From Candidatus Krumholzibacteriia bacterium (GTDB lineage Bacteria; Krumholzibacteriota; Krumholzibacteriia; LZORAL124-64-63), in assembly GCA_050174015.1 (NCBI GenBank), contig JBFXKG010000004.1, positions 100,957 through 164,956 of the forward strand: 64,000 bases of DNA, written 5' to 3'. This document shows, piece by piece, positions 1-64,000 of the stretch. Each line of letters begins with the position of its first letter. The stretch's first letter is position 1. The translations under genes were made by a program, and so were the position numbers. The notes beneath the pieces were generated by a model. That model made no database searches. It worked only from the letters and a program-made list of their open reading frames with translations, and was not told the origin of the DNA.

Positions 1-1158
1 CACCGTGCCCAGCAGACCCAGCAGCGGCGCCACGGCCCCCAGCACCGCCAGGATGGCGATCCCCTGCTGGATGCGCGGCAGCTCGTGCAGGATGGCTTCC
101 TGCAGGACCGTTTCCAGGGTGCTGCGGTCCTCGTCGCGGGCGCCCAGGCCCGCCCGGATCACGTGGATCACCGGCCAGTTCTTTCCTGCGTTCTCGGCCA
201 TGATCCTCTCGCAGCCGTCCCAGTCCCCCTGCGCCGCCAGATCCGTCACCCGACCCATGATGCGGTCGGTGTTGCCGTGCACCCTGTTCAGGAACACGAT
301 CTTGGCGATCACGATGACCAGGGCCGCCAGGGCGATCAGGCCGATGGGCCAGATGATGGGTCCGCCGGCCTGCAGCTGCTCGACGAAGCCGGTCCGGTGG
401 GTCAGCTGGCGCAGGGCCGCGCCCCCGCTCATGTCCACCGGAACGTCCGCGGACCGGCCATCGAGGTAGGCCTCCAGCGAACTCCGCACGCCCCGCGGCG
501 GCAGGGCTGCCAGGGCGAAGAGCTGTCCCCCGTCCGGCTGCCAGTCCAGGAAGCCGAGCTCGTCGCCGGTGCGATAGACCGTGGTGAACTTGCCCAGCTG
601 GAGGACGTCCCCCCGGGTCTGCTTGCCGTCCCGGCCGATGAAGTCCCCCGCCGCGAGGGTGACCTGCTGGCCGCGGGCGATCTCGTCGAAGAAGACGTCG
701 GCCATGGCCGTGATGTCGTCGATGTCCGGGAAGTAGCCGGTGTCCAGCAGGGGGGCCACCGTCTCCAGCCGCCAGGGCCGGCCGGCGCTCAGGGGCGAGG
801 CCTTGAGCAGGGACTCCAGTTCCCGCGCGGCCACGCGCACGTTGCCGCTGATCTCGCGGAAGGCCAGTTCGCGCCCGCTCCATCGGGCCGCCAGCTCGTC
901 GCGGCGCCGGGCGCCCTCGGCCTGGCGGCGTTCCAGGTCGGCCACGCCGTCCTCCAGCTCCGCCTGGCGCCGTTCGAGACGCTCGACCTCGGCCAGCAGG
1001 GCGGCGCGGTCGGCCAGGATGCGGGTCTCGGCGGCGCGGGCCTCCTGCAGGGCGGCCTGGCGGTCCGCCTCGGCCTTGCGCGCGGCCTCGCGGATGTCCT
1101 GGCCGACAGCGGGGACCGCGAATGCCAGCAACCACAGGATGGGCAGCAGGCGCCTCAT
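1..1158 (-). CDS. MotA/TolQ/ExbB proton-channel family protein with long N-terminal periplasmic coiled-coil domain; 3' end lies beyond window start
   Basis: Absent from the ORF track because it runs off the window edge. Manual reverse-complement translation from ATG at 1158 gives MRRLLPILWLLAFAVPAVGQ (signal peptide), then a coiled-coil region (RKAEADRQAALQEARAAE...), then PIIWPIGLIALAALVIVIAKIVFL ... GIAILAVLGAVAPLLGLLGTV, the ExbB/TolQ/MotA TM2-TM3 hallmark. The ATG overlaps the stop of the upstream DUF3450 gene (ATGA). Confidence 0.75.
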   Translation of the reverse strand, partial: MRRLLPILWLLAFAVPAVGQDIREAARKAEADRQAALQEARAAETRILADRAALLAEVERLERRQAELEDGVADLERRQAEGARRRDELAARWSGRELAFREISGNVRVAARELESLLKASPLSAGRPWRLETVAPLLDTGYFPDIDDITAMADVFFDEIARGQQVTLAAGDFIGRDGKQTRGDVLQLGKFTTVYRTGDELGFLDWQPDGGQLFALAALPPRGVRSSLEAYLDGRSADVPVDMSGGAALRQLTHRTGFVEQLQAGGPIIWPIGLIALAALVIVIAKIVFLNRVHGNTDRIMGRVTDLAAQGDWDGCERIMAENAGKNWPVIHVIRAGLGARDEDRSTLETVLQEAILHELPRIQQGIAILAVLGAVAPLLGLLGTV

Positions 1159-1955
1159 GGCTGCGCCTCCGCGGCGGGGGCGATCCTGCCCAGGGGAAGC
1201 TCGATGAGCTCGACCGGCCGCAGGCGCGAGGCCATCTCCATGGCCAGTCCGATGCGGCGACGGGCCCCGCCGTCGGCGAGAGCCAGCCAGGCCCCCTCGC
1301 CCTGATCGTACGTCCCTGCCTGCTTGCGGTCCGGGGTCATCCAGAACAGGGCCACCCGGCCGAGCCGCAGGATGTCGGCGAAGATCGTCTCGCCGGCGAC
1401 CTCGATCTCCCCCTGGTAGACCTCGGCCGTCGCCCCGTAGGCGGCTTCGACCTGCAGGGCTTCGAGCAGACGCCGCAGCTTCTCGGCCGAGGCGATGTCC
1501 GGTCTGGACAGCTCATCCCTCAGGGTTTCGAGGCGGAAACGGCGCTCTCCGGGCAGGAAGGGCAGGCTGCGGGAGACCGAATCCTCCAGGCGGTGGAAGA
1601 GGACCTGGAGGGTGTCCTGCAGGCTTCCCTCGAGCCGGTCCGCCTCGCCGAGCCGGCGCTCCAGTTCGGCGATGCGGCCCTCGAGGCCGAGCACCCGCTG
1701 CTGTTCCACCCCCTGGCGCTCCTCCAACCACTCGACCGACGCCTGGGCCTGACGGAAACGGCGCAGGAGGTCGTCCTTCTCCTCGGCCCAGGCGTCCAGA
1801 CCCTGCTGGGTCTGCTGCCGGACCTCCACCGCCTGATCCACCGCCTCGCGCGCCTCCTGCCCCGTCTGGGCCCACGCCTCGCCCGTCGCGGCGAGGAACG
1901 CCGCCAGGGCGTAGAACCAGCCCCGATACGCCATCCGATTCGAATTCATGAACAT
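1155..1955 (-). CDS. DUF3450-family TonB-system-associated periplasmic protein
   Basis: Start trimmed within ORF 1155..2234 to MFMNSNRMAYRGWFYALAAFLAATGEAWAQ (signal peptide). Coiled-coil-rich body; its position immediately upstream of, and translationally coupled to, a long ExbB is typical of DUF3450. Confidence 0.65.
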   Translation of the reverse strand: MFMNSNRMAYRGWFYALAAFLAATGEAWAQTGQEAREAVDQAVEVRQQTQQGLDAWAEEKDDLLRRFRQAQASVEWLEERQGVEQQRVLGLEGRIAELERRLGEADRLEGSLQDTLQVLFHRLEDSVSRSLPFLPGERRFRLETLRDELSRPDIASAEKLRRLLEALQVEAAYGATAEVYQGEIEVAGETIFADILRLGRVALFWMTPDRKQAGTYDQGEGAWLALADGGARRRIGLAMEMASRLRPVELIELPLGRIAPAAEAQP

Positions 1956-2001
1956 CCTGTTCCGGTTGAGGGGGGCCGGACCATCCGGCTCGCCCGCCTG
2001 G

Positions 2002-2628
2002 TCATTCCGCTCCCGGGGAGAAGGAATTGAAGAACTGCTGGATGAGAGGGTCGTCCCACAGGCCGCCCTCGACGTCCCAGGCCGAGAGCAGGTAGACCGC
2101 GCCCTCGACCAGCAGGCCCCGCAGCCAGACCTCGCCGACCCCGTCACCCGACGTCGCCCGGACGTCGACGCCCTCGCCCTGGCGGCCCGGACCGAATTCG
2201 CCGCTGATGAACTGCTCGCTCGTGACCAACGCATCCATCTGCTTGAGGACCTTGCGCAACTGCCGGGTGACCTCGTTCGGGCCGGCCGGGCCGCCCCTGC
2301 CGTCGGTGAGGTTGAAGAACGCCGTCACCGAACAGCCCTGACCCTGCTCCTCGAAGCGATCGCAGGTGACGGCGATCACCTGCACCGCCTCGATGTCGGG
2401 ATCGTCGTCTCCCAGCTGGTCCTGCTCGTTGTAGAGCTGCTTCACCTTGGCGCAGCCGGTCGGCATCATCACCCGGAAGTCGCCCAGGGAGGACGAATAC
2501 AGGTAGGGATTGTTCTGGTCGACCGTGGCGTTGTCCGACGTCGTGGTGATCTGCGGGTCGGTGGCCGTGGCGCTCGCCGCGCCGAGCAGGGCGGCTGTCG
2601 CCAGCAGGACGGTCATGATTTGCTGCAT
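2002..2628 (-). CDS. hypothetical secreted protein (208 aa, 4 Cys)
   Basis: Internal start MQQIMTVLLATAALLGAASATA (signal peptide) with GGAG RBS (gcgaggagccccATG); sits 11 nt downstream of the pepF stop. No recognisable family. Confidence 0.55.
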   Translation of the reverse strand: MQQIMTVLLATAALLGAASATATDPQITTTSDNATVDQNNPYLYSSSLGDFRVMMPTGCAKVKQLYNEQDQLGDDDPDIEAVQVIAVTCDRFEEQGQGCSVTAFFNLTDGRGGPAGPNEVTRQLRKVLKQMDALVTSEQFISGEFGPGRQGEGVDVRATSGDGVGEVWLRGLLVEGAVYLLSAWDVEGGLWDDPLIQQFFNSFSPGAE

Positions 2629-2639
2629 GGGGCTCCTCG

Positions 2640-4508
2640 CTAGGTGGTCCTGCCCAGGTCGGCGTGCAGGGCCTCGGCCTGGTCGATGAGGGATCCGAAA
2701 AGGGTCACCACGTCCTCCATGGGACCGGACGTGGCGAGGTCCACTCCGCCCAGCATCACGGTGGCCACGGGATAGCGGCTGCATCCCGAACGCAGGATGT
2801 CCAGGTATTGTTCCCGCTTCTCCGCACCCCCGGCCAGGACCTTCCGGGAAAGGGCCACCGCCGCCGAGTAGGCCGTGGCGTACTGGTAGACGTAGTAGTC
2901 GTAGTAGAAGTGCGGGATCCGCATCCAGGTCAAGGGGCTGCGGTCCGGATCGAAGTCCACCAGCGGCCCCCAGTACTTGACCAGCAGTTCCCGGTAGAGC
3001 TCGCCCAGGGCCTCGGCGGTCAGGGTCTGGCCCTGCTCGCCCAGGCGGTGGATGCGCAGCTCGAATTCGGCGAACATCGTCTGCCGGAACACGGTGTTGT
3101 TGATCTGGGACAGGTGGTAGTCCAGCAGGTAGGCCCGCCGCCGGGGGTCCGTGGTGGTGCGGACCAGGTGGTCCATCAGCAGGAGCTCGTTGAAGGTCGA
3201 GGCCACCTCGGCGGTGAAGATGGGGTAGCTGCCGTAGACGTACGGCTGGTTGTGCACCGCAAGCCAGCTGTGCATGGAATGCCCCAGCTCGTGGGCCAGG
3301 GTGAAGGAATCCCCCAGCTGGTCCGACCAGTTCAGCAGGATGTACGGCGGCGTGTCGTAGACGCCGTTGCTGTAGCCCCCGCTGCGCTTGCCGGCGTTCT
3401 CGTGGACGTCGATCCAGCCGCCCGCGATGCCCTCGCGCACCGTGCGCACGTAGTCCTCGCCCAGGGGCGCGAAGGCCTCGAGCATGACCTCGCACGCCTC
3501 GTCGTAGGTGAACTTGAACTCGCCCTCGGGAAAGAGGGGAACCGCCAGATCGTATTCCCGCAGCGGGTCAAGGCCGAGGACCGCCTGCTTGAGCGCGGTG
3601 TACCGGTGGATCGCCGGCAGGTTCTTGCCCACGGTGTCGAGCAGGGCGTGGTAGACCTCCGGCGGCACGGCGTCGGGGTGCAGGCTGGCCTCGAGGGTGC
3701 CCGCGTGACGCCGCGCCCCGGCGAAGAAGACGTGGTTCTTGACGTTGGCGTCCATGTTGGCGGCCATGGTGTTGCGCAGGGCGCCGTAGCCGTCCAGGAA
3801 GGCGGCGAAGGAGTCCCGCCGCACCCGCCGGTCCCGGGATTTCTGGAACTTGTAGTAGCGGGCCTTGGTCAAGGTCGCCGGCTCGCCGTCCTCCCCGGTG
3901 ATGGCGTCGAACTGGAGGTCGGCGTTGTCGAAGGCGTTGAAGATCTGGCCCGGCCCTCGCGACATCAACCCCGCCGAGGCCAGCAAGGCCTCCTGATCGG
4001 CGTCCAGGGTGTGGGGCCGCGCCCGCTGGACGTCGTCGAAGAAGTGACGGTAGACCTCCAGGCCGGCCTCCGCCGCGATGAACTCCTCCAGGATCCGCGG
4101 GTCCAGGTCCAGCAGCTCGGATTCGAACCAGCTGGTCGCCTCGGCGAACTTCACCGCCAGGCTGGACACCCGACCCTTGCGGGCCAGGTTCTCCCCGATG
4201 CGCGTGTCCTCGTCGCTCTTCATGCCCGCGAAGACCAGAGCCTTTTCCAGCCGGCGCCGGGACCCGTGGATGGCTTCGATGGTCTCCAGCAACCGCGCCG
4301 CCCCGTCGCCCAGGGTGCCCTGCCGCTCCGCCAGGCCGGGCAGGGACCCCTCGACCTCGGCGAAACATTCCTCCCAGGCCGCCCAGTCGGTGAAGATCAT
4401 CTCGAGCTTCCACTTGTAGCGGTCGTCGACGGCGCAGCGCTCGGCCAGGGCTCCGCCGCCGGGGATTTCCGCGTCCTTGAAGGGGGGCAGGATCTCTCTC
4501 AGGGGCAT
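2640..4508 (-). CDS. pepF: oligoendopeptidase F, peptidase family M3B
   Basis: Start trimmed to MPLREILPPF (cat at 4506-4508, GGAG RBS). HEXXH zinc site HELGHSMH, about 620 aa, M3B-like throughout. Confidence 0.9.
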   Translation of the reverse strand: MPLREILPPFKDAEIPGGGALAERCAVDDRYKWKLEMIFTDWAAWEECFAEVEGSLPGLAERQGTLGDGAARLLETIEAIHGSRRRLEKALVFAGMKSDEDTRIGENLARKGRVSSLAVKFAEATSWFESELLDLDPRILEEFIAAEAGLEVYRHFFDDVQRARPHTLDADQEALLASAGLMSRGPGQIFNAFDNADLQFDAITGEDGEPATLTKARYYKFQKSRDRRVRRDSFAAFLDGYGALRNTMAANMDANVKNHVFFAGARRHAGTLEASLHPDAVPPEVYHALLDTVGKNLPAIHRYTALKQAVLGLDPLREYDLAVPLFPEGEFKFTYDEACEVMLEAFAPLGEDYVRTVREGIAGGWIDVHENAGKRSGGYSNGVYDTPPYILLNWSDQLGDSFTLAHELGHSMHSWLAVHNQPYVYGSYPIFTAEVASTFNELLLMDHLVRTTTDPRRRAYLLDYHLSQINNTVFRQTMFAEFELRIHRLGEQGQTLTAEALGELYRELLVKYWGPLVDFDPDRSPLTWMRIPHFYYDYYVYQYATAYSAAVALSRKVLAGGAEKREQYLDILRSGCSRYPVATVMLGGVDLATSGPMEDVVTLFGSLIDQAEALHADLGRTT

Positions 4509-4657
4509 GACGTCTCCTCGAACGGATTCATGATTCGGATCGGGCGCACCCGCGCCTCGGGTGGATGCGGCGCCTGGGGCCTCCACCAAAATACTGCCCC
4601 CGGCCAGCATAGGCCAGATCCGGCCCGGTGCCAATCAAACCTGGAAAGGGGGCGTCA

Positions 4658-5518
4658 TCAGAGGGGTTTCCGGTAACAGGCCGGCAGGACGTACCTGTAC
4701 AGGCCGCCGTCCCGGTTGATCGTCTCGGAATGGCCGATGAAGAGGTAGCCGCCCGGAACCGTGTTGTCGGCGAACTTCTCGACAAGCTTGGCCCGGGTGG
4801 GGTTGTCGAAGTAGATCATGACGTTACGGCAGAAGATCGCGTCGAACGGGCTGCGGAACCTGAACACCCGGTTCATGAGGTTGTGGCGTCGGAAGTGGAC
4901 CAGGGTGCGGATGGGGTCCCCGACGCGGTACATTCCGCCCGGCTGCTTGATCAGGTAGCGGTTCTTCAGGGCGGGGGGCAGCTTGGACACCGCATCATGG
5001 GGGTAGATGGCCGCCTGGGCCTTTTGCAGGGCCTTCATGGAGATGTCGGTCGCCAGCAGGACCGGCTTCAGACGGGCTCCGGACGCCGCCAGGGCTTCCG
5101 CCATGAGCATCATCAGCGTGTACGGTTCCTCCCCCGTGGAGCATCCCGCGCACCAGACCCGGAGTTCGGGGTCGCCCGCGGCCGTCCTCCGCCTGATGGC
5201 CTCGGGCAGGACCGTGGCGGCGAAATGGTCGAAGTGCTCGTGCTCCCGGTTGAAGTAGGTGTGGTTGGTCGAGATGCGATCGGCCAGTTCGCTCAGGGCT
5301 TCCCCGCTGGGATCCCCCTGGACCCAGTGCAGGTAGTCCCCGAACGTCGAGAACCCCCGCAACCGGAGCACCTTCTGCAGGCGCCCCACCACGAGGGTCT
5401 TCTTCTGCGAGCTGAGTGATATCCCGAAGTTCTCGTAGACCAGACGCCGGACGGCGTCGAACTCCCGGTCCGAGATCCGCGACTCCACGGGCGCGGTGAG
5501 GGTGTCCTGGGGGCTCAT
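4658..5518 (-). CDS. cheR: chemotaxis protein methyltransferase CheR
   Basis: Start trimmed to MSPQDTLTAPVESRISDREFDAVRRLVYENFGISL. SAM-MTase motifs (VWCAGCSTGEEPYTL) and CheR C-terminal region. Its ATG shares one base with the cheY stop (TGATG). Confidence 0.85.
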   Translation of the reverse strand: MSPQDTLTAPVESRISDREFDAVRRLVYENFGISLSSQKKTLVVGRLQKVLRLRGFSTFGDYLHWVQGDPSGEALSELADRISTNHTYFNREHEHFDHFAATVLPEAIRRRTAAGDPELRVWCAGCSTGEEPYTLMMLMAEALAASGARLKPVLLATDISMKALQKAQAAIYPHDAVSKLPPALKNRYLIKQPGGMYRVGDPIRTLVHFRRHNLMNRVFRFRSPFDAIFCRNVMIYFDNPTRAKLVEKFADNTVPGGYLFIGHSETINRDGGLYRYVLPACYRKPL

Positions 5519-5943
5519 CAGGTCCTGTCCGCTCCCGAACCGACCAGTTCCACCTTCAGGCCGACTTCCTTCAGGACATCCATGAACTTCCGCTTGACGA
5601 TGGGCTTGACCAGGTAGCCGTCGGCCGCGTCCTTGAACGACTTGCGGATGACCTCGTGGTCCTCGAGCGCGCTGGTCATGATGATCTTGGCTCCCTGCCC
5701 CACCTGGAGCCCCTTGCGCTCCTCCAGCTTCCGGATGTCGACCAGGGTCTCCTGGCCGCACTTGCCCGGCATCATGATGTCCAGACAGATGAGATCGTAG
5801 TGGCTCCCGCTGTCCAGGGCGGCCTGCACGGCCGCCACGGCTTCGTTGCCGTTGACGGCGACGTCGCAGTCCCCGTAGGATTCCAGATATCGGCACAACA
5901 GGCGGCGGCTGATGAAGTCGTCTTCCACGATCAGGATCTGCAT
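5518..5943 (-). CDS. cheY: CheY-like single-domain response regulator
   Basis: Start trimmed to MQILIVEDDFISRRLL. Receiver domain with DD...D...K pattern (LICLDIMMPGKCG, IMTSA, YLVKP). Confidence 0.85.
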   Translation of the reverse strand: MQILIVEDDFISRRLLCRYLESYGDCDVAVNGNEAVAAVQAALDSGSHYDLICLDIMMPGKCGQETLVDIRKLEERKGLQVGQGAKIIMTSALEDHEVIRKSFKDAADGYLVKPIVKRKFMDVLKEVGLKVELVGSGADRT

Positions 5944-6194
5944 GGGTCGTTCCTCACGTTGGATCCGGCCTGAAGGCGCGGCGCGGACGGTAGGCGGAAA
6001 TCCGGACCATCCCCTCGGTCCTGCCTCACCTCCGATATCGGTCACGATTCCCGGACCCTTGAATAAATCTTCAGGTCCGCAGGTACTCTTGATGGCCGGC
6101 TCGCCGGGATTATCTTGGGAGCGATTCCGGCCCGGCCGGTGTTCCAGCAGGATCTGCCCCACTCCATGATCATGGCACGAAAAGGAAGGCGAAC

Positions 6195-6986
6195 ATGGGC
6201 TTGCTCGGCACCTTGATCGGGGGCGGCCTCGGTTTCATGTTTTTCGGTCCGCTGGGAGCCATCCTCGGCGGCGCCCTGGGCTCGAACATCGAGCTGGACG
6301 GGGGCTCCCGCCCCCATCCCGGCGCCAGGCGGCCCGGCCAGGCCTGGGGAACCCGCCCCGGCGGCAGGGTCGATCCCCTGCAGGCCCAGCAGATCTTCCT
6401 GGTCGCCATGATCAGCCTGGCGGCCAAGGTCGCCAAGGCGGACGGACGGGTCACCCCGGACGAGGTCGCCTCGTTCGACCAGTTCCTAAGGACCAACCTG
6501 GGGATGCCGGCCGACGAGCGACGCATCGCCGCCCGCATCTTCAACGAGGCGCGCGACTCGGCGATCCCCTCTTCCGAGTTCACCGCCCAGATCCGGCAGA
6601 CCATCGGCCGCCATTCCCAGCGCCTGCACGATCTGGTGACCCTGCTGGTGGGCATCGCCCTGGCCGACGGGGTGATGCACCCTGCCGAAGAGGACCTGAT
6701 CCGCACCATCGCCCGCGATCTCGGCCTCGGCGAACGGGCCTTCCAGGAGGCCCTCGCCATGTTCCGCCCCGAACAGAACCTCGCGAGCGCCTACGCCGCC
6801 CTCGGGCTCGATCCCGGCGCCACGGACGCCGAGGTCCGCAAGTCCTACCGCCGGCTGGCCAAGGAATATCATCCCGACATCATGGCCAACAAGGGCCTCG
6901 GGGAGGACTTCCAGAAGTTCGCCGAGGAGAAGATGCGCGCCGTCAACGGCGCCTACGCCGCCATCAAGGAAGCGCGGGGTTTCTGA
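6195..6986 (+). CDS. djlA: DjlA-like membrane co-chaperone (TerB-like domain plus C-terminal J domain)
   Basis: N-terminal Gly-zipper TM (MGLLGTLIGGGLGFMFFGPLGAILGGALG), a TerB-like middle domain, and a C-terminal DnaJ J-domain (YAALGLDPGATDAEVRKSYRRLAKEYHPD). RBS aaaggaagg. Confidence 0.75.
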   Translation: MGLLGTLIGGGLGFMFFGPLGAILGGALGSNIELDGGSRPHPGARRPGQAWGTRPGGRVDPLQAQQIFLVAMISLAAKVAKADGRVTPDEVASFDQFLRTNLGMPADERRIAARIFNEARDSAIPSSEFTAQIRQTIGRHSQRLHDLVTLLVGIALADGVMHPAEEDLIRTIARDLGLGERAFQEALAMFRPEQNLASAYAALGLDPGATDAEVRKSYRRLAKEYHPDIMANKGLGEDFQKFAEEKMRAVNGAYAAIKEARGF

Positions 6987-7807
6987 TGCCCGAACTGCCC
7001 GAGGTGGAGAGCGTCGGCCGCGCCTTGCTGGCCAACCTCCGGGGACGGCGCCTGACGGGATTGCAGGTCGCCTTTCCGGGCGTCCTGACCCAGACCCCGC
7101 ACCGGATCCGCCGGGCCCTGGTGGGCCGGACCCTCACCGGACTTCACCGGCGGGGCAAGTATCTCATCCTGCACTTCGCCGACGGCGGCGGCGATCCCGC
7201 CTACCTGATGATCCACCTGCGCATGACCGGCCAGATCTTCGTGCTGGACGGCTACCTCCCCGACAAGCACGTCCACGTGACCTTCGACTTCGACGGCCTG
7301 CCGGTGCATTACCGGGACATCCGCAAGTTCGGCCGCCTCACCCTCGTGGAGGACGGGGTGGCGCCCCGCGCCCTCGACCACGTCGGACCGGACATGCTGG
7401 AAGTGCGCTGGCCCGAATGGAGGGAGCGGATCGCCGCGCGCGGCGCCCCCGTCAAGGCCTGCCTGCTGGACCAGGGCATCGCCTCGGGCCTCGGCAACAT
7501 CTACGTGGACGAGTGCCTGTTCCTGGCCGGGATCCATCCCCTGGCCCGCCCCTGCGACCTGGACGAGGCGGAACTGCGGGAAGTGCTGCTGCGCGCCAAG
7601 CAGGTGTTGCGCCTGGCCATCCGCCACGGCGGCACCACCTTCCTGAACTTCACGAACTTCGTGGGCAAGCCGGGGAACTTCCGGCGCAAGCTGCGGGTCT
7701 ACGGGCGGGCGGGCGAGCCCTGCCGGGATTGCGACGCCACCCTGCAGAAGCTGACCGTGGCCGGGCGAACGACCGTCTTCTGTCCCCGGTGTCAGCCGGC
7801 TCCCTGA
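6986..7807 (+). CDS. mutM: formamidopyrimidine-DNA glycosylase (Fpg/MutM)
   Basis: N-terminal MPELPEVE catalytic Pro2/Glu, H2TH domain, C-terminal zinc finger CRDCDATLQKLTVAGRTTVFCPRCQ. Start overlaps the djlA stop (TGATG). Confidence 0.9.
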   Translation: MPELPEVESVGRALLANLRGRRLTGLQVAFPGVLTQTPHRIRRALVGRTLTGLHRRGKYLILHFADGGGDPAYLMIHLRMTGQIFVLDGYLPDKHVHVTFDFDGLPVHYRDIRKFGRLTLVEDGVAPRALDHVGPDMLEVRWPEWRERIAARGAPVKACLLDQGIASGLGNIYVDECLFLAGIHPLARPCDLDEAELREVLLRAKQVLRLAIRHGGTTFLNFTNFVGKPGNFRRKLRVYGRAGEPCRDCDATLQKLTVAGRTTVFCPRCQPAP

Positions 7808-7811
7808 GGAT

Positions 7812-8129
7812 TCAGACGCAGGAGTCGGGACGGGGCAACCCCGCGATGCGGCAGGCCCCCCGGGCCGGGCCGTCAGGGAAGAGGTCGTAGATCCTCTGGA
7901 GGGAGAACCCGGTTTCCCGGCAGAGCACCCGGATCATCGGGGCCGCTCCCTGGGCCCCGTGGAACTTCCGCAGGAAATCGATGATCTTCCAGTGGTCGGC
8001 CGTCAGCCCTCCCAGCCCGTCGGCCTCGGCCAGGGCGTGAGCCAGCGCGGGGGACCATTCCTGCCCGTCGACCAGGTAGCCCTTGTCGTCGATCTCGACC
8101 TTGATGTCTCCGGCTTCGAACAGCGGCAT
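7812..8129 (-). CDS. tusE: TusE/DsrC-family sulfur-relay protein
   Basis: 105 aa. C-terminal LFPDGPARGACRIAGLPRPDSCV matches the DsrC/TusE consensus (LFPxGPAxxAxKIAGLPKPxxC[IV]) with both conserved Cys. Confidence 0.7.
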   Translation of the reverse strand: MPLFEAGDIKVEIDDKGYLVDGQEWSPALAHALAEADGLGGLTADHWKIIDFLRKFHGAQGAAPMIRVLCRETGFSLQRIYDLFPDGPARGACRIAGLPRPDSCV

Positions 8130-8218
8130 GATCGGCTCCTGCGGGGTATGACGGCGCCGGTGCAGCGCCTACCGGCCGAAAAATACCGCGTTTGCCCCTG
8201 CGGGACAAGCGGCCGGCA

Positions 8219-10030
8219 TCAGCGCGCGGCCGCCCCGATCCGGCCACAGGATCCGGCGTCCAGGCAGGGCGATGCTGCGAGGAGCCCATAGCCGTACCGG
8301 TCGGCGAACAGGGGATCGGCCTCGAGATTGCCGCCGAGGTCCACGTAGAGGGACGCCGTGGGGAAGTTCTGGGTGTGGCCGAAGATGTCCGTGCAGCCCA
8401 GGGACAGATTGCTGTCCTGGTAGAAGCTGAAGGCCGCTCCGGGACGGTTGAAGGCGATGATGCACTCTTCGAAGGTCAGGAAGGAGGCGTCAGGCATCCG
8501 GACCGCCGATCCCCGCACTCCCTCGTTGTCGGCCAGGGTGCAACTCCTCACCACGCAGCCGGGATTCAGCTGCTCCACCGACAACGCGCCGCCGTCCAGG
8601 CGGCTTTCGTTGCCGGCCAGGAGACAGTCCTCGAGGGTGAAGGTCGCGTGGTAGACGTAGATGGCGCCCCCGTCCTGATCGGCGTGATTGTCCCGGAAGT
8701 CGCAGCCCGTGATGGTGATGCGCGGCGCGCTGTTGATGAGCATGATCCCCCCGCCCCAGTCCGCCTCGTTCCCGGTGAGGACGCAGTTCTCCAGGCCGCC
8801 GCCGCACTGGCCGGCGAAGATCACCCCGCCGCCCTGGGTCGCCCGGTTGCCGGTGATGATGCAGTCCCGGACCACCGAATCGGTCAGGTGCAGGGAGATC
8901 CCGCCGCCGGCCCAGGCCTCCTCCGGGGTGGTCTCCTGGGCGGTGGCCCGCCCGCCGGTGATGGTGAAACCCTCGATGAAGATGGCTGCGCGGTAGGTCC
9001 CCCGTTCCGGATCGGTGATCTCCCCGCCGGGGATGGTGATCACGTTGCCCTGGTCCTCGGCGTCCAGGATCGTCGCCTCCGGCCCCGCCAGGCTGCGCAG
9101 GGTGACGTCGTGGGTGAAGCGGTCGACGTAGATGAGCCCGAACTTGAGGTCGCCGGTGCCCTGGTCGGTCCAGGTGTAGCGGCCGGGGCCCACCAGGACC
9201 ACGTCCCCCTCGGCCGCCTCGGCCACGGCTTCCTCGATGGTGGGGAAGTCCCCCGTGCCCTCGACGTTCACGTAGATCGTGGTGCGCTCGACGGTCCGGG
9301 CCGGCACGTCCGCCGGCGCCCGCGACCGCAGGCCCGCCTCGTCGACGGCGACCACCCCAAGATGGAGGTCCGCATCGGGCTCCAGCCCCGTGACCGTCGC
9401 CTGCAGGAGGCCGGGCAGCGTGTGGGCGCCCACCGTGGATTCCACGGGAACGGCCTCGGCCCAGCTGGCGGCGGTGACCGGTTCGGCATGGCGGCGGATC
9501 TCGTACCCCGCCGCCTCCCCGTAGACCGTGTCGTCCCCGCAGGGCGAGAAGACGAGGGTCACCGAGCCGGGGGTGCTGGACCAGACCCGCAGGCCGGACA
9601 CCGGGCCGGGGGGCGTGATGTCGAACGCCGCGTCCGCCGTTCCCACGGCGAAGTTGGACGCTCCCGACCATGGGCCGGATCCCGACCGGGCCCGCAGGAG
9701 GCAGACCACGGTCTCGCCCTGGGCCAACCCCGTCACGGTGAACGAGGTGGCTCCGGTCGTACCACGAGTCGTCCAGGCCGCGATGTCGGCCCCCTCGTCC
9801 CCCAGGGGGATGGTCCGGATCTCGTAAGTCAGGTTCCCATCCTGGGGCGCCGTCCACCGGAGGGACAGTTCGCCCGGGCCGCCCCCCGTCACGGCCAGGT
9901 CTCCCACGGCCCCCGGCGCCGGACCGGCGGGCGCGGCGGGGTTCCCCTCGTCCGATCCGCAGGCCGGGATCAGGAGGATCGACAGGAAAACCAAGAAGAT
10001 CAGGTCAGGACGGCGGACACGACGAGGCAT
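8219..10030 (-). CDS. lipoprotein with fibronectin-III-like domains and right-handed parallel beta-helix (pectate-lyase-like) repeats
   Basis: Lipobox LLIPACGS after the signal peptide. Fn3-like segments, then repeated GGx / NxAxxGGGI beta-helix units (ITGNRATQGGGVIFAG, LTGNEADWGGGIMLINS, FRDNHADQDGGAIYV). Confidence 0.7.
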   Translation of the reverse strand: MPRRVRRPDLIFLVFLSILLIPACGSDEGNPAAPAGPAPGAVGDLAVTGGGPGELSLRWTAPQDGNLTYEIRTIPLGDEGADIAAWTTRGTTGATSFTVTGLAQGETVVCLLRARSGSGPWSGASNFAVGTADAAFDITPPGPVSGLRVWSSTPGSVTLVFSPCGDDTVYGEAAGYEIRRHAEPVTAASWAEAVPVESTVGAHTLPGLLQATVTGLEPDADLHLGVVAVDEAGLRSRAPADVPARTVERTTIYVNVEGTGDFPTIEEAVAEAAEGDVVLVGPGRYTWTDQGTGDLKFGLIYVDRFTHDVTLRSLAGPEATILDAEDQGNVITIPGGEITDPERGTYRAAIFIEGFTITGGRATAQETTPEEAWAGGGISLHLTDSVVRDCIITGNRATQGGGVIFAGQCGGGLENCVLTGNEADWGGGIMLINSAPRITITGCDFRDNHADQDGGAIYVYHATFTLEDCLLAGNESRLDGGALSVEQLNPGCVVRSCTLADNEGVRGSAVRMPDASFLTFEECIIAFNRPGAAFSFYQDSNLSLGCTDIFGHTQNFPTASLYVDLGGNLEADPLFADRYGYGLLAASPCLDAGSCGRIGAAAR

Positions 10031-10117
10031 GATCAGGGCTCCGGAGGCTCAGGGTGCATATCCCAGTTATTCCGATGGATTTAAGGAATGAATACGCAGC
10101 GGGCAAGAGGAAGGATG

Positions 10118-10156
10118 CAAAAAACGGGGAGCTGGTTCTACGACAACCTGCTCCCC
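10118..10156 (-). terminator. Rho-independent terminator downstream of atpC
   Basis: Minus-strand hairpin GGGGAGCA-loop-GCTCCCC (plus coordinates 10126-10156) followed by an 8-nt U-run (plus-strand A-run 10118-10125), about 90 nt after the atpC stop. Confidence 0.6.
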
Positions 10157-10242
10157 GGTCTCTCCTGATTCAGGAGAACATGATACTCGTTCTCAAGCCA
10201 AAAAGCAAACAAAATTTGTGTGGATTTCAGGCTTTCGGCGGA

Positions 10243-10656
10243 TCAGTGCATCTTCCCCGTGGCCTTCAACCGGGCTTCCGCCCTGGCCAGCGCCATCCGG
10301 GCGCGCTCCCGGTTCAGGTCGTGCTCCATGTCGTTGAGCCGCTTGCGGGCGCGCTTGAGGGCCTCCTCGGCCCGGTGGACGTCGATTTCGCCGGCCTTCT
10401 CGCAGGTCTCGACCATCAGGTTGACGGTGTTTTCCGAGATCTCCACGAAGCCCGCGCCCACGGCCATCTTCAGCTCGCTGCCCTGGTCGTCCTTCTTCAG
10501 GGTGACGACGCCGGGCACGACCGCGGCCACCAGCGGAGCATGGTTCGCCCACACGCCGATGTAGCCGGCCAGCCCGGGTATGACGGCCGAAATCGTCTGC
10601 CCCTTGTAGGCCGTCTTGTCGGGCGTGACGATGACCACGTCGAAGGGCTTGGCCAT
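10243..10656 (-). CDS. atpC: F-type ATP synthase epsilon subunit
   Basis: 137 aa; typical epsilon sequence (VVIVTPDKTAYKG...AVGAGFVEISENTV) and operon position after atpD. Confidence 0.9.
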   Translation of the reverse strand: MAKPFDVVIVTPDKTAYKGQTISAVIPGLAGYIGVWANHAPLVAAVVPGVVTLKKDDQGSELKMAVGAGFVEISENTVNLMVETCEKAGEIDVHRAEEALKRARKRLNDMEHDLNRERARMALARAEARLKATGKMH

Positions 10657-10659
10657 GGC

Positions 10660-12126
<1,467 letters not shown>

Positions 12127-12999
12127 CTAGAGTGCGTTGGCGCCGCCGACGATGTCCAGCAACTCGGACGTGATGGCGGCCTGGCGTTCCCGGTTGCGCT
12201 GCAGGGTCAGGCTCTCGATCAGCTCGCCGGCGTTCTCGGTGGCCGCGCTCATGCTGGTCATCCGGGCCGCGTGCTCGCTGGTGAAGGCCTCGCTCAAGGT
12301 CATGAACACGCGGTTGCGCAGGTAGAGAGGCAACAGGACCCCGAAGAGCTCCTCCTGGCTCGGCTCCCAGATGTAGTCCAGGTCGCCGTGCTCGGCGTCC
12401 CCGGTCTCCACCGGGTCCTGGGCGATGGGCAGGAGCGGCAGGTTCACCGGCTTCTGGGTCATCGTGCTGACGAAGGACGAGTAGACCACCCGCACCTCGT
12501 CGAAGGCCCCGGATGTGAAGGCCCCCACGGCGTTGTCCCCCACCAGCTTGCCGCGCTCGCTGTCGGCGTCCCCGGCGAAATCCTCGTGGCTCCGGAACAG
12601 CTTGTAGCCGCGCTTGCGGAAGTGGTCGGCCGCCTTCCTGCCGATGGCGTAGACCTCGGTCTCCACACCCTCGGCGACCGAGGCGTCCACGGCCTGGTGG
12701 GCCAGCTTGATGATGTTCATGTTGTAGGACCCGCACAGGCCCTTGTCCGAGGTGATCACCACGAACAGCCGGCGGCGCACGGGTCGGACCTCGAACAGCG
12801 GGTGGGCGACGTCCGCCTTGTCCGCCAGGTGCTGCATCAGCTCGGCCAGCTTGCGCGAATAGGGCCGCGCCGCCAGCATCTTGCCCTGCTGGCGCTGCAG
12901 CTTGGCCGCCGCGACCATCTTCATGGCCTTGGTGATTTGCTGCGTGCTCTTGACCGAACGGATCCGGTTGTTGAGTAGCTTTACCCCGGCTCCCGCCAC
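12127..12999 (-). CDS. atpG: F-type ATP synthase gamma subunit
   Basis: N-terminus LLNNRIRSVKSTQQITKAMKMVAAAKL matches the gamma consensus (IRNRIxSVKNTQKITKAMEMVAASKL); 290 aa. Confidence 0.9.
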   Translation of the reverse strand: MAGAGVKLLNNRIRSVKSTQQITKAMKMVAAAKLQRQQGKMLAARPYSRKLAELMQHLADKADVAHPLFEVRPVRRRLFVVITSDKGLCGSYNMNIIKLAHQAVDASVAEGVETEVYAIGRKAADHFRKRGYKLFRSHEDFAGDADSERGKLVGDNAVGAFTSGAFDEVRVVYSSFVSTMTQKPVNLPLLPIAQDPVETGDAEHGDLDYIWEPSQEELFGVLLPLYLRNRVFMTLSEAFTSEHAARMTSMSAATENAGELIESLTLQRNRERQAAITSELLDIVGGANAL

Positions 13000-13028
13000 G
13001 GGTTACCTCCTGAGGACGGGCTCGGCGG

Positions 13029-14534
<1,506 letters not shown>

Positions 14535-14588
14535 TGCCCATCTCCTCTTTGAAAACCGTTCAGCGCTTCGCCGCCCGTCCCCGGAGGA

Positions 14589-15137
14589 CTAGCGGACGGG
14601 CGTCTTCTCCAGCTGCCTGCGCAGCCTGTCCAGGTTCGAGCTGATCGTGCCGTCGAGGATCCTGCCGTCCATGGTCACGCAGGCCCCACCCAGGACGCGG
14701 GGGTCCACCTTCTTCTGCAGGAGGATCTTCCGGCCGGTCATCGCCGCCAGCTTGGCGGTGAGGCCCGCAGCCAGATCGTCCGCCAGGGGCACGGCCGTGA
14801 TCACCCTCGCCCTCAGGACACCCTGTTCCTTCTCGTAAAGGCCGGCGAAAACCTCTCCGATGTCCTTCAGGTTCTCGATGCGGTTCTTGTCGATCAGGAG
14901 GAAGAAGAAGGTCAGCAGGAGGTCCTCGATCCTGCCGCCGAAGACGTTCTTCAGGAGGTCCTTCTTCTCCTGCTCGGCCACCTGCGGACTGTCGAGGAAC
15001 GTCACGAGGTCGCGGTTGGCCGCGACCACCCCGACCACCGCGGCGAAGGAATCCGCCACCCCGTCGAGAACGCCGGCCTGCTTCGCCGAAGCGAGCAGGG
15101 CGCCGGCATAACGGACTGCCACCCGGCGATCACGCAT
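14589..15137 (-). CDS. atpH: F-type ATP synthase delta (OSCP) subunit
   Basis: 182 aa, OSCP-like; sits between atpF and atpA and overlaps atpF by 8 nt. Confidence 0.8.
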   Translation of the reverse strand: MRDRRVAVRYAGALLASAKQAGVLDGVADSFAAVVGVVAANRDLVTFLDSPQVAEQEKKDLLKNVFGGRIEDLLLTFFFLLIDKNRIENLKDIGEVFAGLYEKEQGVLRARVITAVPLADDLAAGLTAKLAAMTGRKILLQKKVDPRVLGGACVTMDGRILDGTISSNLDRLRRQLEKTPVR

Positions 15138-15630
15138 GGGGCCGCTCTCCCAGCTGGTCGATGTACTCGAGGATCAGCTTGCGGTGCAGGTCGTCGTCCA
15201 GCCGCTCGCCGATGATCTTCTCGGCGGCGCCGATGGCCATGGCGACCACCGAGTCGCGCAGCTCGATCTGGGCCTTGTGGGTCTCCAGCTCGATGTCCTG
15301 GGCGGCCTTGACCTTGGTCTCCTCGGCGCTCTGGCGCGCCCTGGCGATGATGCCCTCGCCCTGCTGCTCGCCCCGCTTGACCGCCTCCTGGACCTTCTCG
15401 CGCTCGATGACCTTGATGTCGGTGAGCTTGAGCTCGAACTCGCCCTTGAGCTGTTCGGCGTCGGCGAGGTTCTTCTCGGCGGCGGCGTAGTCCTTCTCGA
15501 TCTTGTTGCGCCGCTCGTCGAGCAGGTTGAGGATCGGCCCCCAGGCGAACTTGGCCAGCACCCATACGAAGATGAGGAAGCCGACCGCCGTCGTCAGCAG
15601 GTTGGTTATGTTTGGTGTCACGAATTCCAT
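15130..15630 (-). CDS. atpF: F-type ATP synthase subunit b
   Basis: N-terminal TM helix (LLTTAVGFLIFVWVLAKFAW) followed by a long charged coiled coil; 166 aa. Confidence 0.85.
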   Translation of the reverse strand: MEFVTPNITNLLTTAVGFLIFVWVLAKFAWGPILNLLDERRNKIEKDYAAAEKNLADAEQLKGEFELKLTDIKVIEREKVQEAVKRGEQQGEGIIARARQSAEETKVKAAQDIELETHKAQIELRDSVVAMAIGAAEKIIGERLDDDLHRKLILEYIDQLGERPHA

Positions 15631-15734
15631 GCTGGAATACCTTCCGGTCGCAGTTTCCCGGTCGTGCCGGGGCAGCCGCCGCGCTCAGAGCAGGCCGCTA
15701 CCGTTCCGTCACGCGCCGGGGCCCGGGCGAATGA

Positions 15735-15959
15735 CTAACCGACCTTGCCCATCAGCAGGATGGTGGCGACCAGAGCGTAGATGGTCAGGGCCTCGATGAA
15801 GGCGCAACCGATGATCATGGCCGTCTGAATCTGGCCGATGGCTTCGGGCTGACGGCCCATGGCGTTCATGCCGCCTTCGATGGCGCGACCGAGACCGAGA
15901 CCCGAGCCGATGGCCGCCAGGCCGAGACCGATGGGGAGAGCGAATCCGAGCAGATCCAT
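15735..15959 (-). CDS. atpE: F-type ATP synthase subunit c
   Basis: 74 aa, two TM helices, GxGxGxG loop (IGLGLAAIGSGLGLG) and a conserved carboxylate in helix 2 (FIEALTIYALVA). Confidence 0.9.
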   Translation of the reverse strand: MDLLGFALPIGLGLAAIGSGLGLGRAIEGGMNAMGRQPEAIGQIQTAMIIGCAFIEALTIYALVATILLMGKVG

Positions 15960-16034
15960 TGTTCCTCCTAAACGCGCGTTCGCGTGTCAGGTTTGCGGGA
16001 CGACCCCGCGTTATCCGGGCGCAGCGGGCCCGGG

Positions 16035-17105
16035 CTAGTGCCCGTGGGCCTCCTCGTGACCGTGATGACCATGGTCATGAGGCAGCCACAGGGCAATATA
16101 GACCGTCGACAGCAGGGTGAAGACCAGCGCCTGGATGGTGCTGGACAACAGACCCAGGAAGTAGAACGGGAACTGCAGGGGCAGACCCGGCACGAAATCG
16201 GATCCGGTGAGGCCGTAGCTGATGCCGGCGCCCAGCAGGACCATGGTGGCCACCAGGGTCTCCTCGCCGAAGATGTTGCCGAACAGACGCAGGCTCAGCG
16301 AGATGGGCTTGATCAGCTCGCCCACCAGATGCAGGGGGAAGAACAGCCAGACCAGGGCCCACTCGACCCCTGACCTGGGGGATCCCGCCATGTGGAACAG
16401 GTACCCGCCCACCCCGTTGAGCCTCAGGGCGGTCCCCTGCACGTACAGGAAGGTCAGCGCCCCCAGGGCGAAAGTGGTGTTGGCGAAGCTGCTGGTCGCC
16501 GCATGCCCCAGAGGGATGATGCCGAACAGGTTGTTGCAGAGGATGAAGATGAACAGGGAGCCGAGGTAGGGCGTGTACTTGCGGGCGTCCTCGCCGAGGA
16601 TGGTCCGGAACAGGGAGTAGAGCCCCCCGAAGATCATCTCGACGGCCATCTGCATGCGGCCGGGCCGGCGGGCGTCCAGCTTCCTCGACAGGATGACGAA
16701 GACCACCGCCAGGACCAGGGCCATGAACAGGGAGAAGATGGGATCCTTGGCCGCGTCCAGCCTGGCGGCGAAGTCGGCAGGGACCCACTGCTCGATGAAG
16801 GTCAGGGCGCTGGGCAGATGGGGCATGCCCCCGTGGCCACCCCCGTGCTCGCCGTTCGCATCCCCGTGGGCCTCGGCGGCATGGGGATCGGCGGCGTGGA
16901 CGTCGATGGGCGCGTGATCGTCCCCGTGGTCGGTCTCCTGGCCGTGGGCGTCATGCTGTTCGGCGGCCTGCCGGGTGTCGTGGGCGTCATGCTGGGCGGA
17001 AGCGACGGACCCCACGCCCGATGCGAACAGGACGGCACCGAGGACGAGCAGCCAGGCAGCCGGGACTTTGGTCTGCAATTTGCGCATGTTCATCCAGATC
17101 ATTCC
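16035..17105 (-). CDS. atpB: F-type ATP synthase subunit a with His/Asp-rich N-terminal extension and His-rich C-terminus
   Basis: Start trimmed to MIWMNMRKLQTKVPAAWLLVLGAVLFASGVGSVASA (signal peptide); alternative in-frame ATGs lie at 17096 and 17090. Then about 60 aa of His/Asp-rich sequence (QHDAHDTRQAAEQHDAHGQETDHGDDHAPIDVHAADPHAAEAHGDANGEHGGGHGGMPH). Canonical a-subunit follows, including the conserved Arg region (LSLRLFGNIFGEE). C-terminal tail HDHGHHGHEEAHGH. Confidence 0.85.
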   Translation of the reverse strand, partial: GMIWMNMRKLQTKVPAAWLLVLGAVLFASGVGSVASAQHDAHDTRQAAEQHDAHGQETDHGDDHAPIDVHAADPHAAEAHGDANGEHGGGHGGMPHLPSALTFIEQWVPADFAARLDAAKDPIFSLFMALVLAVVFVILSRKLDARRPGRMQMAVEMIFGGLYSLFRTILGEDARKYTPYLGSLFIFILCNNLFGIIPLGHAATSSFANTTFALGALTFLYVQGTALRLNGVGGYLFHMAGSPRSGVEWALVWLFFPLHLVGELIKPISLSLRLFGNIFGEETLVATMVLLGAGISYGLTGSDFVPGLPLQFPFYFLGLLSSTIQALVFTLLSTVYIALWLPHDHGHHGHEEAHGH

Positions 17106-17545
17106 GGTCCATCGTGAGGGGTCGGCTTGGTGGCAGTTCCCGGCCCGGAGGCCCCTGGGGACACGACAACCTGCCGGGTCTTGATCTCCATCGAACGTGC
17201 CCGGGAACCGAGCACCACCAGGACGACCATCAGCAAAGTGAAGCCGACGGCGTGACTCACCCCTGGAAACGGTCGGGAAAATAACACCCAGACCGCAACC
17301 GCGTAAACAGCCAATTTGGCCAGGAACCAGAGAAAAACCGCGAATCCGTTGCGGGGCGCGCCTGGCGGCACCACCGCCGCGCGCAACAATCTTTCGAGGA
17401 CGAAGAACCCCGTCACCGCCCACAGGGCCGTCAGCAGCACGCCCAGGGCGAAGGGGCGCGAAACGGCCAGCCAGCACGCTCCGGACGCCGGCAAGGCGAT
17501 CAAAATAGTCCAAAATCGAACGCGGGCAAGGAGGGAATCGGTCAA
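17099..17545 (-). CDS. atpI: putative ATP synthase protein I (AtpI/AtpZ-like small membrane protein)
   Basis: Four predicted TM helices (FWTILIALPASGACWLAV, ALGVLLTALWAVTGFFVL, FAVFLWFLAKLAVYAVAVWVLF, VGFTLLMVVLVVLG) immediately upstream of atpB. Start proposed at the TTG at 17545, preceded by GAGGAA (agaggaaaacgccgttTTG). The long 5' extension in the ORF track is discounted. Confidence 0.4.
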   Translation of the reverse strand: MTDSLLARVRFWTILIALPASGACWLAVSRPFALGVLLTALWAVTGFFVLERLLRAAVVPPGAPRNGFAVFLWFLAKLAVYAVAVWVLFSRPFPGVSHAVGFTLLMVVLVVLGSRARSMEIKTRQVVVSPGASGPGTATKPTPHDGPE

Positions 17546-17712
17546 AACGGCGTTTTCCTCTTGCTCGGGTGGACTGTCGGCGCATTCGGAAGCATCGGGG
17601 GATGCTGCGTCGGCGGTAAAGATGGTGAATTGATAGGGAATGTCAACAAAATGGGCGGCGGACGGGGTGGGGGGACTCCGGCCTGGGGATGACGCCGCCG
17701 CCCTGCGACCAA

Positions 17713-17741
17713 CCGGAATTCCATTCCAGGATCCGGAACGG
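17713..17741. promoter_or_regulatory. palindromic TTCCGGAA-type motif upstream of atp operon (site A)
   Basis: CCGGAATTCC-ATTCCAGGATCCGGAACGG; shares the ATTCC...TCCGGAACG pattern with sites at 21527 and 21820. Lies between the upstream terminator (17867-17895) and the atpI start. Confidence 0.25.
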
Positions 17742-17866
17742 CGCCGGGATATGATTCTCAAGCCCCGATGGGGAACAGCGGACGGACATTCGGAACGGTC
17801 ATCCTGGCCACATCGATCATCGAAATGAAATTATTGATTCCAAAGGGTTTGAACGAACGCCGCCGC

Positions 17867-17895
17867 AAAAAGGGGCCGCCCCGAAGGGCGGCCCC
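17867..17895 (-). terminator. Rho-independent terminator after the tandem-AAA gene
   Basis: Perfect 10-bp stem GGGGCCGCCC / GGGCGGCCCC with CGAA loop (17872-17895), followed on the minus strand by UUUUU (plus-strand A-run 17867-17871); 40 nt after the stop at 17934. Confidence 0.7.
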
Positions 17896-17933
17896 ACCTT
17901 CATCCGGCCGGGACTCGCTGCCGGCATTCCCGC

Positions 17934-20147
17934 TCAGAAGCCCACCACCCTGACGGGTCCGGCCGCCCGATGCTTGAGGGCCACCTCCTCCTCCAGGAGG
18001 GCCAGGAGATCGGCGTGCGTCGTCCGGCGGACCCCCTGCATCCGGAGGTTGCGCCGGATCAAGGCCATGTCGGCGGCCGTCAACGGGTCGAGGGCGCACA
18101 ATCGCCGCCTTTCCTCGGCCGAAGGGGCGCCCGGAGCCAGGGGCGCCAGCAGCCGGTCGTAGGTGGCCTCGATCCCCGCCGGCTCCAGGGGTCGGAACTC
18201 GACCTTCAGGGCGAACCTGCGCAGGGCGGCCGGATCCAGGGCGTCCAGCCGGTTGGTGGTGCAGATGACGGCCCCGTGATGCTGTTCGATCTGCACGAGC
18301 AGTTCGTTCACCATGCTGATTTCCCAGGTACGCCGGGAACGGCTGCGGGACGCCAGGAAGGTGTCGACCTCGTCGATCACCAGGACCGCCCCGGTCGCCG
18401 CGGCCTCGGCGAAGGCCTTCGCGAGGTTGCGCTCGGTCATGCCCACGTAGGGGTCGAGGATCTCGCTGGCCTTGCGCGTGACCACCGGGCGGCCCGCCGC
18501 GGCAGCCAGGTACCCTGCCGTCAGGGTCTTGCCGGTTCCCGGCTGGCCGTGGAAGAGCATGGCCAGGGCTCCCCGCTCGCCGGCCACGGCCGACTTGTCC
18601 AGATCCTTGACGTACCGGACCATCTGGCGGATCAGCGCCCGCAGGGGCCGCGAGGGATTCACCCCGCACTCGAGGAACTCGACGGCGGGCCCCTTGCGGA
18701 CCTCGACCCGGCGCTTGACCCCCTGCAGCCCCGCCTGGGCTTCGAGAGTCCTGCCAAAGGCCTCGCGACAGGCCCGCGGGGTGGTCTGGATCCCCGACGC
18801 CACCCTGGCGGCCATGGCGAACACCGCCGGAGCCAGGGTGAACTCCCCGGCCAGCCTGGTCACCTCCGCGGCGGTGAAGTGCCTCTTGATGCGGTGCCGC
18901 CGGAGGATTCCGTCGAGCATCGCCGCCCGCTTTTCCCCGTCCAGGGGAGGCAACTCCAGGCTGTAGGCGAACCGGCGCCTGACCGCCGGATCGATGCCGT
19001 CGTGTTCGTTGACGATCCAGATGCCCCGCGAGCCGGGCAGTTCCAGGATCCCGTTGAGGTAGCCCTTGTCCATCACTTCACCCCGGTGGAACCAGGGGCG
19101 GTCGGTGTTGAGCAGCTGGTCGGCCTCGTCCACGAAGACGAGAGCTCCCGCCTGTCCCGCCGCCATTTCCAGGCAGGCGGCCAGGGCGGCACGGCGGGCC
19201 CGGGCCTCGTTCTGGCGCTGGCCCAGCACCTCGAACCCCCGCAGTCCCAGTTCCGCGCACATGGCGCGGCACAGGGTGGTCTTGCCGGTGCCCGGAGGTC
19301 CGTAGACCAGGATGTGCACCGGGGCGTCCCCTCCGGAGGTCAACAGGAGCCGCATCAGGTCGAGCTTGCCCGTCTCGATTCCGAGGTCGTCGGCCGCCAA
19401 AGCGGATCCGGGAACCGGGCGGAAGAGTTCCTGCCTCGCGGGCGCCTGATCGGGATCGGCGAAGAACGGCAGGAATTCCTCGCTGATCTGCAGCCACTTG
19501 CGGTCGGTGTCGAGGATGCCCATGCCGGCCAGCTTGCCTCCCAGGACCGTCCCCATTTCCGCGGGAGCCAGTCCCAGGGCGGTGACCAGGCCGTCCCTGC
19601 CCCGGGGCTCGTCGCAGTGGAGGTGGTTCTCGAAGAAGTCCTGGACCGGTTCCCACCAGCGCATCGCCGTGAAGAAGAAACAGAACTCGGTCTCCTGCTC
19701 GGAAAGCCCGAACAGCCGGCGGGTCCCATCGAGATGCCGGGCCAGCGGCGAGGCCTGGAAACGGTCCCTGCCGGCGGCCCACCCGGTCAGGCGGTCGGAC
19801 AGGGTCGAGGCCAGACGCTGGAGACGGGCCGGAGGGGCCCCGTTGTGGACCACCGAGACCACCGACGCCATGTCCTGGGGGTCTCCCCAGGCCCGGCGCA
19901 GGTCGGGCAGCAGGCGGTCCCGGTCGGTGTCGCTCAGCAGGTCGTCCACCAGGGTCTGGGTTCCCGCCGGATCGACCCCGGCGACCCAGAAGGCGAACCC
20001 GAGGGTTTCCCGGTCGATGGTGCGCCGGCGGGCGACCGTGCGGGCGGCCCACTCCGCACAGGCGCAGAGAGTGAACTGGAGGTTGGCATCGGGATTTCCG
20101 GGTGTCTTCTCCTTCCGCTTGCGGGCTCGGGCGTAGAATCGCGTCAT
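17934..20147 (-). CDS. tandem AAA+ ATPase (two classical AAA modules) with about 300-aa N-terminal domain of unknown function
   Basis: Start trimmed to MTRFYARARKRK with strong RBS aaggagattgcccATG. AAA1: Walker A GPPGTGKTT, Walker B ALVFVDEADQL, Arg finger AVRRRF. AAA2: Walker A GQPGTGKTL, Walker B VLVIDEVDTF, Arg finger AALRRF. 737 aa. Confidence 0.8.
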   Translation of the reverse strand: MTRFYARARKRKEKTPGNPDANLQFTLCACAEWAARTVARRRTIDRETLGFAFWVAGVDPAGTQTLVDDLLSDTDRDRLLPDLRRAWGDPQDMASVVSVVHNGAPPARLQRLASTLSDRLTGWAAGRDRFQASPLARHLDGTRRLFGLSEQETEFCFFFTAMRWWEPVQDFFENHLHCDEPRGRDGLVTALGLAPAEMGTVLGGKLAGMGILDTDRKWLQISEEFLPFFADPDQAPARQELFRPVPGSALAADDLGIETGKLDLMRLLLTSGGDAPVHILVYGPPGTGKTTLCRAMCAELGLRGFEVLGQRQNEARARRAALAACLEMAAGQAGALVFVDEADQLLNTDRPWFHRGEVMDKGYLNGILELPGSRGIWIVNEHDGIDPAVRRRFAYSLELPPLDGEKRAAMLDGILRRHRIKRHFTAAEVTRLAGEFTLAPAVFAMAARVASGIQTTPRACREAFGRTLEAQAGLQGVKRRVEVRKGPAVEFLECGVNPSRPLRALIRQMVRYVKDLDKSAVAGERGALAMLFHGQPGTGKTLTAGYLAAAAGRPVVTRKASEILDPYVGMTERNLAKAFAEAAATGAVLVIDEVDTFLASRSRSRRTWEISMVNELLVQIEQHHGAVICTTNRLDALDPAALRRFALKVEFRPLEPAGIEATYDRLLAPLAPGAPSAEERRRLCALDPLTAADMALIRRNLRMQGVRRTTHADLLALLEEEVALKHRAAGPVRVVGF

Positions 20148-20192
20148 GGGCAATCTCCTTTCGGATCGGTTGATGCCGAATCTAACCCGAAA

Positions 20193-20212
20193 CCGTTCCA
20201 AATTTCGGAACG
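20193..20212. promoter_or_regulatory. inverted repeat CGTTCC-N7-GGAACG upstream of the AAA+ gene (site B)
   Basis: CCGTTCCAAATTTCGGAACG, 45-65 nt upstream of the ATG at 20147 and downstream of the WYL-gene terminator. Shares the CGGAACG half-site with sites C and D. Confidence 0.3.
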
Positions 20213-20249
20213 ATCGGTCAGTGGCCGGATCGACCGGAAAGGAATGCCC

Positions 20250-20279
20250 AAAAAAAGGCCCGGCGGGGAGAGCCGGGCC
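20250..20279 (-). terminator. Rho-independent terminator between the WYL regulator gene and the AAA+ gene
   Basis: 8-bp stem GGCCCGGC / GCCGGGCC with 7-nt loop (20257-20279), followed on the minus strand by seven U (plus-strand A-run 20250-20256). Confidence 0.7.
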
Positions 20280-20464
20280 AGATGAGCAATCCGTTTGCAC
20301 GGATCAGTTCCGACCGTTTAGCGAATTGTTTTACGTGGCTGCAAGCAATTCGGCTCCAAATCACCACGGGGCGGCGGGGCCCCCAGGTCCGGGTTTCCAC
20401 ATCCGACCGGTCAACACGATAACAAATCCTCCTCGAAATGTCAAGCGAAATCAATTCAAGTCGT

Positions 20465-21457
20465 TTATTTATAATATTTTACAGTTTCGGCCAATTCCGC
20501 CTGGAGCCGCTCGACCAGGGCCTTGGGGGCCAGCAACCGCGCACTGGATCCGAGGCTCAGGATCCAGGCCATGACCTCCGGCTCGCTGGTGGACGTGAAG
20601 GCGACCTCGATCCGGCCGTTCTTCTTCTCCCGGATGGTCTGGTCCGGGTTCAACTTCCGCTCGGCGGTGAAGTTCGCGGCCCATCCCCACAGCTCGGCCT
20701 TCACCTTGAAGGTCTTGCCCTTGATCACCCCGAAATGCGTGTTGAACACCTTGTCGAAGTCGTAGTCGGTCACCGGCTTGAACGGCGTGTCGGTCAGGGC
20801 GACCCCCGCGAACCGGTGCAGGGCGAACAGCGGATCGTAGCCCGGATTCCTGAACACCCGGTCGGGCATCTTGGCGTAGCGGGCGTGCACGTAGATGGTC
20901 TCGTGGTGCGAGAAGATCTTCAGGGGCTTGATCCGGAAGACCTTCGGCTCCTTGTCCTGAAGGCGCCGGTAGGCGACCTCGCAGACCCGGTGCTGCTCCA
21001 GCCCCTGGACCAGGGTGCTGAGATTCCCGTAATGCGGGGTGTAGTCGATGACCCCGGGACGGTAAACGCCGAAGGCGCTGCGGTCGGGATCCCGTCCGCC
21101 CTGGTGCAGCCTCGCCGTCTTGTCCACGGCGCGCATGGCCGCGGTGAAGTGCTCGCGCCCCAGCAGATGGCTGGTGAAGGCCCGGCACATCAGCAGCACC
21201 TCCAGTTCGTCGTCCGTCAAGGGCAGCGTCGCCTTGGGCCGGCGCGCCCGCGGGATGCGGTAGAAGCTCCGGTTGCCCTTGGGCACCCGTTCGATGCCGG
21301 TCCCCCCCTCGTCCAGGTCCGCGACCAGGCGCAGGACCGTCTGCTTGCTGCATTGCAGGCGTGAGCTGAGTTCGGTGAGGGAATACTCCCGGTCGTTGAA
21401 AAGGAGCATGGCGTAGAGCTCGAGCAGGCGGGACCCGGGGGAGATGCCGGCTGTCAT
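20465..21457 (-). CDS. HTH-WYL-WCX transcriptional regulator (PafBC/DriD/BrxR-like)
   Basis: Start trimmed to MTAGISPGSRLLELYAMLL (cat at 21455-21457). N-terminal wHTH (YSLTELSSRLQCSKQTVLRLVADL). Middle WYL-like segment (KPLKIFSHHETIYVHARY ... FALHRFAGV, an IYV variant of the WYL triad). C-terminal extension of about 100 aa. Confidence 0.8.
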   Translation of the reverse strand: MTAGISPGSRLLELYAMLLFNDREYSLTELSSRLQCSKQTVLRLVADLDEGGTGIERVPKGNRSFYRIPRARRPKATLPLTDDELEVLLMCRAFTSHLLGREHFTAAMRAVDKTARLHQGGRDPDRSAFGVYRPGVIDYTPHYGNLSTLVQGLEQHRVCEVAYRRLQDKEPKVFRIKPLKIFSHHETIYVHARYAKMPDRVFRNPGYDPLFALHRFAGVALTDTPFKPVTDYDFDKVFNTHFGVIKGKTFKVKAELWGWAANFTAERKLNPDQTIREKKNGRIEVAFTSTSEPEVMAWILSLGSSARLLAPKALVERLQAELAETVKYYK

Positions 21458-21526
21458 GGGGCGTCCTTTCACGGAGGGGATTCGGTGCCGCCTCGATTCT
21501 CCAGCAGCCGGCAGGATCCCGCAAGA

Positions 21527-21546
21527 CCATTCCGGATACCGGAACG
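21527..21546. promoter_or_regulatory. palindrome ATTCCGG-ATA-CCGGAACG upstream of the WYL regulator (site C)
   Basis: cATTCCGGATACCGGAACGc; arms TTCCGG / CCGGAA with 3-nt spacer, 70-90 nt upstream of the WYL ATG. Candidate autoregulatory operator. Confidence 0.35.
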
Positions 21547-21819
21547 CAAAGACGATCAGGCCCGGCGGACCAACGGTCCGCCGGGCCGCCGCATCGGAAG
21601 GCTCGCCCAACCTTCCTCCACGGTCACCGGACCCGGATCAGGGCTCCAGGGTCAGGTCGATGGTCACCTTGGCGATGCCCGGCCTGCGGCCTCATCACGG
21701 GCCTTCCTGATCTCGATCACGTTCATGCCTTCTCCTCCGGTCGATTGTTCCGATGCTGTCGGCAATCATACCCCGGACCCGACGATCTATTTGCCAGGAT
21801 GTCGATAATAGCGGCGGGT

Positions 21820-21840
21820 CATTCCGGAATCCGGAACGAC
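21820..21840. promoter_or_regulatory. second copy of the ATTCCGGAATCCGGAACG palindrome (site D)
   Basis: cATTCCGGAATCCGGAACGa, near-identical to site C, about 365 nt upstream of the WYL ATG in the 467-nt intergenic region after the phosphoesterase gene. Confidence 0.3.
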
Positions 21841-21924
21841 AGGGCCGGAAAGCGGCGTCCACCGGGCCCAAGGGAGACGGACAGGGTCCCTTGGCGCGAA
21901 TCCTTCGACCCGGGCGGAGCCGGG

Positions 21925-22905
21925 CTACCCGGTCCGATCATGACAGGACGTGGTGAAATGGGCGTCGGATAGACTCTCGCCCGGCCGATGGGTGTAGGCC
22001 GCGAGGCACCCGTCCCCGGCCACCGAATAGTCCAGGCAGACCACGTTGTGCGCCTGGATCTCCGGCTTTCCCTTCAGCCAGTAATGGCCGAAGAAAACCG
22101 GGGGATCCGCTGCGGGATAGCCGGGGTTGCCCAGCTCCAGCGCCCTGGAATCCTCGAGGGGAGCGTCGGGAACCCCGGCCATCGACCCGGGCGGGAAGAG
22201 CATGGTGCGGTAGGTCGGATCCTCGGGGATGAGGAACCAGCGGACCCTGATGGCCCGCCGGGGATGGCCGTCCTTGTCCAGAGCCGGTCGCGCCCCTGCC
22301 GGAAGCGGCGCTTCCTTGCCCTTGAGCAGCCATTCCGTCGCCTGGAAGAGAGCGTTCCCGGGACCGGGCGGGATCAGCGCGGCCGCCATGAACCCGTCGG
22401 TGACGCCTCCGTGCTGGGCGAGGGCGGCGTCCACGGCCCGGACCGCACCGGGATCCCAGCAGGCATGGACCACGCGCAAATGCTCGCTGGCGAGGTAGAG
22501 TGGCAGGGTGCGGAACCAGTCCAGCCAGTGGTCCGGCACCGTCCGTCCTCCCAGCTGATCGAGGGTGTGGCGGACCTGGCTCTCGTTCCGGGGGGAATGG
22601 CTCCTCAGGTACCGGCCTTCATGGACGGTCGCATAGGCGATGGCGTTGAACTCGTGGTTGCCCATCAAGGCGTAGGCGTTCCCGGCCTCCACCATCGCGC
22701 GGACGATCTCCAGGGTCTCGAGGATCTCCGGACCCCTGTCGATGAAATCCCCCACGAACACCGCCTTGCGGTCGGAATCGCCATGGCGGAATCCCAGGCC
22801 CGCCCGCTCGTAACCGAGTTTCCCCAGGAGTTCCCGGAGCCGCAGCGCGTGGCCGTGGACGTCCCCGATGATGTCGTAGCAGGAATGGTGGGGTAGCATC
22901 GCCAT
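21925..22905 (-). CDS. metallophosphoesterase, ApaH/PrpE-like (diadenosine tetraphosphatase / PPP-family phosphatase fold)
   Basis: DIIGDVHGH, GDFIDRGP, GNHE calcineurin-like motifs; 326 aa; start MAMLPHH (cat at 22903-22905). Confidence 0.8.
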   Translation of the reverse strand: MAMLPHHSCYDIIGDVHGHALRLRELLGKLGYERAGLGFRHGDSDRKAVFVGDFIDRGPEILETLEIVRAMVEAGNAYALMGNHEFNAIAYATVHEGRYLRSHSPRNESQVRHTLDQLGGRTVPDHWLDWFRTLPLYLASEHLRVVHACWDPGAVRAVDAALAQHGGVTDGFMAAALIPPGPGNALFQATEWLLKGKEAPLPAGARPALDKDGHPRRAIRVRWFLIPEDPTYRTMLFPPGSMAGVPDAPLEDSRALELGNPGYPAADPPVFFGHYWLKGKPEIQAHNVVCLDYSVAGDGCLAAYTHRPGESLSDAHFTTSCHDRTG

Positions 22906-23052
22906 GATCTCGCCGCCGCCAAGTTGTTGAAAAGTGACCGGTTATACCCAAGGAGTCGTCGAGCGGCCCAATATACCACGTTGACCGGATCCGGCCAAAC
23001 TCGTCGGTCTCCCCTGCCGGTCGCCCCGCGGGGACACCCTGGTGTTTTCCCA

Positions 23053-23068
23053 GAAATTCCGGAATTGC
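23053..23068. promoter_or_regulatory. perfect palindrome AATTCCGGAATT upstream of the phosphoesterase gene (site E)
   Basis: gaAATTCCGGAATTgc, about 150 nt upstream of the ATG at 22905. A CCGGATCCGG palindrome lies at 22988-22997. Confidence 0.25.
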
Positions 23069-23216
23069 TAAAGGAAAAGAGGGATCACCAACCACCTATT
23101 TCGAGGCCGACCCGGACCGGGTTGCTCGAAAGGCACGATATCGCCGACGGCCAGGCGGCTGGACACCCTGGCCATGGTGGAGGTGCTCGGAGACCTCATG
23201 GCCAGGGTGTGACCGG

Positions 23217-23780
23217 TCATTCCTCTTCGGGAGCGAACGCCGCGGCCAGCTTGTCCTGGACGAGGCCGTAGGTCTCCTCGATCCGGTCCGACGTTTCCCC
23301 CTGGAGCATACCCAGGCCCGCCAGCGCGTCCTTGGCCCTGCGGAACCCATCCTCGATTCCCCGGCGGATCTCCGCCTCGAACCTGTTCAGGGTCTCCGTC
23401 TCGTCCTGGCCGGCATTCAGCCCCTTGTAATGGGGAAAGAACCCGAGAGCGAAGCCGAGCACCCTTTCGGCCACGGCCTCGGGCGAGGTGTCCAGGCCGA
23501 TGGAGAAGCTGTCCTCGGGCTTCTTCCCTTCAGGTCCCACGGCTTCCTTATCTCCCGACGGAAAGGCGTCCCGGAGGCTTTCCTCCAGCTCCTTCCTGAG
23601 CAGGGCGAGGCCACCGTCCTCGAGGATGCTCAGGGCCAGTTCCTCGCCGTGGGCCCGGGCCGGGCCGGCGCCCCCGCGAAGGTAGGCGCTCGTGCGTTCA
23701 TCCGAGGATGTCGTCTTCTGGGGATCCTGGGCCTTCTTGACAGGCGAAAGGCCCGGTAGGTTTGATATGGGGTTCGCCAT
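23217..23780 (-). CDS. hypothetical acidic protein (187 aa)
   Basis: Start trimmed to MANPISNLPG with strong RBS ttcaaggagggagagccATG. No recognised family. Confidence 0.55.
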   Translation of the reverse strand: MANPISNLPGLSPVKKAQDPQKTTSSDERTSAYLRGGAGPARAHGEELALSILEDGGLALLRKELEESLRDAFPSGDKEAVGPEGKKPEDSFSIGLDTSPEAVAERVLGFALGFFPHYKGLNAGQDETETLNRFEAEIRRGIEDGFRRAKDALAGLGMLQGETSDRIEETYGLVQDKLAAAFAPEEE

Positions 23781-24274
23781 GGCTCTCCCTCCTTGAAAGG
23801 AGCCTATGGGGTGGGGCGATGGTTTCGCACCATATATAAAATATCGGCATGATATTGATTTTCTTGAAGGAAATCTCCCCAGGGGAGGCGCAACGCGGTC
23901 GAGGCCTCCGGCGGGGGCTGGGTCCCGGTGGCCGCGGACCCTGGATGTGCGGCAGGTCACGAGGAAGAGGCGGTTCGAGGGGCGGCCGGGCCCCCCGGGG
24001 GACCTAAAACCCTGAAATGGGCCTCAAATCGCTGGTTTAGGGCCGTTTTTCGGAAATCCCCCCCCAGTCCCGCAGGTCGTGGAACACTGGACGGGCGAAC
24101 GGATGGAACCGGGGCGGATGGGTCTGGCGCATGACGCCCAGGCCTCGCCGCCACCCCTCATCCGAGCATATCGTCACACGCATGGTTTCTTCGCCTTGGA
24201 GAGATCCCCGCGGATGTGGCACACTCCCCATCGGCCGGAAACCCATCCTCCAGGACCCTCCAGGAGCGCCAGGC

Positions 24275-25336
24275 ATGACCCCCAAGCCCCGATTCCTCAA
24301 GGCGGCCAGCTTCGCCGCCGGCCTCGTCATCGGCCTCGTCCTCATCACCGCCGGCTGCGGCCCCGACCGGAAGGAGACACCCCCCGCCGAGCCATCTTCC
24401 GCGGCCCTGCGACCCTTCCGTCCCTTCAGCGGCGACCGCTGGATCGGCAACGCCGTCTGCTACGGCCCCCACCGGGACGGGCAGCGGCCCGGCGGCCCCG
24501 GCCCCACCGCCGCCCAAATCCGGGAGGACCTGGACCTGATGCTCCCGCACTGGAACCTGCTGCGGGTGTACGGCGCCACCGGCGCCACCCCCATCCTGCT
24601 CGAGGAGATCCGGCGCGGCGATCTGGACATGAAGGTCGTGCTGGGGGTGTGGATCGCTCCCGAGGAGCACCGCGATCCGGAAGGAACCGTGACCGGCCGC
24701 GACCCTGAAGCCGCGGCCGCCAACCGGCGCGAGGTCTGGGCCGCCATCGACCTGGCGAACCGGTACCCCGATCTCGTCGTGGCGGTCTGCGTCGGCAACG
24801 AGACCCAGGTCTCCTGGTCGGCCCACCGCAGTCCGCTGGACATCCTCATCGGCCACGTGCGGACGGTGAGGTCCGCCGTCTCCGTCCCCGTCACCGTCGC
24901 CGACGACTTCAACTTCTGGAACAAGCCGGAAAGCCGTGAACTGGCCGGCGAGCTGGACTTCATCACCATGCACGCCCACCCGATGTGGAACGGGCTGCAG
25001 CTGGACGGCGCGCTTCCCTGGCTGCAGGAGCAGGTGAAGGCGGTCCAGGCTTTTCACCCGGACCGCCCGGTGATCCTGGGGGAGACGGGCTGGGCCACCT
25101 CCGTCCACGACGAGGGGGAACAGGCCACGCTGATCAAGGGAGCCGCGGGCGAGCAGGAACAGAAGACGTTCTTCGCGGAGGTCCGCGCCTGGGCGGAGCA
25201 CGACCGGCTTCCGGTGTTCTTCTTCGAGGCGTTCGACGAGAACTGGAAGGGTGGCGATCATCCCGCCGAGGTCGAGAAGCACTGGGGGGTGTTCCGGGCG
25301 GACCGGACGCCCAAGGCGGCGGTCAAGGGGTCCTGA
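24275..25336 (+). CDS. glycoside hydrolase family 17-like lipoprotein (beta-glucanase-like TIM barrel)
   Basis: Start trimmed to MTPKPRFLKAASFAAGLVIGLVLITAGCG (lipobox), RBS ccaggagcgccaggcATG. Two catalytic-Glu contexts typical of GH17 (CVGNETQ and ILGETGWATS). Confidence 0.6.
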   Translation: MTPKPRFLKAASFAAGLVIGLVLITAGCGPDRKETPPAEPSSAALRPFRPFSGDRWIGNAVCYGPHRDGQRPGGPGPTAAQIREDLDLMLPHWNLLRVYGATGATPILLEEIRRGDLDMKVVLGVWIAPEEHRDPEGTVTGRDPEAAAANRREVWAAIDLANRYPDLVVAVCVGNETQVSWSAHRSPLDILIGHVRTVRSAVSVPVTVADDFNFWNKPESRELAGELDFITMHAHPMWNGLQLDGALPWLQEQVKAVQAFHPDRPVILGETGWATSVHDEGEQATLIKGAAGEQEQKTFFAEVRAWAEHDRLPVFFFEAFDENWKGGDHPAEVEKHWGVFRADRTPKAAVKGS

Positions 25337-25475
25337 CCCGTTCACCGGGACGCGCTCCGCGGGCGGGCCATGCCTCGCCTCCTGCCGGGATTTCGGCGCC
25401 ACCCCGGCCCTTCCGCCGGGGATTCATGCTATCATTGTCTTCTGGTGCCACCTGCTCCCTCCTGAAAGGTCCGAC

Positions 25476-28154
25476 TTGAACCCGCTTCAGCTCATCCCGT
25501 CACAGCTCCACGCCCGCTGGGCCCTGCTTCTTCTGATCATGCTGGCGATCCCCGGTCCGGTGGCCTTCGCAGGTGGCCAGGACGTCGCCGACGAGGTCTT
25601 CTACCACTACATGCCCATCTGCTGGCGCGACTCGGACAACGACGCCTACCGGTTCGGCGACTTCGGCGGCATGACCGCCGCCCTGCCCTACCTGACGGAA
25701 CTGGGCGTGACCGCCATCTGGATGAACCCCGTGTTCCCATCCCCCGCCTACCACGGCTATCAGCACGGCCGCGCCGACCAGCTGAATCCCTGGTTCGGGA
25801 CCGAGGCCGACTTCATCGCCTTCATCGAGGCCGCCCACGCCGCCGGCATCAAGGTCTTCGTGGACTTCGTGGCCTACGGGATCAGTCACGACTCGCCCTG
25901 GTACCAGGACGCCTACGGCCATCCCGGCAGTGTGTACGACGACTGGCTGGCCTTCACCAACCCGGCCAACACCGAGTCCTGGGGATCGACCTACAACACC
26001 TGGAACGGTGCGACGGTGGGGCACGTCTGGTGGGACCTGCGCGACTCCGGCCCGGTCGGCTTGGTCACCCAGTGGGCGCAATACTGGTTGGATCCCGACG
26101 GCGACGGCGACTTCGGCGACGGGCTGGACGGCTACCGGCTGGACCACGTCTGGAAGACCTATCCCAACGGGCCCGACGGCTGGGGCTACCACGTCGACAC
26201 CTTCTGGGCCCCGTGGCGCGACGCTTTGCGCGCGGTGAACCCCGACGTCTTCGTCTTCGCCGAGCAGGCCGACTGGGGCAGCCAGGGCGTCGAGCTGCTG
26301 GCCGGACTCGACGCCGCCTTCACCAAGCCCTTCGAGTTCGCCGCCCGCGACGCCCTGCGCTGGGAATTCGCATCCGCACTTTACGACGGGATGGCTGCAG
26401 CCACCGCCGCCCTGAACGGTTCGCCCCATCCCGGCACCCTGATGACCACCATCGGCAACCACGACGTGGATCGCCTGGCCACCAGTATCGGGGACGATTT
26501 CGCCAGGGGGAAGGCCGCCGCCGCGGTGCTGCTGACCCAGCCCTTCACGCCGGTCATCTACCACGGGGACGAGTTCGGGATGCGCGGCGCCAAGAACACT
26601 TCCTACAGCGGGGACGCCGCCGACATCCCCATGCGCGAGCCCTTCAAGTGGAACGCCGTGGCCGGCCCGCCCATGAGCGACTACGACGTCTTGAACGCCG
26701 CGGCCTTCGCCGGGCGCATCGCCCAGGACAACGACGGCCGCAGCGTCGAGGAACAGTTGAACGTCCCCGGCAGCCTGCTCGAGGCCTACCGCGAGCTGAT
26801 CGCGGTCCGCAAGGGCAACGTGGCCCTGCGGCGCGGCGGCTACCACCCCGTGACCGCCGACGACGGCGGCGTCTGGGCCTTCGTCCGCGCCCATGACGAC
26901 CAGCAGGCGCTGGTCGTGATCAACGTCACCGGCAACGCCCGCAGCTTCAGCCTGGACCTGGGCGGGTACGCCATCCCCGGCGGATCGACCCAGCCCGTCG
27001 ACCTGCTGGGCGGTCCTGCGCCCGCGCAGTTGACCGACGCCAACAAGGGCGACTATCCCCTGTCCCTAGGTGCCTTCGGGTACGCCGTCTACGAGCTTTC
27101 GGTGGATCCCCCCGCTCCGCCGGCGGTCATCGCCGACGGGCGCAACGTCCCCGGCGATTTCGTTCCCCACGCAGCCCTCGCCACCCAGGACGGACCCACC
27201 CATCTCGGCGACAACGTCTCGGAGCTGGACCAGCTGTTCGCCCGCATCTCGGACGACTCGCTCTTCGTCGGCATCACCGGGAACCTCGCCACCGACGGCA
27301 CCGGTCTCGCCCTGCTGATCGACGCCGCCCCCGGAGGCCAGACCACCCTGGACACGAGCACGCTGTCGCCCCCGCCCTCGGGCCCCCAGCACTTGACCGG
27401 CCTGCGCCTCGACCCGGGTTTCGAGCCCGAGACCATGATGTTCATCAACGCCTACTCGGGGACCATCTACGCCGACAGGGTCGAGTTACCCTCCGGGTCC
27501 GGCGCCGTCAAATCCTACGTCGGGCAGGGGATCGTCGGCAGCGGCAACGGCCTCCTCACCGGCGGGTCGAATCCCGGCGACATCCGGGTCGCCCTCGACA
27601 ACTCCAACACTTCGGGCGTGACCGGCAGCAGCGTCGCCGACGCGGGCGCCGCCGTCACCGGCTTCGAGCTCTTCCTGTCCCTGGCGGACCTGGGTCACGC
27701 GGGCGGCCCGGTGAGGCTGGCCGCCTTCATCCTCGAGACCAGCGGGGACGTGAGCAACCAGTGGCTGCCCCCCCTGGGCGGAGTGACGGGATCGCTGGGG
27801 ATCGCCCCCGACCTGACGACCTTTCCGGGATCGCAATTCGCCGAGCTGGATGGAGCCTCCGGGGTCGGCCTGCCTGCCGTGAATGGCCTCGAAGCAAGCG
27901 CACAGGCGACGGGCGAGGGCGCGGTCTTCCGTTTCACGCTGGTGGAATCGGGGCCCGTGACCCTGGCCATCCACGATCTGCGCGGCCGGGAAGTTTGTCG
28001 TCTTCTGGATGGGATCATACGCCCGGCGGGGCGGCGGAGCGCGTTCTGGGACGGCCGCTCCGGCGGCGGCCGTCCCGTGGCGTCGGGCGTTTACCTCTTC
28101 CGGCTGGAGGCCGGAGGGATGATTGCGACCGGACGGGTGGCCCTGGTGCGTTAG
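25476..28154 (+). CDS. GH13 alpha-amylase-family glycosidase with C-terminal T9SS-type (Por_Secre_tail / FlgD-Ig-like) sorting domain
   Basis: GH13 regions DGYRLDHVWK (II), FVFAEQ (III), IGNHD (IV). C-terminal approx 80 aa AVFRFTL...GVYLFRLEAGGMIATGRVALVR = TIGR04183-like tail. Start uncertain: TTG at 25476 after GAAAGG gives signal peptide MNPLQLIPSQLHARWALLLLIMLAIPGPVAFA; in-frame ATG alternative at 25539. Confidence 0.8.
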   Translation: MNPLQLIPSQLHARWALLLLIMLAIPGPVAFAGGQDVADEVFYHYMPICWRDSDNDAYRFGDFGGMTAALPYLTELGVTAIWMNPVFPSPAYHGYQHGRADQLNPWFGTEADFIAFIEAAHAAGIKVFVDFVAYGISHDSPWYQDAYGHPGSVYDDWLAFTNPANTESWGSTYNTWNGATVGHVWWDLRDSGPVGLVTQWAQYWLDPDGDGDFGDGLDGYRLDHVWKTYPNGPDGWGYHVDTFWAPWRDALRAVNPDVFVFAEQADWGSQGVELLAGLDAAFTKPFEFAARDALRWEFASALYDGMAAATAALNGSPHPGTLMTTIGNHDVDRLATSIGDDFARGKAAAAVLLTQPFTPVIYHGDEFGMRGAKNTSYSGDAADIPMREPFKWNAVAGPPMSDYDVLNAAAFAGRIAQDNDGRSVEEQLNVPGSLLEAYRELIAVRKGNVALRRGGYHPVTADDGGVWAFVRAHDDQQALVVINVTGNARSFSLDLGGYAIPGGSTQPVDLLGGPAPAQLTDANKGDYPLSLGAFGYAVYELSVDPPAPPAVIADGRNVPGDFVPHAALATQDGPTHLGDNVSELDQLFARISDDSLFVGITGNLATDGTGLALLIDAAPGGQTTLDTSTLSPPPSGPQHLTGLRLDPGFEPETMMFINAYSGTIYADRVELPSGSGAVKSYVGQGIVGSGNGLLTGGSNPGDIRVALDNSNTSGVTGSSVADAGAAVTGFELFLSLADLGHAGGPVRLAAFILETSGDVSNQWLPPLGGVTGSLGIAPDLTTFPGSQFAELDGASGVGLPAVNGLEASAQATGEGAVFRFTLVESGPVTLAIHDLRGREVCRLLDGIIRPAGRRSAFWDGRSGGGRPVASGVYLFRLEAGGMIATGRVALVR

Positions 28155-28158
28155 CCCG

Positions 28159-29103
28159 CTACTTCGCGAGCAGGATCTTCTGCGTCGAAATCCCGCCGCC
28201 GGTCTCCAGACGGACGAAATAGGCCCCGGATGCGGCTCGACGCCCGCCGTCGTCGTTGCCGTTCCAGGTCACCGCCTGGGGCCCCGGCGAGAACGTGGTC
28301 CGGGCGAGGGTGCGCACGAGGCGGCCGCTCATGTCGAACACGTCGAGGGCCGCGGGCCCCGCCGCGGGCATGACGAAGGTGATGGTGGTGACGGGGTTGA
28401 AGGGGTTGGGATAGGCCTTCGGCGCCGCCAGGGCCGTGACCAGGTCGCCCCGCACGCCCGACAACCCGCACGGTTCCGGCGGACCGGCGGCATCCGTCCC
28501 CGTCGTGAACCACACGAAGTACCGCTTCGAGGCCGTATCCACCCCGACCCCCATGGCCGCCCAGGTTTGGGAAGCCCAGATCCCCTGGTTGAGGATCACG
28601 TCGTTGTGGCCAGAGCTGCCCTTCCAGGCGTTCAGCGCCCCGGCGGGATCCGCGTAACCCTGGGCGGCGATCTCGTACCCCGTCGACGTGTAGGTCCCCT
28701 CCGAAATCTCCGACGGCTTCGTCCACATGCACAGGGCCTGGGCGTGATCAGGAGTGTAGCAGCAGGTGGAGTACGGCGCCCCGGAGACCCCGTACCAGGA
28801 GTGCAGGTTGCAGCTGGGGTCGCTGCCCCAGTCGCCGGTGACGTCGTGAGCGTAGTTGTGATCGGCCACATGCCACTGGGCGACAGCCGTCAACACGGTC
28901 GAGACCGGTATGGCGGGCAGGCTGTTCTCCGCCCGGTAATCGTCGATGAGCTGGATCATCAGCTCCTCGTCCGCGTTGAGGCAGCCGGGGGGCTGGTACT
29001 GGGCGGATGCGCCGCCGGCGAGGATCAGACCGAGAATCAACACACGCACTACCACGATGCTCCTCCTGGATGATGAAGTCTTCGAAAGCACTCCCGGAAT
29101 CAT
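28159..29103 (-). CDS. CAP/SCP (PR-1-like) domain protein with C-terminal T9SS-type sorting domain
   Basis: Signal peptide; CAP-like core (HNYAHDVTGDWG ... GHNDVILNQ ... KRYFVWFT); tail PNPFNPVTTITF...GAYFVRLETGGGISTQKILLAK. Alternative GTG start at 29055 has a better RBS (caggaggagcatcGTG). Confidence 0.6.
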   Translation of the reverse strand: MIPGVLSKTSSSRRSIVVVRVLILGLILAGGASAQYQPPGCLNADEELMIQLIDDYRAENSLPAIPVSTVLTAVAQWHVADHNYAHDVTGDWGSDPSCNLHSWYGVSGAPYSTCCYTPDHAQALCMWTKPSEISEGTYTSTGYEIAAQGYADPAGALNAWKGSSGHNDVILNQGIWASQTWAAMGVGVDTASKRYFVWFTTGTDAAGPPEPCGLSGVRGDLVTALAAPKAYPNPFNPVTTITFVMPAAGPAALDVFDMSGRLVRTLARTTFSPGPQAVTWNGNDDGGRRAASGAYFVRLETGGGISTQKILLAK

Positions 29104-29239
29104 CCCACAGCTCCCGCCAAAATTCTACCGAATTACTCCTGTTTTGAGAACAAGAGTGTCGCATTCCATGAGGTTGCTGGATGGAGTCGATCTCAACGCC
29201 GGACAGCGGACCGTCACCGGGGGGTATGGTCCTGGTGCC

Positions 29240-30085
29240 TTAGCCAACGACGGTGACGCCCCGTTCATCAACGGCGACCAAACGGAAATCGGGAAATCCG
29301 TAATCCGCTCCCTGGGTGTGCACCACCAGGTTGGGAGCGAGCCGCGCCGTCCCCTCCCCGTGGGTGTGGCCGCACAGCACCGTGAAGCTGCTGTCGGGGT
29401 GGGCCGCCGCGGTCCGCGCCAGCAGGTCCCCAACCGCCTTGCAGGTGAAGTGGGGCAGCCAGTCGGGATCGGAGATGCGGCCCTCGTGCCAGCAAGCCTC
29501 GGCGAAGGGGGGAACGTGGGTGAGGACGACCACCTGCCTGCCGCCGGCTGCCGCAGCCGTGAGTCCGGGTTCCAGGGCGGAGGCCTCCGCATCCCCCAGG
29601 CGCTGCAACCTTTCCTGGAGGGCGGTACCCCCTCCGTAGGACCGGCCGAACCCCCGCCGGTCGAACACCTCGTCCAGTTCCTCGATCAGCAGGTAGTCGT
29701 TCAGCACGACTCCCGATCCGGCGAAGTCCCCGAGGCGCGCGTCCCCCCAGCCTCCGCAGCCCACCAGGGTCGCGCCATCGCCCAGGGCGACCGGACCGGT
29801 CTGCGGTAGCCAGCGGAGCAGGGGGTGATCGAGCGCGCCGACCCTCTGCCGGATGCCCGCGATCGATCCGCCGTAGAAGTCGTGATTGCCGAGGACGAAG
29901 GAAATCGGCTTCCCGGTCCTGTCGGCGAGTTCCCGGAGGAAGAGTTCGAGCCGGGCGGCGGTGGCGATGTCACCCCCGAGCAGGACCGCCTCGACCCCCG
30001 CGGCCTCGAGGCGGTCGCAGAACCCGGCAACGCGTGCGGGGTCCGCATGGTCCAGATGAAGGTCCGTCGACCAGGCGAGGGTCAT
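29240..30085 (-). CDS. calcineurin-like metallophosphoesterase
   Basis: Start trimmed to MTLAWSTDLHLDH; motifs DLHLD, GGDIA, GNHD, GHTH. Confidence 0.7.
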   Translation of the reverse strand: MTLAWSTDLHLDHADPARVAGFCDRLEAAGVEAVLLGGDIATAARLELFLRELADRTGKPISFVLGNHDFYGGSIAGIRQRVGALDHPLLRWLPQTGPVALGDGATLVGCGGWGDARLGDFAGSGVVLNDYLLIEELDEVFDRRGFGRSYGGGTALQERLQRLGDAEASALEPGLTAAAAGGRQVVVLTHVPPFAEACWHEGRISDPDWLPHFTCKAVGDLLARTAAAHPDSSFTVLCGHTHGEGTARLAPNLVVHTQGADYGFPDFRLVAVDERGVTVVG

Positions 30086-30192
30086 GGCTGATTCCGAGGG
30101 CAAGGGGTCTCCTTCCGCATGGAGAAAGGAGGATACTCCCTGGCGGGACGGCCGTCACCTCTGATGGCCGGCCGCAGGCTGCGGCGCGATGT

Positions 30193-31224
30193 TCACGCGC
30201 GGGGCCGGCTCCGGAGCGCCCGGAAGCTGACCATCTTCTGCTGCTGCTCGTCCCAGAGGTTCATGGCCAGCGACCGCAGGCTGCGCCTGAGGGTCAGGGG
30301 AGACACCGCCTGCAGGACGGGGATGGTGTCCTGACAGGCCTGCAGGTGGTAGTTGGGGATGCGGGGCCGCAGGTGGTGGATGTGGTGCAGGCCGATGTTG
30401 CCCGTGATCCACTGGAGGATGCGCGGCAGCTTGTAGTAGGAGCTGCCCTTCAGGGCTGCGTCGAGGGGATCCCGCTGGTCCCCCGTCGCCCAGTAGGCGT
30501 CCTCGAACTGGTGCTGCACGTAGAAGAGCCAGACGCCCATGGTCCAGGAGATGACGATGACCGGCACCTGCACCAGCAGGTAGGTCTGCCAGCCCACCGT
30601 CAGGGCGGCGACCGTGAAGATCCCCGCCAGCGCCAGATTGGTGATCATCACGCTGGCGACCGCCCGCCAACCCGACCCGCGGTCGGGGATGCGGTAGGCG
30701 ATGATCGACAGCCAGAACGGCACCACCAGCAGCAGGAAGAACGGATTGCGGACCAGGCGGTAGCCGAGCCGGGTGAGGCGCGGCGCCTTGAGGTATTCCT
30801 CCACCGTCATGGTCCAGACGTCCCCGGTGCCCCGGTTGTCGAGATCCCCCGCCGTCGCGTGGTGGATGTTGTGGCTCCGCTTCCAGGCGTCGAAGGGCGT
30901 GAAGGTGAGGATGCCCGTGACGTACCCCACGATGCGGTTGGCCCGGCGCGAGGCGAAGTAGGAATCGTGGCAGCAGTCGTGGAAGAAGATGAAGATGCGG
31001 ATCGACAGGGCCGCCGCCACCGGAGCCATGGCCAGGGTCGCCGCGTAGGGCCATCCCTCGACCCGGCTGTAGACCATCAGGGCCAGCACCGTCAGGTAGG
31101 GGATGATGGTGTTGACGAGCTGCGCGACGGCCTTGCGGGTGTCCGACCGGCTGAACGGGGCGATGGCCCGGCTCCAGTCGGAGCGACCGCCCGGCTTCCC
31201 GGGCGTCCTGGACTCAGTGGTCAT
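30193..31224 (-). CDS. membrane fatty-acid desaturase
   Basis: Three His boxes (HDCCH, HNIHH, HHIHH) and TM-rich body; 343 aa. Confidence 0.85.
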   Translation of the reverse strand: MTTESRTPGKPGGRSDWSRAIAPFSRSDTRKAVAQLVNTIIPYLTVLALMVYSRVEGWPYAATLAMAPVAAALSIRIFIFFHDCCHDSYFASRRANRIVGYVTGILTFTPFDAWKRSHNIHHATAGDLDNRGTGDVWTMTVEEYLKAPRLTRLGYRLVRNPFFLLLVVPFWLSIIAYRIPDRGSGWRAVASVMITNLALAGIFTVAALTVGWQTYLLVQVPVIVISWTMGVWLFYVQHQFEDAYWATGDQRDPLDAALKGSSYYKLPRILQWITGNIGLHHIHHLRPRIPNYHLQACQDTIPVLQAVSPLTLRRSLRSLAMNLWDEQQQKMVSFRALRSRPRA

Positions 31225-31278
31225 GCATCCTCCCCGGGATGGGCGGCGAAGGGGGCTCCGGTCACGGGCAGGAGCGGA

Positions 31279-32142
31279 TCAATCCCAAGGTAGCACCGCT
31301 TGCCCGCGGCGGACAGGGTCGAGGGTGTCCCTGACCGCCCGGGAGAAGTCGGGGGAATCGCCGGCCGCCCGCGCCCGGTCGTTGATCCGCCACAGCCTGC
31401 GGGCTCCGTCCAGATCCTGCTCGCCGCGCAGGCGGCCCAGGCCGATCATCAGCTCGTCGGTGTAGCCGGGGAAAACGACCTTCCAGGTGGGGGGCACCAT
31501 CCCCGGCGCCACGGCGTTGACGTGGTCGCGCAACCGGGACGTGCAGTTGTCCGTCAGGGTGTTGTACCAGGCGGGTTCGCGCCCCAGGCGATCCGCCTCC
31601 ACCAGCAGGCTCACGAAGAGGTCGCGGATTCCCGCCCGCGGCGCCTCAACCGGGAAGAGATAGACGTCGTCGGGCCGCGAGACGGCGCGGTCCAGCAGCA
31701 GATCCCGCTCGTCGCCGACGATGTAGATCAGCTCGAAGGTGCGCAGCAGCCCGCGGTAGATCCCGTACTTCTCGCCCTTCTCCTTGCGGGCTTCGACGCT
31801 CACAGCCACGTAGGTCCCGTCGTCGAAGCCGAAGCTGAAGAAGCCGTGGGCGGGGCCGCGCCAGCCGTCCGGGTGGAAGACCGACAGGCCGTACCACAAG
31901 GACTCCAGTCGGCCGAGGTCGTAGGTTCGCGTCTCGAAGGTCCCGGCCGGGGCACCTCCCGGGGGGAACCGGAAGTCCCGGACGCCTTCGACCACCACCG
32001 TGTCCCCGGCGAAGGTGACCCTGGGCGTGACGGCGTGCTCGGGGATCCAGTCCCGCTCCAGGGAGGCAGGCCACAGGGCGAAGACCAGCCAGGCGAGGGC
32101 GAGGACGGGCAGCAACCCGAACAGAAAGATGCGTTTCTTCAC
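31279..32142 (-). CDS. exported hypothetical protein (possibly DUF4105-like)
   Basis: N-terminal signal/anchor MKKRIFLFGLLPVLALAWLVFALW; 287 aa. The family assignment is a guess from memory. Confidence 0.5.
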   Translation of the reverse strand: MKKRIFLFGLLPVLALAWLVFALWPASLERDWIPEHAVTPRVTFAGDTVVVEGVRDFRFPPGGAPAGTFETRTYDLGRLESLWYGLSVFHPDGWRGPAHGFFSFGFDDGTYVAVSVEARKEKGEKYGIYRGLLRTFELIYIVGDERDLLLDRAVSRPDDVYLFPVEAPRAGIRDLFVSLLVEADRLGREPAWYNTLTDNCTSRLRDHVNAVAPGMVPPTWKVVFPGYTDELMIGLGRLRGEQDLDGARRLWRINDRARAAGDSPDFSRAVRDTLDPVRRGQAVLPWD

Positions 32143-32376
32143 CGGCTCGTCACTCCTCCATTCCGGGCGACCCTACTTCCACGGTGAAGGCCAGGGAATC
32201 GTTTTCGGGGTCGGCATCGCCGGGGGAACGACCGCAGGCGCCGGGCATGGGATCCAATGTATCACCCCGGGTCCGGACCTTCAATTCCCGCCGGACCGGT
32301 CGGAATTTCCTCGATCCTCCCGGGAATCTGGTACAATGGTCTCAATTCTCCACACGATTCCCAAAGGAGGAACCGG

Positions 32377-32955
32377 ATGAAATTTGCTATCGCCACTCTT
32401 CTCGTCCTGATCATGGGATCCTCGACCTTCGCAAGCCCGGTCGATCCATGGGACGCCATGGTCCTTTCCTTCGGCACCACTTATTACGAGCGCACGGCCT
32501 ACGCCCCGATGTTGACCCACCTGCCGGTGTACATCATCTACAACTGGCCTGAGGAGCCAGCGGTATGGGGTTTCGAGTGCTCCGTGGAAGTCATGGGCGC
32601 GACCAACAGCTTGCTGTCGACCACCTCGTTTCCCATGCCTTCGATCGACGTCGGGGACAAGAATCCGGTCTCCCATGTGTACAACTTCATCGTGGGGTAC
32701 AACGAGCCCATGGTGACCCAGGGCCTCACCGTGCTGGCGACCTTGGACCTGTTCTACCTCGACACCGCCCCCCTGGCGCTCATGCTGGGCGAATCCAACC
32801 CCTCGTCCCTGGACGAGGGTTATCCGGCGATCCTTCTGCCCGACGGCAGCGTACGGTCGGTTTGGATCGAAAACTGCGCCTGCGTGAACCAGGACTGCTG
32901 CTACATCGAGACCGAGGAGACGTCCTTCGGAACAGTCAAGAGCCTGTTCAGGTAA
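32377..32955 (+). CDS. hypothetical secreted protein (192 aa) in a locally low-GC segment
   Basis: Start trimmed to MKFAIATLLVLIMGSSTFASP (signal peptide) with RBS caaaggaggaaccggATG. By eye the GC content is roughly 58%, against roughly 69% for the flanks. Confidence 0.55.
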   Translation: MKFAIATLLVLIMGSSTFASPVDPWDAMVLSFGTTYYERTAYAPMLTHLPVYIIYNWPEEPAVWGFECSVEVMGATNSLLSTTSFPMPSIDVGDKNPVSHVYNFIVGYNEPMVTQGLTVLATLDLFYLDTAPLALMLGESNPSSLDEGYPAILLPDGSVRSVWIENCACVNQDCCYIETEETSFGTVKSLFR

Positions 32956-33034
32956 GGTCCGGACATTCCATCTCGAGGAGGACGACCCGCTTCGGCGGGT
33001 CTTCCCCTTCCCCGGACAGGCCAACCTCGGTTCT

Positions 33035-35638
33035 TCACCGTACCAGGGTGATCCTCCGGGTCCGCACGGTCCCCTCCGCTTCCAGCCGCACCAGGTAGAC
33101 GCCGCTGGACTGGGGACGCCCGGAATGGTCCGATCCATCCCAGATCACCTCGTGCCTGCCTTCCCCTCTCGCTCCTTCCACCAGGACCCTCACCAGGCGG
33201 CCGGCCGGATCGAAAACGCCCAGCCTTACGGAAGCCGCGCGAGGCAACTCGAACGTGACCTCGGTGTGGGGATTGAACGGGTTCGGCCGCGCCGGATGCA
33301 ACTGCACGCCGGACACCGCAGCCGGCACGTCCGGCGAACCGGTCACCGGTTCGAGCAGCGGCCGCTCGTACGCCCCGTTCCCGTGGCCGGCGATGCGCAG
33401 CATCCGGTCACCCGGCGAAATCGCGAGGTCCATGACCATGACGGCTCCCGGCAATCCCTCGCTGAAGGCGAACCACGACTGCCCGGAGTTCACCGTTGCG
33501 AAGACGCCCAGATCCGTCCCCACGTAGACGTTCTGGGAATCCTGGGGATCGACCACCACCGCCTGGGTCGGCACGTCCGGCAGGCCGGCGCCCACGTCCT
33601 GCCAGGTCGCTCCCGCATCGTCGGTCCGGAAGACGTGGCTCGTTCCGAAACCCGAGAACGTGATCCAGACCACGGCGTCTTCCGCCGGATCGATGGCCAG
33701 GCCCACCGGGTACCGGTCCGGAAGGTCCCGGGTCACGTTGGTCCAGGTCGCCCCGCCGTCGAGGGTGCGGAACACCCCCGCCCGGGCGGTCACCGGAGCG
33801 GTGGTGACGTAGGCCGTCCTGCTGTCCGCCTGCGAGACTTCCAGGGCGAGAGCTGGATTCCCGTCGAGGGCGTACCCCCCGTTGGTCACCGCCCAGGTTT
33901 CGCCCTGGTCGAGGCTCTTGAGGACGAGACTGCCGCCGGCGTAGATCACGCCGGGTTCGGCGGGACCGCCCAGGGCGTACGGCGCGATGAACCCCGCGCT
34001 GCCGGCTCCGGGCAGCGCGAGCTCGACCCAGTTCGCGCCCGCATCCCGCGAACGCAACATGCCCAGGTACTGGTAGGACCCGAACAGCGTCGCGTCGTCG
34101 GTCGGATCGATGGCCGCGCATGACCCGTCACCACCGATCACCCTCGTCCAGGCCACGCTGCCGGTGTAGATGGCCGTGGCGTTGTCCTGCATGCCGCCGA
34201 TAGCCAGGTCCGGATCGGTCGGCGAACAGGCGAATCCGGGATAGAACTGCTGGGTCTGGTAGCCTCCGTTGCAGCCGGCGAACGTCAATCCCCCGTTCAG
34301 CGAGCGGAAGATGCCCCCGTCGTTGGCGAAATAGACGATGTCGGGATTCGTCGGATGCCACGCCACGTCGTGGTGGTCGGCATGGGAGTAGTTCGGCGGA
34401 CCTTCCGGCCCCCCCGGAGGCACCTGGCCGAAGATCCAGGCCCGCCAGTCCGACCGCTTGGCAAGGCTCGCCCCGCCGTTCACGCTGCGCCAGATGTCGA
34501 TGCCCACGGCCATCACCAGGAAGGGGTCGGTCGGGCTCACCGCGACGTCGTGGGAGAACCAGCCCTGCCACTGGCTGTAATCGGTGGTGGACTTCACGGT
34601 CCAGGTCGATCCCGCGTCCTGGGATCGCCCCAGCCAGGTGCCCGATGCCCCCAGGCCCCCGTTGCCGATGCTGACGTACATGACGTCGGGCTGGCCAGTG
34701 CAGACCGCCAGCTGGGCCTTTCCCAGGTAGCTGGACGGTCCGATGTTCTGGGCGACACGGAGCCAGTTCAGCCCTCCGTCGGTCGTGCGGTAGATTCCCG
34801 CCTGGGGGCTGCCCAGGTTGCCGGCCGCGATGACCACCGTGTCCGGATGGACGGTGTGGATCACCAGGTCGGTGACCATGGGGATGGCGTTCACCTGGAC
34901 CCAGCTGGATCCGCCGTCGGTGGTCTTGTAGACCCCCTCCGTGGTTCCGGCCCAGACCGTCCTGCGGTCGAGTGGATCGACCCGCACCACCTGGACTCCC
35001 CTCTGCTGGTCGTACGACCAGTCCAGGGACTTGTGCCAGGTGGCGCCTCCGTTGGTCGACCTGAGCACGCCGATGCCGAAACTGCCCCGGGTCAGCCTCA
35101 CCGAGAGCCCGCCCTGGGTGTCGTCGTACGAATAGACCTCCCCCGTGCCGATGTAGATGGTCAACGAATCGTCCGGCGCGAAGGCCACCGACCCCACCCC
35201 CAGCACCGGATGCCCGGTCTCGACCCTTTCCCAGGCGGCCGCACCCACGCCCCCGGTGTAGCTTCGCCACAGGCCGCCGCTTGCCGATCCGGCCCAGACC
35301 GTCGTGGGATTCTGGGGATTGAAGGCGATACACAGGGTGCGTCCGCCGATGTTGTGCGGGCCGATGGCCACCCAGCTGGAGCCGCCGGTCTTGGCCGCCG
35401 GAGCGCGCCGCATCCTGTCGCGGGCGAAGGTGAAGGCCTCGGCGTAGCCGGACCGGGGCAGATCCCGCCCGGGATAGGCCCGCTGGCGGGCGAGGAATTC
35501 CATGGCCTGGCCGGCGCCCGAAAGGGCCGGAGCCCTGCCCGCCCCCCCTGGGGCCGGATCATCCAGGCTGAACAACAGGCCCAGGCTGACGGTGGCCACC
35601 ACAGCGGCCACGAGACCGGGAACAGGAACTCGCTTCAT
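33035..35638 (-). CDS. BNR/Asp-box repeat (sortilin/Vps10- or GH74-like) secreted protein with T9SS-type C-terminal sorting domain
   Basis: Signal peptide; multiple S/T-x-D-G-G-x-T/S-W Asp-box repeats (STNGGATW, TTDGGSSW, TTDGGLNW, SQDAGSTW, SVNGGASL, TLDGGATW, TDDAGATW); tail PNPFNPHTEVTF...GVYLVRLEAEGTVRTRRITLVR. Confidence 0.75.
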   Translation of the reverse strand: MKRVPVPGLVAAVVATVSLGLLFSLDDPAPGGAGRAPALSGAGQAMEFLARQRAYPGRDLPRSGYAEAFTFARDRMRRAPAAKTGGSSWVAIGPHNIGGRTLCIAFNPQNPTTVWAGSASGGLWRSYTGGVGAAAWERVETGHPVLGVGSVAFAPDDSLTIYIGTGEVYSYDDTQGGLSVRLTRGSFGIGVLRSTNGGATWHKSLDWSYDQQRGVQVVRVDPLDRRTVWAGTTEGVYKTTDGGSSWVQVNAIPMVTDLVIHTVHPDTVVIAAGNLGSPQAGIYRTTDGGLNWLRVAQNIGPSSYLGKAQLAVCTGQPDVMYVSIGNGGLGASGTWLGRSQDAGSTWTVKSTTDYSQWQGWFSHDVAVSPTDPFLVMAVGIDIWRSVNGGASLAKRSDWRAWIFGQVPPGGPEGPPNYSHADHHDVAWHPTNPDIVYFANDGGIFRSLNGGLTFAGCNGGYQTQQFYPGFACSPTDPDLAIGGMQDNATAIYTGSVAWTRVIGGDGSCAAIDPTDDATLFGSYQYLGMLRSRDAGANWVELALPGAGSAGFIAPYALGGPAEPGVIYAGGSLVLKSLDQGETWAVTNGGYALDGNPALALEVSQADSRTAYVTTAPVTARAGVFRTLDGGATWTNVTRDLPDRYPVGLAIDPAEDAVVWITFSGFGTSHVFRTDDAGATWQDVGAGLPDVPTQAVVVDPQDSQNVYVGTDLGVFATVNSGQSWFAFSEGLPGAVMVMDLAISPGDRMLRIAGHGNGAYERPLLEPVTGSPDVPAAVSGVQLHPARPNPFNPHTEVTFELPRAASVRLGVFDPAGRLVRVLVEGARGEGRHEVIWDGSDHSGRPQSSGVYLVRLEAEGTVRTRRITLVR

Positions 35639-35803
35639 GCATCGCGCCTTCCGCGGCGCCGGGGGATACGCCCAGGGGGTCGTCCATCAGGATACGGCAT
35701 CCGCGCCCCCCGCAACAGTCCGCCGGCGCCTTGCGTCTTGACAAGGCGTTCCCATGAGCCTGTCATTGGGCCGTCCCAAACAGTCCCCAGCCCGGAGGCC
35801 GCC

Positions 35804-37078
35804 ATGCGTGTTCACGTCGCCGCCATTCTGCTTGTGGGCCTTGCCGCCGGCGCCCTCGCTGACGAGCCGACCCTGCCCCGGACCATGATGGATTTCTACC
35901 GGCTGGCCTCCGGTGCCGAGCGCCAAGGGGAGACGGGCGCTGCCCGCGACCATTACCGGGCCGGACTCGCGGCCGTTCCCCAGAGCCCCCACCTGTGGCT
36001 GGGCGTGGTCCGCACCAGCGCGGCCCTGCAGGACGAGGCGGCGTGCCTCGAGGCGCTGCGGCGTCTGGCCGCTCTCGGCGCGGCTTTCGATCCGGCGGGC
36101 GACGCTGCCGTCGCCTCTCTTCTCGGGAAGCCGGAATTCGCGGCAGCCGCCGCCGCCATCGCCCGCAACGCGGCGCCGCCGCCGCCCGCTCCGGTCGTCG
36201 CGACCTTCGCCGACCCCGATCTGTGGAACGAGGGGATCGCCTGCGACCTCGACACCGGCGATCTCTATGCCGGCAGCGTCAAGCTGAGCAAGCTGCTGAG
36301 GATCCGCGACGGGGTGGAATCCCTCCTGGGAACCTCGGCGAACGACGGTCTCCTGGAGATCCTGGGCCTGGACGTGGACGAACAGCGCAGGCACCTGTGG
36401 GCGGTCACCGGCCGCGACTCGACCGAGGCCGGGGCCCCCCACGACTTCGGCGAGGCGCCCAGAGCCAACGCCCTGGTCCAGTACGACCTGGAATCCGGGG
36501 CGCAACTGGCGGTCTACCCCATGGTCTTCGACGGGCGCACCCACATGTGGAACGACGTTTCGGTGAGTCCGGACGGGACCGCGTACTTCACCGACCTGGC
36601 CGCATCCGAGGTCTACCGGCTTCCGCCCGGGGGCAAGCCCGAGGTGATCCTCGACGGCACCGATTTCCAGTACTTCAACGGAATCGTGGTCGATGACACC
36701 GGAACCCTGCTGTACGTCGCGGCCCTGGAGGGCGTGGTGGTCATCGATCTCGCCGACCTGAGCGCCGCCCTCCTCGATTGCCCGCCCGACGTCTACGCGG
36801 GCCTGGGGGACGGCATGGCCATCGGGGGAGGCGACCTCTTCATCGTGCAGAACAACGGCTTGCTCAATCAGAGGATCCTGCGTGTCCGGCTGGATGAGAC
36901 CGGACGCAGGGCCCTTGGCGCCGAGACGGTGCCCTGTGGACTGCCCGATGGGCTCATGCCCTACACTTGCGCCCTCGGGAACGGCGTTCTCTACGTGAAT
37001 GGGACGCCCCCGTTCGCCGAGTACGATGGGGAGGATTTCGCCCGACCCTCGGTGATCGTGGCCCTGAAAATCGACTGA
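35804..37078 (+). CDS. periplasmic beta-propeller protein, SMP-30/gluconolactonase/LRE-like (SGL) family
   Basis: Start trimmed to MRVHVAAILLVGLAAGALA (signal peptide), RBS cccggaggccgccATG. N-terminal TPR-like segment, then SGL-type propeller motifs (SVSPDGTAYFTD, LLYVA). Confidence 0.6.
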   Translation: MRVHVAAILLVGLAAGALADEPTLPRTMMDFYRLASGAERQGETGAARDHYRAGLAAVPQSPHLWLGVVRTSAALQDEAACLEALRRLAALGAAFDPAGDAAVASLLGKPEFAAAAAAIARNAAPPPPAPVVATFADPDLWNEGIACDLDTGDLYAGSVKLSKLLRIRDGVESLLGTSANDGLLEILGLDVDEQRRHLWAVTGRDSTEAGAPHDFGEAPRANALVQYDLESGAQLAVYPMVFDGRTHMWNDVSVSPDGTAYFTDLAASEVYRLPPGGKPEVILDGTDFQYFNGIVVDDTGTLLYVAALEGVVVIDLADLSAALLDCPPDVYAGLGDGMAIGGGDLFIVQNNGLLNQRILRVRLDETGRRALGAETVPCGLPDGLMPYTCALGNGVLYVNGTPPFAEYDGEDFARPSVIVALKID

Positions 37079-37122
37079 ACCGACTGGTTTCTTTAGATTT
37101 GTGCCAGTCCGAAAAATACTTG

Positions 37123-37151
37123 TTGAAACAATTTTCCTTTATACATATATT
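37123..37151 (+). promoter_or_regulatory. sigma70-like promoter for the marR-yceI operon
   Basis: TTGAAA (37123-37128), 17-nt spacer, TATATT (37146-37151), in a locally AT-rich segment 40 nt upstream of the MarR TTG start. Confidence 0.45.
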
Positions 37152-37191
37152 ATTCCCCAAGGCCCGGGCAACCAATGGAAGGACGTCGCCC

Positions 37192-37662
37192 TTGTCGACC
37201 CTGAAGCAGGAACTGAAACAGAAGCAGCCGTTCGCCGCGCCCCAGCAGGAGGTGTTCCTGAACGTGCAACGCACCGCCGGAATCCTGAACGGCCCCCTGT
37301 TGAAGCTCCTGCGCTGCGAGGGATTGAGCCCGCCCCTCTACAACATCCTGCGGATCCTCCGGGGACAGAAGGGCGAGGGCCTGTCCTGCTCCAGCATCGG
37401 CGAGCGGATGGTCACCAGGGATCCCGACGTGACCAGGCTCATCGACCGCCTCGAGAAGGGCGGCCTGGTCGAACGGGAGCGGTCAGCCGAAGACCGGCGC
37501 GTCGTTCTGATCAGCATCACCGCCGCCGGGATGGCGGTGCTGGCGAAGCTGGACCGCCCCGTCCTGGATCTGCACCGGGATCTGCTGGGGCATCTGACCG
37601 TGAAGGAAATGGCCGAGCTGAACCGCCTCCTCGTGAAGGCGCGCCAGCCGCATGTAGCATAG
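37192..37662 (+). CDS. MarR-family transcriptional regulator
   Basis: wHTH MarR fold (LSPPLYNILRIL...LSCSSIGERMVTRDPDVTRLIDRLEKGGLVERERSAEDRRVVLISIT). Start set to the in-frame TTG at 37192 (GGAAGG 9 nt upstream); no in-frame ATG gives a sensible N-terminus. About 156 aa. Confidence 0.7.
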   Translation: MSTLKQELKQKQPFAAPQQEVFLNVQRTAGILNGPLLKLLRCEGLSPPLYNILRILRGQKGEGLSCSSIGERMVTRDPDVTRLIDRLEKGGLVERERSAEDRRVVLISITAAGMAVLAKLDRPVLDLHRDLLGHLTVKEMAELNRLLVKARQPHVA

Positions 37663-37724
37663 ACCGCATGAAACCGTGAACGAGGCCGCCCTAAGGGCCG
37701 CCGACATAATCAGGAGTTCCCGAC

Positions 37725-38318
37725 ATGAAAACGAAACTGACCCTTCTCGCCCTGAGCACCGTGATGGCCGTCGCCGCCCTGCCTGCGGCCGCGGCCCCGT
37801 ACGACATCGACACCGCCCACAGCTCGGTGGGATTCCAGATCAAGCACCTTGCCATCAGCAAGGTCAACGGCGCCTTCAACGAGTTCTCCGGGAACTTCGT
37901 GTTCGTCGAAGGGGATCCCTCGCAGTGGTCCGCCGAGGCCGTCATCCAGGCTGCCTCCATCGACACGGGCAACAAGGACCGTGACGACCACCTGCGTTCC
38001 GCCGACTTCTTCGACGTCGAGAACTTCCCGACCATCACCTTCAAGTCCACCGGGGTGACCATGACCAACGCGACCGAAGGCGTGATGAAGGGTGCATTGA
38101 CCATGCACGGGGTGACGAAGGACGTCGAACTCGACCTGGAGTTCCTGGGCACCGTGACCGATCCCTGGGGCAACGAAAAGGCCGGCTTCTCCCTGTCCGG
38201 CAAGATCGACCGGCGGGATTTCGGCCTGACCTGGAGCAAGGCCCTGGAGACCGGCGGCCTGGTCGTGGACCACACCGTGAAGATCATGCTGGAGATCGAG
38301 GGCAACAAGGCCAAGTAG
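37725..38318 (+). CDS. YceI-family periplasmic protein
   Basis: Signal peptide, then the YceI-like signature (YDIDTAHSSVGFQIKHLAISKVNGAFNEFSG ... HGVTKDV). RBS aatcaggagttcccgacATG. Confidence 0.85.
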   Translation: MKTKLTLLALSTVMAVAALPAAAAPYDIDTAHSSVGFQIKHLAISKVNGAFNEFSGNFVFVEGDPSQWSAEAVIQAASIDTGNKDRDDHLRSADFFDVENFPTITFKSTGVTMTNATEGVMKGALTMHGVTKDVELDLEFLGTVTDPWGNEKAGFSLSGKIDRRDFGLTWSKALETGGLVVDHTVKIMLEIEGNKAK

Positions 38319-38433
38319 CCTGCCCGGACCATTCGGCCTCGCCCGGGGGCCGGGCCTGATCGGCCCGGCCCCGCTCGTTTCCGGTGGCCCGCGGTCCGGC
38401 CCGGGATTAGATTTCCCCCCGAAGGAGGGCGCC

Positions 38434-38640
38434 ATGTTTTTGATGGTCGGGATGCGGCCGTTTCACAAGGATCTCGGGCCGGTCGATTATCGCACCTGCA
38501 CCCACTGCAACAACCACTCGCGGTGGCGGCGGTCCGAGCTGTCCAACCGCCTGACGGTGTTCTTCCTCCCCGTGCTGACCCTCAACCGCAGCACCTGGGA
38601 CGTCTGCCCCGTCTGCGGGCGGGGCTACGAGGTCGGTTGA
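38434..38640 (+). CDS. small zinc-ribbon protein (68 aa)
   Basis: CTHCNN ... CPVCGRG: two CxxC pairs. RBS cgaaggagggcgccATG. Confidence 0.45.
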   Translation: MFLMVGMRPFHKDLGPVDYRTCTHCNNHSRWRRSELSNRLTVFFLPVLTLNRSTWDVCPVCGRGYEVG

Positions 38641-38649
38641 TCTTCCGGG

Positions 38650-39177
38650 CTAGTCCATCTCATCCAGCGCCCGCTCGTATTCTTCCAGATCTCCCGCCGA
38701 ATAGCAGACCAGCCGCACTTCCAGGAGCTCCGGGAAATCCTGCAGGCCTTCCCGGACGGTCGCCAGGGCGATGCGGCAGGCCTCCGCGATGGGATAGCCG
38801 TAGACGCCCGTGCTGATGCTCGGAAAAGCGATGGTCGTGAAACCCTCCTCGACGGCCAGTTGCAGGCTCTCCCGGTAGCACGAGGCCAGCAGGTCGGCTT
38901 CGAGGTCTCCGGAGCCGCCCCCGAAGATGGGTCCCGGAGTGTGGATCACGCGGCGGCAGGGAAGATCGTAGGCCCGGGTCATCACAGCCTCCCCGGTGGG
39001 ACAGCCTCCGATCAGGCGGCATTCCCGGGCCAGGGCCGGCCCCGCGGCCCGGTGGATGGCCCCGCAGACCCCGCCCCCCGGTTCAAGGTCTTCGTTGGCC
39101 GCGTTGACGATGACGTCGCAGGCCTCCTCCGTGATGTCCCCCTCGAGAATCAACACCTTCTGCTTCCAGTCCCCCAT
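38650..39177 (-). CDS. macro-domain protein (ADP-ribose / O-acetyl-ADP-ribose processing, YmdB-like)
   Basis: Start trimmed to MGDWKQKVLILEGDITEE. Macro-domain motifs VIVNAANEDL, GGGVCGAIHRAAG, GFTTIAFPSISTGVYGYP. Confidence 0.8.
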   Translation of the reverse strand: MGDWKQKVLILEGDITEEACDVIVNAANEDLEPGGGVCGAIHRAAGPALARECRLIGGCPTGEAVMTRAYDLPCRRVIHTPGPIFGGGSGDLEADLLASCYRESLQLAVEEGFTTIAFPSISTGVYGYPIAEACRIALATVREGLQDFPELLEVRLVCYSAGDLEEYERALDEMD

Positions 39178-39272
39178 GACCACCCTTTCCGGTTGCGGCA
39201 AGGGACCATCCCCTGCAACCCTGCCTCCGGGCCATCGTATCAAAAATCCGGTATCAACCAAAGGAGCCTGTC

Positions 39273-40487
39273 TTGAAACGTGTGATCAGCCCGACCGGTT
39301 TTCTGTCGATCGCCCTCATGCTGCCCACCCTGGCCGGCTCCGCGCAACCCACCCACGTCGCCAATTCCGACCAGCCCCGCGACGGGAGGCACGTCCTCGA
39401 GATGGCGACCGTCTGGCACCGGGGCCATGACGCCGACGACCTCATCTTCGGCTCCATCAACAACGTGCAGGTCGGTCCCGACGGCGGCATCTACGTCCTG
39501 GACCAGCAGCAGTCCCAGGTCTGCGTCTTCGACGATGCGGGCGAACTGCTGCGCACCCTCGGCCGCGAAGGGGAGGGCCCGGGAGAATCGCGCCAGCCCG
39601 AGGACATGGTCTTCCTGCCCGACGGCAGCCTGGGCCTGGCCCAGTACATCAACGGGCGCATCGTGAGGATCGACCTGAAGGGCACCCCCCTGAAGATGCT
39701 GATGCCCCCGGGCTTCGATCCCCAGGGGGGCGGCGGCGGCCTGGTGAGCATCAGGCGCGCCCGTTGCAGGGGCGGCTCCTTCGTGATCAACGGCGTGAAG
39801 GTCTCTCCCCAGGACGACGGGATGATCCGCACCCAGTACCTGGTCCGGTGCAACGAGCAAGCCGAACCGCTGGTCGAGTACCTCTCCCGGTCCACCTCCT
39901 CGAACCTCCAGAGGGACGGCTGGGTCGAGAAGAACCACTACTTCCCCTCGCACGAACGGTGGGACATCGACGCCCGGGGGCGGGTGCTCGCCGCCTGCGA
40001 ACGCAACGAATACCGCCTCACCGTCTTCGAACCCGACGGGACCGAGGCCTTCACCTTCGGCCGCGACCAAGAGCCCTGGCGGCGCACCGGGCAGGAGAAA
40101 CAGGAGATCAGGGATTCGCTGGTGGTCCTGGCGGACGGCGTGAGGGTGCAGATCGAGGTCCAGGTCGAGGACATGGCTCCGGTCATCGCCGCGGTCCACG
40201 CCATGCCCGGCGGGGAAACCTGGGTCCTCACGACGCGCAACATGAAGGACCAGCCCGACGGGATCATGCAGACCTACGACGTCTTCGATTCGGCGGGACT
40301 GTTCATCCGGCAGGAGGAGGTCGCCTGCGGCGGGGAGGCCGACGAGGACCGCCTGATCTTCCTGGACGAAGGCCGGGCCGCCCTGGTCCGGGGCGCCGTC
40401 CAGGCCCGCCGCAACACCTTCGGCGGCAGCCGCACCGACGAGGACCAGGACGTCGCCGTCCACGACCTGATGATCCTGGCGTATTGA
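39273..40487 (+). CDS. secreted beta-propeller-like hypothetical protein
   Basis: TTG start (per ORF track) with RBS aaaggagcctgtcTTG; signal peptide MKRVISPTGFLSIALMLPTLAGSA. Repetitive beta-strand-rich body; no clear family. Confidence 0.55.
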   Translation: MKRVISPTGFLSIALMLPTLAGSAQPTHVANSDQPRDGRHVLEMATVWHRGHDADDLIFGSINNVQVGPDGGIYVLDQQQSQVCVFDDAGELLRTLGREGEGPGESRQPEDMVFLPDGSLGLAQYINGRIVRIDLKGTPLKMLMPPGFDPQGGGGGLVSIRRARCRGGSFVINGVKVSPQDDGMIRTQYLVRCNEQAEPLVEYLSRSTSSNLQRDGWVEKNHYFPSHERWDIDARGRVLAACERNEYRLTVFEPDGTEAFTFGRDQEPWRRTGQEKQEIRDSLVVLADGVRVQIEVQVEDMAPVIAAVHAMPGGETWVLTTRNMKDQPDGIMQTYDVFDSAGLFIRQEEVACGGEADEDRLIFLDEGRAALVRGAVQARRNTFGGSRTDEDQDVAVHDLMILAY

Positions 40488-40699
40488 GCCCTGCATGTTC
40501 AAGGCCATGCCCGCCGGGATCGAATGGGGGCAGCCGGACGCCCCGGAGCTTCTGGTAGCGGGAGGTCCTCAGCCGCCCAGGACCGGCCCTGGTCGCTTCC
40601 GATCTGGAGTTGGGGCCGACATCAGCAAAGGGGCGCGGCCGGGTTCAACTCGCCCGATTTGGCCGCCAACATCGTGACTTGTGCCGCCGAAAATGAGTT

Positions 40700-40743
40700 C
40701 CCCAGTCAATGATGGAAAATTCCATCGTTGACTGGGGTTTTAT
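40700..40743 (+). terminator. Rho-independent terminator (strong hairpin plus U-tract)
   Basis: 17-bp stem CCCCAGTCAATGATGGA / TCCATCGTTGACTGGGG (one G-U wobble) with AAAT loop, followed by TTTTAT. A second 8-bp hairpin GTCCTAAT-N7-ATTAGGAC lies at 40744-40766 in an AT-rich spacer. Confidence 0.6.
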
Positions 40744-40813
40744 GTCCTAATTTATTACATTAGGACAAAAAATTTGAACCTGAGCCGATGGGGAACAAAT
40801 TCGGCGGCACAAC

Positions 40814-41080
40814 CTAACGGTTCCCTCCCCTTCCCCAGCCTCGGCCGGGGCCGAAACCGCGCCCGCGCCCGCCGCCGGCGCCCAAACCCGCCCCACGCCC
40901 CAGCCCCCGGCCGAATCCCCGGCCCAGGCCCCTGCCGAACCCCCGACTCCGATCCTGCGGATCCGAGGCTGGCGCCTCGTTCGCTTTTTGATCGTCCTGC
41001 CGCGGCACCCCGCAGCGTCCCAGACCCCGCCCCGTGCGGGGACCCTGGCCCAGCGGACCTCGTCCATTCTCTCCCGGCAT
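40814..41080 (-). CDS. putative small Gly/Arg-repeat (GRG/RGG-box) protein
   Basis: ORF 40814..41089 on the minus strand. ATG at 41080 is preceded by AAAGGTGA 5 nt upstream. Encodes ...SRGFGRGLGRGFGRGLGRGAGLGAGGGRGRGFGPGRGWGRGGNR; the underlying DNA is a degenerate CCCGGCCGAAnCCC tandem repeat. Sits 15 nt after the DUF134 stop and just before the terminator hairpins. Both strands are open here, so coding status is uncertain. Confidence 0.3.
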   Translation of the reverse strand: MPGENGRGPLGQGPRTGRGLGRCGVPRQDDQKANEAPASDPQDRSRGFGRGLGRGFGRGLGRGAGLGAGGGRGRGFGPGRGWGRGGNR

Positions 41081-41104
41081 CGCGTTCACCTTTCGGTTGC
41101 GGAG

Positions 41105-41494
41105 TCAGACCCGCCCGTCCCGCCGGCATCCCCGCCGCCCCCTGCGGCCGGGCTCGCTGCCGGGGAGGCTCCCCGGATCCTCCCGGTCGCCAGGTCCCAC
41201 GGTTTCCACGTGGCCCCCTTCGACCCGGATGGCCCACCCGTGGACCAATGCGGCCGCCGTCTTGCGCCGGGCCTCGGCGATGATCCGGCCGGCGGTGGCG
41301 CGCGAGACGTTCATCATCTCGCCGACCTGTTCCTGGCTCAGGCCTTCGAGGTCGGCCAGCCGCAGGGCCTCGAGCTCGTCGAGCCCCAGGGCGACCTCTT
41401 CCAGGTCGCGCATGGGGATCCCGGCCGGCTTGAAGTAGACCACCGAGGGATCGTGGCGGACGGAGCGCATCTTGGGTGGGCGGGGCAAGGTCAT
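41105..41494 (-). CDS. DUF134 (UPF0251) family putative DNA-binding protein
   Basis: MTLPRPPKMRSV ... VVYFKPAGIPMRDLEEVALGLDELEALRLADLEGLSQEQVGEMMNVSRATAGRIIAEARRKTAAALVHGWAIRVEGG matches the DUF134 consensus (MPRPRKCRRV...FKPxGIP...LxLDExEAxRLxDxEGL). Divergently transcribed from the NifX/MinD cluster. Confidence 0.8.
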   Translation of the reverse strand: MTLPRPPKMRSVRHDPSVVYFKPAGIPMRDLEEVALGLDELEALRLADLEGLSQEQVGEMMNVSRATAGRIIAEARRKTAAALVHGWAIRVEGGHVETVGPGDREDPGSLPGSEPGRRGRRGCRRDGRV

Positions 41495-41583
41495 CCTCCT
41501 GTTTGCTTTTTCCTGGTTATGAGCATATACTCAAAACTGGAAACCGTCAAATCGACTGGTGAACCGATCCCACGGAGGTCGCG

Positions 41584-41940
41584 ATGAAGCTGGTCATCAC
41601 AGCCCAGGGCCCGAACCCGGAAGACCCGGTGGACCCCCGCTTCGGCCGTGCAGCCTACCACATCCTCTTCGACGACAAGGCGGGAACCTTCACGACCCTG
41701 GAAAACCAGGGGAGGGACGCCGCCCAGGGCGCCGGGGTCCAGGCGGCCCAGACCATCGCCGCCAGCGGGGCCGAAGTCCTGCTGACCGGCCACTGCGGGC
41801 CCAAGGCCTTCCAGGCCCTGGAGGCAGCCGGGGTCTCGATCTTCTCCGGCGTCGAAGGTCGGATCCTCGATGCGGTCCAGGCCTGGCGGGACGGCCGGCT
41901 GGAGGAGCTCCACAGCCCCGACGGCACCCCCCGTCACTGA
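41584..41940 (+). CDS. NifB/NifX/NafY-family (dinitrogenase FeMo-cofactor-binding fold) protein
   Basis: 118 aa. MKLVITAQGPNPEDPVDPRFGRAAYHILFD...AGAEVLLTGHCGPKAFQALEAAGVSIFSG: typical DUF269/NifX-like architecture. Confidence 0.75.
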   Translation: MKLVITAQGPNPEDPVDPRFGRAAYHILFDDKAGTFTTLENQGRDAAQGAGVQAAQTIAASGAEVLLTGHCGPKAFQALEAAGVSIFSGVEGRILDAVQAWRDGRLEELHSPDGTPRH

Positions 41941-41948
41941 GAGGCCCC

Positions 41949-42800
41949 ATGCGCATCGCGGTCGCCAGCGGCAAGGGAGGAACGGGCAAGACCACCGTCG
42001 CGGTCAATCTGGCCGTCACCGTGGCCCGGTCCGGCCGTCAGGTCCATCTCTGCGACTGCGACGTCGAGGAGCCCAACGCGGCCATCTTCCTCGACCCGCA
42101 GCTGGGACCGGCGGTTCCCGTGTCCACCCCGATCCCCGTGGTCGACAGCGATCTCTGCAACCACTGCGGGCAGTGCGCCGCCATCTGCGAGTTCAACGCC
42201 ATCGCCTGCCTGCCCCACCGGACCCTCGTATTTCCCGATCTCTGCCACAGCTGTTCCGGTTGCTGGCTGGTTTGCCCCGAGCAGGCCATCACCCAGGCCG
42301 ACCGGGTGCTCGGCGAGGTCTCGGTCGGTTCAGCCGGACCCATCGGCTTCACCCAGGGCGTGCTCCGCATCGGAGAGACAGTCGTTCCTCCCCTGATCCA
42401 CACAGTCAAGGCGACTGTCCGCGGAGCACCCTGGGTGATCCTCGACGCCCCCCCCGGCACCACCTGCCCGGCCGTGGAGGCCCTGCGCGGGGCCGATTTC
42501 GTCGTGCTGGTCACCGAACCCACCCCCTTCGGACTGCACGATCTCGACCTGGCCGTCAAGCTGGCCCGAGGTCTCGACATCCCCTGCGGGGTCGTCGAGA
42601 ACCGGGCGATTCCCGGACGGGACATCGTGGACCGTTTCTGCGCGGAAAAGGACCTCCCCGTCCTGGCCCGCATCCCCTTCACCCGGGAGCTGGCCGCCGT
42701 GGGTTCCGAAGGGGGACTTCTCGTCGATGCGGACGCCGGCGTCGCCGCCGCCTTCACCCACCTGCTCGATGAACTGGTGGGACTGGAGGCGCGGACATGA
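41949..42800 (+). CDS. MinD/Mrp-family P-loop ATPase with inserted 4Fe-4S ferredoxin domain
   Basis: Start trimmed to MRIAVASGKGGTGKTT (deviant Walker A); ferredoxin insert CNHCGQCAAICEFNA ... CHSCSGCWLVCP; ParA/MinD body. Confidence 0.8.
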   Translation: MRIAVASGKGGTGKTTVAVNLAVTVARSGRQVHLCDCDVEEPNAAIFLDPQLGPAVPVSTPIPVVDSDLCNHCGQCAAICEFNAIACLPHRTLVFPDLCHSCSGCWLVCPEQAITQADRVLGEVSVGSAGPIGFTQGVLRIGETVVPPLIHTVKATVRGAPWVILDAPPGTTCPAVEALRGADFVVLVTEPTPFGLHDLDLAVKLARGLDIPCGVVENRAIPGRDIVDRFCAEKDLPVLARIPFTRELAAVGSEGGLLVDADAGVAAAFTHLLDELVGLEART

Positions 42801-43702
42801 AGGAACTGGTGGTCCTCAGCGGCAAGGGCGGCACCGGCAAGACCAGCGTCACCGCGGCCCTCGCGGCCCTCGGGGCGGGCGCAGTGCTGGCCGACTGCGA
42901 CGTGGACGCCGCCAACTTCCATCTCGTCCTCGGGACGCACGGCGAGGCGGCCCATCCCTTCGTGTCGGGACACACCGCGGTGATCCGGACCGGCGATTGC
43001 TCCGGCTGCGGCGAATGCGCCAGGCTCTGCCGTTTCGATGCCATCCTGACTGAAACCGTCGCCGGCGGGATCCGGTTCCGGGTCGATCCGATCGCCTGCG
43101 AGGGCTGCGGCGTCTGCGTGCACTTCTGCCCCGGCGGGGCCATCGACTTCCCCTCGAGAACGTGCGGCTGGTGGGGAACCTCAAGGACACGGTTCGGCAC
43201 CTTGATCCACGCCGCCCTCGACGTGGGCGCGGAAAACTCCGGCAAGCTGGTCACCCTGGTGCGGGAGCAGGCCCGCAAGGCCGCAATCGGTTCGGGCGCG
43301 GACCTGGTCCTGGTGGACGGCCCTCCCGGGATCGGCTGCCCGGTGACCGCCTCGCTCACAGGTGTGGACCTGGCCCTCCTGGTGACCGAACCGAGCCTGC
43401 CCGCCCTGCACGATCTCGGGCGGATCCGCGAACTCGCCCGGCACTTCGCCGTGCCGGTGATGGTCTGCATCAACAAGTGGGATCTCAACCCCCGCCTGTC
43501 CGACCGCATCGCGGAATTCTGCCGGGACCAGGGCATTCCCGTCGTCGGCCGCCTCCCCTATGATCCCCTGGCCGGGGACGCCCAGATCGCCGGACTCAGC
43601 CTGGTGGAATTCGCCCCCGAATCCCCTGCCGCGAGGGCGCTCGCCGCCATGTGGGAAGACATCAGCGGCGCCCTCGCGGCCGCATCGCAACCGAAAGGAT
43701 GA
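42797..43702 (+). CDS. second MinD/Mrp-family P-loop ATPase with 4Fe-4S ferredoxin insert
   Basis: MKELVVLSGKGGTGKTS; CSGCGECARLCRFDA ... CEGCGVCVHFCP. Start overlaps the upstream stop (ATGA). Confidence 0.8.
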   Translation: MKELVVLSGKGGTGKTSVTAALAALGAGAVLADCDVDAANFHLVLGTHGEAAHPFVSGHTAVIRTGDCSGCGECARLCRFDAILTETVAGGIRFRVDPIACEGCGVCVHFCPGGAIDFPSRTCGWWGTSRTRFGTLIHAALDVGAENSGKLVTLVREQARKAAIGSGADLVLVDGPPGIGCPVTASLTGVDLALLVTEPSLPALHDLGRIRELARHFAVPVMVCINKWDLNPRLSDRIAEFCRDQGIPVVGRLPYDPLAGDAQIAGLSLVEFAPESPAARALAAMWEDISGALAAASQPKG

Positions 43703-43706
43703 TTCC

Positions 43707-44045
43707 ATGCGCATCGCCGTTCCGGTCAACCAGGGCAAGCTCTCGGCCCACTTCGGCCACTGCGAACACTTCGCGTTGATCGAGGTCGACACCCGCGAGA
43801 AAACAATCATCGGGCAGGAAAGCGCCACCCCGCCTCCCCACGAACCCGGCGTGCTGCCGGTCTGGCTGGCCGATCTGGGGGTGGAGCTGGTGCTGGCCGG
43901 AGGCATGGGGGGACGGGCCCAGCAGGCCCTGAACGCCAGGAACGTCCAGGTTCTCGTCGGCGTGCCCGAGCTGGATCCCGAAACCCTGGTCCGCGCCTGG
44001 CTCCAGGGGGAACTCCCCTCGGGCCTCAACTCCTGCGACCATTGA
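43707..44045 (+). CDS. NifB/NifX-family protein (second copy)
   Basis: Start trimmed to MRIAVPVNQGKLSAHFGHCEHFALIEVD...GVELVLAGGMGGRAQQAL; RBS cgaaaggatgattccATG. Confidence 0.75.
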   Translation: MRIAVPVNQGKLSAHFGHCEHFALIEVDTREKTIIGQESATPPPHEPGVLPVWLADLGVELVLAGGMGGRAQQALNARNVQVLVGVPELDPETLVRAWLQGELPSGLNSCDH

Positions 44046-44061
44046 CCGCCTGGAGGAAGCC

Positions 44062-44499
44062 ATGAAGAAGCTGGGGATCATCATCTGCCACCGGTACCAC
44101 ACCTGCGCCGGGGGCAAGTGCTTCCGCTCGTTGCGGGAGCGTGAAGGCGCCTTCGCGAGATACGCGGGCGAGGAGGTCGAACTCGTGGGGTACACCACCT
44201 GCGACGGCTGTCCCGGCGGCAACGTGGAGTACGCTCCGGCCGAGATGAAACGCAACGGGGCCGAGGTGGTCCATCTGGCCACCGGCCTGGTGGTGGGTTA
44301 TCCACCCTGTCCCTACCTGGACTACTTCCGGGAGTACATCCCCCGCCAGTTCGGCCTCGAGGTGGTGGTCGGCACCCATCCCATCCCCGAGAAGTACCGC
44401 ATCATCCACGATCAGCTGGGAACCTGGCAGGCGCCGTCGTTCCCCGATGACCTGAAGTCCCTGCTCGCCGACGAGCCGACGCGATTGGCCTACGACTGA
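44062..44499 (+). CDS. CGGC-domain metal-binding protein
   Basis: CHRYHTCAGGKCF ... CDGCPGG: CGGC-domain pattern; 145 aa. Confidence 0.65.
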   Translation: MKKLGIIICHRYHTCAGGKCFRSLREREGAFARYAGEEVELVGYTTCDGCPGGNVEYAPAEMKRNGAEVVHLATGLVVGYPPCPYLDYFREYIPRQFGLEVVVGTHPIPEKYRIIHDQLGTWQAPSFPDDLKSLLADEPTRLAYD

Positions 44500-44508
44500 T
44501 CCGGACGG

Positions 44509-45171
44509 TCAGAAACCGACCCCGGCCATGATCGTGACGGCCTCGTTCTCGATGTCGAAGTAGATCTCTTTCAGGCCCCTGTCGTAGCGGACCTGGAACA
44601 GGTAGAGCCGTCCGTGCTTGAGGATCTCCACGCCGCCGCCGAACACCAGGCTGATATCCGTGGTTTCGTCGGTGTCGAGGTCCTCCTCGACGGATCCGCT
44701 GTCCTGGAGAACGTCGTTGGGGATCTCGCCCTTGACTTTGGCCGACAATTCGAACCCCACCGCGGGCCCCGCGAAGACCACCGGACGGATGGTTTCCCCC
44801 TGGAAGAGGCTCACCGTCAGCAACGCCGGGATCTGGAGATAGTCCACGTTGTGGAAGAAGTCGTACTCGCCGAGATCCTCCCCGTTCTCGTTCACCGCCG
44901 TGAGGATCTGCTTGGCCCCCTTGCGGGCGTAGAGGGCCTCCGCCCTGAACCCGATCGGAGTGTCGAATCCCGTTCCGATGAACGCCCCGGCCTGGAACCC
45001 GTTCTTGCCGTCGAAGATGTCGCCTTCGATGAAACCACCGGGGATCTCGTAGTCCCAGTCCGTCATGCTCCAGCCCCCGATGAGGCCCTTGACCAGTTCC
45101 GCGTCGGACGGCTCCGGCAGCACCGCCAGGACCAGGGCGATCAGGATGCCCGTCAGGTTTCTCTTCTTCAT
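44509..45171 (-). CDS. outer-membrane beta-barrel protein (OmpA-like barrel / OmpW-like porin family)
   Basis: Start trimmed to MKKRNLTGILIALVLAVLPEPSDA with RBS ggagggagatccATG. Alternating amphipathic strands and a C-terminal aromatic residue (GVGF). Confidence 0.6.
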   Translation of the reverse strand: MKKRNLTGILIALVLAVLPEPSDAELVKGLIGGWSMTDWDYEIPGGFIEGDIFDGKNGFQAGAFIGTGFDTPIGFRAEALYARKGAKQILTAVNENGEDLGEYDFFHNVDYLQIPALLTVSLFQGETIRPVVFAGPAVGFELSAKVKGEIPNDVLQDSGSVEEDLDTDETTDISLVFGGGVEILKHGRLYLFQVRYDRGLKEIYFDIENEAVTIMAGVGF

Positions 45172-45295
45172 GGATCTCCCTCCAGGGTTGGAATGGCGCC
45201 TCTCCATTCTACTCCAGCCGTCCGCGCCGGAAAACCCCGGACTTGCCTGCCGCCCGGTCCATGCCCGATAGTCCCGGGAAACGAAAGGAACTCCC

Positions 45296-46441
45296 ATGTC
45301 CGAGAACATCATCGTGCTCGGGGGCGGTCTGGTCGGCGGCCCCATGGCCCTGGACCTCGCCCGCGACGACCGTTTCACGGTGACCGTCGCCGACATCGAT
45401 CCCGGAGTGCTCGAGGGGCTGGCGGCCCGCGGCCCCGTTCAGGGCGAGGCCTGCGACCTGTCCGACCCCGCCGCCGTCGCCGACCTGGTCCGGGACTTCG
45501 ATCTGGTCGTCGGCGCCGTTCCCGGCCACATGGGTTTCGCCACCCTGGAGGCCGTCATCTCCGCCGGCCGGGACATCGTTGACATCGCCTTCTTCCCCGA
45601 AGATCCCTTCCTGCTCGATGCGGCGGCGAGGGCCCGGGGCGTGACCGTGATCGTCGACTGCGGTGTGTTTCCCGGAATGGGCAGCGCCCTGGTCGGTCGC
45701 GCCGACCGCCTGTGCGACAGGTTGGATAGGGTTCTGGTCTATGTGGGCGGCCTGCCGAAAATCCGGCGCCAGCCCTTCGAGTACCGTGCCGTGTTCTCGC
45801 CCATCGACGTGATCGAGGAATACACCCGGCCCGCCCGCTACCGGGAAAACGGGAAGCTCATCGAACGGCCCGCGCTGTCCGACGTCGAGCTGGTCGAACT
45901 GTCCACGCTCGGCACCCTCGAGGCCTTCAACACCGACGGCCTGCGCACCCTGCTGGAGACGATCTCCGCCCCCGACATGAAGGAGAAGACCCTGCGCTAC
46001 CCCGGACACGCCGCCAAGATGGCCCTGCTGCGGGAATGCGGGTTCTTCGGCGAGGAGCCGGTGGACGTCGGCGGACACCCCGTGCGGCCGGTGGACGTGA
46101 CCGGGCGCCTGCTGTTCCCCATGTGGAAGCTGCAGCCCGGAGAGGGCGACGTCACGGTCATGCGCATCCTGGTCGAGGGGGTCCAGGCGGGGCGGAAGGT
46201 TCGCTGGACCTGGGACCTGTACGACGAGTTCGACCATGCCCTGGGCGTCTCGAGCATGGCCCGCACCACCGGCTACACCGCCACCATGGCCGTCCGGGCC
46301 ATCGCCGACGGCGTCTACCGGGAACAGGGCGTATCGCCCCCCGAGTTCCTCGGGCGCGTCGACGGCTGCGTGGAGTACCTGCTCGCCGGCCTCGAGCAGC
46401 GGGGCGTCGTCTACCGGGAACAGCGGGAATTCCCGGACTGA
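45296..46441 (+). CDS. saccharopine dehydrogenase-family NAD(P)-dependent oxidoreductase
   Basis: N-terminal Rossmann motif IIVLGGGLVGGPMALDLA; saccharopine DH / carboxynorspermidine DH-like body; 381 aa. Confidence 0.75.
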   Translation: MSENIIVLGGGLVGGPMALDLARDDRFTVTVADIDPGVLEGLAARGPVQGEACDLSDPAAVADLVRDFDLVVGAVPGHMGFATLEAVISAGRDIVDIAFFPEDPFLLDAAARARGVTVIVDCGVFPGMGSALVGRADRLCDRLDRVLVYVGGLPKIRRQPFEYRAVFSPIDVIEEYTRPARYRENGKLIERPALSDVELVELSTLGTLEAFNTDGLRTLLETISAPDMKEKTLRYPGHAAKMALLRECGFFGEEPVDVGGHPVRPVDVTGRLLFPMWKLQPGEGDVTVMRILVEGVQAGRKVRWTWDLYDEFDHALGVSSMARTTGYTATMAVRAIADGVYREQGVSPPEFLGRVDGCVEYLLAGLEQRGVVYREQREFPD

Positions 46442-46450
46442 ATCACCGGG

Positions 46451-47146
46451 TTACTCCCTGAACAGCGCCTTCACCGCTCCCCAGGTCGCCACAGCCGCCG
46501 GCACCGGTCGGTCGGTGTAGGTTTCCAGGCGATAGACCTGATCGATGGTCTCCTCCACGATCCCTACGCCCCGGGAAATCCACCTTTCGACCAGGAGCGC
46601 ATCTTTGGCCCCCACCGCCCGTCCGCAGACGTCATAGATCCCGTCGAAAAACAGCTTGGGGGGGCCCGAGGACGAACCCCTGAGGCCGAACGACGGGAAG
46701 TCCCCCGCGGGGACGGTCCGGATCCCCTCCTCCTCCACCACGAAACCGAAGGTCCAGGTCCCGTAGAAGGCCATGGTGGGCAGGATGTAGAAATCCACCT
46801 GCTGGGTCCAGGTCTTGCCCAGCCAGAGCGGGGCGTCCACCCAGGTGATCGGCGGATCGTAGAAGGCCCCCACGAAACCGCGGGTCCAGCCGTGCAGCAG
46901 CACGCCCCCCTCGGGCCCCGGAGTCCAGTAGTTCACCAGGTCCGAATTTGCAGGGCTGACCGGGTGGGCGATGGGATAGACCTGACGGCCCTGGAAGTCC
47001 GTCAACTCGCCCACGATCCGCGTTTCGAGGCCGCCGTCGTCGAGGCGATAGTTCCAGAAGTATCCCGGCTGCAGTGGCAGGTATCCCTGCCCCAGGCAAG
47101 GAATGGCTGTCAACAGGGCCACCGTGATGATCAAACAGGTTTTCAT
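46451..47146 (-). CDS. hypothetical secreted protein (231 aa)
   Basis: Signal peptide MKTCLIITVALLTAIPCLGQG; Trp/Tyr-rich; no recognised family. Confidence 0.5.
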   Translation of the reverse strand: MKTCLIITVALLTAIPCLGQGYLPLQPGYFWNYRLDDGGLETRIVGELTDFQGRQVYPIAHPVSPANSDLVNYWTPGPEGGVLLHGWTRGFVGAFYDPPITWVDAPLWLGKTWTQQVDFYILPTMAFYGTWTFGFVVEEEGIRTVPAGDFPSFGLRGSSSGPPKLFFDGIYDVCGRAVGAKDALLVERWISRGVGIVEETIDQVYRLETYTDRPVPAAVATWGAVKALFRE

Positions 47147-47290
47147 GATTCACCCCCGGACTTCAGGTCGCATTGGTTTCCGCTCCCTCGCCAAAATGAT
47201 ACTGCAAATCCAGCCCGGGGTGGGGGCCGGAACGGCAATAATCCGAATCCCCGTCAAGGGCTGCCGGAATCCGCCGATAGAATCGTCGAT

Positions 47291-49498
<2,208 letters not shown>

Positions 49499-49509
49499 GC
49501 TCCCGCACC

Positions 49510-50640
49510 ATGAACCCTTCATCGACCGGACCCGGCCGCATCGCGGGCGTCGACGCCCTGCGCGGTGCGACCATGGCCGCCATGATCGTCGTGAACAACC
49601 CGGGCTCGTGGAGCGCCATGTATCCCTGGCTGCAGCACGCCTCCTGGGGCGGTCCGATCGCTCCCGCCGATCTCATCTTCCCCACGTTCCTGTTCCTGGT
49701 CGGGGCGGCCACACCCCTGGCCATGGGTCGCGGTCTCGAGGCCGGCCTCCCACGGGGAGCCCTGCTGCGCAAGGCCGCCCGCCGCTCGGCCGAGCTGTTC
49801 CTGATCGGGGTGTTCCTGAACCTCTATCCCGATTTCTCGTTGACCACCCTGCGGATCCCGGGGGTCCTGCAGCGCATCGCCGTGGTATTCCTTGCCTGCG
49901 CCTGCGCCTTCCTGTACCTCGGTCGGCGCAGGATCCTCCTGCTGGCCGTCGCCCTGGTCGGCGGGTACACCCTGGCGCTGGCGCTGATCCCGGTGCCCGG
50001 CCCCGGCGGGCCGGTCATCACCGAATCGGTCAGCCTGCCGGTCTGGCTGGACGACCGGATCCTCGGCGCGCACACCTGGCGGGGACCGGGCGACCCCGAA
50101 GGCATCCTGTCCACCTTCCCCGCGGTGGTCACCGGCCTGATCGGCGTCCTGGCGGGATCGGCCCTGCGGCGCCGGCCGCGGCCGGGATCCGCCTCCCTGG
50201 GGCTCGCCCTGGCGGGGGCGGCCCTGCTGGCGGGGGGCGCCCTGGCGTCCACCCTGCAATCCCCCATCAAGGAACTGTGGAACGCACCTTACGTCCTGCT
50301 GACCGGTGGCTGGGCCCTGGTGGCCACGGGGGCCTGCCTTCAGGTCGTCGATGGTCTGGGATGGCGACCGGGGCTGGGCCCGGTTCTCATCCTCGGCCGG
50401 CACGCCCTCAGCGCCTTCGTGGCCGCGCACCTGCTGTCCGATACCGCCATCTCGGTGATCCGCTGGTCCGACGGAGCGGGCGGGACGATGTCGCTGCATC
50501 ACTTCTTCAGGAGTATCCTGTTTACCAGCTGGCTGCCGCCCGAGGCGGCTTCGCTGGCCCAGTCGGTCGCGATGCTCGCCGTGATCACCGCGGGCCTGGC
50601 AATCTTCCGGGTTCTGTCGAGCCGAAGGAGTCCCGCGTGA
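49510..50640 (+). CDS. DUF1624/DUF5009 membrane acyltransferase (heparan-alpha-glucosaminide N-acetyltransferase-like)
   Basis: Start trimmed to MNPSSTGPGRIAGVDALRGATMAAMIVVNNPGSW; about 10 TM helices; 376 aa. Confidence 0.6.
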   Translation: MNPSSTGPGRIAGVDALRGATMAAMIVVNNPGSWSAMYPWLQHASWGGPIAPADLIFPTFLFLVGAATPLAMGRGLEAGLPRGALLRKAARRSAELFLIGVFLNLYPDFSLTTLRIPGVLQRIAVVFLACACAFLYLGRRRILLLAVALVGGYTLALALIPVPGPGGPVITESVSLPVWLDDRILGAHTWRGPGDPEGILSTFPAVVTGLIGVLAGSALRRRPRPGSASLGLALAGAALLAGGALASTLQSPIKELWNAPYVLLTGGWALVATGACLQVVDGLGWRPGLGPVLILGRHALSAFVAAHLLSDTAISVIRWSDGAGGTMSLHHFFRSILFTSWLPPEAASLAQSVAMLAVITAGLAIFRVLSSRRSPA

Positions 50641-50807
50641 ACATCTACTTCATCCTGTTCATCTCCCTGGTCGTCCTGCTGGTCGTAGGAGCCACGGTGA
50701 TCTCCATCATCATGTCCACCACCGCCGGCACCGAGATGATGGAATCGGCCTGGAGGAAAGCAGGCAAGCCCGGGGCGGACAAGGAGGACGATCCCCCCTC
50801 CGCCTGA
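50637..50807 (+). CDS. putative small membrane protein (56 aa)
   Basis: In-frame GTG at 50637 overlapping the upstream stop, preceded by AAGGAG (gagccgaaggagtcccgcGTG). MNIYFILFISLVVLLVVGATVISIIM..., one TM helix. Confidence 0.35.
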   Translation: MNIYFILFISLVVLLVVGATVISIIMSTTAGTEMMESAWRKAGKPGADKEDDPPSA

Positions 50808-50902
50808 TTCCGCCTATCCCCACCGGCCGATCCCGCCTATAATCCGCCCGCTCACTCTGCTGAGACCACCGCGCCCCCCGGGGGCCGAGCACGGGCGGAA
50901 CC

Positions 50903-52816
50903 ATGGGCAAGTTCTCCATCAACAACTTCACGGCGCTCGACGTCTTCTGGGCGGTCGCCTTCCTCCTGCTGATGGTCGGCGGCGCGGCCTTCTTCTACCG
51001 GCTGGCGCGGCGCAGCGAGAGTGACTTCTTCCTGGCGGGAAGGGGCCTGCCCTGGTGGCTGCCGGCCTCGTCGGTCTTCTCGACCCACACCGCCACCGAC
51101 ACGCCCATGTGGATCACCGGGGTGATCTACGCCAACGGGTTGCGCGGCCTGTGGTACACCTTCTTCACCGCCTGGACGGCCATCGGCGCCTTCGTCTCGG
51201 CGCGCATCTTCCGCCGCTCGCTGGCCTACACCCAGGCCGAGTGGCAGACCCAGCGCTTCGGCGGCCTGGGCGCCGAGATGCTGCGTGGCTGGATGGCGGG
51301 CTGGCAGGTGTTCATGAACATGTTCATCCTCGGCTGGGTGGGCATCGCCATGGGCAAGGTCTGCGCCCTGGCCTTCGGCTGGCCGGTGTGGGTGGGGCTG
51401 GTCATTCCCAGCGTGATCACCGCCTTCTACACCCTGGCCGCCGGCTACTGGGGCGTGGTCATGGGCGACTTCCTGCAGGGCATCGTCGCCGTGTTCGCCA
51501 TCGTGCTGGTCTCGCTGGTGGGGGTGGCTGCGGCCGGAGGACCCGCCGAGGTCACCGCCCGCATCACCGAGCTCGGGCATAGCTGGCGGCTGGACGCCTT
51601 CGCGTTCACCGGCTGGCTGAACGGGGACTTCCCCATCGTCTGGTGGCTCACGATGCTGGTGATCGCGGTGATCGGCGGCTTCGGCATGGGCACCAGCATC
51701 GACTGGTACGTCGAGGCCCAGCGCATCCAGTCGGCGAAGACCGTGCGCGACGCCACCTACGGCCTGTGGGCCGGCGGCGCGGTCACCCTGGTGCGCAACG
51801 GGTTCTGGGCCGCGGGCATCCTCGCCTTCTTCGCCATGCTGCCGGACATCGCCGACCAGGCGGAGTACGAGCTGGGCTGGTTCCGCCTGGGCTTCGAGCT
51901 GCTGCCCGCCGGCCTGGTGGGCGTGTTCTTCGGGGCCATCCTCGCCATCCACCTGTCGACCATCAGCAGCCACCTGAACCTGGGCGCGCTGTACTTCACC
52001 CGCGACATCTACCAGCGGTACATCAAGCCGGATGCGAGCGAATCGCGCCTGGTGTGGATGGGCCGCGCGGCCACCTTCGTGCTGCTGATCGGCTCGTTCT
52101 TCTACGGCCTGATGATGCAGGAGATCACCAAGTGGCTGATCTTCGCGCTGTGGCTGATGATGGCCGGCATCTGGCTGCCCAACATCCTGCAGGTGGTGTG
52201 GTGGAGGTTCAACGCCTGGGGCTACCTGGCCGGCTGGATGGCCAACCTGGGCGTCTCGTGGCTGGTGGTGTGGATCCTGCCCGCGTTCGGGGTGATCCCC
52301 AAGCTGCCCGACCACTTGAACTTCTGGCTGCTGATGGCCCTGGGCGCGGTGATCTTCATCCCCGTGACCCTGGGCACGAAGCCCGAGAAGATGGACCGTC
52401 TCGTGCGCTACTACGTGATGACCCGGCCCATCGGCTGGTGGGGACCGGTGCACCGTGAAGCCGTCAGGCGCGGGCTGATCCCCGAGACCGTCCCGGCCAA
52501 GGATGCGGGGCCGCGGCCGCTGATCCGCCGGGAGTGGACCCCCGAGCAGGCCGACGCCTGGACCCGCGAGGACTGGCTGGTGGTCGTCCTGTCGCCCCTG
52601 GCCATGGCAGGCCTGATGATCGGGGTCACCAAGTCCCTGCTCCTGCAGCCGGGCGGACTGCTGGTGCTGATCTCCGCGATCGCCTGCATCTTCCTGATCT
52701 ACTGGATCATCGATCCCAAGCTGAGGGCGGTCTCGCAGGAATACGAATCCCAGCAGGCGAGCTACGTCGAGCAGCTCGAACAGCGCCTGCGCTGGCAGGA
52801 CGAAGGGGGGCGCTGA
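50903..52816 (+). CDS. sodium:solute symporter family (SSF/SSS) transporter
   Basis: 637 aa, about 13-14 TM helices, SSF-type N-terminal region (LAGRGLPWWL). Confidence 0.85.
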   Translation: MGKFSINNFTALDVFWAVAFLLLMVGGAAFFYRLARRSESDFFLAGRGLPWWLPASSVFSTHTATDTPMWITGVIYANGLRGLWYTFFTAWTAIGAFVSARIFRRSLAYTQAEWQTQRFGGLGAEMLRGWMAGWQVFMNMFILGWVGIAMGKVCALAFGWPVWVGLVIPSVITAFYTLAAGYWGVVMGDFLQGIVAVFAIVLVSLVGVAAAGGPAEVTARITELGHSWRLDAFAFTGWLNGDFPIVWWLTMLVIAVIGGFGMGTSIDWYVEAQRIQSAKTVRDATYGLWAGGAVTLVRNGFWAAGILAFFAMLPDIADQAEYELGWFRLGFELLPAGLVGVFFGAILAIHLSTISSHLNLGALYFTRDIYQRYIKPDASESRLVWMGRAATFVLLIGSFFYGLMMQEITKWLIFALWLMMAGIWLPNILQVVWWRFNAWGYLAGWMANLGVSWLVVWILPAFGVIPKLPDHLNFWLLMALGAVIFIPVTLGTKPEKMDRLVRYYVMTRPIGWWGPVHREAVRRGLIPETVPAKDAGPRPLIRREWTPEQADAWTREDWLVVVLSPLAMAGLMIGVTKSLLLQPGGLLVLISAIACIFLIYWIIDPKLRAVSQEYESQQASYVEQLEQRLRWQDEGGR

Positions 52817-52936
52817 CATGGACAAGGGGTTGGTCACGCTCATCGGCATGAGCATCGCGTACGTGGCGTCGTTCCTGGGCCTGGGCCTGGCCTGGTGGAG
52901 CTGGCGCAAGCATCACCGGAAGGACGAAAGACGATG
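52817..52936 (+). CDS. putative small membrane peptide (39 aa) coupled to the SSS transporter
   Basis: ATG immediately after the transporter stop (TGACATGG). MDKGLVTLIGMSIAYVASFLGLGLAWWSWRKHHRKDERR. Below the 60-aa ORF-track threshold; found by manual translation. Confidence 0.3.
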
Positions 52937-53070
52937 AACGGACCGTTGCCCGCCGCCTCGCCCATCAGCGGATTCTTCTGGACCTGGATCGTCCCGGTGG
53001 CCCTGTTCACGCTGACCGCGGTGGCGACCTGGATGCTCTACCGGAACTTCTCCCGCAAGGGGCCCGACTA
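52933..53070 (+). CDS. putative small membrane peptide (45 aa)
   Basis: ATGA overlap with the previous peptide. MNGPLPAASPISGFFWTWIVPVALFTLTAVATWMLYRNFSRKGPD. Confidence 0.3.
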
Positions 53071-53081
53071 GTCACGCCCCT

Positions 53082-54566
53082 TCAACCGGCCGGTTTCGGA
53101 TCCGCACCGGCGGCGCCGGTGGGACCGCGCCGCCGCTCGAGTTCCATGCGGACCTCGTACGCCTTCTCCTCCGTGATGGGGAAGCGCAGCACGGCCCAGA
53201 GGGCCAGGATCGAGGTCACGATGGGCACCCCCGCGTCGCAGAGCCGCATCAGGATGATCGATCGGGCCGTCTGCCCGGCGCCCAGTTCGACGTCGAATCC
53301 CGTGGCGTTCAGCAGGTAGCCCCCGCCCACCAGGGCCGCCGACAACCCCAGCTTCACCATGAACCAGAAGATCGAGCCGAACATGCCCTCGCGGCGCTGG
53401 TGCGTCTTGAGCTCGTCGGTGTCCACGACGTCGGCGATCATGGACGGCATCAGGGTGAACAGGCCGCCCAGGCTGAAGGCCAGCAGGGGAGCCGGAAGGA
53501 TCACCATCCAGGGGATCTCCGGATTGTAGCAGACCCACTTGAGGGCGTAGCCGATGATCGCGACTCCGGTGGAAACGAAGAAGGCCTTGCGCTTCCCGAT
53601 CTTCGTGGCCAGCCAGGTGACGAAGGCCACCACCGCGAAGGTGGACACCCCGCCCACGGTGCCGGCAAGCCCGGCGTACTTGGCGCCCAGGGCCTGGTCC
53701 CCCTGCGCGACGTAGTAGATGATCACGTAGTACTGGAACGACGAGACCAGGATGAAACCGTTGAAGACCAGGAAGGTCGCGGCGCAGAGCTTCAGGAACG
53801 GCCCTGAATTGAGGGTCATCCCGAATCCCGTGAAGAACTCCTTGATCTTTCCGGACAGCGTTCCCCGCAATCCGCCCTCCGCCGCGGCCACCTTCAGCAT
53901 CCGCTCGCGCAGGAAGATCGCCGGCAGCACTCCCAGGCCGATGGCCACCACCGCCAGCACGACCGCCAGCCCCTTGGCTCCGGCGATCTGATCGGGTTCT
54001 CCGGCGGCATCCCGGAAGAAGTATCCCGAGTTCATGATCCACAGGAACCACGGCGAAACCACGTAGGCCAGCTGCGACACGAAGTTCTGCGTGCCCATCA
54101 GCCGCGTGCGCTCGTGGTAGTCGGGCGTCAGCTCGTAACCGAGGGCCACCCAGGGCGTGCAGAAGATGGTGAACCCTATGTAGAAGAGGATCGAGAAGAC
54201 CAAAAACCAGGCGTAGATGGTCTTCTGGCCCCAGCTGGGATCGAAGCTCCACAGCAGGACGAAGCAGATGGCGGAGATGAAGGCCCCCGCGAAGATGAAC
54301 GGGCGGCGGCGGCCCCAGCGGGTCCGGGCCCCGTCGGAGATGAATCCCATCAGTGGATCGGTGATGGTGTCCGTGATGCGGGGCCAGAAGCCCAGCCAAC
54401 CGATGAGCACCGGGTTCATGCCCAGTCCCAGGTTCAGGACGATCATCATCCCGCCGCTCGCGGCCGACAGGAGGTTGTTGACGAACGCCCCGGCGCCGTA
54501 CGCCAGCCGCTGGGGGATGGCGACGCGGTCTTCCGGCCTGGTTGCGTGGTGGGTGGACTCGCTCAT
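53082..54566 (-). CDS. MFS transporter, glycoside-pentoside-hexuronide (GPH, MelB-like):cation symporter family
   Basis: 494 aa, 12 TM helices; GPH signature region (GFISDGARTRWGRRRPFIFAG). Confidence 0.8.
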   Translation of the reverse strand: MSESTHHATRPEDRVAIPQRLAYGAGAFVNNLLSAASGGMMIVLNLGLGMNPVLIGWLGFWPRITDTITDPLMGFISDGARTRWGRRRPFIFAGAFISAICFVLLWSFDPSWGQKTIYAWFLVFSILFYIGFTIFCTPWVALGYELTPDYHERTRLMGTQNFVSQLAYVVSPWFLWIMNSGYFFRDAAGEPDQIAGAKGLAVVLAVVAIGLGVLPAIFLRERMLKVAAAEGGLRGTLSGKIKEFFTGFGMTLNSGPFLKLCAATFLVFNGFILVSSFQYYVIIYYVAQGDQALGAKYAGLAGTVGGVSTFAVVAFVTWLATKIGKRKAFFVSTGVAIIGYALKWVCYNPEIPWMVILPAPLLAFSLGGLFTLMPSMIADVVDTDELKTHQRREGMFGSIFWFMVKLGLSAALVGGGYLLNATGFDVELGAGQTARSIILMRLCDAGVPIVTSILALWAVLRFPITEEKAYEVRMELERRRGPTGAAGADPKPAG

Positions 54567-54787
54567 GGGGTCATCTCGTCATCACGCTCCAGGGAAGAAG
54601 GCGGCGTCCCGGTTCGGGGGGCTTTGTACGAATATCGAACAAAGTATCATGACCTCCGCAGGATGGTCAACCGCATTCTGGGTTTCTCTGGATTCGGAGG
54701 CAACTGCGATCCCGGGTTTGTCCTCGCCACCTGGCGCGTGACCTTTCATAATGGAGCCTGGACCATCCGACCTGGAAGGACGGCTTC

Positions 54788-57679
54788 ATGAAACAGGCAT
54801 TGATCATCCTCGCGGTCACGATCGCCGCCTTCCCCAGCTGGGCCTCGCTCGTCGACCGCGTCGACCCCTTCATCGGCACCGGCGGCCACGGCCACACCTT
54901 CCCCGGCCCCACCCTGCCGTTCGGGATGGTGCAGCTCTCCCCCGACACCCGCCTCGAAGGCTGGGACGGCTGCTCGGGCTACCACTTCTCCGACACGGCC
55001 GTCTTCGGCTTCAGCCACACCCACCTGAGCGGCACCGGGGTCGGCGACTACGGCGACATCCTCCTGATGCCCGTGACCGGCGAACCCCGGCTGGACAACG
55101 GCTATCCCGACCGGGTGGACGAGGGCTACGGTTCGCGCTTCCTCAAGGAAACCGAGCGTGCCGAGGCCGGCTGGTACGCCGTCCATCTCGACGACTACGG
55201 CATCGACGTCGAGCTGACCGCCACCCCTCGCACCGGCCTGCACCGCTACGTGTTTCCCGCCGGCGAGCCCGCCCACGTCATCATCGACCTCACCCACCGC
55301 GACGAGCTGCTCGACGTCGATCTGACCGTCCCCGACGACAGGACAGTCGCCGGCTTCCGCCGCTCCGCGGCCTGGGCCCGCGACCAGATGGTCCACTTCC
55401 GGGCTGCGTTCTCGCGGCCGTTCAACGCGTCGAAGATCATCACCGACGACATCGGCAGGCCGCTCAAGGCGGTGCTGTCCTTCGGCGACCAGGGCGGCGA
55501 CCTGCTGGTCCAGGTCGGGATCTCGGCGGTCGACGACGCCGGCGCCCGCGGCAACCTCGAAGCCGAGTGGGCCGACTTCGACTTCGCCGCGACCCGCGCC
55601 AAGGCCCGCGCCGCCTGGTCCGCCGTCCTGGACCGCTTCGAGGTCACCGGCGCCGACGATGCCGACCTGACCGTCCTGGCCACAGCCCTCTACCACAGCT
55701 TCATCGCCCCCAACCTGTTCAGCGACGCCGACGGCCGGTACCGCGGCATGGACCTCGCCACTCACACCGCCGAGGGTCGCAACCAGTACACCGTGTTCTC
55801 CCTGTGGGACACCTACCGCGCCACCCATCCCCTGTTCACCCTGGTCGAGCGCGGCCGCACGCAGGACTTCGTCGCCACCATGATGGCCCAGTACGACCAG
55901 GGCGGCCGCCTCCCCGTGTGGGAGCTGGCCGCCAACGAGACGGACTGCATGATCGGCTACCACAGCGTCTCGGTCATCGCCGACGCCTATCTCAAGGGCA
56001 TCGTGACCGGCGGCGAGGATCACGCCCTGGACGCCATGATCGACATCGCGAAGCGGGATCACTTCGGCCTCGACGCCTACAAGCGCGACGGATTCATCTC
56101 CGCCGACCTCGAGTCCGAGTCGGTGAGCAAGACCCTCGAGTACGCCTACGACGATCTCTGCATCGCCCGCATGGCCGCCATGACCGGCCGGATGGATGCG
56201 TTCGACGAGTTCAGCCGGCGGTCCCTGGCCTGGCGACACCTGTATGATCCGGCCACCGGTTGCTTCCGTCCCCGCATCAACGGCCAGTGGCTGAAACCCT
56301 ACGATCCCCGCCGGGTCGACAACCACCATACCGAGGCCAACGGGTGGCAGTACCGCTTCGCCGCGCCCCACGACCTGCAGGCCCACATCCAGGTCTGCGG
56401 CGGCGACGGACCCTTCCTCGCAGCCCTCGATTCATTGTTCAGCGTCGTGAGCGCGACCACCGGCCGCGACCAGCCCGACATCACCGGCCGCATCGGCCAG
56501 TACGCCCACGGCAACGAACCCAGCCATCACGTGGGCTGGCTCTACCACGGGGCCGGAAGGCCTCAGAAGAGCGCCGACCGCATCGCTCACATCCTCGACG
56601 AGTTCTACACCCCCCTGCCCGACGGCCTGATCGGCAACGAGGACTGCGGGCAGATGTCCAGCTGGTACGTCCTGGCCGCCTACGGCCTGTACGACATCGC
56701 GCCCTCCTCCCGTCAATGGCTGGTCATCCCGCCCCGGCACGAGCGCATGTCCATGCGGTTCGAAAACGGCGCCGTCTTCACCACCCGGCGCGTAGGGACC
56801 GGCGCCGTCGAGAGCGTCACCTGGAACGGGAAGCCCCTTTCGCGCAGCTTCCTCTGGCACCACGAGGTGGTCGATGGGGGCGAGCTCGTCTTCCAGCTCG
56901 GCGAGGAAGGCGAGTGGGGCAAGGCCCTCGAGGACCGTCCGCCCAGCAGCGCCCGCCTGGGCGACGTCATTCCCGCCCCCTGGGCCGATGCGCCGGCCCA
57001 GCGCTTCCGGGGACGCCTGAAGATCGCCCTGGGGGTGGACGACCCCCGGGCCGAGATCCGCTGGACCGATGACCCCCAGGTCGATCCGCACCTGGGCGCG
57101 GTCTACGACAAGGCCATCACCATCGCCGCCACCACCACCCTGCGCTTCGTCGCCATGAAACATCCGCAGGAGCCCAGTCCGGTCGTCGCCGCCACCTTCA
57201 CGGCCCTTCCCGAAGACTGGTCGGTGACCCTGGGCGCCGAACCCAATCCGCAGTACACCGCCGGCGGCCCGGACGCCCTGATCGACGGGGTGCGCGGACC
57301 CGAGGACTGGCGCCGCGGCGGATGGCACGGCTACGAGGGGCAGGACTTCCTGGCCACGCTGGATCTTGGCGGGCCGACTCCCCTGCGACGGGTTGGCGCT
57401 TCCTTCCTGCAGGACGTGCGCTCGTGGATCGTGATGCCGCGGGAATTGCTGGTCGAAACCTCCCGGGACGGGAGAACGTTCAGTCCCGCCGGCCGGGTCG
57501 CTCCCGACGTGGCGGTCGAGGACTACGGCGTCATCATGCGCGACCTGACGGTGGAACTCGACGGCGCCCCGGTCCGGACCCTCCGTTTCACTGCGACCGG
57601 ATCCGGACCCATGCCGCCGTGGCACCCCGGCGCCGGCGGCGCATCCTTCATCTTCGTCGACGAGCTGATCGTCGAATGA
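54788..57679 (+). CDS. glycoside hydrolase family 92 (alpha-1,2-mannosidase-like) with C-terminal F5/8-type-C/discoidin-like domain
   Basis: Signal peptide; GH92 N- and C-domain motifs (DRVDPFIGTGGHGHTFPGPTLPFGMVQLSPDT ... HGNEPSHH ... GNEDCGQMSSWYV); about 200-aa C-terminal extra domain. Confidence 0.85.
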   Translation: MKQALIILAVTIAAFPSWASLVDRVDPFIGTGGHGHTFPGPTLPFGMVQLSPDTRLEGWDGCSGYHFSDTAVFGFSHTHLSGTGVGDYGDILLMPVTGEPRLDNGYPDRVDEGYGSRFLKETERAEAGWYAVHLDDYGIDVELTATPRTGLHRYVFPAGEPAHVIIDLTHRDELLDVDLTVPDDRTVAGFRRSAAWARDQMVHFRAAFSRPFNASKIITDDIGRPLKAVLSFGDQGGDLLVQVGISAVDDAGARGNLEAEWADFDFAATRAKARAAWSAVLDRFEVTGADDADLTVLATALYHSFIAPNLFSDADGRYRGMDLATHTAEGRNQYTVFSLWDTYRATHPLFTLVERGRTQDFVATMMAQYDQGGRLPVWELAANETDCMIGYHSVSVIADAYLKGIVTGGEDHALDAMIDIAKRDHFGLDAYKRDGFISADLESESVSKTLEYAYDDLCIARMAAMTGRMDAFDEFSRRSLAWRHLYDPATGCFRPRINGQWLKPYDPRRVDNHHTEANGWQYRFAAPHDLQAHIQVCGGDGPFLAALDSLFSVVSATTGRDQPDITGRIGQYAHGNEPSHHVGWLYHGAGRPQKSADRIAHILDEFYTPLPDGLIGNEDCGQMSSWYVLAAYGLYDIAPSSRQWLVIPPRHERMSMRFENGAVFTTRRVGTGAVESVTWNGKPLSRSFLWHHEVVDGGELVFQLGEEGEWGKALEDRPPSSARLGDVIPAPWADAPAQRFRGRLKIALGVDDPRAEIRWTDDPQVDPHLGAVYDKAITIAATTTLRFVAMKHPQEPSPVVAATFTALPEDWSVTLGAEPNPQYTAGGPDALIDGVRGPEDWRRGGWHGYEGQDFLATLDLGGPTPLRRVGASFLQDVRSWIVMPRELLVETSRDGRTFSPAGRVAPDVAVEDYGVIMRDLTVELDGAPVRTLRFTATGSGPMPPWHPGAGGASFIFVDELIVE

Positions 57680-57696
57680 CCCGGGTCGAGGTGCGT

Positions 57697-59970
57697 ATGA
57701 GATCCGTCATCCTGGCACTGGCCGTCGCCCTGGCGGCCCCCGGTCCGCAGGCGTCCGCCGCCGGGGACCTCGCCCGCCACGTCGATCCCCTGGTCGGCAC
57801 CCGCAACATGGGCCACACCTTTCCCGGAGCCGTCGTGCCCTTCGGTCTGGTCCAGCTCAGCCCGGACACCCGGCACCTGTCCATGTACGACGCAGAGGGC
57901 AAGTACGTCCCCGAGGTCTACCGCTACTGCGCCGGCTACCAGTACGAGGACAGCACCATCGTCGGGTTCAGCCACACGCACTTCAGCGGCACCGGGCACT
58001 CCGACCTGGGCGACGTCTCCCTGCTGCCGGTGATGGGAGACGTGGACCTGGACGCCGGTCCCTCCGCGCGGTTCGATCACGCCACCGAGACGGCCGAACC
58101 CGGCTTCTACCTCGTCCGCCTGGAAGACCCGGGCATCACCGCCGAACTGACCGCCACCACCCGCACCGGCTGGCACCGCTACACCTTCGACCAGGCAGGC
58201 GAAGCCCACGTGGTCCTCGACCTCGTGGCCAACATCTACGACCACGACGACAAGAACGTCTGGACCTTCGTCCGCGTGGAGAACGACACCCTGGTCACCG
58301 GCTACCGCATCACCACCGGCTGGGCCCGCACCCGTACCGTGTACTTCGCCATCGCCTTCGACCGCCCGATCTCGAGCTATGGCCACCGGCGCCTGGACCC
58401 CACCCCCTACCGCGGGTTCTACCGGCGCTTCGACCAGGAGCACGACTTCCCCGAGATGGCCGGCCGCGACCTGCGGGCGCAGTTCGCCTTCCCCGTCCAG
58501 GCCGGGGACCGGCTCACCGTCAAGGTCGCGCTCTCCGGGGTCAGCACTGCGGGCGCTCTTGCCAACCTCGCCGCCGAAGCCCCCGGCTGGGACTTCGACC
58601 AGGTCCGCGCGGCCGCGCGAGCGGCCTGGAACCGGGAACTGGGCCGCATCGAGGCTGTCACCACCACTTCCGACCAGGCCTCCATCTTCTACACGGCCCT
58701 GTACCACACCATGCTGGGTCCGGTGGTCTACGAGGACATCGACGGCAGTTACCGCGGCCTCGACCAGAACGTCCACGTCTCCGACGGTTTCACCAACTAC
58801 ACGGTCTTCTCCCTGTGGGACACCTACCGGGCCCTGCATCCTCTGTTCAACCTGCTCCAGCCGGCGCGCAACGCCGACATGATCGCTAGCATGCTCGCGC
58901 ACTTCGACCAGAGCGTTCACCCCATGCTGCCGGTGTGGAGCCATCACGCCAACGAGAACTGGTGCATGATCGGTTACCACAGCGTGTCGGTGATCGCCGA
59001 TGCCGCGGTCAAGGGCGTGGGGGGATTCGACCTCGGCCGCGCGCTGAAGGCCTGCGCGACCACCGCCTCGGTGCCCTCCTTCGACGGGGTGGGCGAGATG
59101 ATGGAGCTGGGTTACGTGCCCGATGAGGCGACCGGATCCTCGGTGAGCGTGACCCTGGAACTGGCCTACGACGACTGGTGCATCGCGCAGCTGGCCCGCC
59201 TGGCCGGTGACCGCGGAACGGAGCAGCGGTTCCAGGCGCGGTCCCGCAACTTCGCGAACGTCTTCGATCCGGACATCGGCTTCATGCGGCCCCGCCTGCG
59301 TGACGGTTCATGGCGCGAGGACTTCGACACCATGGCGACCCACGGCCAGGGCTTCATCGAGGGCAACGCCTGGAACTACGGGCTGTACGTCCCCCACGAC
59401 GTGCCCGCCCTGGTGACCATGATGGGCGGCCCCGGACGTCTCGGCGCCCACCTCGACCGGCTGTTCACCATGGAGCTCGGCGACGAGCACATTGCCCACA
59501 CCGAGGACATCACCCGCGACGGGATCATCGGGAACTACGTCCACGGCAACGAACCGGGCCACCACATCGCCTACCTTTACAACTGGACCGACCGGCCCTG
59601 GCGGACCCAGGAGCGGGTGCGCATGATCCTGGACACCATGTACGGGACGGGTCCGTCCGGCCTGTGCGGCAACGACGACCTGGGCCAGATGTCCGCCTGG
59701 TACGTCTTCAGCGCCCTGGGATTCTACCCGGTGTGCCCCGGGTCGCCCGAGTACGCCCTGGGCAGCCCGCTGGTCGAACGCGCGGACGTGCACCTGGAGA
59801 ACGGCCGCACCCTGACCGTCGTCGCGCACGATCAGGGTCCGGAAAACGTCTACGTGCAGAAGGTGGAAGTGGACGGCAAGCGGATCGAACGCCGCTACCT
59901 GACCCACGAGGAGCTGATCGCCGGGAGCCGCATCGAGTTCTTCATGGGCCCGGAGCCCGCGGGACGTTGA
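57697..59970 (+). CDS. glycoside hydrolase family 92 (alpha-1,2-mannosidase-like), second paralogue
   Basis: Start at MRSVILALAVALAAPGPQASAAG (57697); alternative ATG at 57676 overlaps the upstream stop (ATGA). Same GH92 motifs (HVDPLVGTRNMGHTFPGAVVPFGLVQLSPDT ... HGNEPGHH ... GNDDLGQMSAWYV). Confidence 0.85.
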   Translation: MRSVILALAVALAAPGPQASAAGDLARHVDPLVGTRNMGHTFPGAVVPFGLVQLSPDTRHLSMYDAEGKYVPEVYRYCAGYQYEDSTIVGFSHTHFSGTGHSDLGDVSLLPVMGDVDLDAGPSARFDHATETAEPGFYLVRLEDPGITAELTATTRTGWHRYTFDQAGEAHVVLDLVANIYDHDDKNVWTFVRVENDTLVTGYRITTGWARTRTVYFAIAFDRPISSYGHRRLDPTPYRGFYRRFDQEHDFPEMAGRDLRAQFAFPVQAGDRLTVKVALSGVSTAGALANLAAEAPGWDFDQVRAAARAAWNRELGRIEAVTTTSDQASIFYTALYHTMLGPVVYEDIDGSYRGLDQNVHVSDGFTNYTVFSLWDTYRALHPLFNLLQPARNADMIASMLAHFDQSVHPMLPVWSHHANENWCMIGYHSVSVIADAAVKGVGGFDLGRALKACATTASVPSFDGVGEMMELGYVPDEATGSSVSVTLELAYDDWCIAQLARLAGDRGTEQRFQARSRNFANVFDPDIGFMRPRLRDGSWREDFDTMATHGQGFIEGNAWNYGLYVPHDVPALVTMMGGPGRLGAHLDRLFTMELGDEHIAHTEDITRDGIIGNYVHGNEPGHHIAYLYNWTDRPWRTQERVRMILDTMYGTGPSGLCGNDDLGQMSAWYVFSALGFYPVCPGSPEYALGSPLVERADVHLENGRTLTVVAHDQGPENVYVQKVEVDGKRIERRYLTHEELIAGSRIEFFMGPEPAGR

Positions 59971-60826
59971 CGGCCACCCGGCCGAGCCCCCAGCGCTCGG
60001 CGAAGGCCTCCAGGTCACCGCCGGCCGCTCCGGTGAATTCCAGATCGGCGGCCGACATCCCGCAGGGGGCCTCGTACTCCAGGGTCACCAGCCGGCGGCT
60101 GAGCAGCGCCTGGTCCCTGCCCTCCTCCAGCTTTCGGCGCAGTCCCCTGGCCCCGCGCACGGGCAGGGTCTCGACCCTGTCCAGGTCGGCGTAGATCGCA
60201 TCCAGATCGGCGAACTCGGCCAGCAGGGCCGTCGCGGCCTTGGCCCCCACCCCCCGCACGCCGGGGATGTTGTCCACCGCATCGCCCGTCAGCGCCAGGA
60301 GGTCGCACACCTGGCACGCCCGCACGCCCAGCCTTTCGTGGATCCGGTCCTCGTGCCACCAGTCGTCCTTCGCCAGGTCGTAGATGCTCACGCCCGGGCC
60401 GACGAGCTGCGCCAGATCCTTGTCCCCCGAGACGATGACCACCTCGTGGCCCTCGCCCCGCAGCCGGAGCGTCAGGGTGGCGATGAGGTCGTCCGCCTCG
60501 TAGCCCGGCAGGATGGCGGTGGGGATGCCCATCTTCTCCACCAGTTCGCGGCAAAGGTCGAACTGGGGGATCAATTCCTCCGGCGGCGCGCCCCGGTTGG
60601 CCTTGTACGCGGGATAGATCTCGTTGCGGAAGGTCCGGGCCCCCGCGTCGAAGCAGCAGGCCAGCAGCTCGGGCCGGTGCTCCAGCAGGAAGCGCCTGAG
60701 GGTCAGACCCAGGCCGAACACCGCGTTGACGGGCGTGCCGTCGGGCGCGGCCATGGGGCGCATCCCGTAGAAGCTGCGGAACACGTAGGCCATGCCGTCG
60801 ATGAGGTAGGCGGTCCGGGCGGCCAC
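59942..60826 (-). CDS. 5'-3' exonuclease (FEN/Pol I N-terminal-domain family, stand-alone)
   Basis: PIN-like N-domain (AYLIDGMAYVFRSFY ... FDAGARTFRNEIYPAYKANR) and H3TH region (LTGDAVDNIPGVRGVGAKAA); 294 aa, no polymerase domain. Confidence 0.8.
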   Translation of the reverse strand: MAARTAYLIDGMAYVFRSFYGMRPMAAPDGTPVNAVFGLGLTLRRFLLEHRPELLACCFDAGARTFRNEIYPAYKANRGAPPEELIPQFDLCRELVEKMGIPTAILPGYEADDLIATLTLRLRGEGHEVVIVSGDKDLAQLVGPGVSIYDLAKDDWWHEDRIHERLGVRACQVCDLLALTGDAVDNIPGVRGVGAKAATALLAEFADLDAIYADLDRVETLPVRGARGLRRKLEEGRDQALLSRRLVTLEYEAPCGMSAADLEFTGAAGGDLEAFAERWGLGRVAVNVPRAPGP

Positions 60827-60827
60827 G

Positions 60828-61628
60828 TCAATCCCCGATCCCGGCGAGGAAGCCCAGCAACCGATCGTTGAAGAACTCCGGGCTCTCGAGGTTGCTCAGG
60901 TGCCCCGCCCCGGGAACCAGGGCCATCTGCGACCCGGGGATGCGCTCGTGCATCGCCCGGGACAGGGACGGCGGGGTGACGGCGTCGAGCTCGCCGCAGA
61001 GGATGAGCGTGGGCACGGCGATGCGCGCAAGGGAGGCGCTGGTGTCGGTTCGTCCAGCCATGGCCAGCAGCTGCCCCGCGATCGCCAGGGGAGGGGTGGT
61101 CGCGATGATGCCCCTGATGAGCGACACCGCCTCGGGCTTGGCCTTCAAGGAACCGGGCGCGAAGACGGCGGGGATGAACGCCTCGGCGAAGGCCGCCGCA
61201 CCGTCGCGCTTGACCCCCGCGACCCCGGCGGCGCGCTTGAGCTTGGCGGCGTCGTCGTCGGCCTCGCTGCGGGTGTCGCACAGCACCACGGCCCTGAACC
61301 GCTCGGGGTGGCGCTCCACGGCCCTCAGGGTGACGTAACCCCCCATGGACAGTCCGACGATGACGGGGGACGTCAACTCCAGGTGATCGAGCACCGCGAT
61401 CAGGTCGTCGACGTGCCCTTCGATCGTGTACTGGCCGTCGCCGACGGCGCTGCGCCCCATCCCCCGCAAATCATAGGTGACGGCACGGTGACGGTGGCTG
61501 ACGGCCGCCACCTGGGGTTGCCACATGGCGCCGCTGAAGGGGAAGCCGTGGACGAAGACGACCGGCGACCCGCGGGGATCGCCGGCGTCCTCGACGTGAA
61601 GGGACGTGCCGTTGAGGGGGACCATCAT
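60828..61628 (-). CDS. alpha/beta-fold hydrolase
   Basis: Start trimmed to MMVPLNGTSLHVEDAG; HGFPFSG oxyanion motif, nucleophile elbow GLSMGG, C-terminal GHLSNLE. Confidence 0.75.
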   Translation of the reverse strand: MMVPLNGTSLHVEDAGDPRGSPVVFVHGFPFSGAMWQPQVAAVSHRHRAVTYDLRGMGRSAVGDGQYTIEGHVDDLIAVLDHLELTSPVIVGLSMGGYVTLRAVERHPERFRAVVLCDTRSEADDDAAKLKRAAGVAGVKRDGAAAFAEAFIPAVFAPGSLKAKPEAVSLIRGIIATTPPLAIAGQLLAMAGRTDTSASLARIAVPTLILCGELDAVTPPSLSRAMHERIPGSQMALVPGAGHLSNLESPEFFNDRLLGFLAGIGD

Positions 61629-61706
61629 GGCGGCCACCTGGAGTTGGGGTTGCACCTCGGAGTTCAGGCGACCCAACATAACCCGGGGCGGCCCGCCCCG
61701 CCCACC

Positions 61707-62276
61707 TCAATCGTCCAGGAACCAGCCCAGGGCCGCCAGCTCCGGGATCCGTTCGTTGAGCTCCTCCGCCAGGTCCTCCACCCTGTCGGCGCGGTCCCCG
61801 ATCTCGTCGGCGACCTCCTCGATCATTTCGATGCGCTCCTCGAAGTCGGATTCCAGGTCGGCATCCACGTCCTCGCCCTCGTCCTCGTCACCGAGGGAGG
61901 CCAGGGCCGAGCGGATGGCCGCCGCGGCGTAGGCCGTGCTCGCGGCCGCGATCTCCCCGGCGTCCAGGGCGACCGCCTCGGCCATCTCGACCAGCTGCCG
62001 GGATTCGGAATGGAACTTCTGCAGGAGCTTGCGCTCCCGCTCGTCCGTGGCGACGGCGCGGCCGTTGATGACCAGGTCGCCCTTCGCCGACACCGTCACC
62101 TCGTCGTCGCTGCGGTGGTGCTTGTACCTGATGACAAGGAGGTCGTCCTCGAAATCCAGGCTGGTTTCGCCCGAGACGCGGATCGCCCGGTCATGGTCCC
62201 GGGCCAGGGCCCGGTCGGCGGCGCAGGGACAGGCCAGCAGGCCCGCGGTCAGCAGGATGGGCAGGAAGATCTTCAC
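61707..62276 (-). CDS. hypothetical secreted acidic protein
   Basis: GTG start at 62276 with GGGAG RBS gives signal peptide MKIFLPILLTAGLLACPCAA. C-terminal half is highly acidic (DEDEGEDVDADLESDFEERIEMIEEVADEIGDRADRVEDLAEEL). Confidence 0.5.
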   Translation of the reverse strand: MKIFLPILLTAGLLACPCAADRALARDHDRAIRVSGETSLDFEDDLLVIRYKHHRSDDEVTVSAKGDLVINGRAVATDERERKLLQKFHSESRQLVEMAEAVALDAGEIAAASTAYAAAAIRSALASLGDEDEGEDVDADLESDFEERIEMIEEVADEIGDRADRVEDLAEELNERIPELAALGWFLDD

Positions 62277-62638
62277 GGCAAAACTCCCGGTTGGGCGTAC
62301 GATCGGGGGGAGGCCTGGAATACGCCGCCCATCCTTCCAGGGTTGCATCCCGGAGGGCCGGGGCCGGAGGCTGGAGACCTTGCTCGCCCTCCCAAAAGGA
62401 CAGCATGGAGCGATTTTCTCACCATTTTCCGAGTCCGCATTTCGCCACCAAGAATTCAAAACATATAAATTGCTTACAAGACAACAAGTTAATGAGCCCG
62501 CCGCCGGGGGGAGCCGGATATTCCTCTCCCCCCGAAAATTGTCTGCGGATATTTCCCGCTTTTTTGATAATATGGAGCGGGATTGAGGCGGCCAATCAAC
62601 CGAACCACCGACATCTCTAGACGGACCCGGAAATCATC

Positions 62639-64000
62639 ATGAGACCCATTTCGGCCCCCCACCACCGATCTGCGGTCGCTTCCCTGTTGAGGGCTGCGCC
62701 GTTGCTGGGGGCCGTCTGCCTGGGCCTGGCGGTGACGCCCGCCCGCGGCGGCGAGGACATCCCCGAGATCTGGCCCATGGCCGCCCTCATCGAGAGCAAG
62801 GGGGGACCGGAGGACGCCACCGCCTATCCCCTGGGAGGCATGCCGGTGCCCGATCCCCGGCAGGATCTCTTCGACCTCCAGCACTACGACCTGCGCCTCG
62901 AGGTGGATCCGGTCACCGGGTTCATCGCCGGGGTGAACACCATCGCCCTCACCGCCCTCGCCCAGCCCGTCGACCAGCTGGTTCTGGACTTCCGCGGGAA
63001 CATGTACACCCAGGGCTGGACCATCACCCACCCCTACCGGGAGCGCCTGTCCGTCGAACGGGAGGGCGACCTGGCCGTGGTCCACCTGCCGACCGCCCTG
63101 GAGCCCGGCCGGCTGGCCGTGGTGGAGATCCCCTTCCTCGGTTTCCCCGTACCCGAAGGGCTGTTCGGCTTCCGGACCGGTCTGACCCCTGCCGGCAACC
63201 CGGTCCTGGCCACCGTCAGCGAACCCTGGAGCGCGCGTTCGTGGTGGCCCTGCAAGGACGATCCGAGGGACAAGGCCACCTTCGCCGCCAACGTCACCGT
63301 GCCTGGCGGGATGACCGCCGTGTCCAACGGGGTGGCCGGACTGTACGGCAACGATCCGGGCACCTGGGTCGAACCCCTGCCCATCTCGACGTACCTGTTC
63401 AGCCTCGCGGTCGCGGATTACGTGGAGATCGACGACCATTACTCGGGCAGCGCGGGCGAGATCGACCTGAAGCACTTCGTGTTCCCCGAACTCGAGGAGG
63501 AGGCCCGGGCCGACTTCGCCGTCCTGCCGGAAATGCTGGACTTCTGCGGCGAGGTCTTCGGTCCCTATCCCTTCCCCGGCCAGAAGTACGGCATGGTCAC
63601 CTGCTCCTGGGACGAGGCGATGGAGCACCCCACGGCCGTGACCTGGGGGGACGTGCTGGTCACCGGGACGGGGCAGTTCGAGACCATCGTCTTCCACGAG
63701 CTGGCCCACATGTGGTTCGGCAACCTGATCACGCCCGAGGACTGGACCCACATCTGGCTCAACGAGGGCTTCGCGACCTACGCCGAAGCTCTCTGGGCCG
63801 AACACAAGTGGGGATTCGCCGGGCTCTACAACTTCATGGGCGCCCACAACTGGGGTTTCGCCTATCCCTACGACACCCTGATCCGGAACCCGGCCATCTC
63901 CGATCCCGTGTACTACTTCCACGTGGTCGCCTACCACAAGGGCGCCTGGGTGCTGCACATGCTGCGGCGATGGATCGGCGACGAGGCGTTCTTCACCGCC
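62639..64000 (+). CDS. M1-family aminopeptidase (aminopeptidase N-like), 3' end beyond window
   Basis: Not in the ORF track (no stop inside the window). Manual translation from ATG at 62639: MRPISAPHHRSAVASLLRAAPLLGAVCLGLAVTPA (signal peptide) ... HELAHMWFGNLITPEDWTHIWLNEGFATY (HExxH-x18-E zinc site). Confidence 0.8.
   Translation, partial: MRPISAPHHRSAVASLLRAAPLLGAVCLGLAVTPARGGEDIPEIWPMAALIESKGGPEDATAYPLGGMPVPDPRQDLFDLQHYDLRLEVDPVTGFIAGVNTIALTALAQPVDQLVLDFRGNMYTQGWTITHPYRERLSVEREGDLAVVHLPTALEPGRLAVVEIPFLGFPVPEGLFGFRTGLTPAGNPVLATVSEPWSARSWWPCKDDPRDKATFAANVTVPGGMTAVSNGVAGLYGNDPGTWVEPLPISTYLFSLAVADYVEIDDHYSGSAGEIDLKHFVFPELEEEARADFAVLPEMLDFCGEVFGPYPFPGQKYGMVTCSWDEAMEHPTAVTWGDVLVTGTGQFETIVFHELAHMWFGNLITPEDWTHIWLNEGFATYAEALWAEHKWGFAGLYNFMGAHNWGFAYPYDTLIRNPAISDPVYYFHVVAYHKGAWVLHMLRRWIGDEAFFTA

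What the first reader, a model, noticed from the sequence alone, without database searches (positions are those of the whole stretch)
41105..44499. DUF134 regulator divergent from a NifX-like / MinD-ferredoxin ATPase x2 / NifX-like / CGGC-domain cluster
Five tightly packed genes (41584-44499) encode two NifB/NifX-fold small proteins, two ParA/MinD-type P-loop ATPases each carrying an inserted 2x CxxCxxCxxxCP ferredoxin motif, and a CGGC-domain metal-binding protein. They are divergently transcribed from a DUF134 helix-turn-helix protein. This conserved but functionally uncharacterised gene set is best known from anaerobes and archaea, where it is presumed to deliver or mature Fe-S or metal cofactors. 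Here it sits in an organism that also encodes an O2-dependent desaturase and an F-type ATPase. The DUF134 gene is followed by a GRG-repeat small ORF.
Basis: partly seen in the sequence, partly recalled or inferred. Interest (0 to 1): 0.55.

Follow-up and report, generated by a model that had tools for sequence, protein, structure and literature searches.

The report
Orange-protein (ORP) operon with DUF134 operator
The five genes are a version of the already described "orange protein" (ORP) metal-cluster complex of sulfate reducers, so the cluster itself is ordinary. What is new is a 20-base palindrome next to the DUF134 regulator gene that recurs across many phyla and is its likely binding site.

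Summary
All seven ORFs hit the predicted Pfam families, and a five-gene operon faces a DUF134-DUF5320 pair.

It is not an unknown gene set. [quoted passage not shown]
- The first NifX-like protein matches D. gigas ORP (PDB 2WFB, E=4.5e-23).
- The two MinD-ferredoxin ATPases correspond to Orp3 and Orp4.
- The second NifX-like protein matches the C-terminal domain of MrpORP (Orp9).

The gene order ORP, ATPase, ATPase, NifX-like recurs in most of 80 species-representative loci from more than 12 phyla. This copy lacks the Mrp P-loop and the sigma-54/OrpR regulator of Desulfovibrio.

I found a 20-bp palindrome, TTATGAGCATATACTCAAAA (41517-41536), in the divergent intergenic region. It overlaps sigma-70-like -10 hexamers on both strands. 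An exact scan of metagenomes gave at least 120 occurrences, and 82 of them lie directly upstream of a DUF134 gene. I infer that DUF134 is an autoregulated repressor and that this is its operator.

The biochemical role is most likely ATP- and redox-dependent handling of a metal-sulfur cluster, but this is unproven. The contrast with an aerobic lifestyle is weak. The cluster is a new member of a known kind and of moderate interest.

The parts
40814..41089 (-). DUF5320 small Arg/Gly-rich protein, co-transcribed downstream of DUF134. The true start is probably ATG 41080 (MPGENGRGPLGQGP...).
   Evidence: Pfam PF17253, 5e-10. The same gene is called and annotated DUF5320 in the syntenic MAG locus L204. 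The palindrome lies directly upstream of DUF5320 genes in L131, L189 and L147.
41105..41494 (-). DUF134 (UPF0251) helix-turn-helix protein, the inferred repressor. The probable true start is TTG 41488 (127 aa).
   Evidence: Pfam PF02001, 1e-21, plus a sigma-70 region-4-like HTH at residues 40-78. 105 homologues share RPxKxRRV...FKPxGIP...DELEAxRLADLEGL...ISRxTFGRIL. The SD/start reasoning comes from the sequence and from the 127-aa call in L204.
41495..41583 (.). Divergent regulatory region holding two face-to-face sigma-70-like promoters. On the + strand: -35 TTGCTT 41503-41508, 17-nt spacer, -10 TATACT 41526-41531. On the - strand: -35 TTGACG 41550-41545, 17-nt spacer, -10 TATGCT 41527-41522.
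   Evidence: The - strand promoter was found by the consensus scan. The + strand promoter was read from the sequence; its -35 matches only 3 of 6. Both -35 blocks and the -10/palindrome block are invariant in five loci whose proteins are only about 60-90% identical. No sigma-54 promoter match lies in this region and there is no Rfam hit.
41517..41536 (.). 20-bp imperfect palindrome TTATGAGCATATACTCAAAA (family consensus TTATGAGCATATGCTCATAA). It is the inferred DUF134 operator and overlaps both -10 hexamers.
   Evidence: It is the only match in the 64-kb window. It lies 100 nt or less upstream of the DUF134 start in 15 of 19 DUF134-bearing genome loci. An exact metagenome scan gave at least 120 occurrences: 82 directly upstream of DUF134, 8 upstream of ORP/NifX-like genes and at least 3 upstream of DUF5320. 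It always overlaps a sigma-70-type core promoter.
41584..41940 (+). Orange protein (ORP/Orp8) homologue with a NifX-fold, a small metal-cluster carrier.
   Evidence: PF02579, 3e-20. The best PDB match is 2WFB, D. gigas ORP, E=4.5e-23 over residues 2-108. H70, C71 and the C-terminal H118 are conserved in 78-96% of 82 orthologues.
41949..42800 (+). MinD/Mrp/NifH-class P-loop ATPase 1 with an inserted 2x[4Fe-4S] ferredoxin domain (Orp3/Orp4-type).
42797..43702 (+). Paralogous MinD-ferredoxin ATPase 2 (Orp3/Orp4-type). Its start overlaps the stop of ATPase 1 (ATGA).
   Evidence: Pfam. Eight ferredoxin Cys and C181 in PPGIGCP are invariant in 65 orthologues. The ATP1-then-ATP2 order is conserved in most of the genome loci.
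43707..44045 (+). Second NifX-fold protein of the MrpORP 'Di-Nase' type, with HFGHCE and C-terminal CDH motifs. It stands alone here.
   Evidence: PF02579, 6e-20. It matches positions 265-365 of NCBIfam NF041136 MrpORP, 2.6e-36. H15, H18, C19, H45, C110 and H112 are at least 91% conserved. These motifs were proposed as Fe-S ligands in MrpORP (PMC6345978). It is fused to an Mrp P-loop in at least 19 of 58 loci and free in the rest.
44062..44499 (+). CGGC-domain Cys/His-rich protein, the last gene of the operon.

Best explanation
This is an orp-type operon, the gene set of the orange protein complex. It is controlled by a DUF134 repressor rather than by the sigma-54/OrpR system known from Desulfovibrio.

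Shown by the tools:
- The five co-directional genes encode an ORP (Orp8) homologue, two paralogous MinD/NifH-class ATPases each carrying a 2x[4Fe-4S] ferredoxin insert (Orp3/Orp4 type), a stand-alone NifX-fold protein of the MrpORP C-terminal type, and a very conserved CGGC Cys/His protein.
- A 20-bp palindrome sits between the operon and the divergent DUF134-DUF5320 pair and overlaps both -10 hexamers.
- The same palindrome accompanies DUF134 genes across phyla.

Inferred:
- DUF134 binds the palindrome as a dimer. It thereby represses its own transcription unit and the orp operon at once, until an unknown signal releases it. That signal may be metal- or cluster-related and may be relayed by DUF5320 or by a NifX-fold protein.
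- The two ATPases form an ATP-sandwich heterodimer. It uses nucleotide hydrolysis and electrons from its ferredoxin domains to build, reduce or hand over a metal-sulfur cluster.
- The cluster is carried by the two NifX-fold proteins, with the CGGC protein as a further metal or Fe-S site.
- The client enzyme and the exact cofactor (Mo/W-Cu-S or Fe-S) remain unknown.
For: Identity of the cluster:
- PDB 2WFB (ORP) matches at E=4.5e-23.
- The NCBIfam MrpORP Di-Nase region matches at 2.6e-36.
- Pfam architectures agree.
- In the literature the DvH ORP complex is Orp3/Orp4 (two 2x[4Fe-4S] ATPases), Orp5, Orp8 (ORP) and Orp9 (MrpORP). Orp3 co-purifies with Orp4 and Orp8, and these proteins receive Fe-S from MrpORP (PMC6345978).
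- Synteny holds across most of 80 loci from more than 12 phyla, and 502 of the candidate stretches encode a relative. There is an identical layout in NCBI MAG GCA_043826375.1.

Regulation:
- The intergenic blocks are invariant in five loci while the proteins diverge.
- The palindrome is unique in the window.
- 15 of 19 DUF134 genes in genome loci have it 100 nt or less upstream, against about 6.6 chance hits per 1.08 Mb.
- In the unbiased metagenome scan, 82 of 120 occurrences abut a DUF134 start and at least 11 more abut ORP, NifX-like or DUF5320 genes.
- The palindrome overlaps TTGACA-N17-TATAAT-type promoters in different registers.
- The putative recognition helix ISRxTFGRIL is conserved in 105 DUF134 proteins.
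- Variant sites differ on one side only, with no compensatory changes.

ATPase mechanism:
- Deviant Walker A, Walker B and all 16 ferredoxin Cys are invariant.
- A further invariant Cys lies 7 residues after the Walker B Asp in both paralogues. NifH carries a cluster ligand at that spacing (Cys132; from my own knowledge).
- The fold is equally close to MinD, Mrp/ApbC and NifH/BchL.
Against: - No biochemical function of any ORP complex is established. The Desulfovibrio authors favour a role in cell division.
- Binding of DUF134 to the palindrome is inferred from co-localisation only.
- The palindrome is transcribed in many loci and would form a stable RNA hairpin, -14 kcal/mol for the consensus. 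Positions 3 and 18 show a slight excess of compensated combinations.
- Repression rather than activation is inferred only from promoter overlap.
- The + strand -35 is weak (3 of 6).
- The Mrp P-loop partner that loads Fe-S in Desulfovibrio is absent from this cluster.
- The structurally characterised ORP lacks the His-Cys pair conserved here, so cofactor chemistry may differ.
- The CGGC fold search gave nothing specific.
Confidence: 0.7

Rival explanations
1. The ATPase pair works like MinD/ParA in positioning the division septum or the chromosome, as proposed for the Desulfovibrio ORP complex. The metal clusters would serve only as redox sensors.
Against: - Scores against the MinD equivalog models are far below cut-off: 44 bits against 212.9 for bacterial MinD, and 64-77 against 201.75 for archaeal MinD.
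- No minC or minE is adjacent.
- The constant partners are NifX-fold cluster carriers and Cys/His proteins.
- The fold is just as close to Mrp/ApbC, HypB-type and NifH.
- The division role is called a hypothesis by its own authors.
Confidence: 0.15
2. The palindrome is not a DUF134 operator. It would be a 5'-UTR RNA hairpin affecting stability or translation, or the site of another regulator.
For: In most loci the palindrome begins at or just after the -10, so it is transcribed. The consensus folds at -14 kcal/mol, z = -6.9, and the window copy at -8.9 and -6.5 kcal/mol on the two strands. There is a slight excess of compensated W/W combinations at positions 3 and 18.
Against: - The 14-nt core is conserved in sequence, not merely in pairing, across distant phyla.
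- Variant sites carry one-sided changes that would break pairs, including C8/A13 in this window.
- In a subset of loci the palindrome lies between -35 and -10 and would be only partly transcribed.
- In the window it serves two divergent promoters at once.
- It travels with an HTH protein gene.
- There is no Rfam match.
Confidence: 0.15
3. DUF134 is an activator, like other proteins with a sigma region-4-type HTH, or a dual regulator, rather than a repressor.
For: The HTH resembles sigma-70 region 4. The + strand -35 of the orp promoter is poor (3 of 6), which is typical of activator-dependent promoters.
Against: The site overlaps the -10 or the transcription start, not the -35-upstream position typical of class I/II activators, in essentially all of the 82 oriented loci.
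Confidence: 0.2
4. The cluster is an accessory part of a nitrogenase (nif) or hydrogenase maturation pathway encoded elsewhere.
For: It contains NifX/NifB-family domains and a NifH-like fold.
Against: - No nif or hyp genes turned up among the roughly 27 window ORFs scanned, nor among the called genes of the syntenic loci.
- The same cluster occurs in hundreds of species of very different physiology.
- The NifH match is limited to the P-loop N-terminus.
- The closest characterised homologue is ORP, not NifX.
Confidence: 0.03

Closest known systems
ORP (orange protein) complex gene cluster of Desulfovibrio vulgaris Hildenborough: orp3-orp4-orp5 and orp7-orp8-orp9, DVU2103-DVU2109 (Fievet 2011; PMC6345978; PMC8359166)
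   Same: - An ORP homologue (2WFB, 4.5e-23).
- Two paralogous MinD-type ATPases, each with two [4Fe-4S] motifs.
- A Di-Nase/NifX-fold Fe-S protein with HFGHCE and CDH motifs.
- Tight clustering, and divergent transcription from a regulatory gene.
   Different: - A single five-gene operon instead of two divergent operons.
- No Mrp/NBP35 P-loop fused to the Di-Nase domain.
- No sigma-54 promoter, OrpR or evident IHF dependence. Instead there are sigma-70-like promoters and a DUF134 palindrome.
- A CGGC protein and a DUF5320 protein are present.
- The ORP here carries a conserved His-Cys pair and a C-terminal His that are absent from D. gigas ORP.
- I could not obtain the DvH sequences, so the families of Orp5 and Orp7 were not compared directly.
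MrpORP (Orp9, NCBIfam NF041136), an Mrp/NBP35-type Fe-S carrier with a C-terminal Di-Nase domain
   Same: The window's second NifX-like protein aligns to model positions 265-365 (2.6e-36) and keeps the HFGHCE and CDH motifs.
   Different: The P-loop domain is absent. The score of 125.7 bits is far below the 450-bit cut-off. The first Cys of the CxHFGHCE motif is Ser here.
NifH/BchL and Mrp/ApbC/Nbp35 (SIMIBI ATPases that hold or transfer Fe-S clusters at a dimer interface)
   Same: - Deviant Walker A with the signature Lys.
- An invariant Cys 7 residues after the Walker B Asp, as for NifH Cys132 (the NifH spacing is from my own knowledge).
   Different: - There is an inserted two-cluster ferredoxin domain.
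- There is no CxxC of the Mrp type.
- A second interface ligand equivalent to NifH Cys97 was not identified.
- No reductase partner is known.
Small autoregulated HTH repressors with a palindromic operator over a divergent promoter (for example the ArsR/MarR/Rrf2-type logic)
   Same: One palindrome sits over the core promoter(s), the regulator's own gene lies immediately downstream, and target genes are transcribed divergently.
   Different: DUF134 belongs to none of these families. Its HTH is most like sigma-70 region 4. It has no recognisable ligand-binding domain, and no operator or effector has been reported (no paper holds the motif).

Membership tests
ORP complex gene cluster (Desulfovibrio type) | Orange protein (Orp8) homologue with a NifX/Di-Nase fold | tested here: met
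   PDB 2WFB E=4.5e-23; PF02579, 3e-20.
ORP complex gene cluster (Desulfovibrio type) | Two paralogous MinD-like ATPases, each with two [4Fe-4S] ferredoxin motifs (Orp3/Orp4) | tested here: met
   Pfam CbiA/ParA plus Fer4 in both. All 16 Cys are invariant in 65-68 orthologues. The published description is in PMC6345978.
ORP complex gene cluster (Desulfovibrio type) | MrpORP (Orp9): an Mrp/NBP35 P-loop fused to a Di-Nase domain | tested here: not met
   Only the Di-Nase part is present, as a separate 112-aa protein (125.7 bits against a cut-off of 450). There are 4 nt between ATPase 2 and this gene. It is fused in at least 19 of 58 other loci.
ORP complex gene cluster (Desulfovibrio type) | Sigma-54 promoter with a cognate enhancer-binding protein OrpR (and IHF) | tested here: not met
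   No TGGCAC-N5-TTGC-like site lies in 41495-41583. No GAFTGA-type EBP ORF is in the window, although 27 of 83 other ORP loci have one.
ORP complex gene cluster (Desulfovibrio type) | Physical complex of the Orp proteins, and a Mo-Cu-S cluster on ORP | not testable with these tools
   This needs co-purification and metal analysis. Only translational coupling (the ATGA overlap) and conserved synteny support it here.
ORP complex gene cluster (Desulfovibrio type) | Restriction to strict anaerobes ('anaerobe-specific') | tested here: inconclusive
   Relatives occur in MAGs of many phyla, including lineages with aerobic members. The window encodes a fatty-acid desaturase. Krumholzibacteria MAGs can carry O2 reductases. 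The physiology of this organism is unknown.
DUF134 / UPF0251 (PF02001) | Pfam model match above the gathering score | tested here: met
   77.8 bits against 27. The NCBIfam equivalog PRK04217 is below its cut-off, 61.6 against 115.
CGGC domain (PF08821) | Pfam model match and the conserved CGGC/Cys-His pattern | tested here: met
   98.4 bits against 27. C9, C15, C20, C47, C50, H71, C83, H106 and H116 are invariant. The window has CDGC where the majority has CGGC.
MinD septum-site ATPase | Match to the MinD equivalog models, with MinC/MinE partners | tested here: not met
   TIGR01968: 44 bits against 212.9. TIGR01969: 64-77 bits against 201.75. No minC or minE is nearby. The C-terminal membrane helix was not examined.
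Nitrogenase (nif) cofactor pathway | Presence of nifHDK/nifEN/nifB with NifX | tested here: not met
   No such genes were found among the roughly 27 window ORFs scanned or among the called genes of the syntenic loci. The NifH hit is to the P-loop N-terminus only. The rest of the genome was not available.

The most novel reading that the evidence does not exclude
DUF134 (UPF0251), a family with no assigned function, is a widespread autoregulated repressor. Its operator is the 20-bp palindrome TTATGAGCATATGCTCATAA. Its regulon, across at least a dozen phyla, consists of NifX-fold metal-cluster carriers (ORP, His-rich NifX-like proteins), MinD-ferredoxin ATPases and DUF5320. It would be the sigma-70 counterpart of the redox-sensing sigma-54 activator OrpR. 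Its signal could be the loading state of a NifX-fold or DUF5320 partner, since the protein has no sensor domain of its own.
Probability: 0.55. Interest if true: 0.55.

Novelty: new member of a known kind. Interest (0 to 1): 0.4.

Why it matters

This locus shows a compact form: no Mrp domain and no sigma-54 regulator. It lies in a lineage related to Krumholzibacteriota that is probably exposed to oxygen. This helps define which parts are core: ORP, two ATPases and a Di-Nase protein.

The palindrome gives DUF134 a concrete, testable role. It also gives a handle for finding the signal that switches these clusters on, and the full regulon, in any genome. That could reveal the client pathway.

Two conserved features are testable clues to cofactor chemistry. 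One is the extra invariant Cys at the NifH-like switch II position of both ATPases. The other is the His-Cys pair in most ORP homologues, which is absent from the one solved ORP structure.

Tried and rejected
- An exact look-up of the window's CGGC protein found no source contig.
- Fievet 2011 (PMC3133258) is not held. I therefore could not compare the DvH Orp5 and Orp7 families directly. Indirect text links Dde_3197 (the Orp5 homologue) to Di-Nase proteins.
- Literature searches for DUF134, DUF5320, CGGC or COG1149 function found nothing relevant. The palindrome string is in no paper.
- Sequence searches of the PDB gave no relatives for the CGGC protein or DUF134, and only P-loop or ferredoxin fragments for the ATPase.
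- A sigma-54 promoter was sought and rejected. An Rfam element was sought and rejected.
- The covariation test at palindrome positions 3 and 18 was inconclusive.

Full report
**Observation.** The window is about 68% G+C, so many spurious overlapping ORFs appear. The seven ORFs of the finding are real genes. Pfam gives:
- DUF134 (41105-41494, minus strand): 1e-21.
- Nitro_FeMo-Co/NifX-like (41584-41940): 3e-20.
- Two CbiA/ParA P-loop proteins with two Fer4 motifs each (41949-42800 and 42797-43702).
- A second Nitro_FeMo-Co protein (43707-44045): 6e-20.
- CGGC (44062-44499): 3e-28.
- DUF5320 for the GRG-repeat ORF (40814-41089, minus strand): 5e-10.

The true starts of ATPase 1 and of the second NifX-like gene are internal ATGs of longer ORFs. 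The five plus-strand genes are separated by 8, -4, 4 and 16 nt, and the scan found one terminator-like site on that strand, outside the operon. They form one operon.

Flanking genes are unrelated: macro domain, beta-propeller, OMP beta-barrel, saccharopine dehydrogenase. The motif description needs one correction. Each ATPase has two CxxCxxCxxxC motifs, but only the second is followed by Pro. DUF134 most likely starts at TTG 41488. This gives MPRPPK, the family N-terminus, an AGGAGG 6 nt upstream, and 127 aa as in the closest MAG.

**What it is.** The first NifX-like protein is a close homologue of the orange protein ORP of Desulfovibrio gigas (PDB 2WFB, E=4.5e-23, residues 2-108). The second matches the C-terminal "Di-Nase" domain of NCBIfam MrpORP (positions 265-365, 2.6e-36). 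It keeps the HFGHCE and C-terminal CDH motifs that Pardoux et al. proposed as Fe-S ligands (PMC6345978).

In D. vulgaris Hildenborough the ORP complex consists of:
- Orp3 and Orp4, related proteins each with two [4Fe-4S] ferredoxin motifs.
- Orp5.
- Orp8, which is ORP.
- Orp9, which is MrpORP.

Orp3 co-purifies with Orp4 and Orp8, and these proteins receive Fe-S clusters from MrpORP in vitro. The genes form two divergent operons, orp3-4-5 and orp7-8-9. They are driven by sigma-54, the redox-sensing activator OrpR, and IHF. The window therefore holds an orp-type cluster, not an undescribed gene set. Its physiological role is still open. The Desulfovibrio authors suggest cell division as a hypothesis.

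**Relatives and context.** The closest named relatives are Krumholzibacteriota MAGs: ORP about 60% identical, DUF134 82-84%, ATPases 61-65%. An NCBI MAG labelled only "bacterium" (GCA_043826375.1) has ATPase 1 at 95% identity. It has exactly the same layout, from the YceI/macro genes through DUF5320, DUF134, the five-gene operon, the OMP and the saccharopine dehydrogenase.

A degenerate-pattern scan of one genome per species found 599 candidate stretches, and 502 of them encode an ORP relative. The best 80 come from MAGs labelled Krumholzibacteriota, Planctomycetota, Fibrobacterota, Acidobacteriota, Desulfobacterota, Hydrogenedentota, Gemmatimonadota, Armatimonadota, Verrucomicrobia, Bacillota, Methylomirabilota and others.

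Mapping the seven window proteins onto these loci gave the following:
- The order ORP, ATPase 1, ATPase 2 holds in most of them, usually followed by the MrpORP-type NifX-like gene.
- CGGC is present in about 20 loci.
- DUF134 is present in about 20 loci.

In at least 19 of 58 loci the NifX-like B domain is fused behind an Mrp-type P-loop (a true MrpORP). In the window and its nearest relatives it stands alone. 27 of 83 loci encode a GAFTGA/GAFTDA enhancer-binding protein next to ORP, usually 1-6 kb upstream, which is OrpR-like. The window has none, and there is no sigma-54 promoter match in the intergenic region.

**The regulatory element.** I aligned the DUF134/ORP intergenic region of the window with four relatives. 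Two AT-rich blocks are invariant although the flanking proteins diverge to about 60%. They read as two face-to-face sigma-70-like promoters:
- Plus strand: TTGCTT, 17 nt, TATACT.
- Minus strand: TTGACG, 17 nt, TATGCT.

The two -10 hexamers overlap inside a 20-bp imperfect palindrome, TTATGAGCATATACTCAAAA, at 41517-41536. In locus L002 the palindrome is perfect. It is the only match in the 64-kb window.

In the genome loci, which were chosen by the ORP protein and not by the motif, 15 of 19 DUF134 genes have the palindrome (2 mismatches or fewer) within 100 nt upstream of the start. Two DUF134-less loci have it 87-88 nt upstream of ORP. Shuffles give about 6.6 hits per 1.08 Mb.

As an unbiased test I scanned the metagenome collection for TTWTGAGCATATRCTCAWAA. 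My rough expectation for a 20-mer of this degeneracy was a handful, although the size of the collection was not measured. The results were:
- 82 of the 120 have a DUF134 gene starting 150 nt or less downstream, mostly 0-30 nt.
- 8 have an ORP or NifX-like gene there.
- At least 3 of the remainder have a DUF5320 gene there.

Oriented alignment shows a canonical TTGACA-N17-TATAAT promoter ending at the palindrome in most loci. In a subset, TTGACA abuts the palindrome and its 3' end, CATAAT, serves as the -10. The register differs, but the palindrome always overlaps the core promoter or the start site. That is the position of a repressor operator. The presumed recognition helix (ISRxTFGRIL) is conserved in 105 DUF134 proteins, which fits the conserved site. 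No paper in the library contains the motif, and I found no functional literature on DUF134.

I infer that DUF134 is an autoregulated repressor. In this window one operator controls both the DUF134-DUF5320 unit and the orp operon.

The main rival is an RNA hairpin. The consensus would fold at -14 kcal/mol. Against this, the core is conserved in sequence, variant sites carry one-sided changes that break pairing (including the window's own C/A pair), and there is no Rfam match. The test at positions 3 and 18 was inconclusive. Elsewhere, DUF134 is often followed by His-rich NifX-like proteins and permeases. This suggests that the family generally controls small metal-cluster carriers.

**Proteins and mechanism.** Orthologue alignments show the following in both ATPases:
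- An invariant deviant Walker A, GKGGTGKT.
- An invariant Walker B.
- All eight ferredoxin cysteines.
- One further invariant Cys in PPG(T/I)xCP, 7 residues after the Walker B Asp (C173 and C181).
- A highly conserved Cys in the switch I DCD motif (C37 96%, C34 88%).

From my own knowledge, NifH carries its cluster ligand Cys132 at the same spacing from Asp125. This is a lead and was not tested here.

The conserved gene order, the overlapping stop and start codons, and the published co-purification of Orp3 and Orp4 suggest a heterodimer.

The ORP homologue has His70-Cys71 and a C-terminal His, conserved in 78-96% of 82 orthologues. D. gigas ORP has Tyr-Val at that position. Most family members may therefore ligate their cofactor differently from the one characterised protein.

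The CGGC protein is the most conserved member. The top 120 hits are 72-99% identical and nearly all exactly 145 aa. It has six invariant Cys and three invariant His. Its model (pLDDT 87.5) is a Rossmann-like alpha/beta domain with no specific structural relative.

My best reading is an ATP- and electron-driven machine that assembles or transfers a metal-sulfur cluster between the ATPase pair and the NifX-fold carriers. This is inference, and the client is unknown.

**The lifestyle argument.** The fatty-acid desaturase (30193-31224) and the F-type ATPase genes are real. An F-ATPase says nothing about oxygen. Krumholzibacteria MAGs with several O2 reductases have been described (PMC7914226), and ORP clusters occur in many lineages that are not strict anaerobes by name. 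"Anaerobe-specific" is thus probably too strong a label, but finding the cluster here is not very surprising.

**Verdict.** The cluster is a new member of a known kind: a compact, Mrp-less form regulated by DUF134 rather than by OrpR and sigma-54. The most useful new result is the cross-phylum palindrome, which gives DUF134 a testable function. Interest is moderate (0.4).

Noticed in passing
window 41791-41796 (H70-C71 of the ORP homologue) and its C-terminal H118: Most ORP homologues (78-96% of 82) carry a His-Cys pair in TGHCGPKAF and a C-terminal His. The only solved ORP (D. gigas 2WFB) has Tyr-Val there and binds its Mo-Cu cluster non-covalently. Cofactor binding may differ in most of the family.
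   Followed up: partly
window 44062-44499: The CGGC protein is far more conserved than its operon partners. It is 72-83% identical to most of its best metagenomic hits, which are nearly all exactly 145 aa, against roughly 45-65% for ORP and the ATPases in the same kinds of organisms.
   Followed up: partly
loci L086, L116, L120, L180, L188, L198, L149 (downstream of DUF134): In many metagenome loci, DUF134 with its palindrome is followed not by an orp operon but by a 130-160 aa NifX-like protein with a His-rich insert (for example HGHGQHHHGEEH). This is often followed in turn by membrane permease-like genes. That looks like a second, metal-related regulon type.
   Followed up: partly
27 of 83 ORP loci, e.g. 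L027, L031, L073 (1-6 kb upstream of ORP): A sigma-54 enhancer-binding protein (GAFTGA/GAFTDA) is encoded next to ORP, so OrpR-type control is widespread. A few loci (L042, L047, L061, L063) combine an EBP with DUF134 or the palindrome.
   Followed up: partly
L061 15647-15660: There is a second exact copy of the palindrome core in the same locus, about 7.6 kb from the one upstream of ORP. Its downstream gene was not identified.
   Followed up: no
window 39273-40487 and 40488-40813: Compared with the 92%-related contig L001, the window has an extra six-bladed beta-propeller gene between the macro-domain gene and DUF5320. The 95%-related MAG (L204) has that gene plus a further 230-aa gene that the window lacks. 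This is a small variable spot next to a conserved cluster.
   Followed up: partly
window 40700-40737 and 40744-40766: A perfect 17-bp stem hairpin followed by TTTT lies between the convergent beta-propeller and DUF5320 genes and is probably a bidirectional terminator. A second short palindrome, GTCCTAAT...ATTAGGAC, follows it.
   Followed up: no
window 17934-21610 (minus strand): A 788-aa protein with two AAA domains lies next to a WYL/WCX-domain protein. WYL regulators often accompany defence or DNA-damage systems. I did not examine this further.
   Followed up: no
window 33035-35638 (minus strand): A BNR/Sortilin-type repeat protein has a C-terminal FlgD-Ig-like domain, a domain I recall being used as a secretion/sorting tag in FCB-group relatives. 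This would fit a Krumholzibacteriota-like origin, but that link was not checked here.
   Followed up: no
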